Source: a virus
Lineage: Duplodnaviria > Caudoviricetes
Length of the DNA: 64,000 bases
IMG/VR virus record: IMGVR_UViG_3300034150_000083
Span: 1 to 64,000 of that record
Direction: 5' to 3' (one strand)
Part shown: piece by piece, positions 1 through 64,000 of the stretch
How positions within the stretch are numbered: position 1 is the first letter of the stretch
How the letters are laid out: each line of letters starts with the position of its first letter
The notes under the pieces: generated by a model
What the model was told of the DNA's origin: nothing
The model's database searches: none
The model's input: the letters and a program-made list of their open reading frames with translations, nothing else
Program-made: the position numbers and the translations under genes

Positions 1-132
1 CTGTTCCGGCTGGATCGGCGACACTGCGCCGTCCAAGATCTCGCAAGCTTCCGCCTGCGAGGGTGCTTCGACCCGGAACCATTCGGTGATCAGCCGGGTC
101 CGGCGGATCACATAAATAGGGTCTTCGCTCAT
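1..132 (-). CDS. hypothetical protein, 5' part only (runs off window)
   Basis: ATG at 132 preceded on the minus strand by GAAAGGTGAAAC; open frame MSEDPIYVIRRTRLITEWFRVEAP... to base 1. Confidence 0.65.
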   Translation of the reverse strand, partial: MSEDPIYVIRRTRLITEWFRVEAPSQAEACEILDGAVSPIQPEQ

Positions 133-185
133 TCGTTTCACCTTTCTCCCGGCGGGTCCTTCGTTCGGAAAGACCCGCTCCTTTA

Positions 186-215
186 ATGTTAGTACCAATT
201 TCAACGAAACCGCAA
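186..215 (-). promoter_or_regulatory. sigma70-type promoter TTGCGG-18-TAACAT
   Basis: Hexamers read directly; upstream of a GCGGGTC/GACCCGC hairpin and the RBS of the 132 ORF. Confidence 0.5.
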
Positions 216-221
216 CACTAT

Positions 222-830
222 TTATACGCGCGTGAATCCCACGCTCGAAATGATGCCCAGTACCTCGGAGATGCACTCGGTATCGCCATGCAGTACTCCC
301 TCGGCGTCCTCGGCGGAATCCTCCCACACAACACCCATGGGTTCCAGCACGTTCCAGACGAACATGAACCCGTCGCAGTAGTCATCGAGGAACGAAATCC
401 CCTTGTGCCGGGTAGAGTTAGGGTCAGCCGCCATAGCCGCCATGGTGTCGATAGCCGTGCAGACCGCTTCCCACGATCCCGGCAACTTGGACGGGTCCGA
501 TTGCCACCACTTGCGGAAGTTCGCCCAAACCTCCACGGCAGCCGTCTGTTTTTCGGCAGCAGTCAGGATGCGCGGTGCCCGCTCGGGCACGCTCAGTTCT
601 TCCGGCGACGGTTCCACGATGATCCCGTAGCAGTATTGCTCCATGGCGTCATCGAAGTATTCGCGGATCATGTCGTCCTCATCAAGGTCCGCGTCTCCCC
701 CGCAGCGGATCACGTAGGCCACGAGGGCCCTCTCGGCTGCGTGCCGGGACTCATGCAGGGACACGCGCGCGGGCCTGCCTGCCCACGTATTCCCGCCGTC
801 TATCGTCAATGCCCATTCCAGATTTCTCAT
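222..830 (-). CDS. hypothetical early protein
   Basis: 202-aa ORF, SD AAGGAAGGTGA, overlaps stop of upstream ORF. Confidence 0.75.
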   Translation of the reverse strand: MRNLEWALTIDGGNTWAGRPARVSLHESRHAAERALVAYVIRCGGDADLDEDDMIREYFDDAMEQYCYGIIVEPSPEELSVPERAPRILTAAEKQTAAVEVWANFRKWWQSDPSKLPGSWEAVCTAIDTMAAMAADPNSTRHKGISFLDDYCDGFMFVWNVLEPMGVVWEDSAEDAEGVLHGDTECISEVLGIISSVGFTRV

Positions 831-1096
831 TTCGATTCACCTTCCTTGTTGTTTCCCGCCAGTGCCAGCAGTTCGGCTGCCGTCATCTCTACAAAATCAG
901 CCGTGCAAAGGTCCAAGTCCTCGCACTCGATCCCCAGATACCGTTCGACCGCTTCCGCTGCCTGCCAGTACACGTCCTTAGCGCGCGAGGCTTCGTTCAG
1001 CAGTGCCTGCAGGTCAGCCGTCCGTTGTCCGGCGTCAGCCGTCCGGCGTCCAACGTCAAGGCGGTACGCTTCCGGCCATTCGTTGCGGGCGCTCAT
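827..1096 (-). CDS. hypothetical protein
   Basis: Start MSARNEW overlaps the stop of the 1093-1389 ORF (ATGA coupling). Confidence 0.65.
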   Translation of the reverse strand: MSARNEWPEAYRLDVGRRTADAGQRTADLQALLNEASRAKDVYWQAAEAVERYLGIECEDLDLCTADFVEMTAAELLALAGNNKEGESK

Positions 1097-1389
1097 CGCG
1101 CCCTCCGATCCCGGCACCACACGCGACCCGCCGCGCAATCCTCGGCAAACCGAGCTCGGGCGCGCGATTCTTCCCGCTCAAAAGCCACCGCTTCACGAGC
1201 TGCAAAATCCGCTTCCTCGCACTCGGTATCCGTCTCGCAGCCGCCCAAAGTTTCCGCCGCGCGCAAACCTGGCGCATTGCCGGCATCGGCGGCCGCCACG
1301 AATTTCACGGTCGCCGCAGCCGTCAGAACGGCCACCAATAAGGCACCCGCCGCAGCGAGAACCACCACTTCCCACACTCTTGTACGCAT
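1093..1389 (-). CDS. small membrane-anchored or secreted protein with CETDTECE motif
   Basis: N-terminal hydrophobic helix VVVLAAAGALLVAVLTAAA; SD GAGGTGA/AAGGA. Confidence 0.7.
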   Translation of the reverse strand: MRTRVWEVVVLAAAGALLVAVLTAAATVKFVAAADAGNAPGLRAAETLGGCETDTECEEADFAAREAVAFEREESRARARFAEDCAAGRVWCRDRRAR

Positions 1390-1446
1390 TTTGTCCTTTT
1401 CACCTCAAATGGGCGTTTTGCCCCGAATCGGGAAGAATCCCACCGG

Positions 1447-1485
1447 AAAAATCGCGCCAGAATGCCCTGAGAGCTTCTGGCGCGA
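1447..1485 (-). terminator. rho-independent terminator
   Basis: 11-bp inverted repeat TCGCGCCAGAA/TTCTGGCGCGA (1452-1462, 1475-1485) followed by TTTTT on the minus strand, just after the stop at 1506. Confidence 0.7.
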
Positions 1486-1505
1486 CCCTAGTGACCCTGC
1501 CGGAC

Positions 1506-2048
1506 CTAGCCAAAAATGAAGATGTTGAGAATCCGGACCACTTCGCCCGCAAGGTCCGAAAGCACCATTTCGTCGTCGTCGTTGCCGTGCGCCTGCCGAT
1601 AGGCCCATGCAATCCGGTTGAACCCGTTGATAGCCGTCACGCAGTCCATGCCGCAGTTGGATCCCGGCGGGATATGGGACGGTCCTTCGACCGTCAGAGC
1701 TTTCACCAGACCGTCGTCCATGACATCGTAGAGTTGCGGATCGATCCGGTATCCGCCGCACCGGACCAGCCGCTGGGGTTTTTCCAGCGGTTGGTTGCAG
1801 GCAATCCAAGTACTGATGGCTTCCACGTCTTTTGAATCGCTGGGGATGTCCGACACCAGATTCTCTATCGGCGGGTGCCCCTCTAGGAAGTCTTCCTCAG
1901 ACTCGTAAACGTCGCCGCTCCACGTCTCGCCCGTTGTGCCGTACTGCTGCAGTCCGACCTGCAGGAACCCCGGATACTCTAGGGTCGCTTCTACGCCTCG
2001 GCGCGCCAGTTCCACCACTACCGCCAACTCAACTTCTAACGCATTCAT
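1506..2048 (-). CDS. hypothetical early protein
   Basis: Start MNALEVEL after GAAAGGTGAAAC; the ORF-track extension to 2555 overlaps another gene and is unlikely. Confidence 0.7.
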   Translation of the reverse strand: MNALEVELAVVVELARRGVEATLEYPGFLQVGLQQYGTTGETWSGDVYESEEDFLEGHPPIENLVSDIPSDSKDVEAISTWIACNQPLEKPQRLVRCGGYRIDPQLYDVMDDGLVKALTVEGPSHIPPGSNCGMDCVTAINGFNRIAWAYRQAHGNDDDEMVLSDLAGEVVRILNIFIFG

Positions 2049-2052
2049 ATAT

Positions 2053-2120
2053 GTTTCACCTTTCTCAAACTGTCCCGTGGGAAGAATCCCATCGAGTGCT
2101 CTGTCCGAATCAGAGCACTC
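2053..2120 (-). repeat. repeated intergenic module, copy 1 (GTGCTCTG-7-CAGAGCAC hairpin + GGGAAGAATCCCA + extended RBS)
   Basis: 23-bp exact match 2096-2118 = 3570-3592; GGGAAGWWTCCCA at 2079; GTTTCACCTTTC at 2053. Confidence 0.85.
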
Positions 2121-2134
2121 CGTGGAGTGCTTTC

Positions 2135-2881
2135 CTACCGCCCTGTGAGGGCCCTCGCGCGGGCCTCTGTGACTGGCAACGCCGCAATCTGGATCAGCGT
2201 AGCCTTGACCGACTTGGCACCGGACCCGTGTGGCGCAAACGTGATCACCCGTTTCGCCCTGCGAAGCCATGCGTCCTTCCAACACAGTTGGCACTCCAGA
2301 CACGTAACGCCGCGCGTCTGATTGGGACAGGGGACCATCGTCAGACCGTCCTGCTCGAAAGCCTTGCCGTCTGCCGGGTGCGATTCGACTACCAGCGCTG
2401 CGGCATAGCCCGCCCGCATAGCGCTCCGGACATCCTGCAACGTCTCGCACGATGCCAGCACCGACAACGCGCGACCCCATGACTTGCGGGCCACTATCCG
2501 CCACGTATGGCAGTAGGTCCAAGCCTTGCGCCCGCCGCGCCGGACATACCGCCACGTCGCCTTACCCACGATCCCCGCTGCCTCGTTGCTGCGGCAATCG
2601 CCCACAACATGCACCCGCAGATCGTAATCGCCCGATAGCGCGTCTATCGCCTTCGCCTCGTCGCGCGCGATGATCCGCGCGTCAATGGCGACCGTCTTCC
2701 CGCCCGCGAGTTTGTTCAGACCGTTCGTCCAGATGCCCGCATTCCCGTAGGACGCATAGCACCCTTCCAAGAACCAAGCGCAGAGTTTCCAGCACGAAGC
2801 CTGTGTTACCCACGTCGCCGAGCACCCAATCAGTTTCTCCGCGCCACTCTGCTCTACCGCGCGCGTATACTTCCAGAGCAT
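2135..2881 (-). CDS. phage Gp88-like cysteine-rich (probably Fe-S or Zn) protein
   Basis: SCWKLCAWFLEGCYA, LRVHVVGD, CPNQTRGVTCLECQLC, ITFAPHGSG motifs; TAATG coupling at 2881. Confidence 0.6.
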   Translation of the reverse strand: MLWKYTRAVEQSGAEKLIGCSATWVTQASCWKLCAWFLEGCYASYGNAGIWTNGLNKLAGGKTVAIDARIIARDEAKAIDALSGDYDLRVHVVGDCRSNEAAGIVGKATWRYVRRGGRKAWTYCHTWRIVARKSWGRALSVLASCETLQDVRSAMRAGYAAALVVESHPADGKAFEQDGLTMVPCPNQTRGVTCLECQLCWKDAWLRRAKRVITFAPHGSGAKSVKATLIQIAALPVTEARARALTGR

Positions 2882-3126
2882 TAGCGTGCCCCCCCCCAAA
2901 ACCGCACCGCACCCTGATAGCGCGATTCGGTCTTCACTACCAGCGGGTGCGACATCGCCCATTCGATCAGCGCTTGCCCCAGTTCCGCCGGACCCGCGAA
3001 CGTGCCCAATACCTGCAGTCCCTTCAGATCGAACGGTTGCTTTTCATTGGCACCGTACAAATGCGCCGAGGCGCAGCGTTGCCGCCGCGCCTCTACATAC
3101 ACCGTGATCGGATACGCCCGCTTCAT
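2881..3126 (-). CDS. hypothetical protein
   Basis: 81-aa ORF coupled to neighbours on both sides. Confidence 0.7.
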   Translation of the reverse strand: MKRAYPITVYVEARRQRCASAHLYGANEKQPFDLKGLQVLGTFAGPAELGQALIEWAMSHPLVVKTESRYQGAVRFWGGAR

Positions 3127-3290
3127 GATTCGATCCCCTTGATCAACTGATCGAGGATCAAACCGCGAACGTCGTTAGCGCGTGCCGCTGCCAGCGTGCG
3201 ATGTTCCTTCGTCTTCGTCTCGGCCAGTTCCTGCAGAGCATAGAGCACTGCGGGCCATTGATCGGACTCCAGCGCTACGTTGATCTTCAT
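3123..3290 (-). CDS. hypothetical protein (55 aa, not in ORF track)
   Basis: MKINVALESDQWPAVLYALQELAETKTKEHR...; ATGA overlaps at both ends. Confidence 0.7.
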   Translation of the reverse strand: MKINVALESDQWPAVLYALQELAETKTKEHRTLAAARANDVRGLILDQLIKGIES

Positions 3291-3526
3291 GCGGGCACCA
3301 TGTCCCAGCGCAACTTCGCCGGATTCGCCACGGGTCGCACGCTGCTCAACTCAAACCATGCCGTGCCATCGCCCGCCACGGGTGCGAGGAGCAAGCGATT
3401 CCTGCCCCACGAATTCTTCACGTCCAACACCGTCGCATCGATCCACAGATCGTTAGCGCGGAACTGCACCATCTGGCCGACCGCTATCACCATCTCGGTC
3501 GCCGTTCTCGCCGTCGTATTCATCAT
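3287..3526 (-). CDS. hypothetical small beta-barrel-like protein
   Basis: ATG after GAAAGGTGAAAC; VGQMVQFRANDLWIDATVLDVKNSWG pattern. Confidence 0.7.
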   Translation of the reverse strand: MMNTTARTATEMVIAVGQMVQFRANDLWIDATVLDVKNSWGRNRLLLAPVAGDGTAWFELSSVRPVANPAKLRWDMVPA

Positions 3527-3531
3527 TCGTC

Positions 3532-3593
3532 GTTTCACCTTTCAACTGATCGGGAAGTTTCCCAGTGTGGTGCTCTGTCCGAATCAGAGCACC
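3532..3593 (-). repeat. repeated intergenic module, copy 2
   Basis: GGTGCTCTG-TCCGAAT-CAGAGCACC (3569-3593), GGGAAGTTTCCCA (3552-3564), GTTTCACCTTTC (3532-3543). Confidence 0.85.
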
Positions 3594-3611
3594 CGCCGCG
3601 AGACTGCCAGA

Positions 3612-4355
3612 CTACCCGTCGTAGCGCGTTGTGCGTTGCGTAGGCGAAGCCATCATCGCGGTACACAACTCGGCAATCTTCATTGCCTGCGACCGCAGAT
3701 ACGACAACTGGCCGAGGTAGATCTGCTCATCAACATCGCCCTGCAGGCAGATGCGCGCCTTCGCCAAATGCTTCTCAACTTCGATGCCACGCACGTACCC
3801 GCTGTTGTCAACACCCGCACCCGGCAGCGGCATCGTCGCCGCTGCTTCCACTCGCACGTCTTCCGCCGTGATGAACCGCGTCTTCAGATGAGGAGCTACC
3901 TCTACCCGAATCTCGCCAAGATCCACGAGGGGCAAGTTCCGCCAATCCGATTCCATCGACGCGGGCACTTCCGTGGAACCCATCGGTTCCAATCCCTTGC
4001 GGAATTCCTCATAGTCGCTGATGATCTCCTGAGGTCCCGCCATCTTCGCGAAGTAGTTCTCAGGTTCGTCCGGACCATACACATACGTTTCCAGATCCTC
4101 GGAATCGTCGTGAGGGAATTCCGCAATCAGTATCCCCATCGCTTCCTCCGGAGTGAACGTCAACATGAACGGTTCCGCTTCCGGATCCTTGAACGTGAGC
4201 ACCCGCGTTACCGTCGTCGCCTTGAACCCCTTATCACTGATCCACGCACGCGCGCCAGCGATAGACGAGAACGGCCCGAAGGCTTCGTTCTCATCTGTCA
4301 CAACACAGAACCGATCCTGCTGATCACCCATTCCCGCCATGGGATAGCCCGCCAT
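3612..4355 (-). CDS. hypothetical acidic protein
   Basis: Start at 4355 directly after the stop of 4357-4653; protein-like composition. Confidence 0.7.
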   Translation of the reverse strand: MAGYPMAGMGDQQDRFCVVTDENEAFGPFSSIAGARAWISDKGFKATTVTRVLTFKDPEAEPFMLTFTPEEAMGILIAEFPHDDSEDLETYVYGPDEPENYFAKMAGPQEIISDYEEFRKGLEPMGSTEVPASMESDWRNLPLVDLGEIRVEVAPHLKTRFITAEDVRVEAAATMPLPGAGVDNSGYVRGIEVEKHLAKARICLQGDVDEQIYLGQLSYLRSQAMKIAELCTAMMASPTQRTTRYDG

Positions 4356-4356
4356 G

Positions 4357-4653
4357 TTATTTGTTCTCCTTCGCCCAACCACTCGCACCCTTGCCAGCAT
4401 TCTTGCTCTCGCAATCGCTATCGGTCGTGCAAGGCACCGCATTCTTCGCCCGGTAGCACCGCTTGCACTCGCGCAACCCATGCGCTTCCGCTTCCGCACG
4501 CTCAGACTTCAGAGCATGACGCCCGCCGAGGTTCCGCGCGCTACACGTTTCATTCTTGTGAAACACTCCGTTCTTTCCCGCAGTGCGGGCAAAGAAGACG
4601 GTATCCGCGAACATCGCGCCCGCCATCAACAAACCAATCAATACTTTCTTCAT
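4357..4653 (-). CDS. signal-peptide protein with Ada-type zinc-binding-like motif
   Basis: MKKVLIGLLMAGAMFA signal; FHKNETC...AEAHGLRECKRC resembles the H-x3-C...G-x2-C-x2-C Ada metal-binding pattern; CTTDSDCE near C-terminus. Confidence 0.6.
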   Translation of the reverse strand: MKKVLIGLLMAGAMFADTVFFARTAGKNGVFHKNETCSARNLGGRHALKSERAEAEAHGLRECKRCYRAKNAVPCTTDSDCESKNAGKGASGWAKENK

Positions 4654-4655
4654 GA

Positions 4656-4823
4656 CTACGCACCCTCCCGCATAGCCAACTCCGCCTGCTTCGTCATCAT
4701 TCCCTCCGCGTGATGCAACATCACCCATGCCGGGGAAGTGACCGGACCATCTTCCCGGTTCACCTCCGCCTTAGCCGCCGCGATCATCTTCGCCGCATCC
4801 ATCAAATCCTTGTATCGTTCCAT
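4656..4823 (-). CDS. hypothetical protein
   Basis: MERYKDLMDAAK start with AAAGGAA SD. Confidence 0.65.
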   Translation of the reverse strand: MERYKDLMDAAKMIAAAKAEVNREDGPVTSPAWVMLHHAEGMMTKQAELAMREGA

Positions 4824-4946
4824 GTTTTTGGTTCCTTTTCCTTTTCTCGGGGTATACCCCTGTATTGAAGATACCATTTTCAACCGTAAGGTTACACCCA
4901 TTACGCAAATATTATCGACCAATTTGCAGGCGGTAGAATCCCCAGC

Positions 4947-5741
4947 ATGGAATCGCTACCGAATCAACAGGATGCCGGACTCCCACCGCGCCAAGTAGGC
5001 CCCCGCTGCGGTGCCTGCTCTCATCCAGACCGCGAACGTCTTGACGCCTTGCTGGTTGCTGGCGACCGTACCTATATATCCCTCCAGGGAGAGTTTGGGA
5101 TTTCAGACTCGGTAATCCACCGACATAGCAAAACGTGCGTGCCTGCGAGACTGCTTCGAAATCAGGAAGCGCTTGTAAAAGAGAAAGATGCAGCGTTCCG
5201 GCACCTTGCTATCACGCATTCCGCCAACAGACTCGCGAGAATTCAGCGACGTTCCGAGCAGCTTGAGGAAATCGTCCGCGCGCGGGCAGCCGCCGCGATT
5301 CCGGAACATCCTGGCGACCACACCGGACTCCTTCTTAAGAAGACCCGATCTATAAAGATCGGGCGGGATGCGTTTCGGGAAGTGATCGATCTGGAGCTTG
5401 ATTCCGCTCTCTTAGTAGAAGAGCGACAGTTGGAGCGTGCCGCAGCGATTGAGACGGGTGAATGGCTGGCGCAGAACGGCAAGGGTGCCTTCGGATCGGC
5501 AGAAGGTGGCCGGGGTCCACTCGTTGTGGTGCTCTCATCTGGATTGCAGATGCTGCCGGGGGATGCGCCGGACACCGCGAGACACCGGATCATGGACGCA
5601 AGGCGCAAGGCAACGCCTACCGCAGCAGAGTCCGAGGCAATTCCCCTTGCGATGGTGGACGTAGAGCTTCCTTCTATAGAAGAGTGCGAGGGTGCGAGTA
5701 CCCGCGAAGGTACATTGTCGGGTCTTCCTGATGAGGAGTGA
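4947..5741 (+). CDS. putative terminase small subunit (Zn-finger/HTH N-terminus)
   Basis: CGACSHPDRERLDALLVAG...FGISDSVIHRH pattern typical of phage terS-like HTH proteins; first rightward gene upstream of terL. Confidence 0.55.
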   Translation: MESLPNQQDAGLPPRQVGPRCGACSHPDRERLDALLVAGDRTYISLQGEFGISDSVIHRHSKTCVPARLLRNQEALVKEKDAAFRHLAITHSANRLARIQRRSEQLEEIVRARAAAAIPEHPGDHTGLLLKKTRSIKIGRDAFREVIDLELDSALLVEERQLERAAAIETGEWLAQNGKGAFGSAEGGRGPLVVVLSSGLQMLPGDAPDTARHRIMDARRKATPTAAESEAIPLAMVDVELPSIEECEGASTREGTLSGLPDEE

Positions 5742-6017
5742 GTGATGGTGTGGGCACCAGGTTCATTGTGAGGGCCCTCGTGAGGGCTCGCTCCTCGTGC
5801 TGCGGGCTTCCTTCTTGATGTGGGCTGCGACGTGGCCGGGCCTCGAGCCGGGCCGGCACCCATGCCCCGCGAATCGCGGGTCCCGCGCGGGCCGGCGTAA
5901 AGGGTGTATCGCCGGATAAGTGAAGTACAGATTCTCGAGTCCGCGGTGTAGGTGGTATGGGGCCGACCCTGGACACTGCGGGGAGTGTAGGAGGGATGTA
6001 GGAGGAGTGTGGGAGTT

Positions 6018-6218
6018 ATGAAGAGTAGGGAAGAGCGGCTGGCGATCGCGGAGGAGCTTGTCTGGCGGATCGACACGGTGGCGTTGTTGAAGGTGGAGGA
6101 GGTGAGGGACATTTACGCGAGGGCGCTGGCAGGGGAGTGGGATGGGATCTTCGATGGGGAGGGGGGTACTTCCCATTTTGGGAGAGGATTTGCGGCCGGG
6201 GCGCACCGCCCGGCCTGA
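6018..6218 (+). CDS. hypothetical protein
   Basis: GGGAG SD before ATG; helical protein-like sequence. Confidence 0.45.
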   Translation: MKSREERLAIAEELVWRIDTVALLKVEEVRDIYARALAGEWDGIFDGEGGTSHFGRGFAAGAHRPA

Positions 6219-6737
6219 GTTAGGTACGGATGGGTGCGAGTAGTTCTAGTTACCCCGTGGGGGGTTTTGTGGTGGGTCCCCTTTTTGAGGGTGGTGGAGG
6301 TTTTGTAGGTTTTGTAGCCCCCTATGATCCCCCGCACGGGACTACGCTCCTATGGTTTCGCGGCGGGCCGAGTTGGAGAGCTGGGGAGCAGCTCTGAGGC
6401 TACAGTTTCGGAGTTCTCTTAACTTCGTTGAACTCTTGAAGATAGTCGTTTTGAGGCGTTTCTTCGTGCTGTAGCAGCCCGAACTGGGGGTCCCATGGGT
6501 CATTCACCCACATGTTTGGTATTGCAGAGGCCGCCAGGTCGACGATCGGAGCCGTCCCGCTTTGAGGTGTTATCGCCGAGCGCCACGGGGAGCGGATCGG
6601 CGTGGCCGTATACGGCGCAGAGCTTGTTCCAGAAAGCGCAGAGCCGGTCTGGCGCGTCTGGTTTGGGACATCTGCAACGGTCATGGTCGATAACGGGACT
6701 ATCATGCGCCTGAAAGGGGATCGAGCGCAACTACGAA

Positions 6738-6767
6738 TTGACTTGTGCGCAAAGCGATCTTTATGAT
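6738..6767 (+). promoter_or_regulatory. sigma70-type promoter TTGACT-18-TATGAT with TGTGCGCAAAG in the spacer
   Basis: Hexamers read directly. Confidence 0.5.
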
Positions 6768-6855
6768 ACGCTCGGGCTGGCCGTCAGAGTCTTTAACACA
6801 CGGGTGCCCTCGGTAATCAGATTGCTGGGGGCGTTCGTGTTTCTGGGGCTGCCTC

Positions 6856-6884
6856 TTGCGGCTTTGCGCAAAACCTCCTACACT
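6856..6884 (+). promoter_or_regulatory. sigma70-type promoter TTGCGG-17-TACACT with TTTGCGCAAA operator in spacer
   Basis: Hexamers and 10-bp palindrome (6863-6872) read directly; precedes SD GAGGTGA and GTG at 6906. Confidence 0.7.
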
Positions 6885-6905
6885 CACCGATGAGGTGAAG
6901 TTGCA

Positions 6906-7133
6906 GTGGATCAATGCAGAATTTGCGGGACGGACCTGGCGAAGGACCTGTTTGCTTACGTGGCGCAGAAGCCAACGTGTTGTGTTTGCACGGCGGCATA
7001 CGTAGGCGGGGATTTCTCGGAGGCGAGGATAGAGGCGGTGCGGAAGTTTCTGCGTTTGGGGCCGGGGGAGTATCTGGGGGAGGTCGAGAGCCGGGAGGTA
7101 GCGGCGCACATCCTGGGGAGGATGGGGCGATGA
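6906..7133 (+). CDS. small zinc-finger protein
   Basis: CRIC...CCVC motifs; SD GAGGTGA. Confidence 0.7.
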   Translation: MDQCRICGTDLAKDLFAYVAQKPTCCVCTAAYVGGDFSEARIEAVRKFLRLGPGEYLGEVESREVAAHILGRMGR

Positions 7134-7792
7134 CGGGGGATCCTTTCGAGGTGTTTGCGGCGGGCCGGACGTATGAGGAGATTGAGGAGCAGGAAGTGGC
7201 GGATGACCGGGACGCGGTTACGCCCGTTACGGGAGTTACGCCTTCGCAGGCGGCGATTTTGGGGTTGCGGAAGAAGTTGAAGTGGACGCAGAGGGAGATG
7301 GCGAACTGGTTGGGGGTGAGTGTGATTTCGGTGTGCCGGTGGGAGACGGTGAGGCCGCCGAAGGGGTTGAGTCTGATGAAGTTGATCGGGCTGGCGCGGA
7401 GCGTCAAGGCGGCCGAGGAGGAAGCGGTATTTGAGGAGGCGCTGGCCACGGTGCGGGTGCCGCGGCTCGAGGTGGAGTACCGGGTCCAGGGGGGAGGGGA
7501 AAAGAAGATGGTGACGGTGGCGTGGGTCCGGCTGCGGGCGGTGACGGGGGCGCGGCTGGCGTTCAACTTGAAAGAGATCTCCGTGGTGCAGGAGGGTCCC
7601 GAGGGCGGGGATCCGGGGTGTTATATCGAGACGACGGGGGCTTCGGGCGAGGAACCGTGGGAGGTCCGCGAGGATTTCGACGAGGTGATGACGTTGATGG
7701 GGGTGGCCGAGGGCGACCAGCTCGAAGACGTGGAACGCCGGGGCGTGGAACGTCTCGTGAAACATCAGCAGAAAAGCGTGGAACGTCTGTGA
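7130..7792 (+). CDS. XRE-family helix-turn-helix transcriptional regulator
   Basis: LRKKLKWTQREMANWLGVSVISVCRWE is a canonical XRE HTH. Confidence 0.8.
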   Translation: MTGDPFEVFAAGRTYEEIEEQEVADDRDAVTPVTGVTPSQAAILGLRKKLKWTQREMANWLGVSVISVCRWETVRPPKGLSLMKLIGLARSVKAAEEEAVFEEALATVRVPRLEVEYRVQGGGEKKMVTVAWVRLRAVTGARLAFNLKEISVVQEGPEGGDPGCYIETTGASGEEPWEVREDFDEVMTLMGVAEGDQLEDVERRGVERLVKHQQKSVERL

Positions 7793-7796
7793 AACA
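7729..7796 (+). repeat. cluster of CGTGGAAC/GTGAAACA direct repeats
   Basis: CGTGGAACG at 7729, 7744, 7777; GTGAAACA at 7757 and 7789. Confidence 0.75.
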
Positions 7797-7811
7797 AGGG
7801 GATAGCTGGCT

Positions 7812-8042
7812 ATGACGGTACTCGAAAAGCTGAAGGAGCTGAAGGCGGCGCTCGATGGGTCGCGCCTGCCGTGGGCAACCGAGGTTGACGAAGGAACAAC
7901 CTCGGTTGTGGTCAGGGTTCCGATGAGGGACGGGCTGACGGGTCCGGTGATGCAGGTGATTCTGGAGGCGGGGTTGAAACCTTACGGCGCCCGGGCCACT
8001 TCCAGAGGGCTGGAACTGTTCGTCGAAGCTTTTCCCAGTTGA
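7812..8042 (+). CDS. hypothetical protein
   Basis: 76-aa protein-like ORF continuing the operon. Confidence 0.6.
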   Translation: MTVLEKLKELKAALDGSRLPWATEVDEGTTSVVVRVPMRDGLTGPVMQVILEAGLKPYGARATSRGLELFVEAFPS

Positions 8043-8106
8043 AGTGGGCGAAGGCGAAGACGTTCACGAGGATGAAGAATCCTACGGCGGCGAAGAAGAT
8101 GTCCAT
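7912..8106 (-). CDS. small membrane protein (convergent overlap with 7812-8042)
   Basis: MDIFFAAVGFFILVNVFAFA hydrophobic helix; start overlaps stop of 8106-8480. Confidence 0.45.
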   Translation of the reverse strand: MDIFFAAVGFFILVNVFAFAHFNWEKLRRTVPALWKWPGRRKVSTPPPESPASPDPSARPSSEP

Positions 8107-8480
8107 CAGTCTTTGGCGCACACGCACAGTTCGGTAGCGTTCATGCAAGTGTGGCAGAAGGGCATCTTGTAGAGCGCCTTCTCCATCGAGTTCCGCTCGA
8201 CGATGATCCGGTTGCGCTCCCGGCGCTGGTTGAGGATCGTGGTCGCGTGGCCGCCCCCGATCGCGGCGATCGCCGCATCGCAGGCGGTCTCGAATTCCTC
8301 GATCGCAAAGGTGATCTGTCCGTTCACGGGTTCTCTCTTCTCCAGGTGGATCATGATGGCGGCGCGTTTCCCGCAGTCGTTGCAGATGCCCGTTTCCTGG
8401 TCGATCGACGGGTGGTAGCAGCACTTCCATTCGCCGGGCTGCGGCGGAAAGGTGAAATCCGGATCGCCGCCGAAGCTCAT
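8106..8480 (-). CDS. Cys-rich hypothetical protein
   Basis: CC..H, CNDC and CHTC..CVC motifs; ATGA coupling. Confidence 0.7.
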   Translation of the reverse strand: MSFGGDPDFTFPPQPGEWKCCYHPSIDQETGICNDCGKRAAIMIHLEKREPVNGQITFAIEEFETACDAAIAAIGGGHATTILNQRRERNRIIVERNSMEKALYKMPFCHTCMNATELCVCAKD

Positions 8481-8689
8481 AGCTTGTCCGTCTCGCAGAA
8501 GGTCGGATCGGAGACCGGGCGGTGCATGGCGCCGGGATCGTTGGCGACGACCCGCAGGAAATTGGCCAGCGCGCGGGTCTGCTCCAGGTTCAGTTTCACC
8601 GGCGCGGCGGAAAGCTCGACGGTCCACTCGCCCTCCCCGAGGGGAGGTGGCTCGTGGATGGTGGTGATTTTGATGGTGCCGAAGTCCAT
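8477..8689 (-). CDS. hypothetical protein
   Basis: MDFGTIKIT start with AAAGGAA SD. Confidence 0.6.
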   Translation of the reverse strand: MDFGTIKITTIHEPPPLGEGEWTVELSAAPVKLNLEQTRALANFLRVVANDPGAMHRPVSDPTFCETDKL

Positions 8690-8874
8690 GGGCGTTTGGT
8701 TCCTTTGAGTTTTTTGTAGAGTCCGGCGTTCGACCGCACGGAAATGACGAGAAAGGGTTGCTGGGAGCTGGCCCGGCCGGAAACGTGGCAGGCGGCGCAG
8801 GAGAATTCCCCAGTGCCGGGGATCAGCGTCACTTCCCGCGCCTCGCAGCTCGGGCATTTCAGGTCGGTAATCAT
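8596..8874 (-). CDS. zinc-ribbon protein
   Basis: CPSC...CAAC; start coupled to stop at 8871; 3' end overlaps next gene. Confidence 0.5.
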   Translation of the reverse strand: MITDLKCPSCEAREVTLIPGTGEFSCAACHVSGRASSQQPFLVISVRSNAGLYKKLKGTKRPWTSAPSKSPPSTSHLPSGRASGPSSFPPRR

Positions 8875-9044
8875 CGTTTGGGGGAGTCCGGCGGCGGCGG
8901 TCCCGTTACGTCCCACACTTCCGTGCCGGGGTTCCACATCATGGGCACTTTGCAGTTCATGCAGAAGTTGTTCTCCCGCGAGGTCGAGGCAAACGCCGGG
9001 AAATGGCCGAAAACCTTGCAGCCGAGCCGTTTCAGCCAGTTCAT
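8871..9044 (-). CDS. small phage protein, 57 aa (not in ORF track)
   Basis: MNWLKRLGCKVFGH...CMNC resembles the C-x2-F-G-H...CxxC small prophage proteins; SD GGAGGAG. Confidence 0.65.
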   Translation of the reverse strand: MNWLKRLGCKVFGHFPAFASTSRENNFCMNCKVPMMWNPGTEVWDVTGPPPPDSPKR

Positions 9045-9241
9045 TTGGAGGTGGCTCCTCCGGTGAGCCAGGGCCCCCGTTTGGGGAGGCGCGAATACAG
9101 CGCTTCCAGGTCTTCGTCCGAGAGGCGGTTGATGTCGTCCATCGAGATCTGCGTGATCTCGGTCCCGCCGAAGGTTTCCTCGATCACCTGGCGCGCGCGC
9201 TCGGCGCGCTTGGCGTCCCGGTCTCTCTCTTGCTTGGTCAT
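9041..9241 (-). CDS. hypothetical protein
   Basis: Strong SD AGGAGGT before MTKQERDR; an in-frame upstream ATG at 9331 is also possible. Confidence 0.65.
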   Translation of the reverse strand: MTKQERDRDAKRAERARQVIEETFGGTEITQISMDDINRLSDEDLEALYSRLPKRGPWLTGGATSK

Positions 9242-9327
9242 GCTACCTCCTGAATCAAACATCGCCAGCGTGATCCGGCAGATGATCAGCATCAGACTCT
9301 GGCGCGCGTCCATCTGTACAACCGTCG

Positions 9328-9510
9328 TCATTTGTTCTCCTGCTCCAGGAGGGGTTCGTCGCACTCGCAATACTGCTCGTCTTTCTGACACCGTACGCAG
9401 AAGCCGAACGGCTTCCGCATGACGCCGAGCGGGTCCACGCCCTGCGTTGGCCGGATCCGGCAGCCGGGGCAATGCGCCTCGTGGATCTCGAGCTTGATAG
9501 TGTCCGCCAC
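9328..9510 (-). CDS. Cys-rich small protein, probably leaderless
   Basis: GTG at 9510 lies 7 nt after the -10 of the 9518-9546 promoter; CPGC and CVRC..CEC motifs. Confidence 0.6.
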   Translation of the reverse strand: MADTIKLEIHEAHCPGCRIRPTQGVDPLGVMRKPFGFCVRCQKDEQYCECDEPLLEQENK

Positions 9511-9517
9511 GTTTCCG

Positions 9518-9560
9518 ATCTTACCCGGCTTTGCGCAAAGCGGCAAGGGCGTGTTATCGT
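9518..9560. promoter_or_regulatory. divergent promoters sharing a GCTTTGCGCAAAGC operator
   Basis: Minus: TTGCCG-17-TAAGAT (9546-9518); plus: TTGCGC-18-TATCGT (9531-9560); perfect 14-bp palindrome 9528-9541. Confidence 0.7.
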
Positions 9561-9662
9561 GAGTTGTCGCTTCACCTCGACATCGAGCGGCGTGTGCCAC
9601 CATCGCCAATGCCGTCCGCGCCGCTCGTCCCGTTCAAACAACGAAGGTGAACGGGAAAAGGG

Positions 9663-10025
9663 GTGAAGGTGGCTCAGGTAAGACTCATCGTCGAGGAATT
9701 AAAGGGTGGGCCGGACCTGACTCTGGTCCTCACCGGAGACGAGGCGGTCCTCGCCGTGGGCATGCTGGCCAATTCGATCGCCCAGATCGACGCCATGCTC
9801 GTTCCGCTCCTGGACGAGTACGGCGATGACCTCGACGAGCTGGAGCAGATGCTCGGCATGCTGCGCGAGACCGTGATCCGCACCGACCGATTGATCGCCA
9901 AGTTCCCCGACTCGCCCGCCAAAGTGCCCTATCACAAGGTGTCCACTGACGTGGGCGACAAACTCACCGCCATGCTGGCGACCTATCTGATGGTGCGCCG
10001 GGCCAAAGCCGCCCGGCAAAACTGA
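9663..10025 (+). CDS. hypothetical helical protein
   Basis: 120-aa ORF with high-GC3 codon use. Confidence 0.75.
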   Translation: MKVAQVRLIVEELKGGPDLTLVLTGDEAVLAVGMLANSIAQIDAMLVPLLDEYGDDLDELEQMLGMLRETVIRTDRLIAKFPDSPAKVPYHKVSTDVGDKLTAMLATYLMVRRAKAARQN

Positions 10026-10543
10026 TGACCGCCAACGATAAGTTGTTCCTCCAGGCGATCGGCATCAAGCCCGAGGAGATCGTGCCGGCGGCGGTCGCCG
10101 GCGCGCCGATGGCCTACGAGAAATGCCCCAACTGCGGCCGGAACCGCCACCGCTTCATCGAGGACGGGTTCTGCTTCTGCCTTTCGTGCGCGGCGCGCGA
10201 ACAGCGGGAAAAACGCTACGAGGCGGCGCTGGCCCGGGCCAATGCCGCCGCCGATCTGGACCGTCTGCATGTCAAGACCGTGGACGTTACCTACCGCGGC
10301 TTCCAGATCGCGCACCTCGACGGCGTGGGCTGGTGCTACCGCTGCCCGCCAGTCGAAATCTTCCGCCACTGGATGAAGGCCAACTCGTTTGAGGACGCCC
10401 AGCGCCGGGTCGACCGCATCGTCACCGCCGAGTCCAAGGAGTACGACGAGCCGATCGTCGCGCAGAACCAGTGCCGCGAGTGCGGCTCACCGTGCGGCCA
10501 GATGCGCTGGTGCGGGCCCTGCGGAAAGGCGAAGTTCCTATGA
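10025..10543 (+). CDS. multi zinc-finger protein
   Basis: CPNC, CFCLSC, CREC...CGPC motifs; TGATG coupling. Confidence 0.75.
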   Translation: MTANDKLFLQAIGIKPEEIVPAAVAGAPMAYEKCPNCGRNRHRFIEDGFCFCLSCAAREQREKRYEAALARANAAADLDRLHVKTVDVTYRGFQIAHLDGVGWCYRCPPVEIFRHWMKANSFEDAQRRVDRIVTAESKEYDEPIVAQNQCRECGSPCGQMRWCGPCGKAKFL

Positions 10544-10878
10544 AAACCAACGGGGCCGACATGCAGATCGCCGAGTGGCGCGACCGCTACGACGAGATGA
10601 AGCACAGCGAACGGATGGCGGTGCGCGCCAACATTGAGCTCCAGAAGGCGATCGGCAAGGAGCGCGATCAGGTGGAGCGGTTGCGCAACGCGCTCTTCGT
10701 GCTCAACGCGCGGTTCCATTCGGTCTGCAACTCGATCGGCCCGCATGTGTCGGCTCTCTACCTGGAAGATCTCGCCGAAGTCAGAGCGCTTCTCGGGGGT
10801 GTTAGTATTTCTTCGAAGGAGCCAGCATGCCCTACGACACACCAGTCCAAGACGCCCCCGTCCAGGAAGAATACCTGA
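10540..10878 (+). CDS. coiled-coil hypothetical protein
   Basis: ATGA coupling at 10540. Confidence 0.65.
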   Translation: MKTNGADMQIAEWRDRYDEMKHSERMAVRANIELQKAIGKERDQVERLRNALFVLNARFHSVCNSIGPHVSALYLEDLAEVRALLGGVSISSKEPACPTTHQSKTPPSRKNT

Positions 10879-11513
10879 ATCCCCCGGTAGTCACTCCCGT
10901 TGAAGTGACTCCCCTCGTCATCGAACCGCCCACTGCCGAACAGTTGACCGTTTTGCTGACGGCCATCCGGAGGATCGCGCCCTTGAGCGCGCGGCGTGTC
11001 GTCGAAATCATCGATGCCTTCGCCCTGCACTACTATCCCGATGGCTGGCCCGAGCCGGGTCCGCCCGAGCCGCCGCCCGATACGGTCATGAACAATTCGA
11101 TCAGTTCGGCCTCGATCCTCACGCTCTCGACGGTGCCCAAGGAAGTAGTGCCGCTGTTCCCCGCCGGCTCCGCGCTCGAATTCCGCGGGTGCGCGGTCAC
11201 CTTCACGTTCGGCACGCTCCCGTATGTCGACGCGGGCGGCTTGGCCGCTCTCCAGATGAAGATCGGCGACGTGGTGGTGTCCGAAGACCTCTCGTGCGGA
11301 TTCATGTTGGGTTCGGCGAGTTCGACGGCGGCGTTTACCGCGCTCCCCGGCATCGCGCTCCAGCCCGATCTGCCGATGACGCTCGTCATGGTAGGCGGCA
11401 CGCTGACCGGCGGCGATTCAAGCATGATGCTCGACATCACCTACGGCAAGCATCCGCCCTCCGGTGCTGCCGCCGCCGCCTCGATTCCTCCGTTTAAGTT
11501 TGGAGTTGAATAA
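10827..11513 (+). CDS. putative virion decoration-type beta-sandwich protein
   Basis: Pro-rich N-terminus then beta-rich Gly/Thr domain similar in pattern to 22051-22470. Confidence 0.5.
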   Translation: MPYDTPVQDAPVQEEYLNPPVVTPVEVTPLVIEPPTAEQLTVLLTAIRRIAPLSARRVVEIIDAFALHYYPDGWPEPGPPEPPPDTVMNNSISSASILTLSTVPKEVVPLFPAGSALEFRGCAVTFTFGTLPYVDAGGLAALQMKIGDVVVSEDLSCGFMLGSASSTAAFTALPGIALQPDLPMTLVMVGGTLTGGDSSMMLDITYGKHPPSGAAAAASIPPFKFGVE

Positions 11514-11722
11514 TGCCTGACGAAACTATCGAAGAAACCGTCCTCGTTGAAGAACGCGAAGTCCTGCCGCCGCCGACCATCGAGGAATTGCACACCTTCC
11601 TGCTCCAGGTGCGCGAGGCTGCTTATATCTCGGCGCTCCAGACCGCCGTCCTCATCGACGACTGGATGGCGAAGTATCCGCTCCCGCCGCCGCCCGAAGC
11701 AGACGAAGAAGCCGCGGCGTAA
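11513..11722 (+). CDS. small acidic hypothetical protein
   Basis: TAATG coupling, SD GGAG. Confidence 0.65.
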   Translation: MPDETIEETVLVEEREVLPPPTIEELHTFLLQVREAAYISALQTAVLIDDWMAKYPLPPPPEADEEAAA

Positions 11723-11754
11723 CGATTCCGGCCGCTTAGGTTCCTTGTAGGGCC

Positions 11755-11811
11755 GGGCCAACACGCGAGGCGCGGCATGGTGTTCGGACGACCCATGCCG
11801 CGTCGTTGGTC
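11755..11811 (+). other. long bulged hairpin upstream of terL
   Basis: GGCGCGGCATGG / CCATGCCGCGTC inner stem with TGTTCGGACGAC loop; outer GGCCAAC / GTTGGTC. Confidence 0.6.
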
Positions 11812-11827
11812 TTATACTCCCTTGTAA

Positions 11828-13804
11828 GTGGCACGTCCCAACAAACCCTCCCAACCTCAGCCGGAAATCCAGCTCACCTCCGAACAGGCCGCGCTCACGA
11901 TCGGCTCCTACAACCGCACCAAATTCATCCACAACGGGCAGCTCGTCTGGGAAGCCAATCCCGGCATGCAGGAGATGATCTTTTACTGGAGTAATCCGGA
12001 GGGCGTCGTCTTCCTCGACCCGGTCACCCACGCGCCGCTGCCGCCCAACAAAAAATTCATTTGCGATGAGATCCTCGCCGGGGGCCCTCGCGGCGGGGGC
12101 AAGACCAGCGCCGGGATCGCGTGGGCCGCGCTCTATGTCCACGAACCGAAATACGTGGGCACGCTCCTTCGCTTAAGTAACGAAGCGATGAAAGAGACCA
12201 TTGAAAAGGCCTGGTCGGTTTACAGGTTGATGGGCGCGGTGAAGAAGGGGAATCCAACCAGTTTCATGTTCCCCACGGGGGCGATGATTTATACGGGTTA
12301 TTTGAAGGACGATGCCTCATTCGAGCAATACAGGGGGCACGAGTATCACCGCATCGTTATAGAAGAGGCCGAGCAGATCAAATCGGAAGCGCTCTATGCC
12401 GCCATTCTGAGCTCGAATCGCACGTCAGTGCCGGGCCTGCGGCCGCAGATCCTCCTGACCGCGAATCCCGATGGTCCCGGCGCGCACTGGCTCAAAGCAA
12501 GGTTCGTCAAAGTGCGCCGCCACGCCAACGGCGAACTGTTTCCTTACGGGACGCCCATCTTCGATCCGCACTCGCGGCGCGTGAAGATCTACCTGCACGG
12601 ACCCTTGAAGGACAATCCGCAATTGCTCGCGCAGGACCCGCATTACGCCGATCGCCTCAACGATCCCTCGCATCCGGAGTCCCGCCGGCGCGCGTGGATC
12701 GACGGCGACTGGGACATAAGCGCCGGCATGTTCTATCCCAATTTCCGCCCGCGGCTGTTGTCGCAGGAAATGAAGGAATTTCCCGAGGCGTACCATGTGA
12801 TCCCCTCGTACACGATCCCGGCCTGGTGCCATCGCTGGATGAGTTGCGATTGGGGCCACAAGCATCACACGGCGGTCTATTGGTACGCACTCGCGCCGGA
12901 CAAACGCATTCACGTCGAAGACGAGCTGGTGATGGCGGGCCTCGGCGCCGATGAGCTTGGCGCGGAGATCGCCCGGCGCTCTCTCGCCATGCTCGAGCGC
13001 ATGAAGGAGCCGCGCCTCCGCTGCTATCTCTCGCCCGATGCGTTTCAAGTTCGCGACAAAGATCACATGATCAGTGATCAGATCGCGTACGGCGTGCAAC
13101 GGATCCTCGGCCCGGGCAGTTCAGTGATTATGGAGTTCACGCCGCAGGAGCTGGCCATCTCGAAGCAGGATCCGCCGGGCGCGATGCGGATGCGGGAAGA
13201 GCGCCTCGCGCAATCCGACCTCGACGGGTCTTCGATCTGGTTCACGCGCGCCAACTCCGCGCGCGAGGCCGGGTGGGAATTCATCCGGGGCCTGTTCCGC
13301 TATCAGCCGCTCAGGCGCAAGGCTCAACCCGACGAGCAGTTCGCCGAGATGATCATGCGAACCAAGGGGATCGTGGCCTACCAGAAGTACATGGACATGT
13401 TCAACGTCCAGCACGATGAAGTGCTGCCCCGGGTCCGGATCCATGACAAGTGCGCCATCCTCATTGAAACGATTCCGAAACTGATCTCGGATTACCCCAA
13501 CAACCCGGAAGACGTGAAGAAGTTCGATTCGACCGAGACGACGATCGGCGACGATCCGGCCGATTCGTTCCGCTACGGCTGTATGGGGTTCCGCGATCAC
13601 GAGTCGAAAGTGCCGCGCGAGATCTATATCGGCGAGGAGATCGACCGGATCGCCGCGGCCAACGTGCAGGACCAGGACTACAACATGAAGATCATGATCG
13701 CCCAGCAGGCCCAGAGAAGATACGATAAGCAAAACAATGCCAGCGAGTCCTGTATTTTATGGCGTGACGCTATGCTACTGAGGAAAGGTCAGATCAACAA
13801 ATGA
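11828..13804 (+). CDS. terL: terminase large subunit
   Basis: Walker A GGPRGGGKT, Walker B IVIEEAEQI, LTANP motif, RNase H-like nuclease CDWG...DDPADSFRYG. Confidence 0.93.
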   Translation: MARPNKPSQPQPEIQLTSEQAALTIGSYNRTKFIHNGQLVWEANPGMQEMIFYWSNPEGVVFLDPVTHAPLPPNKKFICDEILAGGPRGGGKTSAGIAWAALYVHEPKYVGTLLRLSNEAMKETIEKAWSVYRLMGAVKKGNPTSFMFPTGAMIYTGYLKDDASFEQYRGHEYHRIVIEEAEQIKSEALYAAILSSNRTSVPGLRPQILLTANPDGPGAHWLKARFVKVRRHANGELFPYGTPIFDPHSRRVKIYLHGPLKDNPQLLAQDPHYADRLNDPSHPESRRRAWIDGDWDISAGMFYPNFRPRLLSQEMKEFPEAYHVIPSYTIPAWCHRWMSCDWGHKHHTAVYWYALAPDKRIHVEDELVMAGLGADELGAEIARRSLAMLERMKEPRLRCYLSPDAFQVRDKDHMISDQIAYGVQRILGPGSSVIMEFTPQELAISKQDPPGAMRMREERLAQSDLDGSSIWFTRANSAREAGWEFIRGLFRYQPLRRKAQPDEQFAEMIMRTKGIVAYQKYMDMFNVQHDEVLPRVRIHDKCAILIETIPKLISDYPNNPEDVKKFDSTETTIGDDPADSFRYGCMGFRDHESKVPREIYIGEEIDRIAAANVQDQDYNMKIMIAQQAQRRYDKQNNASESCILWRDAMLLRKGQINK

Positions 13805-14157
13805 GTCCTTCCATGGAAGAATTGGGCGCGGCCCCCGCTTCGCTCGAAGAAGAAGCCGCCCCGATCGGGCGCTCTACCGCCGCCGGCCCGGTCCCGAAAA
13901 CGGGCGGAACCTCGGTCACTCACGAGTCGGTCAACTACACCTCGGCGGCCGAGCGCTGCGAGACCTGCGAATACTTCGACGAGAACGCCTTCATGTGCAA
14001 GAAGCACAAGTTCGATGCCGAGCCGCAGGGACACTGCGACAGTTTCGAAGTGATGGGCGGCGAGGGCGGCTCCGAGCTTCCCGAAGGCGAGGGCGAAGAG
14101 GATATGGCTGACCTCGAGGAAGAACCCGAAGAGCTGGAAGAGGAAGAAGCGTACTGA
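13801..14157 (+). CDS. acidic protein with HiPIP-like four-Cys motif
   Basis: Y-x5-CETC-x9-C-x10-GHC. Confidence 0.6.
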   Translation: MSPSMEELGAAPASLEEEAAPIGRSTAAGPVPKTGGTSVTHESVNYTSAAERCETCEYFDENAFMCKKHKFDAEPQGHCDSFEVMGGEGGSELPEGEGEEDMADLEEEPEELEEEEAY

Positions 14158-14162
14158 CCGCC

Positions 14163-14555
14163 ATGCGCCCCGGCCTCTGGTCCTCGTTCCTCATGTGGAT
14201 ACCCGGCGTGCGCCAGGCGTTCGACACCGCCAACGAGAAGGCGCTCGAGGCGGCGCGGTTCCAGGGCGAAATACTCGCCATGCGTGCAAGACTCGAAGCG
14301 TTAGAGACCGAACGGATCGACTTGAACCGGGAGAAGGACGCCGCCTACAAGCTCGTGATCAACATATTCTCCCAATATTCCTGGGGGAAGAAGCAGTTCG
14401 AGGATATCGGCGGCATGCCCCCGCAGTTCCACCCGCAGGGCGGCGCGATCGAGGGCGACACCGTCAACGCCTCGACGCTGATGGCGCGCCTGAAGGGCAA
14501 GGCTTTCGAGGACTTCTACCGCGAGATGGACGCCATGAACGCAGGGAGCGACTAG
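14163..14555 (+). CDS. coiled-coil hypothetical protein
   Basis: 130-aa ORF in packaging operon. Confidence 0.75.
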   Translation: MRPGLWSSFLMWIPGVRQAFDTANEKALEAARFQGEILAMRARLEALETERIDLNREKDAAYKLVINIFSQYSWGKKQFEDIGGMPPQFHPQGGAIEGDTVNASTLMARLKGKAFEDFYREMDAMNAGSD

Positions 14556-14966
14556 ATGGCAGACTACAACGGACGGCCCATTACACGCTACGGATCGCCA
14601 GCGACCAAGTTCAACACGCCGCTCTCGTTCGACGAGGAGTTGAAATTCCAGAAGCACAAAGAGAAGTACTCGCCGCGCGATTCCGGAGAAGATTACGACG
14701 AACGCGGCGCTTGGCTCGCTGGCCAGCAATCCGATCAGACCAAGGGCGAGCACGGTTCCGACCGCTGGAAGAAGCCTAACCATCCCACGCAGTCCGACGA
14801 GAGCATCTATGCCGGACATGGGCCCGCCGGCAAGTGGCTGCCCGAGGGCGGATACGTGCCGCACGGCGGGCTGCTCAAAGCCAAGCTCCAGGACGACATC
14901 AAAGCCGCCGATCCGCGTACCGAGCCATCCATGCGCGCCCGCAACGCTTGGGAGAGAGATAAGTGA
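14556..14966 (+). CDS. hypothetical protein with YDxRGAW and KKPNHPT motifs
   Basis: SD GGGAG; motif-rich sequence; function unknown. Confidence 0.7.
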   Translation: MADYNGRPITRYGSPATKFNTPLSFDEELKFQKHKEKYSPRDSGEDYDERGAWLAGQQSDQTKGEHGSDRWKKPNHPTQSDESIYAGHGPAGKWLPEGGYVPHGGLLKAKLQDDIKAADPRTEPSMRARNAWERDK

Positions 14967-17218
14967 TCGCCGATACCGATTCGAAAACAGTCATCACGCC
15001 CGCTGACTTCGTCAAGAGTTACTCAGGCCAGCTCGGCAAGTGGATCTTAGAAGACCTCGACCGCCCGCTCTCGGCCGCGCGCACCGCGCAACTGCTGAGA
15101 GCCAAGCGCGCCCTGTTCTATTGGGAAGGAAAACAGTACGGCCACCTCGCGTGGGACTCGCACATGGGGAGTTTCGATTGGGTGCCGATGGATTTTAAAG
15201 AGGAAACGCAAAGGGTTTTTTCGAACGTTTACAACATCATCTTCTCCGATGGGCAGAAGTTCAACAGCCTCGTGGGCCAGCGCCGGCTGAATCAGAAAGC
15301 CGTGCCGGACGACTCGCAGAACAGTTCGCAGACCGAGGTCGCCTCGAAGGCGAACACCATGGCGCGGCATCTGCTCAGATATTGGAAACTGCAGCGCCGG
15401 GCGCCGAATGAAATTGCCGAGGTCATGTGGAACACCGGACCCTGCTACGGGTTCGTGGAGCATGTCATCGACGGGCGCAAACACGGCTATCACACCGAAC
15501 CCGTGTACGGCATGGAAGAAGTCGCCGGCCCCGGCGAACTCATGTGCGTGACCTGCGGCGCGAAGTCTCCCGAAGGCAGCCCGCAGTGCATCAACTGCGG
15601 CGCGCCGCTCGATCCCGCCACTTCCCCGATGATTCCAGGACCCCCGATCCAGCAGACCATCCAGCAGGGCGAGGAAATGTACGCCAAAGGGATGCCTGAG
15701 CTTGAGCTGCTCTCCTGCGTCCAGGTGATGACGCCATATGAATGCAAATGGATCGACGACGACTGCGAGTGGCTCGACTACTCGTTCCCGCTGAGTAAGC
15801 AAAAAGCGAAGCTCGTCATGCAGCGGCTGAATGCGGCCAAGAAGGACATGACGGCGATCTCGGACTGGGACTCGGACGAGAACGTGGCCGAAGCCGCCCG
15901 CATTCTCGAAGAAATTCAGAATCCGAACGACCGCACCATCGATCGCGTGCAGGAAACGGTGTCGTACGGGCGAAGGTGGCTCAATCCCAAGGCGTACGAC
16001 GGCATGCCGCGCGATATGCGCCGCGCCTGCGAGAAGATTTTCGAGGACGGCTGCGTCATTCACCGCATGGGCGGTCGCCCGGTGGCGGCGATGCCCGCGA
16101 AAATGACCGAGCACTGGAGTGTCTGCAAAACGGGCACCAATGCGTATATCAACGGGCCGGGCCTCTGCCACAACATCATGGGCCAGCAGGACTCGATCAA
16201 CAATTTCTGGAATTGCGCCGATGAGACGGTGATGCGCGGCATCCCCAAACACATTGTCGACTCGCAGATCCTGAACCCCGAGACGGTCAAGAAATCCGGC
16301 AGCGTGGGCGAACTGCTGTTCACCAGGACGGGCGGCGTCGACCTGTCGAAGGCGTTCGTGACCATTCCCACCGCCGTGCTCCACAGCGGACTGATGCCCG
16401 TCGCGGAGATGATGCGCAACTACACGCGCGAAGCCGACAACATTCAGCCGGCCCTGTTCGGCGGCGGCGATCCCGCTCCGACCTGGCGCCAGGATCAGCA
16501 GCAAAAAGCCGGGGCGTTGCAGGGACTGCAGTTACCGTTTGAGTCGATGCAGGGATTCATCAGCGACATATTAGAGGATGGCGTGCGGCTCGGCGCGCGG
16601 CACGGCGTAGGCGAAGTGTCCGTGCCATCCACCGGGTTCGGCGAAGTCGGCGAGTCGGTCGACATGGAGCAACTCGAAGAAGTGGGTTGGCATATCGAAG
16701 CCGCCGACACGGCGCCGCAATCGTTCAACGAGAAAGTCACGAAGTTGTCCGGCCTCGCGCAGGAAGCGCCGCAATTGGCCCAGTCGATTGGATTGGGCCA
16801 TCCGATCAACGCGGCGCAGACGAAAACCTACTTTGGGGTCGACGACTTTTACGCCCCGGGCGAATTCGTTTTCACCATGGTGATGAACCGCATCCAGCAG
16901 TTACTCGCCATGCCGCCGATCCCGCCGCCGATCGATCCGAATACCGGCGCGCCCATGATCGACCCGGCAACCATGCAGCCGATGCCCGAGACCACTTCGA
17001 TCCCGCCCGATCCATTCTTAGACCAGGATCACGCGACCATCGCCACCATGATCCGCGAGTGGTGCATGAGTCCGGCGGGCCAGCAGGCCGAGCAGGACCC
17101 GGCGGTATTTTTCCAGAATGTGAAGCTCCACGGCATGGCGCAGGACATGGCCGCGCAGGCCGCCATGATGGCGATGCAAGCGCCTCCGCCCGAAGAAGGC
17201 GCTGCCCCTCCGCAATAA
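14963..17218 (+). CDS. portal protein with inserted zinc ribbon
   Basis: 751 aa, follows terL and precedes scaffold/capsid; Pro/Gln-rich C-terminal tail typical of P22-like portals; CVTC...CINC insertion. Confidence 0.8.
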   Translation: MIADTDSKTVITPADFVKSYSGQLGKWILEDLDRPLSAARTAQLLRAKRALFYWEGKQYGHLAWDSHMGSFDWVPMDFKEETQRVFSNVYNIIFSDGQKFNSLVGQRRLNQKAVPDDSQNSSQTEVASKANTMARHLLRYWKLQRRAPNEIAEVMWNTGPCYGFVEHVIDGRKHGYHTEPVYGMEEVAGPGELMCVTCGAKSPEGSPQCINCGAPLDPATSPMIPGPPIQQTIQQGEEMYAKGMPELELLSCVQVMTPYECKWIDDDCEWLDYSFPLSKQKAKLVMQRLNAAKKDMTAISDWDSDENVAEAARILEEIQNPNDRTIDRVQETVSYGRRWLNPKAYDGMPRDMRRACEKIFEDGCVIHRMGGRPVAAMPAKMTEHWSVCKTGTNAYINGPGLCHNIMGQQDSINNFWNCADETVMRGIPKHIVDSQILNPETVKKSGSVGELLFTRTGGVDLSKAFVTIPTAVLHSGLMPVAEMMRNYTREADNIQPALFGGGDPAPTWRQDQQQKAGALQGLQLPFESMQGFISDILEDGVRLGARHGVGEVSVPSTGFGEVGESVDMEQLEEVGWHIEAADTAPQSFNEKVTKLSGLAQEAPQLAQSIGLGHPINAAQTKTYFGVDDFYAPGEFVFTMVMNRIQQLLAMPPIPPPIDPNTGAPMIDPATMQPMPETTSIPPDPFLDQDHATIATMIREWCMSPAGQQAEQDPAVFFQNVKLHGMAQDMAAQAAMMAMQAPPPEEGAAPPQ

Positions 17219-17240
17219 TCTCGTGTTATAAATATCTGCA

Positions 17241-18674
17241 ATGGAAGACACCGGAGCCGTTGCCGCCGCGCCCGCCCCAGCGCCCGCGCCCGCCGCAGCG
17301 AGTATCAGCGCCGAGATCGACTCGTTATTCGCCGATGCCGGCAGTGAATCGACGCCTGTCGAAACCAGCGCTCCCGAGTCCACCACCACCGAAACCGCGC
17401 CGGCTGCGAATCCGCAGGACTCGACCGTCCAGCCGCCGTCGCCTGAAGATTTTGAACCCGAAGCGCCTACTCCCGCCGAAGAGGACGCGGTTCCTGCCGC
17501 CAAAGCCGAACCCGCGGTAGAGGCCGCTCCTCCGGTTTCCGACGAGGACCGCGAAGGCGAAGAGTACGAGGTCCGCGGCAAGAAGTGGATCCGGTATCCG
17601 GAGGCGCGCGGCAAGGAAGTGTACGCGGGCTACCAAGCCGCCAAGACCTTATCGAAGGAACTGGGCCTGCCGGGTCCGGTGACGCCGGAAACCATCCGGA
17701 CGCTGGCCTCGGACAAACAGCTCCTCGACTCGATCGACTTCGACGTGATGTCGAACGATCCGGCCGAGCAGGCCCGGGCGTTCCGTTACTTATTCGCGAC
17801 CGCCAAGAAAGCTCACGATCAGGGACACGCCGGGCACAATCCGCACGCGACGATGGCCGATGCGCTGCTCTATGCCGCCTCGCAGGCCGCGCCGGACGTG
17901 ATCGACGGACTCGAGCGCCGGATCACGCAGGAGACTTTCAACAGGCTTTATCAGAAGGCGGTCAACGCCGGGATCGAAACCGATGAAGGGCGGGCGCTCC
18001 TCTCTTCTGTCCAGCGCGCCGAGCAGGCGCTGACGGGCAACTTCCGCAAGAAGGCCGAACTGGCCCAGATGCAGAAGGTGAAGGTCGACCCGCTGGCCGA
18101 GCGCCAAGCGGCGCTCGACACCAAGGCCCGCGACATCGAAGCGTACGAGCAGAACCGAGCTCAGCAGGAGTGGGACGCTTGGGCCACCGGCACCAAAGCC
18201 TCGATCGAGAGCGGCCTGCAGGCGTCCATCTCCACGATCCTCAAGCCGGTTCTCGCTTCCCTCAAGAATTTTCCCGAGACGCAGAAGAACGTTGAATTAC
18301 GCCTGCGTCAGGAATTGATCGACGCTTTCGTTTCCGACAAGCGATTTGCTGCGGAACGAGAGAAGTACTACAAGCAAGCCTCGATTGCCGGAACTGAACA
18401 GGTTCGGGATGGATGGCGCGCTCGCATCACACAGATGTACACCGTCAAAGCCGATCAGGTGCTTCGTGAGAAGGCCCCGGCTATTCTAAGTGAGTCCGCT
18501 ACCGCCGTAAAGGCAAAAAGCGATTCGACCCACCGACGGTTGGCAAGCACGCAGCAGCTACGCGGAACGCCCGCCGGGGGCATTGCTCCCAACGGGACAG
18601 CGGCGCCATCACCGGGTAACGGTAAGTTCGACTCCCGCTCCTGGGCGGCTGAGTTAGAATCCGCTTTCAACTAA
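17241..18674 (+). CDS. capsid scaffolding protein
   Basis: Acidic Pro/Ala/Glu N-terminus, helical body, between portal and capsid. Confidence 0.7.
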   Translation: MEDTGAVAAAPAPAPAPAAASISAEIDSLFADAGSESTPVETSAPESTTTETAPAANPQDSTVQPPSPEDFEPEAPTPAEEDAVPAAKAEPAVEAAPPVSDEDREGEEYEVRGKKWIRYPEARGKEVYAGYQAAKTLSKELGLPGPVTPETIRTLASDKQLLDSIDFDVMSNDPAEQARAFRYLFATAKKAHDQGHAGHNPHATMADALLYAASQAAPDVIDGLERRITQETFNRLYQKAVNAGIETDEGRALLSSVQRAEQALTGNFRKKAELAQMQKVKVDPLAERQAALDTKARDIEAYEQNRAQQEWDAWATGTKASIESGLQASISTILKPVLASLKNFPETQKNVELRLRQELIDAFVSDKRFAAEREKYYKQASIAGTEQVRDGWRARITQMYTVKADQVLREKAPAILSESATAVKAKSDSTHRRLASTQQLRGTPAGGIAPNGTAAPSPGNGKFDSRSWAAELESAFN

Positions 18675-18730
18675 CTGACGCCCTACATTTCGCGTGGCCT
18701 TGATTCTGACTCAACTCAGGGAGAGAAATC

Positions 18731-19987
18731 GTGGCTACAGATTTAGTGTTCGCCCAAATGGAAAAGGTCGCCCCGAAACTGCCCGATTGGTTTGGCAGGT
18801 TCGATACGATCGTCAATCTCATTAACAGTAAGGCTGACGTGGAGAAGGTTTCCGAGAGAGACTTCCGCGCAACTTACTTAACAACGAATGGCGGAAGGGT
18901 CGGAACGTATAATCCCGACGGCGGCGGCCTCGGGTTAGGTTCCGCGCAAGAAGGTGGCGTCATGATCACCACTTACTTCCCGTTCAGCTTCAGAGGCCAG
19001 ATCACGCAGCTCGCCAGCCGCGCCACCGCGGCCGCCGAGCAGTCTCGTTTGCAGGGTTTCAAGAAGCTCCTGAAAACGATGATTCCGGACTTCGCTGACT
19101 TTTTGGACCGCGCATGGCATATGGGTGACGGCACCGCCGTCCTCGGCACCGCCATCTCGTTTTCCACGGTTGCCTCGAAAACCGTGTACGTCATGGACAC
19201 CACCAACGGCGTCCAGGGATTCCGGCGCGGTGAGTGGTACAACGTGTACGACTCGGCGCTCGCGGCACCGAAAGCGGGCGGTCCCTTCAAGCTCCTGTCG
19301 ATCAACTACCAGACCCGCGCGCTCACCTTCGCGGTGACGATTGCGGGCGCGGCCAACACCGACAAGATCGTGTTCGAAGGCACGAGCGGCGCGACCCCAA
19401 GTGGCCTGAAGGGTTTGTTGTATCACAACAATACTGCGACGAGCGGGACCACTCACGGCGTCAACCGGGCCAACGAACCCGAGATTTTGGTGAATGTTCG
19501 CGACGGCGGCAACTCCGTTCCGACAGTCCAAATGGGCATGCAAATCGCCCATCAGATCATCGAGCGCCGCAAGATCGATCAGGGCACGCCGGCGGGGATG
19601 ATGGCCCTCGTCAATCAGAAGCAGCAGGCCAACATCCGGCAGAACGTGTGGGACATTTCTAACTACGATTTGTCCAACGGCAAGGTCAACGCCGATTTGA
19701 TGCCGAAAGTCGATATGAAATTTATGTTTGCCGGAATTCCGGCGACAGTCGACCCGCATCAGGCCACGAATCGCATCGACTATATCACTCCGCAGGACTG
19801 GTCGATCGCCGAGATCGATCCCGTGGGCTGGTTCGAGATGAATGGCAATAAGTTGTTTCCTTTGTACGCTTTAGACGGGTCACCCGCCGCGACGGCGTGG
19901 TTCGCTCTCTACGTGCTGAGGGACTATTTGTGTCAAAATTTTGGGAACGCCGGGGTGATTTATAACCTCGCGCAACCGACCTATTAG
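18731..19987 (+). CDS. major capsid protein
   Basis: 418 aa after scaffold, strong SD GGGAG, GLKGL and TTHGVNR motifs typical of HK97-fold capsids, followed by hairpin. Confidence 0.8.
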   Translation: MATDLVFAQMEKVAPKLPDWFGRFDTIVNLINSKADVEKVSERDFRATYLTTNGGRVGTYNPDGGGLGLGSAQEGGVMITTYFPFSFRGQITQLASRATAAAEQSRLQGFKKLLKTMIPDFADFLDRAWHMGDGTAVLGTAISFSTVASKTVYVMDTTNGVQGFRRGEWYNVYDSALAAPKAGGPFKLLSINYQTRALTFAVTIAGAANTDKIVFEGTSGATPSGLKGLLYHNNTATSGTTHGVNRANEPEILVNVRDGGNSVPTVQMGMQIAHQIIERRKIDQGTPAGMMALVNQKQQANIRQNVWDISNYDLSNGKVNADLMPKVDMKFMFAGIPATVDPHQATNRIDYITPQDWSIAEIDPVGWFEMNGNKLFPLYALDGSPAATAWFALYVLRDYLCQNFGNAGVIYNLAQPTY

Positions 19988-19999
19988 CCAGGTCGCGAT

Positions 20000-20027
20000 C
20001 GGGGCTGGACAGGCCAGTCCGGCCCCG
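20000..20027 (+). terminator. GC-rich hairpin after capsid gene
   Basis: CGGGGCTGGAC / GTCCGGCCCCG stem; no clear T tract. Confidence 0.4.
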
Positions 20028-20043
20028 AAAACTATCCACTTTC

Positions 20044-20646
20044 ATGGAACAAAAGCTACTTGCCGAGCTGAACTCGAGACTCGCCGCCGAGTTCGGCCGG
20101 AACGATTTCGGCGAGGCGAATTATAAGTGGAGTCTGACGCAGGACCTGTCCGGCTTCGAGAAGCAGGACCTCGACACTCCGCGGCTGATCGTCAGCGCGA
20201 CGGGCGACCAACTGTGGGCGGTCGAGACCCGCTATCAGCGCTTCACGGTCGCAGATATTGTGGGCAAGGACAGGTGGGCCCTCTCTAAGTGGACCTACAT
20301 GCGGCGCGGCGAATGGCTCGCCATATTTGGCGAGGCTTGGCCGTTCCCGGCCCGCGGTGAGTACCACATGGTCGGCAGCCCGATGCCGGACGGCGAGGAG
20401 CCGTGCCATAAGTCGACCGAGACGCTGATCTTCCACCTCCGGATTCATCTGGGCATGACTCTCGAGGATCACGAGCAGGAGCTTCTCGTCAATCTCGCCG
20501 AGAAGAAGCGCATCGAGAGCGGTCCCGTCCAGGACGAGATCCACGATTCGTTTTTCGCGTTCGATCACTTGCCCGGCGCCAAGGACTACGTGTCGCTGCC
20601 CAGCAAAGAGTACCGAGAAAATCACCAGGAGCAACCAGTTGAGTAA
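20044..20646 (+). CDS. hypothetical virion morphogenesis protein
   Basis: 200-aa ORF in structural operon. Confidence 0.7.
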   Translation: MEQKLLAELNSRLAAEFGRNDFGEANYKWSLTQDLSGFEKQDLDTPRLIVSATGDQLWAVETRYQRFTVADIVGKDRWALSKWTYMRRGEWLAIFGEAWPFPARGEYHMVGSPMPDGEEPCHKSTETLIFHLRIHLGMTLEDHEQELLVNLAEKKRIESGPVQDEIHDSFFAFDHLPGAKDYVSLPSKEYRENHQEQPVE

Positions 20647-21304
20647 GACCATCGTTTCCATCTGGCCGATGCAGGAGAGTACGTACAGGCCCCTGCATAT
20701 GCCCAAGACCGCCACCGACTCGAATTGCTTCGTGCTTCAGCCGGGGTGCTTCGATATTCCCTTCCTGCTGCGCGTGCCCGATTTCGACAATCTGGTGTAC
20801 ATGGGGAAGGGCACCAACCAGACCATCACCATTCCGGCGATCGAGACGGCGCTCGATCTGGTGCGCCACTGGCGCGACTCGAAGAACTCGCCCGAAGACG
20901 GCGGGCTGCCCGGCATCTGGCTGCACCCGACCGAAAACCCGACGGTCGAGGAGGTTCGCAGTTCCGCCGAGATCCTCGAGTACAGCGAGAAGCAGATCAT
21001 GTTCGCCTCGTCGAAGGTGCGCGAGGCGCGCTTGTTCGCGGCGCAGAACGAGTGGCGCAACATCACCAAGCTCCATTTGTTTATGGGGAAACTCCTGAAC
21101 ATCCAGGGCGAGCCGTGGCAGGATTTCGACTCGAAAGCTTCCGCCGGCAAGGTGCGCTGCCCGTACTGCGATACGCCGATGGCCATGACCGCGGCGATCT
21201 GCGGCCAGTGCCGTGAGATTGTCGACCTCACCAAGTACAATCAGATTCGAACGGCGCAGGGTCTTCTACCGAAGTCAGCTCCCAGTGTGCCGAAGCCGAG
21301 CTAG
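20639..21304 (+). CDS. hypothetical protein with C-terminal zinc ribbon
   Basis: CPYC...CGQC. Confidence 0.7.
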   Translation: MSKTIVSIWPMQESTYRPLHMPKTATDSNCFVLQPGCFDIPFLLRVPDFDNLVYMGKGTNQTITIPAIETALDLVRHWRDSKNSPEDGGLPGIWLHPTENPTVEEVRSSAEILEYSEKQIMFASSKVREARLFAAQNEWRNITKLHLFMGKLLNIQGEPWQDFDSKASAGKVRCPYCDTPMAMTAAICGQCREIVDLTKYNQIRTAQGLLPKSAPSVPKPS

Positions 21305-21319
21305 CCAGGAGACAACGCG

Positions 21320-22018
21320 ATGGCCATTCCCACTGTTGAACAGGCGATCGAAGAGGCGGCGTTTCACCTCGGAGACCGCCAGAAGCGCCGGTTTACCATG
21401 CCGGACCTGCAGATGGCAGTGGGACTGGCCTGGCGCGAAATCATCGACGAGATGCACAAGTGCCAGGACGCGGCGGTCGAGCTGCAGACGCTCTACGTGG
21501 TGACGATGGGCACCATGAAACTGACGCCGCAGGCGGCGGGGATCACCAACTTTGGTTCGCTGCTCCGTCTCGAGGAGCGCCCGGCGGGCCAGATCAACAC
21601 CACTTTCTTCCCGGTGCATTACACCGAGTCTCTACCGCTGCCGTGGACACCGACCGACCGCATCATTTACTACACGTACCGCTCGGGCGAGTTCACGTTT
21701 CCTCCGCCAACGCGCGACGTGGAGTTGCGCATTACCTTCCTGCACTCGGGCGAGAATCCGACCACCGGCACGCTCGGCATCGACAACTGCCTCACTTGTG
21801 TCGGCAAGCTCGCCGCGGCCATCGCCGGTCCCACCAAGGGTCTCGAAAGAATCCCGAAGACGTTGCGCGACGAGGTCTACGTGTTCCCGAACCACATGCA
21901 GGCGCTCATCCAGCCTCACTTGCGCGAGCAGCAGGAGAGGCGCGTTCAGCCCGCCGCCTACGCAGTCGGCTCCAACCGGAGACGCCCGCGTGGGCACTAT
22001 CCCATCTTTGGTCCTTAG
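21320..22018 (+). CDS. putative head-tail adaptor
   Basis: Size and position before the nozzle-like gene; SD AGGAG. Confidence 0.55.
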   Translation: MAIPTVEQAIEEAAFHLGDRQKRRFTMPDLQMAVGLAWREIIDEMHKCQDAAVELQTLYVVTMGTMKLTPQAAGITNFGSLLRLEERPAGQINTTFFPVHYTESLPLPWTPTDRIIYYTYRSGEFTFPPPTRDVELRITFLHSGENPTTGTLGIDNCLTCVGKLAAAIAGPTKGLERIPKTLRDEVYVFPNHMQALIQPHLREQQERRVQPAAYAVGSNRRRPRGHYPIFGP

Positions 22019-22050
22019 TCTTTTTCGATACTGGAGAAAATGGAAACCCC

Positions 22051-22470
22051 ATGTCCTTTACTACTGAGAAAATTCCCGGCACTCCCCTCTACAAGTCCCG
22101 CACGCCGCAAGTCGCGCAGGGCACACTTCTTCTGGCCGATCTGAACACCGGCCTCGTCATCCTGGCCCCCAACAACCGCCTCGTCCAGATCACCGGATTC
22201 ATGTTCCATATGAACGGGACGTTCGCGGGCCTGACCGACATGCGCCTGCAAACCACCGAGTTGCCTACTCCCACGCCGCTCATCACCGTCGTTGCGGCGC
22301 AGATGGGCGACACGGTGATTCACACCGAAGCGTTCGGCACCCATGTGCTCGCGCCGGCCTACTGGATCGCTCTTCCCAAAGGCACCGGCCTCCAGCTCGT
22401 CAAGACTGGCGCACCCGCCACGGGCGGCACCTCGGTCGACTACGCGGTTCACTACGTCTTCGAGGGATAA
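22051..22470 (+). CDS. putative virion beta-sandwich protein
   Basis: Start MSFTTEKIPG with GGAG SD; beta-rich. Confidence 0.6.
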   Translation: MSFTTEKIPGTPLYKSRTPQVAQGTLLLADLNTGLVILAPNNRLVQITGFMFHMNGTFAGLTDMRLQTTELPTPTPLITVVAAQMGDTVIHTEAFGTHVLAPAYWIALPKGTGLQLVKTGAPATGGTSVDYAVHYVFEG

Positions 22471-22475
22471 CGCGC

Positions 22476-24404
22476 TTGAGTCTTTCCGAGCTCAAACAAC
22501 GCGCGATTGGAGATCTCCGCGGGTCCTGGACGAGGGCCCGCACGGAGCCGAACGGGTCCCGCACCCAAAACACCTACCTGACCAACCGGGCATCGAACGC
22601 CATCAATGTCCGGTTCGACGGGGGCCGGATTATCGGCCGGGACGGGTTCCTCGCCGGGCTGATGGCCACCGGGAAGATGACGATGATGTACCAGTGGTTC
22701 GCCTACTCGACATCCGTCACGGGCGCGGGCGCGCCGCAGAACTTCCTGATCACCTTCGAGAATGGCCAGATCCGCTACCGGGACCTCTACTTCCACAACG
22801 AGTCGACGGCGGAGGCGATCCCCGGCGCCTACGGGGCAACCGTCGTCGAAGCGGCTGACCGCCTCTACGTGTCGACCTACACGAGCGCGTTCACCGGGGC
22901 CAGCGAAACGCGGATCCTCTTTCCGTTCGCCGGCGCGGGCTACGACAACATTTCCAATGCGTTCATGGGTCCGATGTCGGAGGTTCCCACCTTCACCGAA
23001 CCGTTCGGCGGGCTGGTGACGGCGGGCCTGCACAAGTGGGGCTACATCGTCACTTCGCGGAGCGGCGCGCAACTCAAGCCCTCTCCTTATACCGCCGCCA
23101 TCTTCACGCCGCCCTCGTTCACCGCGGCGGGCGATACGACCGTGCAGATGCAGGTCTCGGCGGTCTGGCCGGACGACGCCATGTTCATCTCCCCGATCAT
23201 GACGACCATCGAGAACCTGGAGAAGTTCTTCATCGTGCCGGGTCTCGAGCTTGCCGTCATGCCCGGCGTGCTCTACCCGGTGCAGTTCCAGATCTCGATC
23301 ACCGACGAAGTGCTCGAGGCGACCGCCACCGAACTGACCGACCTGTTCGGGTACATGACGCAGAACATCGATGGCACCGGGCCGTTCTCGCCGTTCAACC
23401 TGGCGCAGCTCGGCCGCCGCGTGGCGTACTTCGTGCAGAACAAGGTCTACATCTCCGACCAGGATGACTTTGAGCGCGTGACCGAGGACCAGCACGTCCT
23501 GCAACTTCCCGGCGAACGTTATGTGGTGACCGCCTGCCAGATCCGCGGCGTGAACTATTTTTTCGGGCCCAAGTGGACCTACGCGGCGGTCGACAACGAG
23601 GACGTGCCCGTCTTGTGGGCAGCGCCGTACGCGGTTTCGCTGGGTCAGGGAACCAGCGCGATCCACGGCGTGTGCGTCAATACGACCGGGGATATGGCGT
23701 GGGTCGCCAACGAGTACGGTCTGTGGGAATTCCACGGCGGGTACGACGCGATTCCGGTGTCGGACATGAACGAACCGGAGTGGCGCAGGATCAACTGGGG
23801 CCTCGCGCAGACAACGCTCTGGATCGTCGACGATCCGATCGGCCAGCGCGTGATGGTCTATGCGCCGATGGACGGGGCCACCCAGAATTCGCACCGCCTT
23901 ACGTGGTCCTACGCACGCGGGCGAGGACCCACGCAGGTCGACTTCTCGATCGACACGCTGGCGGCGGGTTCGGCCTGCATGGTGCGCGAGACGACCTCCC
24001 AGCGCTCTCGGCTCTGGCATGGACCCAATGCCGCTACCCCGATCCTGATCGAGGACTCGACCGCCTTTGCGGATAACGGCGTGCCGATCACTTCGATCTG
24101 GGAATCGGGCGAAGTGTTCAAGCGGCGCAAGGAAGCCAGCTCGATCGACATGAAGGTCCAGACCGTCGAGGCCAAGATTAAGGGAGTCGGCATGCTCCGC
24201 ACGCGCGTCTACATCGCGGGCCGGGGCCTCTACGAGGACCTCGCGACCCACATGCTCCAGGAGCTTCCGCGCGATGCGATCGAGATGGGCTGCGATGTCG
24301 AGTCGCACGATGTCACGGTGGAGTTCAAGACCAACGCGCTGGGCGAACGGATGGACCTCGCCGATTTCACCGTGTTTTATGTGCCTTGGCTGACTTCCCG
24401 CTGA
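22476..24404 (+). CDS. putative tail nozzle / stabilisation protein (P22 gp10 or T7 gp12 position)
   Basis: 642 aa, beta-propeller-like composition, podoviral gene order. Confidence 0.65.
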   Translation: MSLSELKQRAIGDLRGSWTRARTEPNGSRTQNTYLTNRASNAINVRFDGGRIIGRDGFLAGLMATGKMTMMYQWFAYSTSVTGAGAPQNFLITFENGQIRYRDLYFHNESTAEAIPGAYGATVVEAADRLYVSTYTSAFTGASETRILFPFAGAGYDNISNAFMGPMSEVPTFTEPFGGLVTAGLHKWGYIVTSRSGAQLKPSPYTAAIFTPPSFTAAGDTTVQMQVSAVWPDDAMFISPIMTTIENLEKFFIVPGLELAVMPGVLYPVQFQISITDEVLEATATELTDLFGYMTQNIDGTGPFSPFNLAQLGRRVAYFVQNKVYISDQDDFERVTEDQHVLQLPGERYVVTACQIRGVNYFFGPKWTYAAVDNEDVPVLWAAPYAVSLGQGTSAIHGVCVNTTGDMAWVANEYGLWEFHGGYDAIPVSDMNEPEWRRINWGLAQTTLWIVDDPIGQRVMVYAPMDGATQNSHRLTWSYARGRGPTQVDFSIDTLAAGSACMVRETTSQRSRLWHGPNAATPILIEDSTAFADNGVPITSIWESGEVFKRRKEASSIDMKVQTVEAKIKGVGMLRTRVYIAGRGLYEDLATHMLQELPRDAIEMGCDVESHDVTVEFKTNALGERMDLADFTVFYVPWLTSR

Positions 24405-24416
24405 TACTATCCAGGA

Positions 24417-24650
24417 ATGGCTGCCGTTGATAAGTTGATAGTCACGTCGATCAGACCCGACGTGAATAGCATCCGCACGCACGGCACTTTCCAGCTCGTG
24501 GCCGAAGCGCTGGACCGGCTCGACGGCAATCTGTCGAGGACCGCTGGCTTCGTCAACAACATCAAGCCGAGCAGCACGACGATCATCGAAGGTCCCGGCG
24601 AACCGCCTCCCCCGGCCGAGCAGACCGGGCAGATCTCCTACGACCCCTAA
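24417..24650 (+). CDS. small tail-associated protein
   Basis: 77 aa; TACTAT -10 hexamer 6 nt before ATG. Confidence 0.6.
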   Translation: MAAVDKLIVTSIRPDVNSIRTHGTFQLVAEALDRLDGNLSRTAGFVNNIKPSSTTIIEGPGEPPPPAEQTGQISYDP

Positions 24651-27600
24651 TGGCTATCATCTATCCGGACTCCATCATTCGCGATACATGGGTGAAGCAC
24701 GGCGAGCGTGTTTCGGTGAAGGACTTTGGCGCGGTCTCGGACGGCGTTTCCGATTGCAGCGAGGCGTTCCAGGAAGCCTATGACAGTGTCGTTTCAAAAG
24801 GCGGGGGAAGTATCGACATCCCCGGCGTAGGCACGGTGGGCGAGAGCTACAAACTGAACACTCCGATCGAACTCGATTCGGACGTGCCGATCTCCTGGCT
24901 CGGGCAGGGACGCAGTTCGAAGATCACGCGCGGCGCGGCGCTGCCCGCTGGCAAGGCACTGTTCAATCTCAACAACGCCAGGAGCATGGTCTTCCGTAAT
25001 TTCCTCGTCGACGGGAAGGTCACCGCCTCGGCGGGCCTGCTCTATTCCGAGTTCGCGAGTGATCCAATGCATCCCACGCTCACGTTGAACTCGAGCTTCT
25101 GGGTCCACGGGGGCGAGGACCTGGAGTGGGACGGCGTTCACATTGAACACACGGGCGGCTACTCGATCCTCCTCGACGCGCGCCTCCTCAATGTGAAGCG
25201 CGTCAAGATCCATCACGGCATGCTGCGGAACAACCGCCCGCACACGTTCGGCACGGCGGCTGCCGACATGATGGACCTGCGGCGGCGGGTGCAGGGCGTC
25301 AAGATCGACTGGGAGCGGCACTTCCCAGACCTCCTCGCCGGCAGTGCCTCGATCTACGGATCCTGGACGGGCGGCATACTTGGCCAGAACCAGGCGACGG
25401 GAGGATCGTCGACCAAGGTGTCCGACCTCAACGTGTCGAACAACCGCTTCGAGCGGAACACGGGCAACTGCGTGTGGCAGCACGGCTACGGCTTTGACTC
25501 GTTCCATCAGCAGATCCATGTCGACTACAACTCGTTCCTCGACTGCGGCCTCGACGGGATCCTGTTCGGCAACGTGATCGGGGGCAGCGCGATCGGCAAC
25601 TCGTTCCGCCGGATCGGCTACATCTGCAGCGACGACACTTCGCCCGGCATTCCCCGGTGGCTGCCGAATCTCAACGCCACCGGCCTCGATACCTCAGGCG
25701 TCGTCAAGCTCGTCAACTACGCCAACAACTCCTTCCTCAATGTGAACGGCGGCGCGATCAACGGAGACGGCTTCGCCTACGGCACGATCAACGGCAACTC
25801 GATCCGCGTCTCGCGCCCCGGCGAACCGGAGTACACCGAGGACTCGATTGGTTCCGGATTCGGTCCCGGCGGCTCTGGCCAGAACTGGTCGCAAGGCATC
25901 GTGCTCGGAAACACCGCCGATAAGGAAGGCGGTCTCGGCGTCACCATCTCTGGCAACTTCTTCGACAACTTGGGCGGCACCGCGATCGGCCTCTACGCCG
26001 CGCGCAAGTGCCAGGCGCAAAACAACCTGATCATCGCGCCGAATGCGCCCGGCCAGAACCCGATCATGATCGGCGGGCTGCTCACCGGATCCAATCAGGT
26101 GGCGCGCGACAACCTCGTCACCGAGAACACCGTTCACTTCAATCCAGCTACGCCGGCCCCGGCGATCTTTGAGGATCCCACGTACCGTCCGTTCACGCCG
26201 GCGGATATGAATCGCGTCGTCAAGAACGTCTGCCTCGGCGGCCCGAACGTCTTCGAGTTCAAGCGCGACCCAAACACCGACACCAAGTGCGCCATTCACT
26301 TCACCACCGAGGCAGTGGCGAGTTACTCGAGCCGTCACGGAATCACGCGCGAAGGGATCGGCGAAGGCTCATCGCTCCGCTTCTACGCGCAGGACTCCGA
26401 TCCGTGGGGCAACATTCACATGTCGCTCAACATGTACCGCGCACAGGGCGCGCGGGGGCCCCTGTTGAACGTCTCTGAAACCGGACCCGGGCCTCCCGAG
26501 GTTGTGACCGAGGGCGGTAACATCACCACCGGCAGCGTGCTGACGCAGCCGTTCGGCGACTCGATGGTGACTGGCAAGCTCTGCGGCACGAGCCTCCTGG
26601 CTCTGAGCGCCTACACCTACTGGGAAGTCGAAGCGAACATGTTCAACGCGGATTGGGCCTTGTTGCGCTGGGACGACCTGCTCGGCAAGTGGCAGCAGTC
26701 GGTCAGTGTCGACACGGGCGTGCGGGTCTGGACCGACCTCGCCGTGGGCGGCGGCGGAGCCACGGTCAAACCAGCCGATCCCGTGGATTCGGTGCAGTTC
26801 AACCGCGCGGGCGCGTTCGGAGGCAGCGCCGATTTCATCTACACCGAGAGCGCCAAGCGGCTCACGATATACGGCACCGCGGCGCTGCCCGGCATCAATG
26901 TGACCGGCGGGTACATTCAATCGGACCAAGGTTTCGTGGCGATGCCCGCGACCGCCGTCACCTACAACGCCATCCAGGCTTCCAACGGCGGTGTGTACGC
27001 TCTGTCGGCGACGATCAAGAACTACATAACGTGGGGGAGTAACGCCGCTCCGGTTCCCACGATTAACGACACGTTCTTGGATAACGGCGTCATCAACTAC
27101 GACGACCCGAACAAGATCTTCAACTTCCGCACGGGCCAGTACAACCAGGCGACTCAGAACACTGACCTCGTCGACGTGAGCTGCTTCGCGCTCGGCTTCG
27201 CGGCTTCGAGTACACTGACCAACGCTATCCAGGCGCCGTACGGCGGCGTCACGGGCCAGTGGCTGATCGCCACCGATTCGCTGATCTTTATCGGGCGCGC
27301 ACAGCCTCCGGTGTCAGGAATGGGCCAGGCGCGGATCTACGCGGCCACGAGCGGGCAGTTGTACATCTCGACCAACACCGCTCCCTATGGGCCATTCGGG
27401 AACACGCCTCCCGGCGCTCCGGAAGGCAGCGTCCAGTACAACCGCGGCGGGCAGTTCGGCGGGGACGCCAATTTCTTCTGGGACGAGGGAGTGAATCGAC
27501 TCTACATCACTTGCGCGCCGACGGCCCCGGCGATCAGCACCTCGGGCGGCTGGATTCAGAGCGAGGGCGGGTTCCTGACGTTCAATACCGGGAACGCTAT

Positions 27601-29245
27601 CCAGGCTCCGGAAGGCGCGGTTCTCGGTAAGTGGCTAGGGGCCAGCGAGTCGCTGGTCTTCACGGGATTGGGTGCGCCTCCCGCATTGTCCACTGCCAGC
27701 CCTCCTCAGGTGCGGCTCTACGCGAGTTCGGGCGGACAGATGTACATCTCGTCGAATGGAGCCGCGTGGGGGCCCTTTGGGACCGGGACGCTTCCCGCCA
27801 GTTCAGACGGAGCCATCCAATACAACGATGCCGGCAGTTTCGGCGGGCATCCCAACTTCTATTGGCATAAGACGGCATTTCAGATGTACCTGAACACGTA
27901 TGCCGGTCAACCTGGACTCACGGTCACCGGCGGCTGGGTCCAATCGCAGGGCGGATTCTTTACCGATAGCGCCAGCGCCCTGGCGGTGAATGCCCAGAGC
28001 GGCGGCGTGACGGCGCGGTGGATTGCCGCCAACGAATCGCTGCTCTTCCTGCAAAGATCGGAACCGGATCGCTCGACGGGCGGCCAAGTGCGGCTCTACG
28101 CCAATACCAACGGCGTGCTGTATATCTCGACGGGCGGGCAACCCTACGGTCCACTGGTGACCAGCGCCCTCGCGGCCGGAACGCACTCGATGGTGCAGTA
28201 CAACAACAGCGGCTATTTCGGAGCCGAGGCTGCCTTCTTCTACAACGACTCTTCAGACACGCTCACCGTGCCGAACATCACAGCCACGGGCACCACCTGG
28301 GGCTCGGTCAGTTCAAGCGGCGTCATCAGCGCCGTGAGATTTTATTCCAATGTCGGAGACGGCGAGTGGCAGTACCTGATGAACTCGCCTTGGCGCCAGT
28401 GGGGCTTCCGCACTGGCAGCGATGGTTCGCAGCAATGGGTTGATTACAGCGGGGGCAATGCCCCGTTCCTGATCTACGGCCATACCAGCCCGGCGTCGAT
28501 TCGTCTCGTTACGGGCGGCTCCGTGCAGGCCAACCAGTTCTATTCGCCCTATGCCGGCTTCGACGCGGTGAATGCCGGGAGCGGCGGCTCGTACGCGCGT
28601 TCGCACCGTTCGGCGGTGTACATGCAGATCGGCCAGAACTACGGACAGGGCATAGCCTTCACGGGCGGGGATTCTCTGCAATTCGGGTGTCTGTTCTACG
28701 ACACCAGCGTGGGCGTGGCGAAGATCTACATTTCTTCCGGATGGCAGACGATCGCCACCGGCACCTTCAGCGGAATCACTTCGACAACGCAGCCTTCCTG
28801 GACCGCGACCAACAGCGGCTACAGTTACACGTTCAACAACAGTAACGGGAATTTCGTGGTGAACGGGCAAGGTGATGTCACCGCTTATGGCGTGATCACG
28901 ACCTCCGGACCTTCCGGTGGGTTCAACTGCACCGGCCAGCAGGCGAGGAACTCGATTCAAACCTATGGCGGGTTCAACGCCGGTTCGGGCGGCGGCGGCA
29001 ACGGCGTGTACCAGATCGGCGGAAGCGACGTGATCAACAACTCGCGCCAGTTTGTCGGCTATGGCGGCATCAATACGAGTGGTCACATGATCGCGAGCGG
29101 TAACTGCGTGGCGGCTTCGTATCAGATCAGCAACGGGTATTATGGGCAGGACTATACTCTCTATTTCCCGCAAGGGTTTCAACTCAACGGCCAGCCGAAG
29201 AACTACATGTACTTCAAGGGCGGCATCATTTGGCAAGTAACTTAG
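24650..29245 (+). CDS. tailspike / receptor-binding protein with pectate-lyase-like beta-helix and four internal repeats
   Basis: VSVKDFGAVSDGVSDCSEAFQEA start of beta-helix domain; repeated xQ(F/Y)NxxGxFG modules. Confidence 0.85.
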   Translation: MAIIYPDSIIRDTWVKHGERVSVKDFGAVSDGVSDCSEAFQEAYDSVVSKGGGSIDIPGVGTVGESYKLNTPIELDSDVPISWLGQGRSSKITRGAALPAGKALFNLNNARSMVFRNFLVDGKVTASAGLLYSEFASDPMHPTLTLNSSFWVHGGEDLEWDGVHIEHTGGYSILLDARLLNVKRVKIHHGMLRNNRPHTFGTAAADMMDLRRRVQGVKIDWERHFPDLLAGSASIYGSWTGGILGQNQATGGSSTKVSDLNVSNNRFERNTGNCVWQHGYGFDSFHQQIHVDYNSFLDCGLDGILFGNVIGGSAIGNSFRRIGYICSDDTSPGIPRWLPNLNATGLDTSGVVKLVNYANNSFLNVNGGAINGDGFAYGTINGNSIRVSRPGEPEYTEDSIGSGFGPGGSGQNWSQGIVLGNTADKEGGLGVTISGNFFDNLGGTAIGLYAARKCQAQNNLIIAPNAPGQNPIMIGGLLTGSNQVARDNLVTENTVHFNPATPAPAIFEDPTYRPFTPADMNRVVKNVCLGGPNVFEFKRDPNTDTKCAIHFTTEAVASYSSRHGITREGIGEGSSLRFYAQDSDPWGNIHMSLNMYRAQGARGPLLNVSETGPGPPEVVTEGGNITTGSVLTQPFGDSMVTGKLCGTSLLALSAYTYWEVEANMFNADWALLRWDDLLGKWQQSVSVDTGVRVWTDLAVGGGGATVKPADPVDSVQFNRAGAFGGSADFIYTESAKRLTIYGTAALPGINVTGGYIQSDQGFVAMPATAVTYNAIQASNGGVYALSATIKNYITWGSNAAPVPTINDTFLDNGVINYDDPNKIFNFRTGQYNQATQNTDLVDVSCFALGFAASSTLTNAIQAPYGGVTGQWLIATDSLIFIGRAQPPVSGMGQARIYAATSGQLYISTNTAPYGPFGNTPPGAPEGSVQYNRGGQFGGDANFFWDEGVNRLYITCAPTAPAISTSGGWIQSEGGFLTFNTGNAIQAPEGAVLGKWLGASESLVFTGLGAPPALSTASPPQVRLYASSGGQMYISSNGAAWGPFGTGTLPASSDGAIQYNDAGSFGGHPNFYWHKTAFQMYLNTYAGQPGLTVTGGWVQSQGGFFTDSASALAVNAQSGGVTARWIAANESLLFLQRSEPDRSTGGQVRLYANTNGVLYISTGGQPYGPLVTSALAAGTHSMVQYNNSGYFGAEAAFFYNDSSDTLTVPNITATGTTWGSVSSSGVISAVRFYSNVGDGEWQYLMNSPWRQWGFRTGSDGSQQWVDYSGGNAPFLIYGHTSPASIRLVTGGSVQANQFYSPYAGFDAVNAGSGGSYARSHRSAVYMQIGQNYGQGIAFTGGDSLQFGCLFYDTSVGVAKIYISSGWQTIATGTFSGITSTTQPSWTATNSGYSYTFNNSNGNFVVNGQGDVTAYGVITTSGPSGGFNCTGQQARNSIQTYGGFNAGSGGGGNGVYQIGGSDVINNSRQFVGYGGINTSGHMIASGNCVAASYQISNGYYGQDYTLYFPQGFQLNGQPKNYMYFKGGIIWQVT

Positions 29246-29253
29246 GAGAACTT

Positions 29254-29667
29254 ATGCACATTGAAATTCCGATGCGGGCGCGGCTCTACCTGCTCGCGCT
29301 GATCGGTCAGGACTCAGGCGGCTTAGAAGATGAGAAGCGCATGATCGCGACCGAATTGCTGTACAAGATCGAATTGCCGCAAAGCGAACTAGCACTCTAC
29401 GAGACGCCCATTCCGCAGGGCGGCGCGTACCTGCACCTCGACCGGATCGCGCAAGCGCCGGTCCTCGACGCAGACCTCACCGCCGCCGAGATCAGGCGCG
29501 CCGTGGCGCTCCTCACCGAGTGGAAGAACTATCGTCCCGGCGATGACCGCTTCATCAGACCGCTCCTCAAGAGTTTCCGCAACGCGCTCGAGAACGATGA
29601 AGAGATGACGCCGCCGCCGCCCACGGCTCAGGCCATCTCGCCGAGAAAGTCCGCAAACGGTCGCTAG
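29254..29667 (+). CDS. putative fibre assembly chaperone
   Basis: SD AGGAG; follows tailspike; pattern shared with 51939-52295. Confidence 0.5.
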   Translation: MHIEIPMRARLYLLALIGQDSGGLEDEKRMIATELLYKIELPQSELALYETPIPQGGAYLHLDRIAQAPVLDADLTAAEIRRAVALLTEWKNYRPGDDRFIRPLLKSFRNALENDEEMTPPPPTAQAISPRKSANGR

Positions 29668-29686
29668 ACCAAAGAAAGAAGGAACC

Positions 29687-30184
29687 ATGCCAACACCTAT
29701 GCCGCCGACACCGGTCCCCGTGCCGCCTGCCGCTCCGAAGACAATTGATCTGTCGAAGGTCTTCGTTCGCGCCATGCCGGGTTACTTGTACAGCCCGTTC
29801 ACCAAGAAGCTCTACTACACGAACAACCGGCAGGAAGTCGGAGCCTCCACGTACGAACGCCCGTGGAGCGTGAGTCCAGGCTACGGCTTTGAGAATCCCG
29901 TTTATCCGTTGAACCCGGTGGACTTTCCCACGGCGGAGACGGCCAACAAGGTGCTCGAGCAGGCACGGGCGTGGTATCCCACGCTTCTCTTTGACGTGAT
30001 GGCCCCGAAGCCAACCGGAGGCGTCGTCACTCAGCTTCAATACTGGTTGATCGTTTGGAACGGCGCCGACCTCTATGAGATCTTCTCGTGCGGCTGGTGG
30101 GCCTTCGACTGCGACAAAGACGGCGAGACCGCTGCGAAACAGCAGCGCACCGCCGAGCTCAAGAGCGCCGGATTCTCCGTATAG
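29687..30184 (+). CDS. hypothetical protein
   Basis: SD AAGGA; 165 aa. Confidence 0.7.
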   Translation: MPTPMPPTPVPVPPAAPKTIDLSKVFVRAMPGYLYSPFTKKLYYTNNRQEVGASTYERPWSVSPGYGFENPVYPLNPVDFPTAETANKVLEQARAWYPTLLFDVMAPKPTGGVVTQLQYWLIVWNGADLYEIFSCGWWAFDCDKDGETAAKQQRTAELKSAGFSV

Positions 30185-30292
30185 GGGAGTACACTTGGTG
30201 CAACTCGCTGGTGTTTTCCTAATCTCCGTATGCACAGGCCAGCGAGGCAGGGCGGCCGAACCGATGCGGCCGCCCCGTAAGAAAGGAACCGT

Positions 30293-30481
30293 ATGCCAAT
30301 AATTCAAGTGCTGGTCCTGATCGTCGTTGTCGGCGTGATCCTCTATCTGGTGAATACGTACGTCCCAATGGCCGCGCCGATTAAGACAATCCTCAACATC
30401 GTTGTCATTCTCTTCCTGGTTCTCTGGCTGCTCTCAGTTTTCGGTCTGCTTCCCGGTGGCACGGTTCCCCGGCTCCGATGA
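30293..30481 (+). CDS. small two-helix membrane protein (Thivi_2564-like; holin candidate)
   Basis: LIVVVGVILYLVNTYVPMAAPIKTILNIVVILFLVLWLL matches my recollection of that family. Confidence 0.7.
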   Translation: MPIIQVLVLIVVVGVILYLVNTYVPMAAPIKTILNIVVILFLVLWLLSVFGLLPGGTVPRLR

Positions 30482-30517
30482 CAAATTGCAGTGGTAATGT
30501 TTAACGAGGAATAGCCC

Positions 30518-32089
30518 ATGGCAAGCAAGTCCGAGAAGATGACCCAGGAGAACTATGATCTTGCCAAGCGGCGCGGGGATCGTTTCAACATAGAGGCCGA
30601 GCAGCGCGCCACGAACGCCCAGAACCGCGAGAAATGGGCGCAGGATTACCAAGGGGAATTCTACGACCCGATGATCGCCGGCCAAGGCGGCTATACGCCC
30701 CAGCAGGCTGCCGATATCCAGGGCAACTACGATGGCCTCGCGGCCACCGACGATCAACTCGCCTCCAACCAGTTCACGCAGCAGGAGCGCAACGACATCG
30801 AGGGGAGTCCGTGGGACCGGGCGGTCTACTTCGACAAGGATGCGATGGAGGCGCAAACCGCCAGCGACAGTGATCGGGTGCGCGGCTCGATGGGCGGTTA
30901 CCGGAGTGATCTGCAAGGCGCGCTCGATCCCTACTCGAAGAGCATGAACGAGGCGCTCGGCGACCAGGCGGGCCAGTCGATCGGCGAGGCTTACACCGCG
31001 CAACAGCAGGCCACGATCGGACAGACCGGAGCCGACCGCCGCGCCGCGGTGGACCCGGCACTCCTGCGTGCCGATGCCGGCGCGCTCGACACCATCCGGA
31101 TGTCGCCGGAAGAATATCAACAGACTCTGACTGGCGCGGGTAACGTCGTTGGGGAAAGCTATCGCGCGGCGGCTGATGATTCCGCACGCCGCGCGAGAGC
31201 CGCCGGTGCCAGTGCTCTCGGCGTGGGCGCGATGCGCGACAGACTCGAGCGAGGCTCCGCCGTCGACCGTGGCGATGCCATGCTCAAAGCCAAGATCGCC
31301 GCTGGCGCGGCACGCGCCGGACGGGCCGGCACCGCCGAAGATTTCCGGCTCCGCGGCGAAGAGTCTGCCTCCGACCGCATGGGACGCGCGGCGATGGAAG
31401 CGGGCGGGTTTGAATTCCAGAACCGTTTCGGTCTGGAGGACCAGCGCCTCGCCGCCGAGAAATCCAAACAGGGCGCACGGCTCCAGGTGGCCAGCGAACT
31501 TGGGAAAGCGGGTATGGGCGTGGCCAGCGAACTCGGCCGGGCGGGCCTCGGCGTCGAAGAAGCCGCCGCGCAGCGCGCCCAGCAACAGCGCCAGTACGGC
31601 ACGTCTCTAGGGACCGAGATGGCGACAGGTATCGAGCGCGACCAAGCGGCGCGGCGTGAACGGAACGCCCTCAACCGTCAGGGCATCCAACAGTCCAACC
31701 AAGCCGTGAAGTACGGCCAAGGCATGGGTGTGCAGCAAGCGAAGACGCGCGGCGCTCAGACCGTGGCGGATGCCCAGCGTGCGGATGCCGCCGAGGGACG
31801 CGGCTATGTGAATGAGGCGGCGCGGGCGGCTGCAGCCGAGAAGGGTCAGGAACTCGACCGTCAGATGAACGCTTGGCAGATCCAGGGCGGCCAGCAGCAG
31901 AACGCCACGCAGCAGCAGGCGCAGCAGGACGCGCGACCGAAGGGTTGGGAAAAGGCGATCAGCATGGGGATGGGAGCGGTCGGCGCTGCAGTTCCATTGA
32001 TCGGCATGGCTCAGAATGTCGGAAAGATGGCGACGAAGCCGGCGGCGGGCGGTTATACAGATCCTTATGGGAACTGGGGCGGCGGGTAG
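30518..32089 (+). CDS. putative DNA ejection (internal virion) protein
   Basis: Ala/Gly/Gln-rich helical protein with C-terminal amphipathic Gly-rich segment, position of P22 gp7-like genes. Confidence 0.6.
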   Translation: MASKSEKMTQENYDLAKRRGDRFNIEAEQRATNAQNREKWAQDYQGEFYDPMIAGQGGYTPQQAADIQGNYDGLAATDDQLASNQFTQQERNDIEGSPWDRAVYFDKDAMEAQTASDSDRVRGSMGGYRSDLQGALDPYSKSMNEALGDQAGQSIGEAYTAQQQATIGQTGADRRAAVDPALLRADAGALDTIRMSPEEYQQTLTGAGNVVGESYRAAADDSARRARAAGASALGVGAMRDRLERGSAVDRGDAMLKAKIAAGAARAGRAGTAEDFRLRGEESASDRMGRAAMEAGGFEFQNRFGLEDQRLAAEKSKQGARLQVASELGKAGMGVASELGRAGLGVEEAAAQRAQQQRQYGTSLGTEMATGIERDQAARRERNALNRQGIQQSNQAVKYGQGMGVQQAKTRGAQTVADAQRADAAEGRGYVNEAARAAAAEKGQELDRQMNAWQIQGGQQQNATQQQAQQDARPKGWEKAISMGMGAVGAAVPLIGMAQNVGKMATKPAAGGYTDPYGNWGGG

Positions 32090-32101
32090 AGAAAGGGAAC
32101 T

Positions 32102-33118
32102 ATGCCAAGTTACTGGGAAAACGATATGCAGCCCGCGGGCGGAGCCGCCCCGGCAGCCCAAGGCGCGCAGCGCCAATACGGCGCGATAACCCCGGCTGCT
32201 CCGAAGCCGCCGATGGCCGCGCAGCAACCGATGGGTGCGCCCCCGATGGGGCAGGCGCACCCGCGACCGATGGGCCGCGCGATGGGACAACAGGGCGGGG
32301 GCCCTCCCGGTGGCGGCGGTCGATGGTGGCAAGGTGTAGGTGGAGGTGGACCCGTGCGCCCTCCGCTTGGTGCTCCTCCTCCGATGGGTGGCGCTCCGCC
32401 GGCTCCTTCTCCTCCTCCTGGTGGAGCGCCCCCGGCACCGGGAGCGGCTCCGCAGTGGTCTGCGGCTGCTCAAGCCAACCGTTTTGCTCCGCCCGCACCA
32501 GCCCAGCCCCCGGCGGCACCGCCGCCAGCGCAGGGCAGTTCCTTGCAAGCCGCTCCTCCCGGCGCTGCCGGAAATCCTTGGGAGAGGGAAGGCCGAGCCG
32601 TTGCCCAGCAAATGGGCAAGGCGTACTACGGCGATCAGCCCGCGCAGGATTACGACTATACGGCCAGCAAGGCGGCTGGACAGCAAAAGATAGCCGATAT
32701 GTTTCGCCGCAGCCAACCGATGGGACCGCCGCCGCCCACGGGCGTAGCCTCGTACGGGGTAGCTCCCGTTGATGCCGGCGGATCGGCGGGCGACTTCGCC
32801 GGGCAGATGGAAAAGACCATGGCGGATCGGCGATCGGCGATGGCCGGGCGCGCGGGCGGCCAGCAAGCTTACCTCGGCGCGGGCGATGCCGGGACCGAAC
32901 CGGACGCCTACGGCAAGCAGATGACGGCGATCGACGCAGCTCGCGGAGCCAGCGATCAACAGCAACAGGCCGCCGATCTACCAGCTCCTCCGCCCCCCGC
33001 GCCCGCAAGCAGCATCATGCCGATGGACGGGGGCATGGGGCGTGAGCGGATGATGCGCCAGCAGATGATGCAACAACGCCGACCGATGGGACGAGGACGC
33101 GGACCCGCTACCTACTAA
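32102..33118 (+). CDS. Pro/Gly/Gln/Met low-complexity internal virion protein candidate
   Basis: SD AAAGGGA; starts MPSYWEND, echoed by QPSYWEDE in the next gene. Confidence 0.6.
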   Translation: MPSYWENDMQPAGGAAPAAQGAQRQYGAITPAAPKPPMAAQQPMGAPPMGQAHPRPMGRAMGQQGGGPPGGGGRWWQGVGGGGPVRPPLGAPPPMGGAPPAPSPPPGGAPPAPGAAPQWSAAAQANRFAPPAPAQPPAAPPPAQGSSLQAAPPGAAGNPWEREGRAVAQQMGKAYYGDQPAQDYDYTASKAAGQQKIADMFRRSQPMGPPPPTGVASYGVAPVDAGGSAGDFAGQMEKTMADRRSAMAGRAGGQQAYLGAGDAGTEPDAYGKQMTAIDAARGASDQQQQAADLPAPPPPAPASSIMPMDGGMGRERMMRQQMMQQRRPMGRGRGPATY

Positions 33119-33119
33119 T

Positions 33120-34598
33120 ATGGCTTTCGATATGCGCCGGCAACCCTCCTATTGGGAGGATGAGGATGAGAACAACCCTTTCTCGTTGAAGAATATTGCC
33201 GCGCGCCAGCAACCGGCAGGGTTCAACCCAGCCGTTCCCAGAGCTGTTTTCCCGGGTCCCAGACCCACTGCCGAATCGATGGCCGAAGCCGGACCATTCG
33301 CCGGATCCGATCCATTGCCCGCGCTGCCGCCAGGTCCGGCCGTACCGAAACTTCCGGGTTCGTTGAAAGAGGACGATTGGATTTCGGCACCGGATCCGTT
33401 CATCACCGACTGGAACACTGCTGCCGCCAAGCGCGATGCGCAACGGGCGGAAAAACCGCTCCTCCACGATAAGCAGTACGATCTCCCCGCGTGGCAGAAG
33501 GCGATGATGGTCGCGGCGAATGCCGCTGGCAGTTTGGTGAATGCCGGGCGCCGGACTCACGTAGACCTGATCGATCAGAAGACTCTGATGCGCCGTCCGA
33601 AGTACGAAGCCGCGCTGGACAGTTGGGAGACGCAGGCCAAGTCGCTCGATTCAGAACTGTCCTCGATGACGACCAAGTACCAGATGAAGCGCCAGTCCCA
33701 GCAGGACGAGATGGCGGCGCGCCGCGAGAAAGAGCAGCGCCGGCTGAACGACGCCATGATCGCCGAGCGCGAAGCGCGGGCCGCGGATCTTGCCGAAGAC
33801 AAGCGCAAGCCACCAGCAGACATGATGGGACCTGGTGGCCACGTCTGGAATCCGGAGAAGAAGGAGTGGTATCCGAATTCGGCTCTGCCCCCGACCGCCA
33901 CTCGCCGCACTGGCAGCCAGACCGAGGAAGAGAAGTTTGGCGCGTACGCCCAGCAGGCCCAGCGGATGGTCGAGGCGGGCATCATCAAGGAAGGCAGCAT
34001 GGAGCACCGCTACATGATTGCCAACGGCCAGTTGCCGAGTCCACATTACGAGCGCGCAAGCAGCAACGATCACTGGGACCAGAAGGAAGCCGCCAAGCAG
34101 GAAGAGTTCAAGCGGAAAGAGCGCAAGGACATCCACGATCTGGAGTACGGCAAGCCGAACCAGCCGGGCCTCCACGATCAGCTCAATTCGTGGGGCGCGG
34201 AACAGTCCAAGCGGGACAAGCTCAAGCCGAAGCCGAATAAAGACGGCACCTTCGACACGAGCAGTCAGGCATATAAGGACTGGGCCGAATCCTACGTTCC
34301 CCCCGATCCGCAGGCGGAGTCCCGCAAGCAGGTCCTGCTCAACAATCTGCAGGGTGTCTATGACCGCAAGTACGCCATTGGCGACATCGACATCGCCAGA
34401 TACACCGCGCTGACGCAGGGACTGAAGGCTCAGGCCGAGGGTAAGGCACCATCCGCTGCGACCAGCGGCGGGCAGACTCGTCAGACTGCGGCCCCGGCGG
34501 CGACCCCTGCGGCCACGCAGACAACGCAGACCACTCAGACACCGCAGAAGGCCAAGCACACCAGGAGTCTCGAGGGATGGGGTTCGGGCAGCCGTTAG
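33120..34598 (+). CDS. putative DNA ejection protein
   Basis: 492 aa coiled-coil, between ejection-type genes. Confidence 0.6.
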   Translation: MAFDMRRQPSYWEDEDENNPFSLKNIAARQQPAGFNPAVPRAVFPGPRPTAESMAEAGPFAGSDPLPALPPGPAVPKLPGSLKEDDWISAPDPFITDWNTAAAKRDAQRAEKPLLHDKQYDLPAWQKAMMVAANAAGSLVNAGRRTHVDLIDQKTLMRRPKYEAALDSWETQAKSLDSELSSMTTKYQMKRQSQQDEMAARREKEQRRLNDAMIAEREARAADLAEDKRKPPADMMGPGGHVWNPEKKEWYPNSALPPTATRRTGSQTEEEKFGAYAQQAQRMVEAGIIKEGSMEHRYMIANGQLPSPHYERASSNDHWDQKEAAKQEEFKRKERKDIHDLEYGKPNQPGLHDQLNSWGAEQSKRDKLKPKPNKDGTFDTSSQAYKDWAESYVPPDPQAESRKQVLLNNLQGVYDRKYAIGDIDIARYTALTQGLKAQAEGKAPSAATSGGQTRQTAAPAATPAATQTTQTTQTPQKAKHTRSLEGWGSGSR

Positions 34599-34612
34599 AA
34601 TGAACAAACACG

Positions 34613-37600
34613 ATGGCAACATGGCCCAAGCCCGCCAAAGCGCCGTTTGATCTCAATGGTGCGCGTGCTGATGGATACACCGACGCAGAGATCGCCGATC
34701 ACTTAGCCAAGACCAACGGATTCGACCTCGCCGGCGCGCGAGGCGACGGCTACAGCGACCTGGAGATAATCGGGCATCTCAACAAACCGCCCGCCATGAC
34801 CGAGCTGGGCGCGGGTCTGGAAATGGACCGCGTGATGCAGGGCGCGGTGGGCGCTGCTCCCCGTCCGGCGGATCAGCCCAAGTACAACCAGTACCGGGAT
34901 CCCACGCAGCAACCTGTCACGCCGTTCTATCAGCGCGAGGTTCCGATCCCCGGCACCGAGAAGATCGGCGCGCCGCCGCCCGTCGAGAAGGCTCTGCCGC
35001 CCGTCGACTACACCGCATGGGGCGGGATGCCCGGCGCGGGGGCCCGCCTGCGTGGCATGGCCGGACTGCAGCAGGTTCCCGGCGAAGAGGATCAGCGGAT
35101 CGACATGCCGGATCCGGCCACGAACCTCTACCAGTGGGGCCTGCGCGGCGCGACCGGAACCATGGCGGGTCTCGGCGCAGGTCTGAAGGAACTCGGGACC
35201 ACACCCGGCGGGCACCGCCCGAAGTTCATTGGTCTGCGCGAAGCCGGCGAGGCGCTCGAGAATGTCTCCGAGAAGGTGGGGAGCTACATTCCGGAGCAGA
35301 CTCCGGAAGAAGCGCGGATGGTCGGTGACAAGAGCTTCTGGGATGATCCTGGCCAACTGCTCAATCCGTATTACATGACCAAGCACGCCGGGCAGGCGGG
35401 CGGGTCGATGGTGGCGTTCATGGCGCCCGAGGTGGCGTTCCTGAGCAAGGCGGGTCTTGCCATCAGCGGCGCGCGGGCCACCGCGCTCATGTCTGCGGCG
35501 GAAACGCTGGCGAACTCGGCGGAGGTCTACGACGACGCCATCAACGTGAAGAAGCTGAGTCCGGACGAGGCTCACTACCTCTTCATGAAGAACCTGCCCA
35601 AGGACTTCCCCGTCACCTACGGGCTGAACCGCATTGGGCTGTTCAACGAGCGGCTCCGGAACAAGAAGCTCAAATTCGGGATCTCGCAGATCTCCGAACC
35701 GCTCCAGGAGTTCGGGCAGGGCGCGGTCAAGAACTGGACGCTCGATGACCCGATCCTCAAGGACGCGCCCGAAAACATCATGGGCGGCATCATGGGCGGT
35801 CCCGTGGGAGCTGGTCTCCAGATCGGCAGCATGCGTGATCCGAGCCATCACGAACCCGAGTCAAAGGAGCTGAACTGGAACAACGCCATTGACATGTTCC
35901 CGGCAGCGGAGCCGGGGCAGAAGGCTCCTGGTTCGTATGGCATCATCCCTTCGCTGCCGACGCAGTCCCGCTACCCTCCGGTGGGACCACAGATGGCGGA
36001 GCAGCCGGGACCGGAGCCATCGTCCCTCGAGGGCGGGCCACCTCCAGGGGGAGCGCCTCCCGGTGGAGCGCCGCCCTCCGCGCCGACGATCGTCGACACC
36101 ACCGCGCCGGACCCGTCGCTCAAACTGCAGGGCGAGGACCTCTACGCGGACGCGCTCAAGTACGCCGGAAACTATACGGAGCTCGGCCTCGGCGCACTCG
36201 TGCGGAAGTACGGCATCACGCGCGACGAGGCGGCCGGACTCCTGCAGCGCTTCGTCTCCGAGGGCCACTTCCTTCCCAAGCCGCTCAAGGGTGGCGGTGT
36301 CGTTTATGTGAACCAGGCCAAGAAGGCCGAGGAGGAAGAGATCGCCGGGATCTTCCCGGCGCCGGAAGGCGAAGAGGAGTTCAACGAGGACACGGTTCTT
36401 CCGCCCGTCGATATAGACAAGATCGTGGGCGAGAGCGAAGGCGAAGCTCCGCCGGCGGGGATTCCGCCGACTCCAGCTCCGCCTGCACCGCCCGCGCCAC
36501 CAACGGCACCCGCGCCACCAACTCAGGAGCAGCAGGCACCGCCGACTCAGGAGGAGCAGGCACCTCCGCTACAGGGGCAAGATGCTTTAGACGCCTACAA
36601 CGACTTTCATAGACAGTTGAGGGAACTCCCTCCTACGCCCGAGAACGACGTTGCGCGGCGTGAGTTGCGGGAACAAGTCGCCGCCGTCAGTGAAGCGGCC
36701 AATGCTCATCTGCAAGAGATGCACGATGAGGTGCGGAGAAAGGCGGCCGAAGAGCAGCAGGCACCGCCAACGCAGCAACCTCAACCGCCAACGCAGCAGG
36801 AGCAGCAACCACCCCCGACCGAGGAGGAGGAGCAGATTGGCGAGGAACCGGAGTCACCCGAGCAACAGACACCGCTTCCGCCCGATCAACCAAAAGCTCC
36901 CGCCCCGGCACCGACACCGCCAACTCAAGAACGAAAGGAGGGAGAACAGGAACAGCCAGGACCAGAGCCGTCAGCATTGGAGCAGGAAGGACCTCCCCCT
37001 GCTCCAGCGGCACAGCCTTCGCGGAATCTAGGTTGGACGACGGAAGATCGTGTTCGAGCGGTACTGAGCTATCCCGGCAACGAGGGGATGTCTGAGGAGG
37101 AGGCTAGAGAAATCGTAAAGAAGCGGGAGGCTGAAGGCTGGTACACTCCCGAGCCAGCGGCACACCCGAATCAAGCGGCGATCGATGACCTCGACAATCA
37201 GATCAAGGCCATTCGGGATGCTCCTTCCTACACGCCGGGCAACGAAGCGGAGGCGCAGAAGATCAAGGACCTATGGAGCAAGCGGGAAGCCCTGAAGCGC
37301 GGCGAACCGGCACCGCAGGAATCGAAAGAGGAGAAGCCCGGCCCCGAACCGACCTCGCCCGAGCAGGAGGAAGAAGAAGTCCTCGATGTAAGGATCGGCG
37401 AACCGGACGCGGATGCCTACTACGACCTTTCCGAGAAGATCGCCGAGGCTCAGAAAGACCCGGCCTTCCGCGAGGACACTCGCGAGGGCCAGCAGTTGCG
37501 CGACAAAGTCATCGACATGGAGCGCGATCGCGACTTCCATAAGCCAGCGGCGATCGAGCGGGCCAGGAAGCAGATCGAAGACGAGAAGGCCGGCAAGCCT

Positions 37601-40600
37601 CCAACCGAGGAGGAGTACCAGAAGGAGAAGGAACCCAAACCTGAACCCAAGGAAGAGGAACCCGGGGAGGAGCCGAAGTCGCCCGAGGAAGGCGAACAAA
37701 AGCGAACTGAACCGAACGAACCCGAACAAAAGCGAACTGAGGAAGAGCCGGGCGAGGAGCCGAAGTCACCGGAAGAGAAGCCGAAGCTGACCATCTCCCC
37801 CGAAGAAGCGCAGCTCAACAAGGACATGGGGCTGGATGAACTCATCGCCAGCATGATCGACGCGCTGGAGAACGGCACGGCGACCACCAATACGGTTGGG
37901 TATCGGTCCATCGCCGAAGACCTCGGCATCGAGAACACGCTCGAGGGTTTCAAGGAGTGGCTCGCCACCCAGCACGCGGCGGCTGCTACAACTGAAGAAG
38001 AACGTCCCGCCGAAGGCGATGTAAAGATCACCGTTGGCAAGATGCGTTCCGGTGGAGGTGGAGGTGGCGGTGGAAGAAGCAAAGGATCTCGGACCACTCG
38101 GACAGGACATACTGATTCACTGGAAGAAGTATCTCCCGAAGAAGACGGCAAGGCTGAAGAAGGAGGGGAGGCTGGAGCAGGAGGCGATCGAGGCCCAGGA
38201 ACAGACCCTGGACGCGGCCCATCTCCTGATAAAACAGAACCCGGGCCTGGACTGGGTACAGGCGATGCAACAGGTGAGGGAACAGTTCGCGTTCCTCCCG
38301 GTGGAGGAACAGTTCCTGGGGGCAAACGAAAAGTAGACAAGGCCGAATCCGGCCGCGACTTCAGGCTCACCGACGAAACCCTCGCCGATCTCGGCGGTCC
38401 CGCCGAGCGGTTCGAAGCCAACCTCGCCGCAATCGAACTCCTCAAGAAGCTTGAGAAGGAAGACCGCCTGCCCACGCCCGAGGAACAGCGGGTCCTCGCG
38501 CGGTACGTGGGATGGGGCGGCCTCTCGCAGGTAGCGTTCGCTTGGTCTGGCGACAGACTCATGGAGCAGCGGCGCGACCGCCTGCGACGGCTGCTCACCG
38601 ACGAGGAATACCGGGCGGCCAGCGCATCTTCCACGAACGCGCACTACACGTCGCTGCCCGTGGCGCGGCAAATCTGGGCGGGCCTCCAGCGGTTGGGCGT
38701 CAAGGCCGGGATGCGGATGCTTGAACCCTCGGCGGGCACCGGCATCTTCTTTGGTTCGCAGCCGGAATCGTTGCTGCCCGCCTGGCGCAACGGCGTCGAA
38801 CTCGATAACATCACCGCCGGCATTGCCAAGAAGCTCTACCCGGATTCGAAGATCCAGAACCTTGGCTATCAGAAGGCAGGCTTCCCGAACAACTACTTCC
38901 ACTACATCCTCGGGAACGTTCCATTCGGCAAGTACGGCGTGTCGGATCCGGCCTTCCGCGGCAAGCCATCGCTGACCAAGGCGATCCACAATTACTTCTT
39001 CGCCAAGGCGCTCGAGCAGGTCAAGCCCGGCGGCATCGTGGCGTTCGTCACCTCGCGCTACACGATGGATCAGATCGATTCGACGGTGCGCGCCGCACTC
39101 GCCGAGAAGGCCGATCTGATCGGAGCCATCAGACTCCCCGGCGGCCGGAAGGGCGCTTTCGCCGGCAACGCCGGGACGCAGGTCACCACCGACATCATCT
39201 TCCTCCGCCGCCGCCGCTCGGACGAGTCGCCGTCCGACGTGAAGTGGGTGAAGGCCACGGGCGCCGAGACCCGCGAGGGCGAGGACGAATTCAAGATCAA
39301 CGAGTACTTCGTTGCCAATCCCGACATGATGCTCGGGAAGATGACAACGAGCGGGTCGATGTACCGCCCGAACGAACTCACGCTCGAAGGGGAGTTCGAC
39401 GAGAACGACCTCGCCAAGGCGATCGCCAAACTGCCCGAGGGCGTGATGAACACCTCGGCGGATGGCGGCAAGACGTTCGATCCGGTCGCGCTCACAGAGG
39501 AGACCGCCAAGATCAAGCCCGGCGGATTCGGCGTAGACGAGAACGGGGTCCTCGTCCGGCGCACGGCGGAAGGCATCGTTCCGGCGAACGTCAAGCCGGA
39601 AGCCGAGAAGCGTATCCGCGGCATGATGGGCATCCGCGATGCGCTCAAGGCGGTCTACCGTTCGCAGCTCCTGGATAAGACCGACGAGGAACTCGCCGCG
39701 GCGCGCAAGGAGCTGAACAAGCTCTACGATGCCTTCGTCAAGGCATACGGCCCGGTGTCGAGTCCTAACAATGCCCGGGTATTCTCCGAGGATCCCGAGT
39801 ACCCGACGATCCGTTCGATCGAAGACTACGACTCCGACACCGGAAAGTCGAAGAAGCGCGACGTTTTCACCAAGCGCACCATCCCGATCTATCACCCGCC
39901 GGAAAGAGTGAGCAACGCGCAGGACGCGCTGGGTGTCGTCCTCGCCGAGCGCGGCTTCCTCGACTGGAAACGTCTCGAGTCCGTCACCAATAAAGACCGG
40001 GAGACCCTGCTTGAGGAACTGGGCGACCAGGTCTTCGAGAACCCGAGCGGCGATTGGGAAGTCTCCGACGAGTACCTGTCCGGCGAAGTCGTCAAGAAAC
40101 TGAAGGAGGCCGAGAGCGCCGCCAAGAGCGAACCCAACCGCTACGGCCGGAACGTGGAAGCTCTCAGAAAAGTTCAGCCCACTCCGCTGACCAAGGACGA
40201 GATCAACGTCAAGCCCGGCGCTTCCTGGATCCCCGGCAAGGACATCAAGGGGTTCATGGATGAAATCATCTTTGGCCTGACCGGATGGGATCTGAAGGGG
40301 AGCAAGGCGCGGGCTGACTACAGCCATGCCGCCGCTCAGTGGACGATCATCGCTCCCAGCAAACTGACGCGATCGACCCGCAACCAGGACTACAACCCGA
40401 ACTTCACCGCCGCCGAACTGTTCGAGATGTCCTTGAACACCAAGAAGCCCAAGGTCTATTTCAAGAAGACCCATCCGGACGAGAAGCCCCGGCTCAATAT
40501 GGAGGCCACGGCGAAGGCCGAGGACGCGCAGGAACGCTTGGTCGAAGCTTTCGAACAGTGGCTCTGGGCGGATGAGGCGCGCAAGAAGCGCCTGCTCGAT

Positions 40601-43600
40601 ACGTACAACGAAGAGTACAACGGCGTGCGCTTGTGGGAACCCAACGGGGAGCATCTGAAGTTCCCCGGCATGGCGCGGAGCATGCTGCGCGGCGAGGACC
40701 TCGACAAGCACCAGAAGAACGGGGTCTGGCGAATCATCAGGGCGGGGAACGCTCTCCTCGCCCACGTCGTAGGCGCGGGCAAGACCTTCACCATGATCGC
40801 CGCCGGCATGGAGATGAAGCGCATGGGCCTCATCGATAAGCCCATGTATGTGGTCCCGAACCATCTGGTGGAGCAGTGGGGCCAGGACTTCCTGAAGCTC
40901 TACCCGAACGCGAACATCCTGGTCGCCGATCCGGAAACGTTCGGCACCGGCCTGCGCCAGGAGACCGCCGGGAAGATCGCTGCGGGCAACTACGATGCGA
41001 TCATTCTCAGCCACAAGAGCTTTGAAGCGCTGCCCATTTCGGACGCCACCTTCCAGCGGTTCGTCGAGAAGGAGACGGCTGAGATCCTGGCCGAACTCGA
41101 CCGCCTGCAGGACATCAAAGCCGACAACGAAAAGAAGGGACCCACGGTCAAACGCCTGGAGACTCAGCTTGCCAACCTCCAGGCGCAACTGCTGAAGCGG
41201 GCCCTGATGGAAGCCAAGGACAAGGCCATCGAGTTCGAATCGCTGGGCGTCGACCAGTTGTTCGTCGACGAAGCCCACATGTTCAAGAACCTCGGCTTCT
41301 ACACCTCGATGGGCCGGGTGGCCGGACTGCCGCAGTCAAACGCCAACCGATCCTTCGACATGCTCATGAAGACGCAGTACCTGTCTGAGCGTCAGGGGAA
41401 TCGCGGCGTCGTCTTCGCGACCGGAACGCCGATCGCCAACTCCATGGCCGAGATGTACACCATGATGCGGTACTTGGCCGGACCCTACATGAAGGAGAAG
41501 GGTCTCGAAAAGTTCGACGCATGGGCCAGACAGTTCGGGCGCGTCGTACGCGCCGTGGAGCTTTCGCCCGAGGGCGGAAAGTTCCGGATGAACAACCGCT
41601 TCGCCAAGTTCGTCAACGTGGCGGATCTGGTGAAAGGCTTCCGCACGTTCGCTGACGTGAAGAACGTGGAGGACCTCAACCTCCCCCGGCCGGAACTGGA
41701 AGGAGGCAAGGCCGAGACCATCGTCAACCCGTCGCATCCGCTGCTCTCTGCATTCGTGCGGCTCTTGGGGAGGCGCGCCGAGATGATCCGCGGCGGCCAG
41801 GTCGATCCCAAAGACGACAACATGCTGAAGATCACCTTCGAGGGCCGCGTGGCCGCTCTCGATATCCGGCTCTACGCCGAGGCGGCGCTCGAGGAGGCGC
41901 GCTCGCTCAAGGACGACGTGATTCAGATTGAGACCCGCATCGAGTGGCTGGGGCAGGAGCGTCCTGGTGAAACGGTCCCGAACAGGAAGCGGCGTCTGGC
42001 CGATCTCGGCATCGCCAAGAAGGAACTGCATAAGGCCAAGGAACTCGTCATCGCCGTCGCGCCGTACCTGAAAGATCCAAGCCTCGTCCACAAGGAGAAG
42101 GGCGGCAAGATCACCATGGTGGCCGATAAGGTCGCCTCGATCTACAAGGAAACCGCCAAGGAGAAGTCCACGCAACTGGTCTTCCTCGATCTGGGCACGC
42201 CGAAGGAGAAGTCCAAGAAACGGCAGGCTGCCGAGGAGACCGCCGACAATCCCGACGAAATAGAGGTTGATGAAGAGGCCGAGGGCCGGGTCGCCGACGA
42301 AGAGGCCATGCAGGCCGCCGCGTATGACGAGATCAAGAAGAAGCTGATCGCCCAAGGCGTGAAGGCCGAAGAGATCGCGTTCATCCACGATGCCAAGAAC
42401 AAGGATCAAAAGCAGGCGCTGTTCAAGAAGGTGAACGCCGGGACCATCCGCATCCTGATCGGCTCGACCGAGAAGATGGGGGCCGGCACCAACGTGCAGG
42501 AGCGCCTCAAAGCTCTGCATCACGTCGACGTGCCATGGCGCCCGTCCGACATCGAGCAGCGCGAGGGCCGCATTCTCCGTCAGGGGAACACGAACGCCAG
42601 CGTGCGGATCTTCAACTACGCCTCCGAGGGCAGTTTCGACGTGTACATGTGGCAGACGATCGGCAGCAAAGCCGACATGATCCACACCGCGATGAGCGGC
42701 GATCTGTCGGTGCGCGAGATCGAAGACATGTCGACGATGGCTCTTTCCGCCAAGGAAACCATCGCGCTCTCCTCGGGCGATCCGGTAGTGCAGGAACGTC
42801 TCGATGTCGAGACCAAGGTAAACAAGCTCCGCCGGGAGAAGCGCAACAACCAGGACGCGCACCGGCAGTGGGCCGAGTCGCTGGCCAAGCTCGAGTGGCA
42901 GACTCAACGCAACAGGACCCGGCTGGAAGCCGCGAAATCGGCGGCTGAGAAAGTTGTGAAGTGGCTGGAGGAGAACCCGGAGACACCTCCGCGCAATTTC
43001 ACCGGGATCCCTACGGAGGAACTCACCAGCGCGCCGTTGTCCGAGCTGCTCACGAAAGTAAGTCAAGGTGGCGGCGGCCCGGTGGGAACGCTGGGTCCGT
43101 TCGAAATGAGTGTCGGCAAATCCGCGTTCGGCGGCGCGAGTCTCGAGGTGGAAGACGGGGTCGACGATTTCAGCACTTCGACCTGGACTCCGGGGCCGAA
43201 GGGGCGGGTTTCCCCAGAGGTGGCCAGGACTGTACTGGGTGCGCTGACCAACTACTGGAACTCACTTCCCGGCAAGGTTGACACCTATAAGGAATGGCTC
43301 GACCGGAGCCAGGCCGAACTCGACACCTTTGAAAGCGCCAAGCCGGACAAGTTCAAGAAGGAAGACGAACTGGCGGCGGCCGAGAAGCGGCTCGACGAGA
43401 TCACGGACGAGCTCGGCCTGATGGATGACGCGGCACCATCTGCCGAGGATGAAGGCGGCGACGAAGGCGGTGCGCCTGCGGGCGGGCCAGCCAGAGGCGG
43501 GCGAGGCCCGGCGCCAGCGCCAGCACCCAAGGGTCCTGCCCAGATGGGCTGGACGGGCGGGCTGACGGAATGGCAGGAGACCGTGCTCAAGGTGATCGGG

Positions 43601-46600
43601 CGCGGCATCACCCACGAGAACCTGCTCTATTCGGACGAGTACGCCGAGAAGCAGAAGGAATTCGACGAAGCCGTCGCCGATCTGATCAAGGCGGGCATCA
43701 TCGAGAAAGCCTACGCCCGCGCCGGCGGGGCCCTCTCCTACCGTCCGGTCAAGGGGGCCAAGAGCAATCTGGAGAAGCTCGACGCCGCGGGCAGGCTAGC
43801 CAGCGAGAGGCTCAAGCCGTTCCTCGGAGGTGGCACGCTCCACTCCACTCCCAAGCAACTCCCCGGCGTGATCCGCGACATGGCGATCTCCATAGCGGGC
43901 GACGTGGCCCGCCTGCTGATCAACGGGAAGAACTTCCTCGCCAAGATCGTTCAGAAGTTCGGCTCTGCCGCCCGGCCGATCGCGCGCCGCGTCTATCGCC
44001 GCGCCCTGCGGATCGTTCAGCGGTCCCGGCAAGCGGGCCAGGCGGTGTCGGCTGGATGGCGGCAAGGCGCGACGGCGGGCGCAGCGCCAGCGGCGGCCAC
44101 CCAACAGGCCACGCCTGCGACGGCCCCGGCCACGCCGGCAGCGCCGCTCTCGGCTTCCGCGCAGGCTCTCAAGGAATACCGGGAAGACGTGGAAGCCAGT
44201 GGCCGCCGCGTCGACAAGGGCACGCCTTGGTACACACGCCTGCGGGAACGGATGACCGAGTTGGGCCATTCGTTCACGCGCGAGTACACGCACCTTCCGC
44301 CGGGGGCCACCTACGCTCCGGTGCGGATGGAGCTGAAGAAGGTGAACGCGGCCAAGCAGAACTCCGAGCACCGCGCGCATCAGGCTCTCAAGGATCAGCT
44401 CGAAAGCATGACGGACAACCCGATTCAGCTCGAGCAGATGATGGACGTGATCGTGCTCGACGACCTCTGGTGGCGCGTCGAGACGCAGATGAACGATGGC
44501 TACCCCGTCGAGGATAGCGATCTGCCGTGGAACCTCACCAAGAAGAAACTCGCGCTGGCCCGGGCCGAGGCCCGGCGCGTAGCGGCGGCCAATCCGAAGA
44601 TCGACAAGGCGCTGCGGTTGCGCAAGGCCATGCAGCGCGAGATCCGGCTGCCGCTCATCAAAGCCTTCCGCGATGCCGGATACAAGGACCTCTCGGACGC
44701 ACTGTCGAACCCGGATTACTTCCGGCACCGCGTCATGGAGTACGAGGAGAAGCGGGACGAGGGCACTGGCGGCGGGCAGCGGTTCAAGCTCCCGGTGGGC
44801 CGAGGCTACCTGCGCAAAGCGTGGGTCAATCCGAAAGAGTACAGCCTCGACTACATGAGGACAGAGTGGCAAGTGATGAACCAGATGATGTTCGACACTT
44901 CGCGCGCTCAGTTCCTCGCCTACATCCGGAACCCGAAGAACAAACTGAACATCGCCAAGGACGTTCAGAAGAAGGCCGCCGAACTCAACAAAGACACGGT
45001 GATGCCGCACTTCGACCGCCTGGCGAAGCACTGGAACAAGACTCATCCGAAGGGCACCCAGCACACCGGCGAGACGATGTACCAGAAGGTCATGAAGTCG
45101 CACCCGCAGGACCCGGGCTACCGCGAGAGGCTCACCAAGCAACTCGCGGGCAAGCACTACATGACGTTCAAGAAGACGTTCAAGGCGTTCTTCGCCGACA
45201 CCCACGGGATCTATCAGCCCGTCGACGGCGAACACTTCTACCTTGCCAATTCGATCCCCGAGCAGATCGCCGAGGAAGCGGCGCTGAACGGCGTAGCCGA
45301 GGTCAAGAAGGAACAGATCCGGCGGGTTGTCGCGCGCGGCCAGCGGCGCGAGGAGCTGGTGCTCCCCAAGGAACTGATCAAGACCATCCAGGGATTCTCG
45401 AAACCGGAGGATCCCAAGAGCGCTTCCGCCATAGCCCAGAATGTCTGGGGCATTCCGACCAACTTGTGGAAGCAGTCCCGGCTGATCGGCCCGACGGGCG
45501 TCGTCATCTACAACGCCCGCAATGCGTCCGGCGATCTGTGGCGCGTCACCACTGTGCTGCCGAAAGCCTTCAAGCATCTGCCGCGCGTCTGGCGCGATCT
45601 CAAGGCGTTCCGCAAAACCGGGAAGCCGCCCAACAAAGAGTTCGAAGGATGGTGGCAGCGCGGCGGGTTCCAGTCCAACATCCAGAGCGCCGAGATGGGC
45701 GACATCAAGGTCGAGCGCAAGATGCGCGAGGCGCTGGTCGAGATCAATCCGACCATGAGCGAGCAGGCCAAGCGGGCGCTCTCGAAAACATGGGATGCCA
45801 TCTGGTGGGGCCGGAAGTATACCGACATGCGCGAGGCGCTGCTCCGCTACGCCACGTTCCTCGAGTTCCTCGAGCAGGTCAAGACGGGCGGGCGCCCGAC
45901 TACCTTCGCCGCCTCGCTCCGCGACGAGGTGATGGCGCTTACCAATCCCATGGACCGGGCCTACAAGCTCTCCAACGACATGATGCTCGCCTACGACGAA
46001 GTCTCGCCGGCGGGCAAGATCATCCGCAAGTACCCGATCCCGTTCTACAGTTTTACCGAACAGAACGCGCGCACCCACTGGCGGCTGATGAAGAACGCCG
46101 CGGCGGATGGCCGCGAGTCTGCCGCCTTGGGATACGCGCTGCTCGGCGGCACCCGGCAAGCCGTTCACATGGGTGTCGCCTCGTACATCTACATGGGCCG
46201 GACGGCGGCGCTGATGTCCGGACTGAAGATCCTCATGACCGCCATCAACTGGGGGCTGTGGGACGACGACGAAGACGACATTCCGGACTCGGTGAAGAAG
46301 GACACCCATATCCTGCTCGGCCGGGACTCCGAGGGCCGCGTGCTCGGGTTCACCAGAATCGGCCTGGTGGACGAACTGCTCGAGTGGGCGGGCCTCAACG
46401 CCGCGCCGTATTACGCGCGCGAATATCTGAATGGCCGGATGACGCTCCAGGAGTGGGCGGTCGAGACGGCGAAGGCCCCCTTCAATAAGTTTGCCGGCGG
46501 GCTGACGCCATGGTTCAAGTACCCGGCGGAACTGTGGGCGGGCAAGTCCATGTTCCCCGACGTGTTCAACCCGCGCACGATCAGGGACCGCGGCCAGTAC

Positions 46601-47131
46601 ATCTTCCGCGAACTCGGCCTGCTCTATCCCTACAACTACATGATGAAGAATCCGCAGCCGCCGCCGAGCTGGCGGAACCTGCTGAAGCTCGTCCTCTATA
46701 GTTGGGAACCGAAGCAGACCCACTACAACTCCTTCCGGTACGACAAAGTGCCGGGCTGGAGCGCCGAGCACGGCGGGATGAAGAGCCGCGGTGCCTACTC
46801 CGATTCGCCCGCCGCCGAAGCGCTCTATCTGATCCGCGAGTCGGTACGGTATGGCGATCACCGGGGCCTGATCCATGGACTCGATGACTACAAGAACGCC
46901 GGCGGCACGATCGAGAACCTGGAGAAGGCCATCGACCGCCTGCATCCGCTCGGCGCGCTCACCGAAGCTTCCCGTGAGGAATACAGAGCTTCCCTGCGCG
47001 GGAAGGAGAGGGCGCAACTTCACCAGGCGGAACTGTTCTGGAAGGTAAACTTTGACAATAAGCGGGCCGAACTAACAGCCGTCGCGGAATCGCGGAATCT
47101 GCCAGCCAAGAGAGTGAGGAAAAAGAAGTAA
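34613..47131 (+). CDS. giant polyvalent internal virion protein: N6-adenine methyltransferase-like + SNF2 helicase (DarB-like) + C-terminal LPD38-like region
   Basis: LARYVGWGGL, NAHYTS, LEPSAGTGIF, GNVPFG (MTase); AHVVGAGKT, FVDEAH, ATGTP, GAGTNVQ..PWRPSDIEQREGRILRQGN (SNF2); 4172 aa. Confidence 0.88.
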   Translation: MATWPKPAKAPFDLNGARADGYTDAEIADHLAKTNGFDLAGARGDGYSDLEIIGHLNKPPAMTELGAGLEMDRVMQGAVGAAPRPADQPKYNQYRDPTQQPVTPFYQREVPIPGTEKIGAPPPVEKALPPVDYTAWGGMPGAGARLRGMAGLQQVPGEEDQRIDMPDPATNLYQWGLRGATGTMAGLGAGLKELGTTPGGHRPKFIGLREAGEALENVSEKVGSYIPEQTPEEARMVGDKSFWDDPGQLLNPYYMTKHAGQAGGSMVAFMAPEVAFLSKAGLAISGARATALMSAAETLANSAEVYDDAINVKKLSPDEAHYLFMKNLPKDFPVTYGLNRIGLFNERLRNKKLKFGISQISEPLQEFGQGAVKNWTLDDPILKDAPENIMGGIMGGPVGAGLQIGSMRDPSHHEPESKELNWNNAIDMFPAAEPGQKAPGSYGIIPSLPTQSRYPPVGPQMAEQPGPEPSSLEGGPPPGGAPPGGAPPSAPTIVDTTAPDPSLKLQGEDLYADALKYAGNYTELGLGALVRKYGITRDEAAGLLQRFVSEGHFLPKPLKGGGVVYVNQAKKAEEEEIAGIFPAPEGEEEFNEDTVLPPVDIDKIVGESEGEAPPAGIPPTPAPPAPPAPPTAPAPPTQEQQAPPTQEEQAPPLQGQDALDAYNDFHRQLRELPPTPENDVARRELREQVAAVSEAANAHLQEMHDEVRRKAAEEQQAPPTQQPQPPTQQEQQPPPTEEEEQIGEEPESPEQQTPLPPDQPKAPAPAPTPPTQERKEGEQEQPGPEPSALEQEGPPPAPAAQPSRNLGWTTEDRVRAVLSYPGNEGMSEEEAREIVKKREAEGWYTPEPAAHPNQAAIDDLDNQIKAIRDAPSYTPGNEAEAQKIKDLWSKREALKRGEPAPQESKEEKPGPEPTSPEQEEEEVLDVRIGEPDADAYYDLSEKIAEAQKDPAFREDTREGQQLRDKVIDMERDRDFHKPAAIERARKQIEDEKAGKPPTEEEYQKEKEPKPEPKEEEPGEEPKSPEEGEQKRTEPNEPEQKRTEEEPGEEPKSPEEKPKLTISPEEAQLNKDMGLDELIASMIDALENGTATTNTVGYRSIAEDLGIENTLEGFKEWLATQHAAAATTEEERPAEGDVKITVGKMRSGGGGGGGGRSKGSRTTRTGHTDSLEEVSPEEDGKAEEGGEAGAGGDRGPGTDPGRGPSPDKTEPGPGLGTGDATGEGTVRVPPGGGTVPGGKRKVDKAESGRDFRLTDETLADLGGPAERFEANLAAIELLKKLEKEDRLPTPEEQRVLARYVGWGGLSQVAFAWSGDRLMEQRRDRLRRLLTDEEYRAASASSTNAHYTSLPVARQIWAGLQRLGVKAGMRMLEPSAGTGIFFGSQPESLLPAWRNGVELDNITAGIAKKLYPDSKIQNLGYQKAGFPNNYFHYILGNVPFGKYGVSDPAFRGKPSLTKAIHNYFFAKALEQVKPGGIVAFVTSRYTMDQIDSTVRAALAEKADLIGAIRLPGGRKGAFAGNAGTQVTTDIIFLRRRRSDESPSDVKWVKATGAETREGEDEFKINEYFVANPDMMLGKMTTSGSMYRPNELTLEGEFDENDLAKAIAKLPEGVMNTSADGGKTFDPVALTEETAKIKPGGFGVDENGVLVRRTAEGIVPANVKPEAEKRIRGMMGIRDALKAVYRSQLLDKTDEELAAARKELNKLYDAFVKAYGPVSSPNNARVFSEDPEYPTIRSIEDYDSDTGKSKKRDVFTKRTIPIYHPPERVSNAQDALGVVLAERGFLDWKRLESVTNKDRETLLEELGDQVFENPSGDWEVSDEYLSGEVVKKLKEAESAAKSEPNRYGRNVEALRKVQPTPLTKDEINVKPGASWIPGKDIKGFMDEIIFGLTGWDLKGSKARADYSHAAAQWTIIAPSKLTRSTRNQDYNPNFTAAELFEMSLNTKKPKVYFKKTHPDEKPRLNMEATAKAEDAQERLVEAFEQWLWADEARKKRLLDTYNEEYNGVRLWEPNGEHLKFPGMARSMLRGEDLDKHQKNGVWRIIRAGNALLAHVVGAGKTFTMIAAGMEMKRMGLIDKPMYVVPNHLVEQWGQDFLKLYPNANILVADPETFGTGLRQETAGKIAAGNYDAIILSHKSFEALPISDATFQRFVEKETAEILAELDRLQDIKADNEKKGPTVKRLETQLANLQAQLLKRALMEAKDKAIEFESLGVDQLFVDEAHMFKNLGFYTSMGRVAGLPQSNANRSFDMLMKTQYLSERQGNRGVVFATGTPIANSMAEMYTMMRYLAGPYMKEKGLEKFDAWARQFGRVVRAVELSPEGGKFRMNNRFAKFVNVADLVKGFRTFADVKNVEDLNLPRPELEGGKAETIVNPSHPLLSAFVRLLGRRAEMIRGGQVDPKDDNMLKITFEGRVAALDIRLYAEAALEEARSLKDDVIQIETRIEWLGQERPGETVPNRKRRLADLGIAKKELHKAKELVIAVAPYLKDPSLVHKEKGGKITMVADKVASIYKETAKEKSTQLVFLDLGTPKEKSKKRQAAEETADNPDEIEVDEEAEGRVADEEAMQAAAYDEIKKKLIAQGVKAEEIAFIHDAKNKDQKQALFKKVNAGTIRILIGSTEKMGAGTNVQERLKALHHVDVPWRPSDIEQREGRILRQGNTNASVRIFNYASEGSFDVYMWQTIGSKADMIHTAMSGDLSVREIEDMSTMALSAKETIALSSGDPVVQERLDVETKVNKLRREKRNNQDAHRQWAESLAKLEWQTQRNRTRLEAAKSAAEKVVKWLEENPETPPRNFTGIPTEELTSAPLSELLTKVSQGGGGPVGTLGPFEMSVGKSAFGGASLEVEDGVDDFSTSTWTPGPKGRVSPEVARTVLGALTNYWNSLPGKVDTYKEWLDRSQAELDTFESAKPDKFKKEDELAAAEKRLDEITDELGLMDDAAPSAEDEGGDEGGAPAGGPARGGRGPAPAPAPKGPAQMGWTGGLTEWQETVLKVIGRGITHENLLYSDEYAEKQKEFDEAVADLIKAGIIEKAYARAGGALSYRPVKGAKSNLEKLDAAGRLASERLKPFLGGGTLHSTPKQLPGVIRDMAISIAGDVARLLINGKNFLAKIVQKFGSAARPIARRVYRRALRIVQRSRQAGQAVSAGWRQGATAGAAPAAATQQATPATAPATPAAPLSASAQALKEYREDVEASGRRVDKGTPWYTRLRERMTELGHSFTREYTHLPPGATYAPVRMELKKVNAAKQNSEHRAHQALKDQLESMTDNPIQLEQMMDVIVLDDLWWRVETQMNDGYPVEDSDLPWNLTKKKLALARAEARRVAAANPKIDKALRLRKAMQREIRLPLIKAFRDAGYKDLSDALSNPDYFRHRVMEYEEKRDEGTGGGQRFKLPVGRGYLRKAWVNPKEYSLDYMRTEWQVMNQMMFDTSRAQFLAYIRNPKNKLNIAKDVQKKAAELNKDTVMPHFDRLAKHWNKTHPKGTQHTGETMYQKVMKSHPQDPGYRERLTKQLAGKHYMTFKKTFKAFFADTHGIYQPVDGEHFYLANSIPEQIAEEAALNGVAEVKKEQIRRVVARGQRREELVLPKELIKTIQGFSKPEDPKSASAIAQNVWGIPTNLWKQSRLIGPTGVVIYNARNASGDLWRVTTVLPKAFKHLPRVWRDLKAFRKTGKPPNKEFEGWWQRGGFQSNIQSAEMGDIKVERKMREALVEINPTMSEQAKRALSKTWDAIWWGRKYTDMREALLRYATFLEFLEQVKTGGRPTTFAASLRDEVMALTNPMDRAYKLSNDMMLAYDEVSPAGKIIRKYPIPFYSFTEQNARTHWRLMKNAAADGRESAALGYALLGGTRQAVHMGVASYIYMGRTAALMSGLKILMTAINWGLWDDDEDDIPDSVKKDTHILLGRDSEGRVLGFTRIGLVDELLEWAGLNAAPYYAREYLNGRMTLQEWAVETAKAPFNKFAGGLTPWFKYPAELWAGKSMFPDVFNPRTIRDRGQYIFRELGLLYPYNYMMKNPQPPPSWRNLLKLVLYSWEPKQTHYNSFRYDKVPGWSAEHGGMKSRGAYSDSPAAEALYLIRESVRYGDHRGLIHGLDDYKNAGGTIENLEKAIDRLHPLGALTEASREEYRASLRGKERAQLHQAELFWKVNFDNKRAELTAVAESRNLPAKRVRKKK
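38070..38336 (+). CDS. overprinted TnpV-like small protein in the +1 frame of the giant gene (alternative start 38064)
   Basis: Tandem GGAGG at 38054 and 38060 each 5 nt before an in-frame GTG; 67 of 88 codons end in G/C versus about 25 of 89 in the host frame; LGPLGQDILIHWKKYLPKKTARLKKEGRLEQEA resembles TnpV-type proteins. Confidence 0.65.
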   Translation: MEEAKDLGPLGQDILIHWKKYLPKKTARLKKEGRLEQEAIEAQEQTLDAAHLLIKQNPGLDWVQAMQQVREQFAFLPVEEQFLGANEK

Positions 47132-47361
47132 TGGTACAAGGTCCATACAAGCGAGTGAGCATCATCACGCCGCATGACACCAACCCGATCGGAGTGCCCT
47201 GCGAGGCTCTCCTGGCCGACGCGGGCGGCACGGTGAATGTGGTCGACGCCGCGGGCGTCACCTCGTCCGTTACCTTGGCTACGGGCGTGCCTCTTGAACT
47301 CGTCCCGAGGATTGTGAAGACGGGCGGAACAGCCACCGGCCTCAAGGCTTTGTGCAGGTAA
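47131..47361 (+). CDS. putative head-spike base protein (RcGTA Rcc01079-like)
   Basis: ITPHD...AL..AGGTVNV...G.P.E....V..GGTAT.L.AL pattern. Confidence 0.55.
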   Translation: MVQGPYKRVSIITPHDTNPIGVPCEALLADAGGTVNVVDAAGVTSSVTLATGVPLELVPRIVKTGGTATGLKALCR

Positions 47362-47369
47362 TATAAGCC

Positions 47370-47705
47370 ATGCTCAACGAGGACATCGAGATCTATCAGG
47401 GCGACGATTATGTCGTCACGGTGACCGTCAAAAAGTCTGACGGCACCGCCTTTGATCTCACGGGCTACACGGGCAAGGCCCAGATCCGCCGCACGCCCGC
47501 TGACTCTGGCCCGATTGTCGCTGAATTCGGAACCGCGATTCAGTTGCCGAACCTCGTTGTGCTCACGTTGACCAACGTTCAGACGCTTCCCCTCACGGGC
47601 ACCTTCTTCTGGGACGTTCAGATCAAGTCCGGCGCCGGGGCGATCACGACGCTTGCCAAGGGGCGGTGTATTTCTGCGCCGGAAATCACACGCGAGGGAC
47701 CGTGA
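47370..47705 (+). CDS. Ig-like fibre adaptor (BppU-like N-terminal pattern)
   Basis: [12 protein letters not shown]...[13 protein letters not shown]...WDVQI motif. Confidence 0.6.
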
Positions 47706-50700
47706 CCAGAACCATCGAACTCGACGCGATCATCGTCAAGCCGTACCTGATCGTGCAGCTCGACCCGACGAAAGACTTCGTCGTCTCGCTGGCTGCCGGG
47801 CAGCCGATCCCCGGCCCCCCGGGCCCTCAAGGCCCCCAAGGCATCCCGGGCCCGGTTGGTCCCACGGGGCCCAAAGGCGACACCGGAAATACCGGAAGCA
47901 CCGGAGCGACAGGCAGCACGGGCCCTCAAGGGCCCCAAGGCATCCAAGGCATACCCGGCCAGGTCGGGCCCGCGGGGCCCAAAGGCGACACGGGCAGCAC
48001 CGGAAGCACCGGAGCCACGGGCCCTCCAGGCAGCACCGGGCCCCAAGGCGACCCCGGCGTTCCCGGCAGCCAAGGTCCGGTTGGTAGCACCGGAAGCACC
48101 GGAAGCCAAGGCCCGAAAGGTGACAAAGGCGATCCAGGCATCCAGGGGCCCCAGGGCCCAGCCGGGGCCGTCAACGTCCAGGACGAGGGCACCGCCAGGA
48201 CTCCGCGAACCTTCCTGAACTTTGTCGGCGCTGGAGTGACTGCCACCGACAACGCCGCCTTCGACCGGATCGACGTGACGATTCCTGGCGCCGTGGCCGG
48301 CGCAGGCCAGACGCCGTGGCTTCAGGACATCGACGCCTCGGGTTTCAAGCTCAACAAGGTTGGCGGGATCGGCATCGGTCCTGCGGTGGGTGCGCAGAGC
48401 ACCATCGGCATCTTCGTGGACGGCACGGGCTTCCAAGACGGGTTCCGGCAGTTGAACGCCAGCCCGAGCGGCGCCCCCGGCTGCTCCTTCCAGAACGATC
48501 TCGGCACCGGCCTGAATATCCGGGTCTATGGTTCGGCCCGCTTACCGGCGAACATAGCCGTCATCGAGACGTTCGGTCCACTGGCCTTCATCCAGAACAG
48601 CGCCGAGGCGATGCGGCTCGACATCGCGGGCCGCGTAGGCATCGGTAAAATTCCGAGCGCGTACAGGCTGGAGGTGGCTGGAGACGTGGACGTGACCGGA
48701 ACCTACAGGGTTAACGGTGTCCCGCTGGCCGTAGGCGTCTCAAGCGTATTCGGCCGCTCTGGCGCGGTGGTGGCGGCGAGTGCAGATTACACTGCCGCGC
48801 AAGTCACCAATGCGGTTTCAACCATCGGCAGTTACGCTGATCCTGCGTGGATCACGGCGTTGGCCTATGCCAAGATCACGGGCGCTCCAGCGGCGGGCGG
48901 GGGCCAGACACCGTGGCTACAGGACATCAACGCCGCCACCTTCAAGCTCAACAACTCTGGCGGGATCGGCATAGGCGTGGCCTCGCCCACTCAGGCTCTG
49001 CACGTAGCCAAAGCAGACAACAACGACGTTATCCTGGTTTCCGGCTCTAGCACCAGCGTGTACATGGCGTTCCAGTCGAACGCCACGTCTGGCCGCATCA
49101 CGCACTTTAATGGCTCGGCATGGGGGAATATTCTCCTCGCCCCGTTCGGCGGAAAAGTGGGCATCGGCATCCCCGCTACGATCAACTACCCGCTCGACGT
49201 TGTAGGTGATGTCAACATCTCCGCCGGCAGTGTCTACCGCATCAACGGTGTCCCGCTCAGTACTGGCGTGCCTACTTCCAGGCAAGTGATTGCCGGGACC
49301 GGCATGTCTGGCGGCGGCGCACTGACTGCGGATGTCACGCTCAATGCGCTGCCCATGATCGCCAGCGGCGCGACGGGGCGCGGCGGTACTGTACCCACGC
49401 CGGGAGCGACGGCGGGAACGACTAAGTTCCTCCGCGAGGACGCAACGTGGGGAGTGCCGGTGGGCGCGGCCCAGACGCCTTGGCTGAGTGACATCGACGC
49501 CGCGGGCTTCTCGCTGAACAACGCCACGCAGGTAGTTGTTGCCAATCTGGGCGCTAATATAGGATTCCTGACGGGAATGCCGACCGAGTGCCGGTTGGCT
49601 TCTTCCACTAACAAGACCCTCCGTTGCCAAGGCACTCCGCTTATTCTCGATGGACTTACCTATGTGGCGATCCAGACCAATTCTCCTCTTACCGAGAAGA
49701 TGCGGATCACGGCGGCGGGCTATGTTGGCATCGGTCAATCAGTCCCGGTGCGCAGCCTGCATGTAGGCAACGTCCCGCTCGGCGGCGGCATGGTCATCAG
49801 CGGCGGCGCACCCAACCTCATGTTGTCCAGCGTCGAAACCGAACCCAACACCGGCCCTATGGGAGTGTTCTTCGGGATGGCGACCGCCGCCGGTCACTTC
49901 GCCCTGCCCAACGCTGGCGACTGCATGTTTGGCACGCAAGGCACCTCTCGCGGCGACCTCTACCTATCGGCCAACTACCAAGCCGGGGACTCCTCCAAGA
50001 AACTCCTGCTTCAGGCGACCTCCAGTGGGGGCGCGGTAGGTATCGGCACCACCAACCTCAGTACGGCCAAGTTGGTTGTCCAGGCGACCATTGACCGAGT
50101 GCTGGTTGTGCGCGGCGACCCCACGCCATTCGGTTTCCCCCCTGCCATGCTAGGCCCAATCCTCGCTGGCGTGAGTTCCGACCATTCCACCTTTGAGCCA
50201 TTTACAATTGCTGGTCAGACTATCAATTTGATGATCGGCAAAGTAGGCATCAATACGACGGCCCCCGCCTATCAACTCGACGTGGTTGGAGACTGCAACA
50301 TCACGGGCCAATACCTTGTCAACGGCGTGCCACTTAGTACCGGCGGCGGCTCCCAAACCCCGTGGCTCACCGACATTCAAGCCGCGGCGTATGGACTCTA
50401 CAACGCTGGCGTAATCACCGTCCTCGGCTCTGGGACCTGGGAAGGTTACCGGCTGGATGTCCACTCTGCCGGTGGTCAGGCCGCGCGGTTTCGCGGGGAG
50501 GGCAACGTATACGGGATGACGGTTATGGGTACGGGCAAGGTGGGAATCGGCACCGACAATCCACCGTTGAAACTAAGCATCATAGGTGGAGCGACCGGCT
50601 ATGGCGATCCTGTCCTGGGAACCGCTATCGGCACGCTGGCGGTCTTGCCCAGCGATACAGGCTGGGGCATGTTACTCGGAGCACGTAGCGACGGCACTGG

Positions 50701-51631
50701 CTGGATTCAGCAGCAGCGCATTGATACCCAAGCTATCGCGTACACCCTTGCGCTGAACCCGGTAGGCGGCAACGTAGGCATTGGCACCTACAACGCAACC
50801 TCTAAGTTGACCGTGGACGGTGGCCCACTTGAAATGCGTTCCGGCCAGCCGATCTACTTCCGACGACCGGACAACGGCTACCACTATTACATGGCAGTAA
50901 GTGCTGCCACGCTCCTTCAAGTCGCCTCGGGCGGCGGCCCAGTGGGGATCAACATGGACACGAATGGGCTGGTTGCTATCGGCATCTCGGCCGTACCGTA
51001 CCAGCGGCTCTCTGTCCTCCCCGCCGTGACCATCACCAGCTTCGCTGCCGCCGGCCTGCAAATGCGAATCGGCGAGTCATCCAACAACGGCGCATACGGT
51101 CTGGGCCTGGGCTTCTGCTACATCAACTCCATCTGGTCAAGTGTCCTGCAAACCGCCCCCGCCCCCGGCCCCATGTTCATCAACCCGCTTGGCGGCAACG
51201 TGGCTATTGGCGGCATCGGCGGTATGCTGGCCTCCCAACCAACCTGGGTCAACCCAACCAACCCGCTGATGGTAATCCCGACCACGAACCCCACTGCCTT
51301 CGGCAAAGCCTCGCAACAGTTGCTGCTCTGCGAGAGTTCCGCGAACCCCGGCTACGGAATGGCAATGGGCTACGGCATCAACTACGGCAGCAGGTATTGT
51401 GGGGCCATTCAGTCTTGGGAAAACAATGCCGTGTCACCGTTGTACCTGAACCCGGCAGGAGGCAATGTCATTTTTTGCCATTCGGGAGTACAGGGGCCAG
51501 ACTTCAACGCAATGCCTCTTGGCTCGATGATGATCTACCTCAGGCAATCAGATAATCTCGCGTTTTTCTACTTTAAAAGAAGCGACAGCCACACATATAG
51601 ATTTGCCAGTCTCAACACTACATCTTCATAG
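47702..51631 (+). CDS. collagen-like fibre protein with modular repeats
   Basis: Long Gly-X-Y tract at about 47810-48170; four QTPWLxDIxA repeats; G(K/R/N)VGIG repeats. Confidence 0.85.
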
Positions 51632-51643
51632 AAAGAGGTTCCA

Positions 51644-51931
51644 ATGACTTACACCGAGAGTGCCACTCTCATGAGCGACCCCGCCTTTCAGGGCCGCATC
51701 AAAGTCGCGGTTTTGAAGTTCGCCGATAGCATCATGATCGAGGCATCATCAGTCCCGGCGCATAACACGCGCGAGAAGTGGGCGATCAGTACGATGCAGA
51801 ACCCGCAGATGGTGGCCGCGCAGATTCAGCCGCCCACAGTGATGGACCCAGCGGTGCAGACGGCCGGGGCGGCGGTCACTGACGCCGAATTGCAGGCCGC
51901 AGTGGAAGGCGTCGTCAATAAGTTAATGTAG
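51644..51931 (+). CDS. small fibre-associated protein
   Basis: SD GAGG; follows fibre gene. Confidence 0.7.
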   Translation: MTYTESATLMSDPAFQGRIKVAVLKFADSIMIEASSVPAHNTREKWAISTMQNPQMVAAQIQPPTVMDPAVQTAGAAVTDAELQAAVEGVVNKLM

Positions 51932-51938
51932 TGAGTTC

Positions 51939-52295
51939 ATGCAAAGCCTGACCTTACCCTTCTACCAGCGCGTATTCTTGTGGAACGTGATCGGGAACCA
52001 CGCCGCCCCCAACCTCAAGGAGGCCAGCGTGGGCTTGCGAGTCATTGAGAAACTGCGCCTCACCGACGAGGAGCAGTTGGAAAGCGAGTTCGCCGTCAAC
52101 GGCCAGCAATACGGCTGGAAGCTGCCAGACCCAGACTACGGGACCAAGACCGTGGACCTGGAAACCGACGAGGGGAAGTCGCTGGCCGCGGCGATTGAGG
52201 CCGCGCCGACCCGCGTGATGGACGCGGTCTGGCTGCAACCGATCGTCGATAAACTAACCTCGCCAAACGGCGCCGGGCCTGTTGCGCAAAGCTGA
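51939..52295 (+). CDS. putative fibre assembly chaperone
   Basis: Pattern shared with 29254-29667. Confidence 0.5.
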   Translation: MQSLTLPFYQRVFLWNVIGNHAAPNLKEASVGLRVIEKLRLTDEEQLESEFAVNGQQYGWKLPDPDYGTKTVDLETDEGKSLAAAIEAAPTRVMDAVWLQPIVDKLTSPNGAGPVAQS

Positions 52296-52325
52296 GTTTC
52301 CAGTCATACTGTCTTTGCGCAAAAG
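52282..52325 (+). promoter_or_regulatory. promoter TTGCGC-17-CATACT with two TTGCGCAA operators
   Basis: Sites GTTGCGCAAAGC (52281-52292) and CTTTGCGCAAAAG (52313-52325) flank the -10. Confidence 0.75.
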
Positions 52326-52326
52326 C

Positions 52327-52536
52327 ATGGACAGTAATGGATTCGGCGACGAGCATGAACGCGCTCTGATCCTCAAGGTTCATCCCGGTCTTCTCAGCCG
52401 CGTGGCGGAGAGGCTCGGGATGAGTCCGGCGGCGGTCTCGAGGACCTTCCACGGGATCACCCGCGAGCTCAACCCAAAGATCGTCGAAGCCCTGAACGAA
52501 GCCATCAGCTACGCGCGCAGAAGGAACACGAGGTGA
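52327..52536 (+). CDS. small HTH DNA-binding protein (Cro-like)
   Basis: LSRVAERLGMSPAAVSRTFHG helix-turn-helix. Confidence 0.7.
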   Translation: MDSNGFGDEHERALILKVHPGLLSRVAERLGMSPAAVSRTFHGITRELNPKIVEALNEAISYARRRNTR

Positions 52537-53747
52537 ACATGTCCGAACAAGATCAAGCCTTGGTGCGTTCAGCCGGCGAGGTGATGAGCAACCAGATGGG
52601 CGAAGTGACCGTGCGCCAGGCGGTCGATGTCGCCGCAGTCCAACAGGTGGCCCACGCCCAAGCTGCCGTCCAGGCCCGCTACGTGATGGCGATCCAGCGC
52701 CCCCGCTCGGAGGTCAACTTCCGCTCGAAGCTCATGGCCGCGGTGGCCGATAAGGAGTTCGCCGCGTTGTGCGAGTATGCGAGACCCGTAGGAAAAGAAA
52801 AGAACGCGCAGGGTCGCTGGGTCGACAAGATCGCCAAGGGTCCGACCATCCATCTCCTGCGCACCGCGCTCAGGTTGTTCGGGAACAATAGCTCCGAGCC
52901 TTCGATCATTACTGAGACGCCGGACCTGCGGATCGGCGCGATCACCATCTCCGACTACGAGTCGAATTTCCATGTGGTGAGAACCTATGCGATCGAGAAG
53001 AAGGTCGAGAAGCGCGCCTACGAGGACCGCCAGACCAAGACGGTCGGCCCCCCGCCCGGCCGCGAAGTGCTCGCCACCAGGATCAATACCGACGGCGAGG
53101 AGGTCTACATCTGCCGGATGAACCTCGATGAGCTGAGGAAAGAGGACCTTCGACAGATCGCGTTGGCCAAGCGCGCCGCCGCCGAGGAGTTCTTGCCGCG
53201 CCATATCATCCGAGCCGCCCTGAAGCGGGCGGTCGAGGTCACCAACGAAGAGGATGCCAAGGATCCCGCCGGCGCGCGGAACAGGCTGATCGACGCCTTC
53301 GCCGAGCTTCGCATCATGGCGAGCGAACTCGAGCAGTACCTCGGCCACTCGCTCGAGCGGATCTCGTCCGACGAACTGTCGGACATGCGCGGCGTGTGGA
53401 CGCGCATCAGTAATGAAGAGGCAACGTGGGAAGAGTGCATCCGCGAACGCAACCCGGTGGGTTCGACCGACGACGCCGAGAAGGTGCGCGCGGCCAAGCT
53501 CGCCGCGCTCAGTGCCCCGGCCCCCGAGCAGAAGCCTGCCGAGGCACCCGCCCCCGCCGAGATCATCTCCCCCCTGCAGGCGAAGGATTTTTTCGACGTT
53601 TGTGTGGCAAATAACCTCGACGACGAGCAGGTCGCCAAGTTGGTCAAGGCGGGCGGAGCCGATCGCTACGATCACATGCGGCAGGACCTCTTCGATGTCG
53701 TCCTGAAGATGGCCCGCGCGACCAAGGGCAAGGCGGTGAAGAAGTGA
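52533..53747 (+). CDS. conserved phage recombination-module protein (possible ssDNA annealing protein)
   Basis: AVQARYVMAIQRPR...EYARP.G...GPTI.L......GN pattern; adjacent to ATPase and nucleases. Confidence 0.5.
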   Translation: MNMSEQDQALVRSAGEVMSNQMGEVTVRQAVDVAAVQQVAHAQAAVQARYVMAIQRPRSEVNFRSKLMAAVADKEFAALCEYARPVGKEKNAQGRWVDKIAKGPTIHLLRTALRLFGNNSSEPSIITETPDLRIGAITISDYESNFHVVRTYAIEKKVEKRAYEDRQTKTVGPPPGREVLATRINTDGEEVYICRMNLDELRKEDLRQIALAKRAAAEEFLPRHIIRAALKRAVEVTNEEDAKDPAGARNRLIDAFAELRIMASELEQYLGHSLERISSDELSDMRGVWTRISNEEATWEECIRERNPVGSTDDAEKVRAAKLAALSAPAPEQKPAEAPAPAEIISPLQAKDFFDVCVANNLDDEQVAKLVKAGGADRYDHMRQDLFDVVLKMARATKGKAVKK

Positions 53748-55084
53748 CGCGCCGGCTCAAGTCTGTTGAAATACGAAATGTTAAGGGTATCGAATCGCTC
53801 ACCTTTAACACCGGCGCTGTGACGGTCCTCCGCGGCCGGAACGGCGCCGGGAAAACCTCTGCCGTCGACGCCTTGGTTTCGGTCTTCGAAGGCGGGCATG
53901 ACCCTGACTTAATCAGGAAGGGGGCCAAGGAGGGATCGATCCTCCTTAGTTTGGACGACGGCGTAACCATCAAGAAAACGATCAAGCCCGAGCGCTCCAT
54001 CTTAGAGGTACGCACCGCCGACAAAGGTAAGGTCTCGGCGGAAGCCACGTATGTCAAGAAACTCGCCTCGGGTCTGAAGTTCAATCCGGCTGCCTTCATT
54101 AGTATGTCGGGCCGAGAACGGGCCGAGGAACTCTCGAAGGTGATGCCCGTGAAGTTCGGCGGCCAGGAGGTCAATGACGCCGCCAACGAAGCTATCCTGC
54201 ACCCGCAGGAAGTAATCGACCAGAAGCGTTTCACCGAGATCAGGGAAGGTCGATACACCAGCAGGACCGAGGTCCGGCGCGAACAGGATACCGCCGTTGG
54301 ATTCATCCAGGAGACCGAGAAGAACCTGCCCGTGGGCGACTCCGCCTCCTGGCAGGGTGTCGTCGAACTACTCCGCACCCAAGTAAGTGAGGCCAAGGCG
54401 GGACTCGAGCGGGAAGTAAATGAGGTCGAGCGCAAGGCGATCGGTGTCGTCAACGGGATGCGGGACACCTTGGACGGGAAGCTTGCCGCGCTGAAGAAGG
54501 AGTACGACGAGGCGGTAGCCACGCTCAACTGGAACTACAACTCTGGCCATGCCGAAGTTGTCAAGAGCATGGAGGCCGAGAAGCACGATCTCCGCGCCGC
54601 CTCTGCCCAGCAACTGGAGGACTTAAACACCTCACTGGGCATGGCCGAGCGGTCGCTCTCCGATCAGAACCGGGTCGAGGGCCAGCGCCAGCAGTTAGAG
54701 AAGATGCGGCTCTCGGCTCAGAGCCTGCAGGCCCGCTGGAACCAGCTCGATACGGCGGTCAAGGGACTCGACCGACTCAAGAGCGAGAAGCTTGCCAAGC
54801 TCCCGATCCCCGGCATCGAGGTCAGGACCAGCGATAAGAACATGCCCGAAGTCTACGTCGAAGGCGTGCCGTGGGAGCACGTCAATAAGTCGATGCAGTG
54901 TAAGATCGCCATAACAATCGCGGCGCAGGCGCTCGGCGACTTACCCCTGATGGTCTTGGATGAATCCGAGGTCCTCGATGCCGACAGTATGCAACTCCTG
55001 ATCGGCGCGGCCAAGGACTTAGGGCTGCAGATCATCATGGCGCGCGTCGAATCCGGCGCGGCGCTCGAGGCGGTCGAGGCTTAG
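53744..55084 (+). CDS. SbcC/Rad50-like coiled-coil AAA ATPase
   Basis: Walker A GRNGAGKTS at N-terminus, long coiled coil, Walker B LMVLDE. Confidence 0.85.
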   Translation: MTRRLKSVEIRNVKGIESLTFNTGAVTVLRGRNGAGKTSAVDALVSVFEGGHDPDLIRKGAKEGSILLSLDDGVTIKKTIKPERSILEVRTADKGKVSAEATYVKKLASGLKFNPAAFISMSGRERAEELSKVMPVKFGGQEVNDAANEAILHPQEVIDQKRFTEIREGRYTSRTEVRREQDTAVGFIQETEKNLPVGDSASWQGVVELLRTQVSEAKAGLEREVNEVERKAIGVVNGMRDTLDGKLAALKKEYDEAVATLNWNYNSGHAEVVKSMEAEKHDLRAASAQQLEDLNTSLGMAERSLSDQNRVEGQRQQLEKMRLSAQSLQARWNQLDTAVKGLDRLKSEKLAKLPIPGIEVRTSDKNMPEVYVEGVPWEHVNKSMQCKIAITIAAQALGDLPLMVLDESEVLDADSMQLLIGAAKDLGLQIIMARVESGAALEAVEA

Positions 55085-55114
55085 TTTACGGTGTTTCCAC
55101 TGGGGGTTCAACCA

Positions 55115-55390
55115 ATGGGTATTAAGGATCGTAAACGCTTCGCTGAGTTAGATGCTTTAATACTGGCCGGATACGGAGACATGCCGCAAGACAAGATCCC
55201 TGACTCGGCGGTGATCGCCGCCGAGGATGGCCTTGAAATCACCGAAAAGGGTCCGGCCCGGGACACCCGGTTCGCTAAGTCAGTCGAGGATCCGCCCCGG
55301 CGGCCGCCGTCGAATCGTTCTCGGACAGAACGGGACCGCCTCAATGCTCTGGCCCGCGCCAGATACCTGTACAAGAAGAAAGGAACCTAA
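55115..55390 (+). CDS. hypothetical protein
   Basis: ATG in frame of 55091-55390. Confidence 0.55.
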   Translation: MGIKDRKRFAELDALILAGYGDMPQDKIPDSAVIAAEDGLEITEKGPARDTRFAKSVEDPPRRPPSNRSRTERDRLNALARARYLYKKKGT

Positions 55391-55882
55391 GTGCCGAACT
55401 GCTTATTCCGGAGCGTGGAGATACTCCATCTTGAAGTCAGAGGAATGGAAAATGGTTTCATGACCTCGCTACATCTGCGGGCGGTCCTGAGTAAGCCCGT
55501 CGCCACCGAGATGGGATGGCTCGGCCTACTGGAGGTCGATGGGTGGGGGCCCTCGGTCGACCTGAAGGCCAGCGTGGGGCGAGGTTCCGGCACTTTCAAA
55601 CCGAATGGCAAGCCGGACGGGTCCATGTCGATCGAGTTCGATAGCCTGGAAAAGTTCAAAGGCATCGAGGCCGAGGATGCCGGGGGGAAGGAGAAACACA
55701 GCGTCAAGTTTGTCCTCAAGACCTCCGACAAGGAGGCGTCTCTGCAGCTCGCCGCCTTCTGGATGGCGAATCAGCGTATAAACCACCACCTCCAAGTAAA
55801 ATTTCATGAATTATTGGATGCCGCCAAGCCTGAGGAAGTGAAACCGGGGGCCTCGAAAGCCAGCGCCGGCCTGGAGGGATAA
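55391..55882 (+). CDS. hypothetical protein
   Basis: SD AAGGA, GTG start. Confidence 0.7.
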   Translation: MPNCLFRSVEILHLEVRGMENGFMTSLHLRAVLSKPVATEMGWLGLLEVDGWGPSVDLKASVGRGSGTFKPNGKPDGSMSIEFDSLEKFKGIEAEDAGGKEKHSVKFVLKTSDKEASLQLAAFWMANQRINHHLQVKFHELLDAAKPEEVKPGASKASAGLEG

Positions 55883-56584
55883 GTGAACGCGCTCGATACG
55901 TGGCGTGCCAGTCTGCCGGACGTAGCCGAGGAGAGATTACCCAAGGCGCTGAAGCTCGTCGTGCCCGGCGCCCCCCGAACAAAGAAGAATTCTCCGGTAA
56001 TAGTTCGTAACGTGACAGACGCCTTCCTCAAGGACTTGATCTGGTCCTGGGAACGGGAGAAGGCGAGTCAAATGGTTAGTTTGTCCGATATCATAACGTG
56101 GCTGGAGAACCGGGAGACCATCTTCCCGCATCCCCGGCTGCTCCCCTCGCAGGCTTTCCGCGACTGGGAGGCCGCCGCCGTCAAAGCCGTCCTGCCCGTG
56201 CTCGAGCCTCTGAAACGGTACTTCCCGATTACTTACTCGTGCCACCTGATCGCCAAGGTCTACCGGGACCGGGACGCCGGCGACTGGCTCGGGTACATGC
56301 AGGGCATCAGCGACTTCCTGGAGGATATAGGTGTCGTCGAGGACGACGTGCTGATCCGATCGTATGATGGCAGCCGCCTGTACAAGGACTCGGAGAATCC
56401 GCGGGTCGAACTGTGGCTCTCCCCGTGGCACCAGGAGGCAGACACCGGACTCTTCGAGAGGCCCGCCAAGGAGTGGGCCAACCATGTAGAACCGGAACCG
56501 GAATCCATTTCGGCCGACGAGGAACAGCGCGGCGGGTCCCGTACCGGACTCTTCAGCGTGTACGGCGGTCGCCGTCATGGCTAA
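55883..56584 (+). CDS. RusA-like Holliday junction resolvase
   Basis: VPGAPRTKKNS, D.G..MQGISD.L...GVVEDD.LI, PRVEL motifs. Confidence 0.75.
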   Translation: MNALDTWRASLPDVAEERLPKALKLVVPGAPRTKKNSPVIVRNVTDAFLKDLIWSWEREKASQMVSLSDIITWLENRETIFPHPRLLPSQAFRDWEAAAVKAVLPVLEPLKRYFPITYSCHLIAKVYRDRDAGDWLGYMQGISDFLEDIGVVEDDVLIRSYDGSRLYKDSENPRVELWLSPWHQEADTGLFERPAKEWANHVEPEPESISADEEQRGGSRTGLFSVYGGRRHG

Positions 56585-57032
56585 GAGGGAACCTCACTGC
56601 CCCATCTGTGGCTACACCGCCAAGGACGCTGCGTACAACCTGGATCACGGGCTGTGCAAGGGTAAGGTCCCGGCTTCGAAGGCGAAGCTTCCGCAGGCTA
56701 AGTCCGAACCCGAGGAACGCTTCCTCCTCGCCTGGAGGGCCCTCGGCGGCCCGGCACCGGAGCGCGAGTATCGATTCGCGCCTGACCGCAAGTGGCGGTT
56801 CGACTTCGCCTGGCCCTCTGACAGAATCGCCGTCGAGATCGAGGGAGGCATCAACGATTTCGGCAAAGGCCGGGGCTACCACCTCCGCAAGGAAGGGTTC
56901 CTCAAGGATGCCGCCAAATACAACCGCGCTTCCGTCCTCGGTTGGCGCGTCTGGAGACTGGCCCCCTCTCAGATTCAGCCGGCGGCTCTCGAAGAAATCA
57001 TCCATGTGCTGGAGCATAAAAAGGAATCATGA
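56577..57032 (+). CDS. PD-(D/E)XK / DUF559-like endonuclease
   Basis: EYRF..DRKWRFDFAWP..RIAVEIEGG...KYN.A..LGW. Confidence 0.8.
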   Translation: MAKREPHCPICGYTAKDAAYNLDHGLCKGKVPASKAKLPQAKSEPEERFLLAWRALGGPAPEREYRFAPDRKWRFDFAWPSDRIAVEIEGGINDFGKGRGYHLRKEGFLKDAAKYNRASVLGWRVWRLAPSQIQPAALEEIIHVLEHKKES

Positions 57033-57382
57033 CGGCCATATTCTTGGAAGATAGTTTCGATTCGGCGCACTACCTGCCGAACGTGCAGCCTACCCACAAA
57101 TGCCACGAGCTGCACGGGCATACCTACCGGATCCGCATCGAGATCACCGGAGAGGTGGGCGAGCGTACGGGCTGGATCATGGACTATCAAACCGCGCGCA
57201 ACGTCTGGCAGCATAACGTCAAACAGGTCCTCGATCATCGCTTGCTGAATGAGATCGAGGGGCTCCAGAACCCAACCTGCGAACTGATCGCCGCCTGGAT
57301 CGCAGAGCGGTTGGACTTCGCCGGCCTCGTCAGAATCGAACTCCGCGAGACCGAGCACTGCGGAGTCGTCTATATCCCATGA
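57029..57382 (+). CDS. queD: 6-carboxytetrahydropterin synthase
   Basis: FDSAHYL, KCHELHGHTY, LDHRLLNE, NPTCE, ELRET motifs. Confidence 0.92.
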   Translation: MTAIFLEDSFDSAHYLPNVQPTHKCHELHGHTYRIRIEITGEVGERTGWIMDYQTARNVWQHNVKQVLDHRLLNEIEGLQNPTCELIAAWIAERLDFAGLVRIELRETEHCGVVYIP

Positions 57383-57987
57383 CCTTCTTACTTGATACTT
57401 CGGAGGACCTGGACGTGTGCGCCCAGGACCTCGGCGTGGATCCGGTGTCGGTGGGTCAGCTCATCACGCCGCTCACCAAGTTCAGCAACCGCGGCGCCGT
57501 CTTCGCGATCGACAACGGGTGCTTCTCTGGCCTGCGTCTCGAGCCGTTCCTCGCCATCCTGGAACGCGAGAAGGCCAACCGCAAGAAGTGCATCTTCGTC
57601 ACCGTGCCGGACGTTGTCTGCTCGATGCGCCGGACCCTGGAACTGTTCCAGTACTGGCAGGAGCGGCTCCATGGGTGGCCTCTGGCATTGGCAATCCAGA
57701 ACGGCGTCGAGCACTTCAACCTGCCGTGGCCCGAGATCGACGCCGTCTTCATCGGCGGCGACGATGCCTTCAAGTCGAGCGCCCCGGCCGTCCACGTCAT
57801 CCGTGCCGCCCAAGCCCTTGGAAAGTGGGTACATGTGGGCCGGGTCAACGAACCCGTGCGCTTCCGCTGGTGCCAGGACCTGGCGGTAGACAGTATCGAT
57901 GGCAGCGGCATTAGCCAGTACTCACACCAGCGCCGGCAGATCCATGGCGGCGATCAGGTTCTTCTGGATTTGGAGCCTACCCTATGA
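57379..57987 (+). CDS. TGT/DpdA-like guanine transglycosylase candidate (short TIM barrel)
   Basis: AIDNGCF, PDVV, FIGG, VHVGRVN, DSIDGS align in order with TGT catalytic motifs; ATGA-coupled to queD. Confidence 0.6.
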   Translation: MTFLLDTSEDLDVCAQDLGVDPVSVGQLITPLTKFSNRGAVFAIDNGCFSGLRLEPFLAILEREKANRKKCIFVTVPDVVCSMRRTLELFQYWQERLHGWPLALAIQNGVEHFNLPWPEIDAVFIGGDDAFKSSAPAVHVIRAAQALGKWVHVGRVNEPVRFRWCQDLAVDSIDGSGISQYSHQRRQIHGGDQVLLDLEPTL

Positions 57988-58202
57988 ACGAACAAGAGAT
58001 TCTCAACCGGGTCCGCGAGGCGATCGCCTGCCTGGACGAGGCAGCCAACCATCTCCCGATCGACAATCGGTTCCAGCGCAAGCTACATACCCGCATCCAG
58101 GACGCGGGCGACCGACTGGTCGAGGTCCGAGAGGAACTGCAGATCGAGGTCGAGGCGGCGGAGAAGCTCCGCCGCGTGCTTGAGCGTAAAACTACTACTT
58201 AG
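57984..58202 (+). CDS. small coiled-coil protein
   Basis: ATGA coupling. Confidence 0.7.
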   Translation: MNEQEILNRVREAIACLDEAANHLPIDNRFQRKLHTRIQDAGDRLVEVREELQIEVEAAEKLRRVLERKTTT

Positions 58203-58602
58203 GCTGCGGAGTCGGAGGCAGTGTCGGAGGCTTGATGCCGCCCGTAGGAGGCTTGCCATCAGCGTCCACCAGGATCCAGCGATACCGGGCATGCTCGGTC
58301 CCGATCACGAAGACCAACAGCCAGCACTTGCCGCTGACACCATCGCCGGGGTTCAGCGGGGGCCAGATGGTTCCTGGAGGTGTCGGCGTAGGCAGCGTAT
58401 TGTCCGGCCCGACAGGAATGTGGATCGGGTAGGACGGATGCCCGCCCGAGGGCAGCGTATTGTCCGGAAGGTTCACACCTGGCGGCGTGGGAGGCAGCAC
58501 GATCGGGTTAGAGGGCCGGTGGATGGGATGGCCTTGGCCGTAGCCGGGATCGACGGGGCGACCTTCAGAATCGACGGGGATGATCATCGCAAGGGTGCTC
58601 AT
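58195..58602 (-). CDS. proline-rich protein with PDNTLP repeats
   Basis: Lone leftward gene; PDNTLP twice; C-terminal WLLVFVIG..YRWI. Confidence 0.65.
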   Translation of the reverse strand: MSTLAMIIPVDSEGRPVDPGYGQGHPIHRPSNPIVLPPTPPGVNLPDNTLPSGGHPSYPIHIPVGPDNTLPTPTPPGTIWPPLNPGDGVSGKCWLLVFVIGTEHARYRWILVDADGKPPTGGIKPPTLPPTPQPK

Positions 58603-58635
58603 ACCGCTATGGTATTCCCAATCCTGAAAAAGTCC

Positions 58636-58664
58636 TTGCGCAAAAGGAATGCTATTGATAGACT
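58636..58664 (+). promoter_or_regulatory. promoter TTGCGC-17-TAGACT with TTGCGCAA operator over the -35
   Basis: Hexamers read directly. Confidence 0.7.
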
Positions 58665-58668
58665 TGAC

Positions 58669-58779
58669 CCGTTCGACGGAAGCAGCGAGGATTGATCCCC
58701 CCGCTGTACGAACGGAATCGCCGGAAACCGGGCGGGGTATCCCCTCCAGGACCCCGCCCCCGGCTAGCCTGGAGGGCAC
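58669..58779 (+). ncRNA. structured 5' leader with H-type pseudoknot covering the RBS
   Basis: S1 58730-58738/58751-58759, S2 58742-58750/58768-58776, both 9 bp perfect; upstream hairpin 58669-58715. Confidence 0.6.
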
Positions 58780-59637
58780 ATGAAATCACTGCCATATTTC
58801 CACTGGTATCCAGCGGATGCCGAAACAGATGAGAACTTCTCTGCCATGAGTGATGAGGAGGTAGGATTCCTCCTCCGCTGCCTGAATCACAGTTGGATCA
58901 ACGGCAGTCTGCCAGCAGACCTCAAGGCACTGGCACGTACCAGGAAGGTCAACTACAACCACCTAGTGAAAATGTGGTTACGGGTAGGGCGGTGTTTTCA
59001 GCCCTCAGAAAGTGACCCTAGTCGTCTTGTAAACAAACGTCAGGAAGAGGAACGCGCAAAGGCTGTAAACAAAAGCCTTGCCGCATCAAAGTCCGTTCGG
59101 ACTCGCTACGAAAGCTCTACGAACGTAGATACGAACGTAGTACGTTCGAAGGACGTTCGTAGCGAAAACGTAGCTCTACGCGCGTCTGAATCTGAATCTG
59201 TATCTGTAGCTTCTTGTTCTTCTGATTCCGGAACGGAAAAATCTCCAGTTCTAGTAACCCCTTCGAAAGCTCGTTGGGAAGTCGACGACCAGTTCGCGGC
59301 GTTTGTCTCGGCGTGGCGGGAAGCGCAACCCAACTGCCTCCCCAGCGAGTTCGATGACGCCTACCGGCCCTTCCTGGCCCTCGCCTTCGACCAGAGGGTC
59401 GCGGCGGTCAGGGGGATCAGCCAGCGCGTCAGGACGGGCCTCTGGACGCCAGCAAAGTGGCAAATGTGCGGGAAGCCTGCCAAGTATCTCCAAGCGGAAT
59501 GGAGGCGCGTCATCCCAGAGGCGGTCGACGTTCCCCGCAAGCAATCGAAGGGAGAGATCCTGATGGCAGAAATGAACGAGTGGGCGGAAGAGGAGGATCG
59601 GCGCCGTGCAGAAGTTAACCGCCGCGCAGGCAACTAG
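58780..59637 (+). CDS. phage replication initiator (DUF1376/YdaU-like N-terminus)
   Basis: LPYFHWYPAD...MSDEEVG.LLR.L..SW..GSLP; internal iteron-like repeats. Confidence 0.8.
   Translation: MKSLPYFHWYPADAETDENFSAMSDEEVGFLLRCLNHSWINGSLPADLKALARTRKVNYNHLVKMWLRVGRCFQPSESDPSRLVNKRQEEERAKAVNKSLAASKSVRTRYESSTNVDTNVVRSKDVRSENVALRASESESVSVASCSSDSGTEKSPVLVTPSKARWEVDDQFAAFVSAWREAQPNCLPSEFDDAYRPFLALAFDQRVAAVRGISQRVRTGLWTPAKWQMCGKPAKYLQAEWRRVIPEAVDVPRKQSKGEILMAEMNEWAEEEDRRRAEVNRRAGN
59107..59225. repeat. putative iteron origin within initiator gene
   Basis: TACGAACGTAG at 59118 and 59130, inverted ACGTTCGTAG at 59153, then TCTGAA/TCTGTA hexamer tandem 59185-59208 and T-rich tract. Confidence 0.65.
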
Positions 59638-60136
59638 GCAAATCAACCGTCTGAGCGGTCTTCCCCGCTTCGCCGAACTGGGCAAGCCGGGAATCGGCGA
59701 AATGGTCCGCGTGCTTTGCGACCGTGCCTCAGGCGAGGACCATGCCGAGCGCACGGTCACCGCCTGGATCGACAACAACAAGTGGCTGCCCACTTGCGCG
59801 GAGTTGATCGAGGCGCTCGACCTGACGCCGGCGAAAACCGCGGCGCTCAAGCCGAACTGGGAGTGCGACCACTGTCAGGGGAGCGCCTTCGAACGCACTT
59901 GGCTCCTGGTGACCTACGTGCGCCATCCGAGCGGGCACCAGAAAGACTGCGAGGAGAAGGAAATCACGGCTGAGGTGGCCGCGCAACTGATAACCGAGGT
60001 CGACGGCCACTACCAGAAAGTCGCCAGCGCCGTGAAGTACTGTCGGTGCAGTTTCGGACAGGAGATCAAACGGCAGCGGATTGCCAGAATGCACGAGGAC
60101 GAACAGAAGTCTCACAAGGGCAGCAGGAGGGCATGA
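59606..60136 (+). CDS. putative helicase loader / replication partner with Zn motif
   Basis: WLPTCAEL motif, CDHC...CRC; directly after initiator. Confidence 0.55.
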   Translation: MQKLTAAQATRQINRLSGLPRFAELGKPGIGEMVRVLCDRASGEDHAERTVTAWIDNNKWLPTCAELIEALDLTPAKTAALKPNWECDHCQGSAFERTWLLVTYVRHPSGHQKDCEEKEITAEVAAQLITEVDGHYQKVASAVKYCRCSFGQEIKRQRIARMHEDEQKSHKGSRRA

Positions 60137-60279
60137 TGACTCTCGAGGAGCTTCAAAAGGCCATGGAGAAGAAGTGGGAACGTCTGCCGGCGGAACCGAC
60201 CAAGCCCAAGGGCGAGAAGATCACCGAGCGGAGCGAAGCCGAGATCAACCAACTGCTGAAGGACATTGGAGCCGTATGA
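60133..60279 (+). CDS. small hypothetical protein
   Basis: SD AGGAGG. Confidence 0.65.
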   Translation: MMTLEELQKAMEKKWERLPAEPTKPKGEKITERSEAEINQLLKDIGAV

Positions 60280-60515
60280 GCGACAACGACGCAATGGCGA
60301 CCCTCCGCTTTGACTTCCCCGAGATGGCGGTGCGCCTCGCCGAGGCTATGCACAACGCCCGGCGGCCGCCCGGGCGCTCCACGGGGCAGATACTGGATGC
60401 GATGCACAAGCACAAGGCTGCCGAGCTGATGCGCGGCGCGCAGGCGATGCGCGATTATTTCGAGGAGGTCATCGCCCAAGCGGTATTCGGCACCGGGAAA
60501 GAGAGAGTCCAGTGA
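60276..60515 (+). CDS. hypothetical protein
   Basis: ATGA coupling, SD GGAG. Confidence 0.65.
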   Translation: MSDNDAMATLRFDFPEMAVRLAEAMHNARRPPGRSTGQILDAMHKHKAAELMRGAQAMRDYFEEVIAQAVFGTGKERVQ

Positions 60516-60775
60516 ACCTGACCCGCAGCGACCTCGTCAACATCGAGAAAGGCAAGACGGTCGAGTTCGACCAGTGCGAGATGGCGGTCCTCATCGCCGA
60601 GGGGATCTTCCACACGCCGCGCCCGCCGGACCTGACCGCCGAGCAGTTCGTCGAGCGCCTCGGGCCGAAGGTCGGGCAGCGGTTCATGGATGCCGCCGAG
60701 AACGTCTACCGCTATTTCGCCACGCAGCTCAACCATACCGGGATCGTGGAGAAGGTGATCAAGGTCGAGCCATGA
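60512..60775 (+). CDS. hypothetical protein similar in pattern to 60276-60515
   Basis: Both have E(M)A..(L/I)AE..H..R.P...T..Q....(A/F)M..A.....Y(F) pattern. Confidence 0.65.
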   Translation: MNLTRSDLVNIEKGKTVEFDQCEMAVLIAEGIFHTPRPPDLTAEQFVERLGPKVGQRFMDAAENVYRYFATQLNHTGIVEKVIKVEP

Positions 60776-61749
60776 GCGCCATCATCCAGCCCGGCAAAAA
60801 TATCCAGAAGAACCGGGTCGATGCCATCGAGACGATCCTGACTTTTCTGTTCATGTGCGAAAGCGCCAACGACGATATCGACGCCCACGAGTGGAAGTAC
60901 GAGTGCCCCGAAGGCTATCAAGCGATGAAGAAGTTCTTCGACTTCCCCCTGTCGCACTTTGACGGTGCCGAAGCCTCCTGGCTCTACGAGTCGCTGCGGG
61001 GGATGCAGAACCACGAGAAGCTGTACTACTTTCCGACCGACCCAAAGGATCAGGAGGAGTTGATCCAACTGCCGATCAAGTGGGACGCCTGCCAAGCCAC
61101 CTACTACGACGCGATTCCGGACGTTTACGACGACGTGAAGGCCACCTACCTCATGTCGCTGCGGCGCGTGAGGGAAGTCCCGCTCAAGATGGTCCGGGGC
61201 CTGTTCCGGCTCCGCTCCTCCAAGGTGGTCGAACAGGCGATCGCGCACCTGTTCAACAACGGCACATACCGTACCACCCGCCAGTTTCTGCAGTATTTCG
61301 GGGGCACTTGGCACATCGTGGCCGCGCCGTTTGAATTTGAAAAGCCGGAGCCGCTCGACGAAGAAGAGAGCATCTCGCTGCTCGGGTTCAAGTCGATGTC
61401 GTTCACCAACGAATACGAGTGGTACGTCAACGTGGGCTACAACCGGGCGGTGATGCCCACTATCGCGATCGGGACCGATCCGCTCGGGGCCAAGGAAGTC
61501 TTCAAACTGCGCGACATCCCGCCAGGCCGCTCGCGCCGCGAAGCCCTGCGCAACTGGGTCTCGGGCCACTGGCGACAGGCGCGGCGCGAGGAAAACCCGG
61601 AGACCTACATCTGGCCGCACTTGCGGGGCGCTGAAGAGTTTACCTGGAACGGCTTGTACTGCAAGATCCAGCCGTCGCCCTACGATCTGCGGAAGGCCGC
61701 CGAATATCAAAAACTCAAGGGGGTGTCGAGTGCTCGGACGAAGGTGTGA
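60772..61749 (+). CDS. hypothetical protein with GHWR and PHLRG motifs
   Basis: ATGA coupling; 325 aa. Confidence 0.75.
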   Translation: MSAIIQPGKNIQKNRVDAIETILTFLFMCESANDDIDAHEWKYECPEGYQAMKKFFDFPLSHFDGAEASWLYESLRGMQNHEKLYYFPTDPKDQEELIQLPIKWDACQATYYDAIPDVYDDVKATYLMSLRRVREVPLKMVRGLFRLRSSKVVEQAIAHLFNNGTYRTTRQFLQYFGGTWHIVAAPFEFEKPEPLDEEESISLLGFKSMSFTNEYEWYVNVGYNRAVMPTIAIGTDPLGAKEVFKLRDIPPGRSRREALRNWVSGHWRQARREENPETYIWPHLRGAEEFTWNGLYCKIQPSPYDLRKAAEYQKLKGVSSARTKV

Positions 61750-61894
61750 GAACTGCGGGAAGATCGTGGCCGCGTGGATGCCCTGCCACTGCCTGCCGAA
61801 TGCGCCGGAACTGCTGCGGCTGCATGTGAGCCGGCACGCTGGTGGCGGAAGGAATCAGGAGTGGAACACCGTTCGCCGCATACCTAAGGCTTAG
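61730..61894 (+). CDS. small zinc-finger protein (54 aa, not in ORF track)
   Basis: GTG after GGGG; CENC...CHC. Confidence 0.45.
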   Translation: MLGRRCENCGKIVAAWMPCHCLPNAPELLRLHVSRHAGGGRNQEWNTVRRIPKA

Positions 61895-62345
61895 GTTTGT
61901 ACAGCAAGTGCTGGCCCGCATGACTGACGTGGACGCTGCCGTCCGGCTTCCGCACCGTCTGCCATCCCGCCTGCTTGAAACAGTAGCCGGGATTGACGCT
62001 CTTGATCTTCGCCGGGTCGACGTAGGTGTACAGGCGGTTAGGGCCCCAGCGCTCGAAGGCAATCTCTTCGCATTCGAGGATGATGTCGCTCGAGCGCCGC
62101 GAGGACTCGTTGCGGAAGATGGCGCAGTTGTAGCCCGTCTGGCCGTCCATCCGCTTGTCCTCGTCCGGAAACATCCAGCCGAAGAGCACGTCGCCGGGCG
62201 CATCGCGGATGACGATCTTGCGACCGCTGTACAGGAACTGCCGGGCGCCGACCGTCCGGCGGGAATAGTGACGGTCGGCCAGCATGGCCATTTCCCCATC
62301 GAAGTGGGTGGTGACGATGAGCTTGTCTGAGAAGGCGAATCTCAA
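61884..62345 (-). CDS. Mom-like GNAT-fold protein (candidate DNA base modification)
   Basis: ADRHYSR, CAIFRNE, SSDII, TYVD, NPGYCFKQAGW motifs. Confidence 0.55.
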   Translation of the reverse strand: MRFAFSDKLIVTTHFDGEMAMLADRHYSRRTVGARQFLYSGRKIVIRDAPGDVLFGWMFPDEDKRMDGQTGYNCAIFRNESSRRSSDIILECEEIAFERWGPNRLYTYVDPAKIKSVNPGYCFKQAGWQTVRKPDGSVHVSHAGQHLLYKPKP

Positions 62346-62572
62346 AGGCGTCCCAGTACCGCCAGTTTAAGGCGGCCGTAGAGTTTGCCGGCGTGATAGG
62401 CGACCTTCTCGGGCCAGACCAGATCCCGGCAGTGGACCTGAGAGCCGTCGACGAAGAGCACACGCATCAGCCGCCGTTCGCCCGTCATGCCGTAGAGCGC
62501 GATAATCTGGCCGGGGAAGGCCCCCCGGAAGTGGGGGGCCGTCAGTTCTACGAGAGGACGGGGGTTCGGCAT
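62342..62572 (-). CDS. hypothetical protein
   Basis: Coupled on both sides. Confidence 0.55.
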   Translation of the reverse strand: MPNPRPLVELTAPHFRGAFPGQIIALYGMTGERRLMRVLFVDGSQVHCRDLVWPEKVAYHAGKLYGRLKLAVLGRL

Positions 62573-62859
62573 ACGATGGCACCCGTGCTATCGATGGTCA
62601 CGGTCGCGCCGTCCGGCCACGTAAACACCGCCTGCATGGCTCCGGACTCCTGGACGACGTAGGAGATCCGCTGTAAGGCGGCGATGATTCCGGAGGTCGA
62701 GATCTCGATCGGCGCGGCGGGCCGCTTGGCCGCGCGCTTGGCGTGTACCATCTCGACGATCTCCGTATCCCTCGCCACCGCGAGAGCCTCCTTGCGCTTG
62801 CGCGCGGTGTACTTCTTCATGTAGGCGCGCCGATTGGCGCGTTGTTCATCAGTTGGCAT
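62548..62859 (-). CDS. basic hypothetical protein
   Basis: Start MPTDEQR with AAAGGAA SD. Confidence 0.6.
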   Translation of the reverse strand: MPTDEQRANRRAYMKKYTARKRKEALAVARDTEIVEMVHAKRAAKRPAAPIEISTSGIIAALQRISYVVQESGAMQAVFTWPDGATVTIDSTGAIVCRTPVLS

Positions 62860-63685
62860 TGGGTTCCTTTTCAAGTTGTATGGCGTCACACGCCGGATTT
62901 GCGAGGTCCACTGTTGTACACAGATATCGGTTGGTCACCGCGAGGGACGAGTGCCCGAGCGTGACCTGAATTTGGGTGAGGTCGGCTTTGCCCTTCAAGG
63001 CGAGGCGGGCAAAAGTGCGGCGGAGATCGTGCGGCGCGAGCTGCGGAACGCCGATCCGCTTCCCGGCCTTTTTCACGATCGCGTGAATGTGATCGGCGGT
63101 GATCCCGCCGTCGAGGAGCCGCTTGCCGCGCACTCCCCGCAGCACGGTCCCGCTGGAGATGCCCGCCGCGCCGAGCCAGTCGTGCAGAGCCTTGACGCTC
63201 CAGGCCGGCAGCGGCACTGTCCGGACCCGCTGCCCTTTCCCGGTGATGTCGAGCAGCACGGTGCGCCCGTCGAGGGTCTGGACATGGGCCACGGTGAGAG
63301 CGGCGAGCTCGGACCTTCGCAGCGCGCACCCGCAGAGCAGTGCCAGCAGGCAGCGGTCGCGCGCCTCGGAGAGCTTGGCCGACGGCGAGAGCAGCGCGGT
63401 CACCTGATCGAGCGAGAGCCAAGTGCCCATCCTGACGCCGCGCACCGGGATCGTCTTGATCGCCTCGATCCCCGCCAGTTCTTGCGCCGGGGCCGTCTGG
63501 CGCGCCAGATGTTTCAGCGCCGCCAGGTGCAGGTTCACGGTATTGGGCGCATAGCCCGAGTCCCGGCGCTCGGCCACGTAGCGCTGAATGGACGCCGCGG
63601 TCATCTCGCCGTCGTAGTTGCGCCAGATCGCCGCGTAACGGTCGCGCGAGTTCCGCGAGTTGAGCGTTTCCAGGTGCGTGTTCAT
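62849..63685 (-). CDS. tyrosine recombinase (XerC-like, no arm-binding domain)
   Basis: Catalytic R (LRRSEL), K (GKG), H-x-x-R (HDLRR), LGH, Y (TNRY); 278 aa. Confidence 0.92.
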   Translation of the reverse strand: MNTHLETLNSRNSRDRYAAIWRNYDGEMTAASIQRYVAERRDSGYAPNTVNLHLAALKHLARQTAPAQELAGIEAIKTIPVRGVRMGTWLSLDQVTALLSPSAKLSEARDRCLLALLCGCALRRSELAALTVAHVQTLDGRTVLLDITGKGQRVRTVPLPAWSVKALHDWLGAAGISSGTVLRGVRGKRLLDGGITADHIHAIVKKAGKRIGVPQLAPHDLRRTFARLALKGKADLTQIQVTLGHSSLAVTNRYLCTTVDLANPACDAIQLEKEPNAN

Positions 63686-63873
63686 TTGGGTGCCCGCGCC
63701 CACAGACTCAGAATGAGCCTCGCCATAATCTGGTCCGGCTTATTCAGACGGTCGGTCAGCCGCACCGACCCGTACCCGCCGTTCACCACCACCGAGCCGT
63801 CTTCCTCGGCATACGCTTCAAACGCGGGCATGCGCGTTTCCTCAGGGAGTGTCAATATAATCAATCGGTCCAC
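63682..63873 (-). CDS. small hypothetical protein
   Basis: GTG start; stop overlaps recombinase ATG. Confidence 0.55.
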   Translation of the reverse strand: MDRLIILTLPEETRMPAFEAYAEEDGSVVVNGGYGSVRLTDRLNKPDQIMARLILSLWARAPK

Positions 63874-63883
63874 CTCGCTATCA

Positions 63884-63939
63884 TTCTAAGCGAATCGGTC
63901 TTGAGATCGCAAATAATTGTGTTTACAATAGGATTGTAA
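63884..63939. promoter_or_regulatory. divergent promoters with TTACAAT-3-ATTGTAA operator
   Basis: Plus: TTGAGA-17-TACAAT (63901-63929); minus: TTGCGA-18-TAGAAT; inverted repeat 63923-63939 overlaps the plus -10. Confidence 0.65.
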
Positions 63940-63953
63940 TGCCACACGTCGTT

Positions 63954-64000
63954 ATGAAGCTATTGAGCAACGAGGAGGTCGACCTCCTGCACAGCAAAGC
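63954..64000 (+). CDS. start of a rightward gene (truncated by window)
   Basis: ATG downstream of plus promoter, MKLLSNEEVDLLHSK. Confidence 0.45.
   Translation, partial: MKLLSNEEVDLLHSK

What the first reader, a model, noticed from the sequence alone, without database searches (positions are those of the whole stretch)
58669..58782. Perfect H-type pseudoknot occluding the RBS of the replication initiator
Seen: after promoter TTGCGC-17-TAGACT a 110-nt leader has hairpin 58669-58715, then S1 GGGCGGGGT/ACCCCGCCC (58730-38/58751-59) whose loop CCCTCCAGG (58742-50) pairs with CCTGGAGGG (58768-76), which contains the GGAGG SD 4 nt before ATG 58780. Loops are 3, 0 and 8 nt. GCCGG (58720-24) can alternatively pair with CCGGC (58760-64), which would block S2 and free the SD. 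Established: pseudoknots control translation of T4 gene 32 and IncI/IncB rep genes. Inference: an undescribed cis-regulatory RNA switch for phage replication.
Basis: partly seen in the sequence, partly recalled or inferred. Interest (0 to 1): 0.75.

Follow-up and report, generated by a model that had tools for sequence, protein, structure and literature searches.

The report
Ribosome-site-masking leader RNA before phage initiator
The message for this soil phage's DNA-replication starter protein begins with a folded RNA whose hairpin loop base-pairs with the gene's ribosome-binding site. About two dozen related phages keep that pairing with some 22 different sequences, so it is a real, uncatalogued control element that probably limits how much starter protein is made.

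Summary
S1 is 58730-38/58751-59, S2 is 58742-50/58768-76 and covers GGAGG, and ATG is at 58780. On its own it is only suggestive, because a perfect 9+9 interleaved pair appears somewhere in 9% of shuffled windows.

Comparison settles it. A covariance model built from relatives finds the window only at 58714-58785. Across 17 aligned members, every helix covaries:
- outer helix P1a: 4 of 5 pairs changed on both sides
- small hairpin P2: 4 of 5
- loop-to-SD pairing S2, which was not in the model: 5 of 6

About 22 different S2 arm pairs exist. Swapping tails between phages destroys the pairing (0 of 100,000 permutations reach the native value). The nearest relative, L001, has three double compensations in S1.

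Nothing in Rfam 15 matches, including int-alpA.

Whether it toggles against S2 is plausible on steric and energy grounds but was not shown.

Most likely function: translational repression of the first gene of the replication module. The trigger is unknown.

The scan has noted analogous loop-to-RBS leaders ahead of replication genes in other phages.

The parts
58636..58664 (+). Putative promoter: TTGCGC (58636-41), 17-nt spacer, TGnTAGACT (-10 at 58659-64)
   Evidence: Sequence. It matches the consensus at 7 of 12 positions and is not called by the scan. The whole block is nearly identical in L001. Most relatives have a -35/-10 pair 80-125 nt before the start codon. The TSS has not been mapped.
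58669..58715 (+). P0: two-tier hairpin at or near the 5' end of the leader
   Evidence: MFE folds. L001 folds the same way with compensated changes in both tiers. A 5' hairpin is present in the relatives folded whose chosen segment covered it.
58720..58724 (+). P1a, 5' strand (GCCGG); pairs with 58760-64
   Evidence: Part of the nested MFE. In alignment A9, 4 of 5 pairs change on both sides.
58725..58729 (+). Asymmetric 5-nt bulge (AAACC) between P1a and P1b
   Evidence: Most members have a 3-6-nt bulge on the 5' side only (alignment A9).
58730..58738 (+).
   Evidence: In A9, 9 of 9 pairs change on both sides. Against L001, 3 of 9 pairs are doubly compensated in a sequence-only alignment.
58742..58750 (+). 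S2 5' arm (anti-SD CCCTCCAGG) inside the 12-nt P1 loop (58739-50)
   Evidence: Detector result. Partner-swap test. Pseudoknot columns.
58751..58759 (+). P1b, 3' strand ACCCCGCCC
58760..58764 (+). P1a, 3' strand CCGGC
58768..58776 (+). S2 3' arm CCTGGAGGG, containing the SD GGAGG (58771-75)
   Evidence: S2 stacking energy is -17.8 kcal/mol.
58780..59637 (+). Regulated gene: 285-aa DUF1376-related replication initiator
   Evidence: 41 homologues. 15 of 24 aligned homologues match PF07120; the window protein itself does not. Weak C-terminal similarity to a protein of PHROG 'replication initiation' families. Iteron array inside the gene.

Best explanation
This is a roughly 110-nt structured 5' leader of the phage's replication operon, and a member of an uncatalogued RNA family. 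A long GC-rich hairpin (P1a, a 5' bulge, then P1b) presents an anti-SD stretch in its loop. That stretch base-pairs with the Shine-Dalgarno region just before the start codon.

In the window this makes a 9+9 H-type pseudoknot. In most relatives the SD arm lies in the loop of a small hairpin P2, which gives an intramolecular kissing complex. The pairing buries the SD, so 30S binding and initiator synthesis are held down.

Shown: the helices and the loop-to-SD pairing are conserved by compensatory change, on the sense RNA strand.
Inferred: the sign of the effect (repression).
Speculative: a two-state behaviour in which the outer helix P1a competes with S2, and whatever factor shifts it.
For: - Detector hits: 17 of 38 unique homologue leaders, against 1.3-1.8 in shuffles and 2 of 112 other natural SD-bearing ORF starts.
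- Model R2, built without the window, hits the window once, at 58714-58785 (21.6 bits, E 0.004).
- 94.8% of cells are paired. P1a has 4 of 5 pairs changed on both sides, P1b 9 of 9, P2 4 of 5, and the unmodelled S2 5 of 6. None of 500 shuffles reaches these values, and slid registers collapse.
- Native S2 averages -10.0 kcal/mol against -4.2 for swapped tails; 0 of 100,000 permutations reach it.
- WIN against L001: single-stranded linkers and the tail are identical, and changes fall in helices as compensations.
- The nested helices hold 16 G-U and 0 A-C cells, which points to the + strand RNA.
- The motif sits before the first gene of replication modules that carry different initiator families.
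- All S2 3' arms overlap or abut the SD.
Against: - There are no RNA or expression data, and the TSS is not mapped.
- The helices in the model (P1a, P1b, P2) were counted on a model-fitted alignment, which leans towards them. S2 and the WIN/L001 comparison are free of this bias.
- The known rep-gene pseudoknot of IncI/IncB plasmids activates translation.
- With P1a closed, only 3 nt (UAG) link a 14-bp stem to S2, so P1a and S2 cannot easily coexist in the window. Which state dominates is unknown: the nested fold is -28 to -34.5 kcal/mol and the knot about -34 (rough estimate).
- 17 of the 38 homologue loci show no motif.
Confidence: 0.7

Rival explanations
1. Activating pseudoknot, as in IncI-alpha and IncB plasmids: the loop-to-RBS contact helps rather than blocks initiation, for example by holding the site in a favourable shape.
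For: The same gene class (replication initiator) and the same kind of contact, a hairpin loop pairing next to the RBS. In IncI1 and IncB/O the pseudoknot is essential for RepZ translation (PMC8053102).
Against: - Here the 3' arm contains the SD itself, and in relatives it lies in the loop of hairpin P2, so pairing does not open an inhibitory stem.
- No leader-peptide ORF ends in the leader (frames read).
- No antisense promoter was called.
- The loop lacks the UUGGCG motif.
Confidence: 0.08
2. Trans-acting lock: the P1 hairpin is released or also acts in trans, like P1 c4 RNA or plasmid antisense RNAs. Its loop would pair with the RBS of incoming related phages and so set replication immunity or incompatibility.
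For: About 22 different loop/target pairs sit on similar scaffolds. Earlier scan notes read similar leaders in this way. The same 9-mer CCTGGAGGG is also the RBS of ORF 55883-56584. P1 c4 is a processed RNA that represses a gene of its own operon (reference list and text of PMC8546580).
Against: - The target lies only 8-21 nt from the hairpin on the same molecule, so cis pairing should dominate.
- Between close relatives S2 is more conserved than P1b (WIN/L001; L042/L103), so there is no sign of selection for new specificities.
- There is no evidence of processing.
Confidence: 0.08
3. Protein operator or stability element: the fold is mainly a binding site for the initiator or another protein, or it protects the 5' end of the mRNA. 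SD masking would then be secondary.
For: - The conserved unpaired ACGGAA-type linker and the 5' bulge.
- Three CGGAA copies in the window leader.
- A 5'-terminal hairpin P0.
- The P0 stem carries the iteron core TACGAACG.
Against: It does not explain why the loop and the SD region covary with each other. The iteron-like P0 stem is not kept in L001, L015 or L014.
Confidence: 0.1
4. DNA-level element (operator, cruciform or part of the origin), or plain chance.
For: - The two inverted repeats are symmetric at the DNA level.
- An iteron array lies 340 bp downstream.
- A 9+9 pair arises in 9% of shuffled windows.
Against: - Sequence varies freely while pairing is kept.
- G-U cells number 16 and A-C cells 0.
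- The position relative to the SD and start codon is fixed across unrelated downstream genes.
- Shuffle and swap controls.
Confidence: 0.02

Closest known systems
repZ/repA leader pseudoknot of IncI-alpha (ColIb-P9), IncB, IncK and IncL/M plasmids
   Same: A hairpin loop in the leader of a replication-initiator mRNA pairs with a stretch at the RBS and governs initiator translation.
   Different: There the knot is required for translation, depends on a leader peptide (repY/repB), and is blocked by an antisense RNA that recognises a UUGGCG loop (PMC8053102; titles). Here the arm covers the SD itself, I found no leader ORF and no antisense promoter, and the host is a phage.
Phage T4 gene 32 autoregulatory pseudoknot (from my own knowledge)
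   Same: A pseudoknot in the leader of a phage replication-protein mRNA that is tied to translational control.
   Different: In T4 the knot lies well upstream of the RBS and nucleates cooperative gp32 binding on an unstructured A/U-rich stretch. It does not pair with the SD.
Phage P1/P7 c4 RNA in the immI operon
   Same: An upstream structured RNA on the same transcript whose loops are complementary to the RBS region of a downstream gene. Loop and target covary between phages.
   Different: c4 is a processed 77-nt trans-acting RNA with two loop/target pairs (title; details from my own knowledge). Here there is one loop, the target is 8-21 nt away, and no processing is known.
Rfam int-alpA motif (RF02996) and other loop-to-RBS leaders noted by this scan before phage replication genes
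   Same: Short structured leaders ahead of phage replication or integration genes, with a loop that pairs just downstream.
   Different: There is no covariance-model match to RF02996 on this genome at E<=10, nor to any Rfam family in 17 member loci. The architecture is P0, P1a/P1b and P2 in series, not the three-way junction that an earlier scan note reports for int-alpA.
TAR-TAR*-type six-base kissing hairpins and SD-sequestering pseudoknots of SAM-II and preQ1-II riboswitches (from my own knowledge)
   Same: Fully paired 6-7-nt loops between two hairpins, and a pseudoknot helix that buries the SD.
   Different: There is no evidence of a ligand pocket. The two hairpins are adjacent on one mRNA and of unequal length.

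Membership tests
Any Rfam 15 family | Covariance-model match | tested here: not met
   Within the window region 57500-60000 searched, no hit falls in the leader at E<=10; the two weak hits lie elsewhere. No hit in 17 member loci at E<=1.
int-alpA RNA motif (RF02996) | Match to the family model at or near its gathering score (35.8 bits) | tested here: not met
   No match on the whole 73-kb phage genome at E<=10.
IncI-alpha/IncB-type rep control | Hairpin loop pairs with a stretch at the rep RBS | tested here: met
   S2 at 58742-50 with 58768-76; conserved by covariation.
IncI-alpha/IncB-type rep control | Leader-peptide ORF translationally coupled to rep | tested here: not met
   The frame that ends at TAG 58765-67 has no ATG, GTG or TTG back to the stop at 58693 (read). 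The only listed ORFs in the leader are a 44-codon frame that starts before the putative TSS and a 46-codon TTG frame (58692-58832) that runs past the initiator start. The 46-codon frame was not examined further.
IncI-alpha/IncB-type rep control | Antisense RNA gene opposite the target hairpin | tested here: inconclusive
   No promoter-like site on either strand of 58000-59200. The host's promoter rules are unknown and there are no RNA data.
IncI-alpha/IncB-type rep control | UUGGCG loop motif | tested here: not met
   The loop is AUCCCCUCCAGG. Family loops are C/U-rich anti-SD-like stretches.
IncI-alpha/IncB-type rep control | The pseudoknot activates translation | not testable with these tools
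   Needs reporter or toeprint assays.
H-type pseudoknot (structural class) | Two stems, with the loop of the first pairing downstream, and connecting loops long enough to cross the grooves | tested here: met
   Stems are 9 and 9 bp and loops 3, 0 and 8 nt. By rules recalled from memory this is feasible only if P1a is open. No pseudoknot-aware folder was available; the rough energy estimate is -34 kcal/mol.
Intramolecular kissing hairpins (the design of most relatives) | The SD-side arm is enclosed by its own stem, P2 | tested here: inconclusive
   Relatives have a covarying 4-5-bp P2 (4 of 5 pairs). The window has only GCC/GGC, which overlaps S2.
P1 c4-type processed antisense RNA | Processing to a discrete small RNA that acts in trans | not testable with these tools
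   No transcript data.
DUF1376 (PF07120), for the regulated gene | Pfam match | tested here: inconclusive
   The window protein has no Pfam hit. 15 of 24 aligned homologues match PF07120, best E 2.4e-9.

The most novel reading that the evidence does not exclude
The leader is a true two-state riboregulator. The conserved outer helix P1a and the loop-to-SD pairing S2 exclude each other, and an unknown factor (a protein, an RNA, or co-transcriptional timing) sets the balance. Because the lock sequence is freely reprogrammable (about 22 versions), the hairpin may also act in trans, so each phage would carry a private RNA key that decides which replication genes can be translated in a co-infected or lysogenic cell.
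Probability: 0.12. Interest if true: 0.85.

Novelty: new variant of a known kind. Interest (0 to 1): 0.58.

Why it matters
It adds a well-supported, uncatalogued RNA family to the few known cases where replication-initiator synthesis is controlled by RNA tertiary pairing. It occurs in phages and prophages linked to Acidobacteriota; two member loci come from Acidobacteriia MAGs and one from an Acidobacteriota genome, and almost no regulation is known for this group.

The motif travels with the start of the replication module whichever initiator family follows, and it survives nuclease-gene insertions behind it. That marks it as a portable control cassette.

Its short, freely variable lock sequence makes it easy to test with compensatory mutants, and it could serve as a compact translational-repression part. 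Together with similar leaders this scan has noted in other phages, it hints that loop-to-RBS locks on replication genes are common in phages.

Tried and rejected
- BLAST of the region and of the protein against deposited phage genomes found nothing.
- MAFFT alignments of the leaders (A2-A4) were not structurally consistent and were not used for counting.
- Pattern scans of viral contigs were mostly chance hits. L079 is a coding match, and 41 of 46 hits to the group-A pattern were rejected by the model.
- The genome search with R2 missed the window's own copy, so its count of 2 true hits in 151 Acidobacteriota genomes is a lower bound. L128 and L130 were false hits. L129, from an unpublished genome, was neither read nor used.
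- I looked by eye for an upstream decoy copy of the SD arm, as in earlier scan notes, and found none in WIN, L017 or L006.
- The idea that the P0 stem is an initiator-binding iteron is not supported in relatives.
- No PDB relatives were found for the initiator or for the divergent ORF.
- Literature searches found no description of this leader.

Full report
**Observation**

- GGGCGGGGT (58730-38) pairs with ACCCCGCCC (58751-59).
- The 12-nt loop holds CCCTCCAGG (58742-50), the perfect complement of CCTGGAGGG (58768-76).
- That stretch contains GGAGG (58771-75), four bases before ATG 58780.
- The connecting loops are 3, 0 and 8 nt.
- GCCGG (58720-24) can pair with CCGGC (58760-64).
- Hairpin 58669-58715 is part of the minimum-energy fold, whose z-score is -2.9.
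- A divergent minus-strand ORF starts at 58602, so 58603-58779 is an intergenic region with the leader on the + strand.

**Chance**

The 9+9 interleaved pair is unique in the 64 kb. However, 18 of 200 dinucleotide shuffles of the window contain one somewhere.

**The gene**

The 285-aa product has no direct Pfam or PHROG hit. It has 41 homologues, and 15 of 24 aligned ones match DUF1376. Its C-terminal part resembles, weakly, that of a protein which hits PHROG "replication initiation protein" families.

A cluster of TACGAACGTAG repeats in both orientations lies inside the gene at 59103-59185. Comparable 11-12-bp repeat arrays sit at the same place in homologous genes. I read this as an initiator gene with an internal origin, laid out as in lambda O (comparison from my own knowledge).

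The record is a complete 73-kb virus genome with terminal repeats. Two related loci come from Acidobacteriia MAGs.

**Comparative evidence**

I fetched 53 loci that encode homologues; 37 are unique.

A purpose-built detector looked for a hairpin whose loop forms at least 6 contiguous pairs with positions -22 to +2.
- 17 of 38 leaders scored -20 kcal/mol or better.
- Shuffles gave 1.3-1.8.
- 2 of 112 other natural ORF starts with an SD reached that score.

The pairing sequences differ widely. Examples are CTGACT/AGTCAG, CTTGTCC/GGACAAG, CTTGCGG/CCGCAAG, CCCTTAT/ATAAGGG, CCTCTTTTC/GAAAAGAGG, CTAGCC/GGCTAG and CTCCTA/TAGGAG. About 22 versions exist in all.

In a partner-swap test each upstream part was joined to every other phage's last 20 nt. 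Native pairs average -10.0 kcal/mol and swapped ones -4.2. None of 100,000 permutations reaches the native sum, and the same holds after removing duplicates. The match is therefore specific to each phage and is not just generic anti-SD against SD.

**Covariance models**

A model seeded from L017 and L052 and then rebuilt on seven members (R2) contains only the nested helices P1a, P1b and P2. The window was not used to build it. It hits the window once, at 58714-58785 (21.6 bits, E 0.004 over 462 kb).

On the 17-member alignment A9:
- 94.8% of cells are paired.
- Both-side changes occur in P1a at 4 of 5 pairs, P1b at 9 of 9, and P2 at 4 of 5.
- No shuffle out of 500 reaches the observed values, and every slid register collapses to 39-49% paired.
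- The pseudoknot columns were not in the model, so they are not fitted. They show 5 of 6 pairs changed on both sides and 85.5% paired, even though several rows are offset by one or two columns.
- The nested helices hold 16 G-U and no A-C cells, which points to RNA of the + strand.

**The closest relative**

L001 encodes an initiator 74% identical over the first 90 residues. It carries the homologous leader about 720 nt upstream of that gene, in front of an inserted endonuclease-like gene.

In a plain MAFFT alignment the promoter block, the linker, P1a, the UAG spacer, the SD arm and the start codon are identical. P1b differs at three pairs, all doubly compensated. P0 keeps both tiers with changed letters.

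**Where the motif sits**

It is directly upstream of the initiator in 17 loci. In four loci it lies upstream of a gene inserted before the initiator:
- L001, L011 and L019: a shared ORF whose L001 and L011 copies match resolvase/endonuclease PHROGs
- L012: HNH

It also precedes other initiator families: the L105 group, including L134, L135 and L137-139, and L103. It precedes an unassigned 296-aa gene, presumably prophage-borne, in an Acidobacteriota genome (L127). The motif therefore belongs to the promoter-proximal start of the replication module.

**Architecture and mechanism**

The family consensus runs in this order:
1. a promoter
2. a 5' hairpin, P0
3. a conserved ACGGAA-type linker
4. 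P1a (4-6 bp)
5. a 3-6-nt bulge on the 5' side only
6. P1b (8-11 bp)
7. a loop carrying the anti-SD arm
8. a short linker
9. P2 (3-5 bp), whose loop and 3' strand hold the SD
10. the start codon

In the window P2 is reduced to GCC/GGC, and the loop contact is extended to 9 bp, giving a clean H-type knot.

Because the 3' arm always overlaps or abuts the SD, repression of initiation is the most likely effect (inference).

Energies for the window are close: -28.1 kcal/mol for P1a plus P1b (-34.5 for the full nested optimum), against about -34 for P1b plus S2 by a rough Dirks-Pierce-style estimate. With P1a closed, only UAG links the base of a 14-bp stem to the SD arm. I expect P1a and S2 to exclude each other unless the conserved bulge makes a sharp kink. 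This is a steric argument from my own knowledge and is untested.

The evidence shows only that both helices are under selection.

I found no leader peptide and no antisense promoter, and no upstream decoy copy of the SD arm in the three leaders I checked by eye. The trigger, if there is one, is unknown.

**Comparison with known systems**

No Rfam family matches, including int-alpA, which earlier scan notes tied to similar leaders.
- The IncI/IncB rep pseudoknot is the nearest analogue by gene class, but it is an activator coupled to a leader peptide and an antisense RNA.
- The T4 gene 32 knot does not touch the SD (my own knowledge).
- P1 c4 is a processed trans-acting RNA.

Between close relatives S2 is more conserved than P1b, which argues against selection for new trans specificities.

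I file this as a new variant of the known kind "SD-sequestering leader structure". It is a new RNA family.

**Limits**
- No RNA data exist.
- No pseudoknot-aware folding tool was available.
- Model E-values are rough.
- One hit in an unpublished genome (G026) was not used.

Noticed in passing
window 59103-59185: Cluster of TACGAACGTAG-type repeats, direct and inverted at about 12-bp spacing, inside the initiator gene. It encodes the repetitive linker TNVDTNVVRSKDVRSENV. Similar 11-12-bp arrays lie at the same place in homologous genes (L015, L014, L053, L021, L044, L011/L042). It is probably the replication origin embedded in the initiator gene.
   Followed up: partly
window 58669-58715: The outer stem of leader hairpin P0 carries the iteron core: TACGAACG at 58707-14 and CGTTCG at 58671-76. 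Four of the five copies of this 8-mer in 64 kb lie in 58707-59161. It could be an initiator-binding site over the transcription start, but it is not kept in L001, L015 or L014.
   Followed up: partly
L001:1779-2504, L011:1804-2502, L019:281-1192, L012:392-826, L052:2495-3574: Nuclease genes sit between the leader and the initiator. L001 and L011 hit Holliday-junction-resolvase/endonuclease-like PHROGs. The L019 ORF shares their N-terminal motif but was not scanned against PHROGs. L012 is HNH. L052's initiator has an HNH domain inserted at residues 84-225. This looks like a hotspot for mobile nuclease insertion that leaves the leader and start codon intact.
   Followed up: partly
window 55870-55878 (also 56731, 5080-, 48022-): The 9-mer CCTGGAGGG occurs 6 times against 0.74 expected. 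At 55870 it is again an RBS, 4 nt before the GTG of ORF 55883-56584, so the P1 loop could in principle pair there in trans.
   Followed up: partly
L039:2378-2434: A second, tandem P1-like hairpin with the same P1a/P1b design and loop CTCCTAA lies just upstream of the real motif. It lacks P2 and a gene, so it may be a duplicated or decoy module.
   Followed up: no
window 58195-58602 (-): The divergent 135-aa ORF is very proline-rich. It contains two exact 17-nt direct repeats, GGCAGCGTATTGTCCGG, at 58391 and 58451. It matches no Pfam or PHROG family, and its only PDB match is insignificant (E 0.26).
   Followed up: partly
window 58677-58726: CGGAA occurs three times in the leader (58677, 58713, 58722), and there are six GGA triplets in about 110 nt. 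This may be a protein-binding motif (a CsrA-like idea); it was not tested.
   Followed up: no
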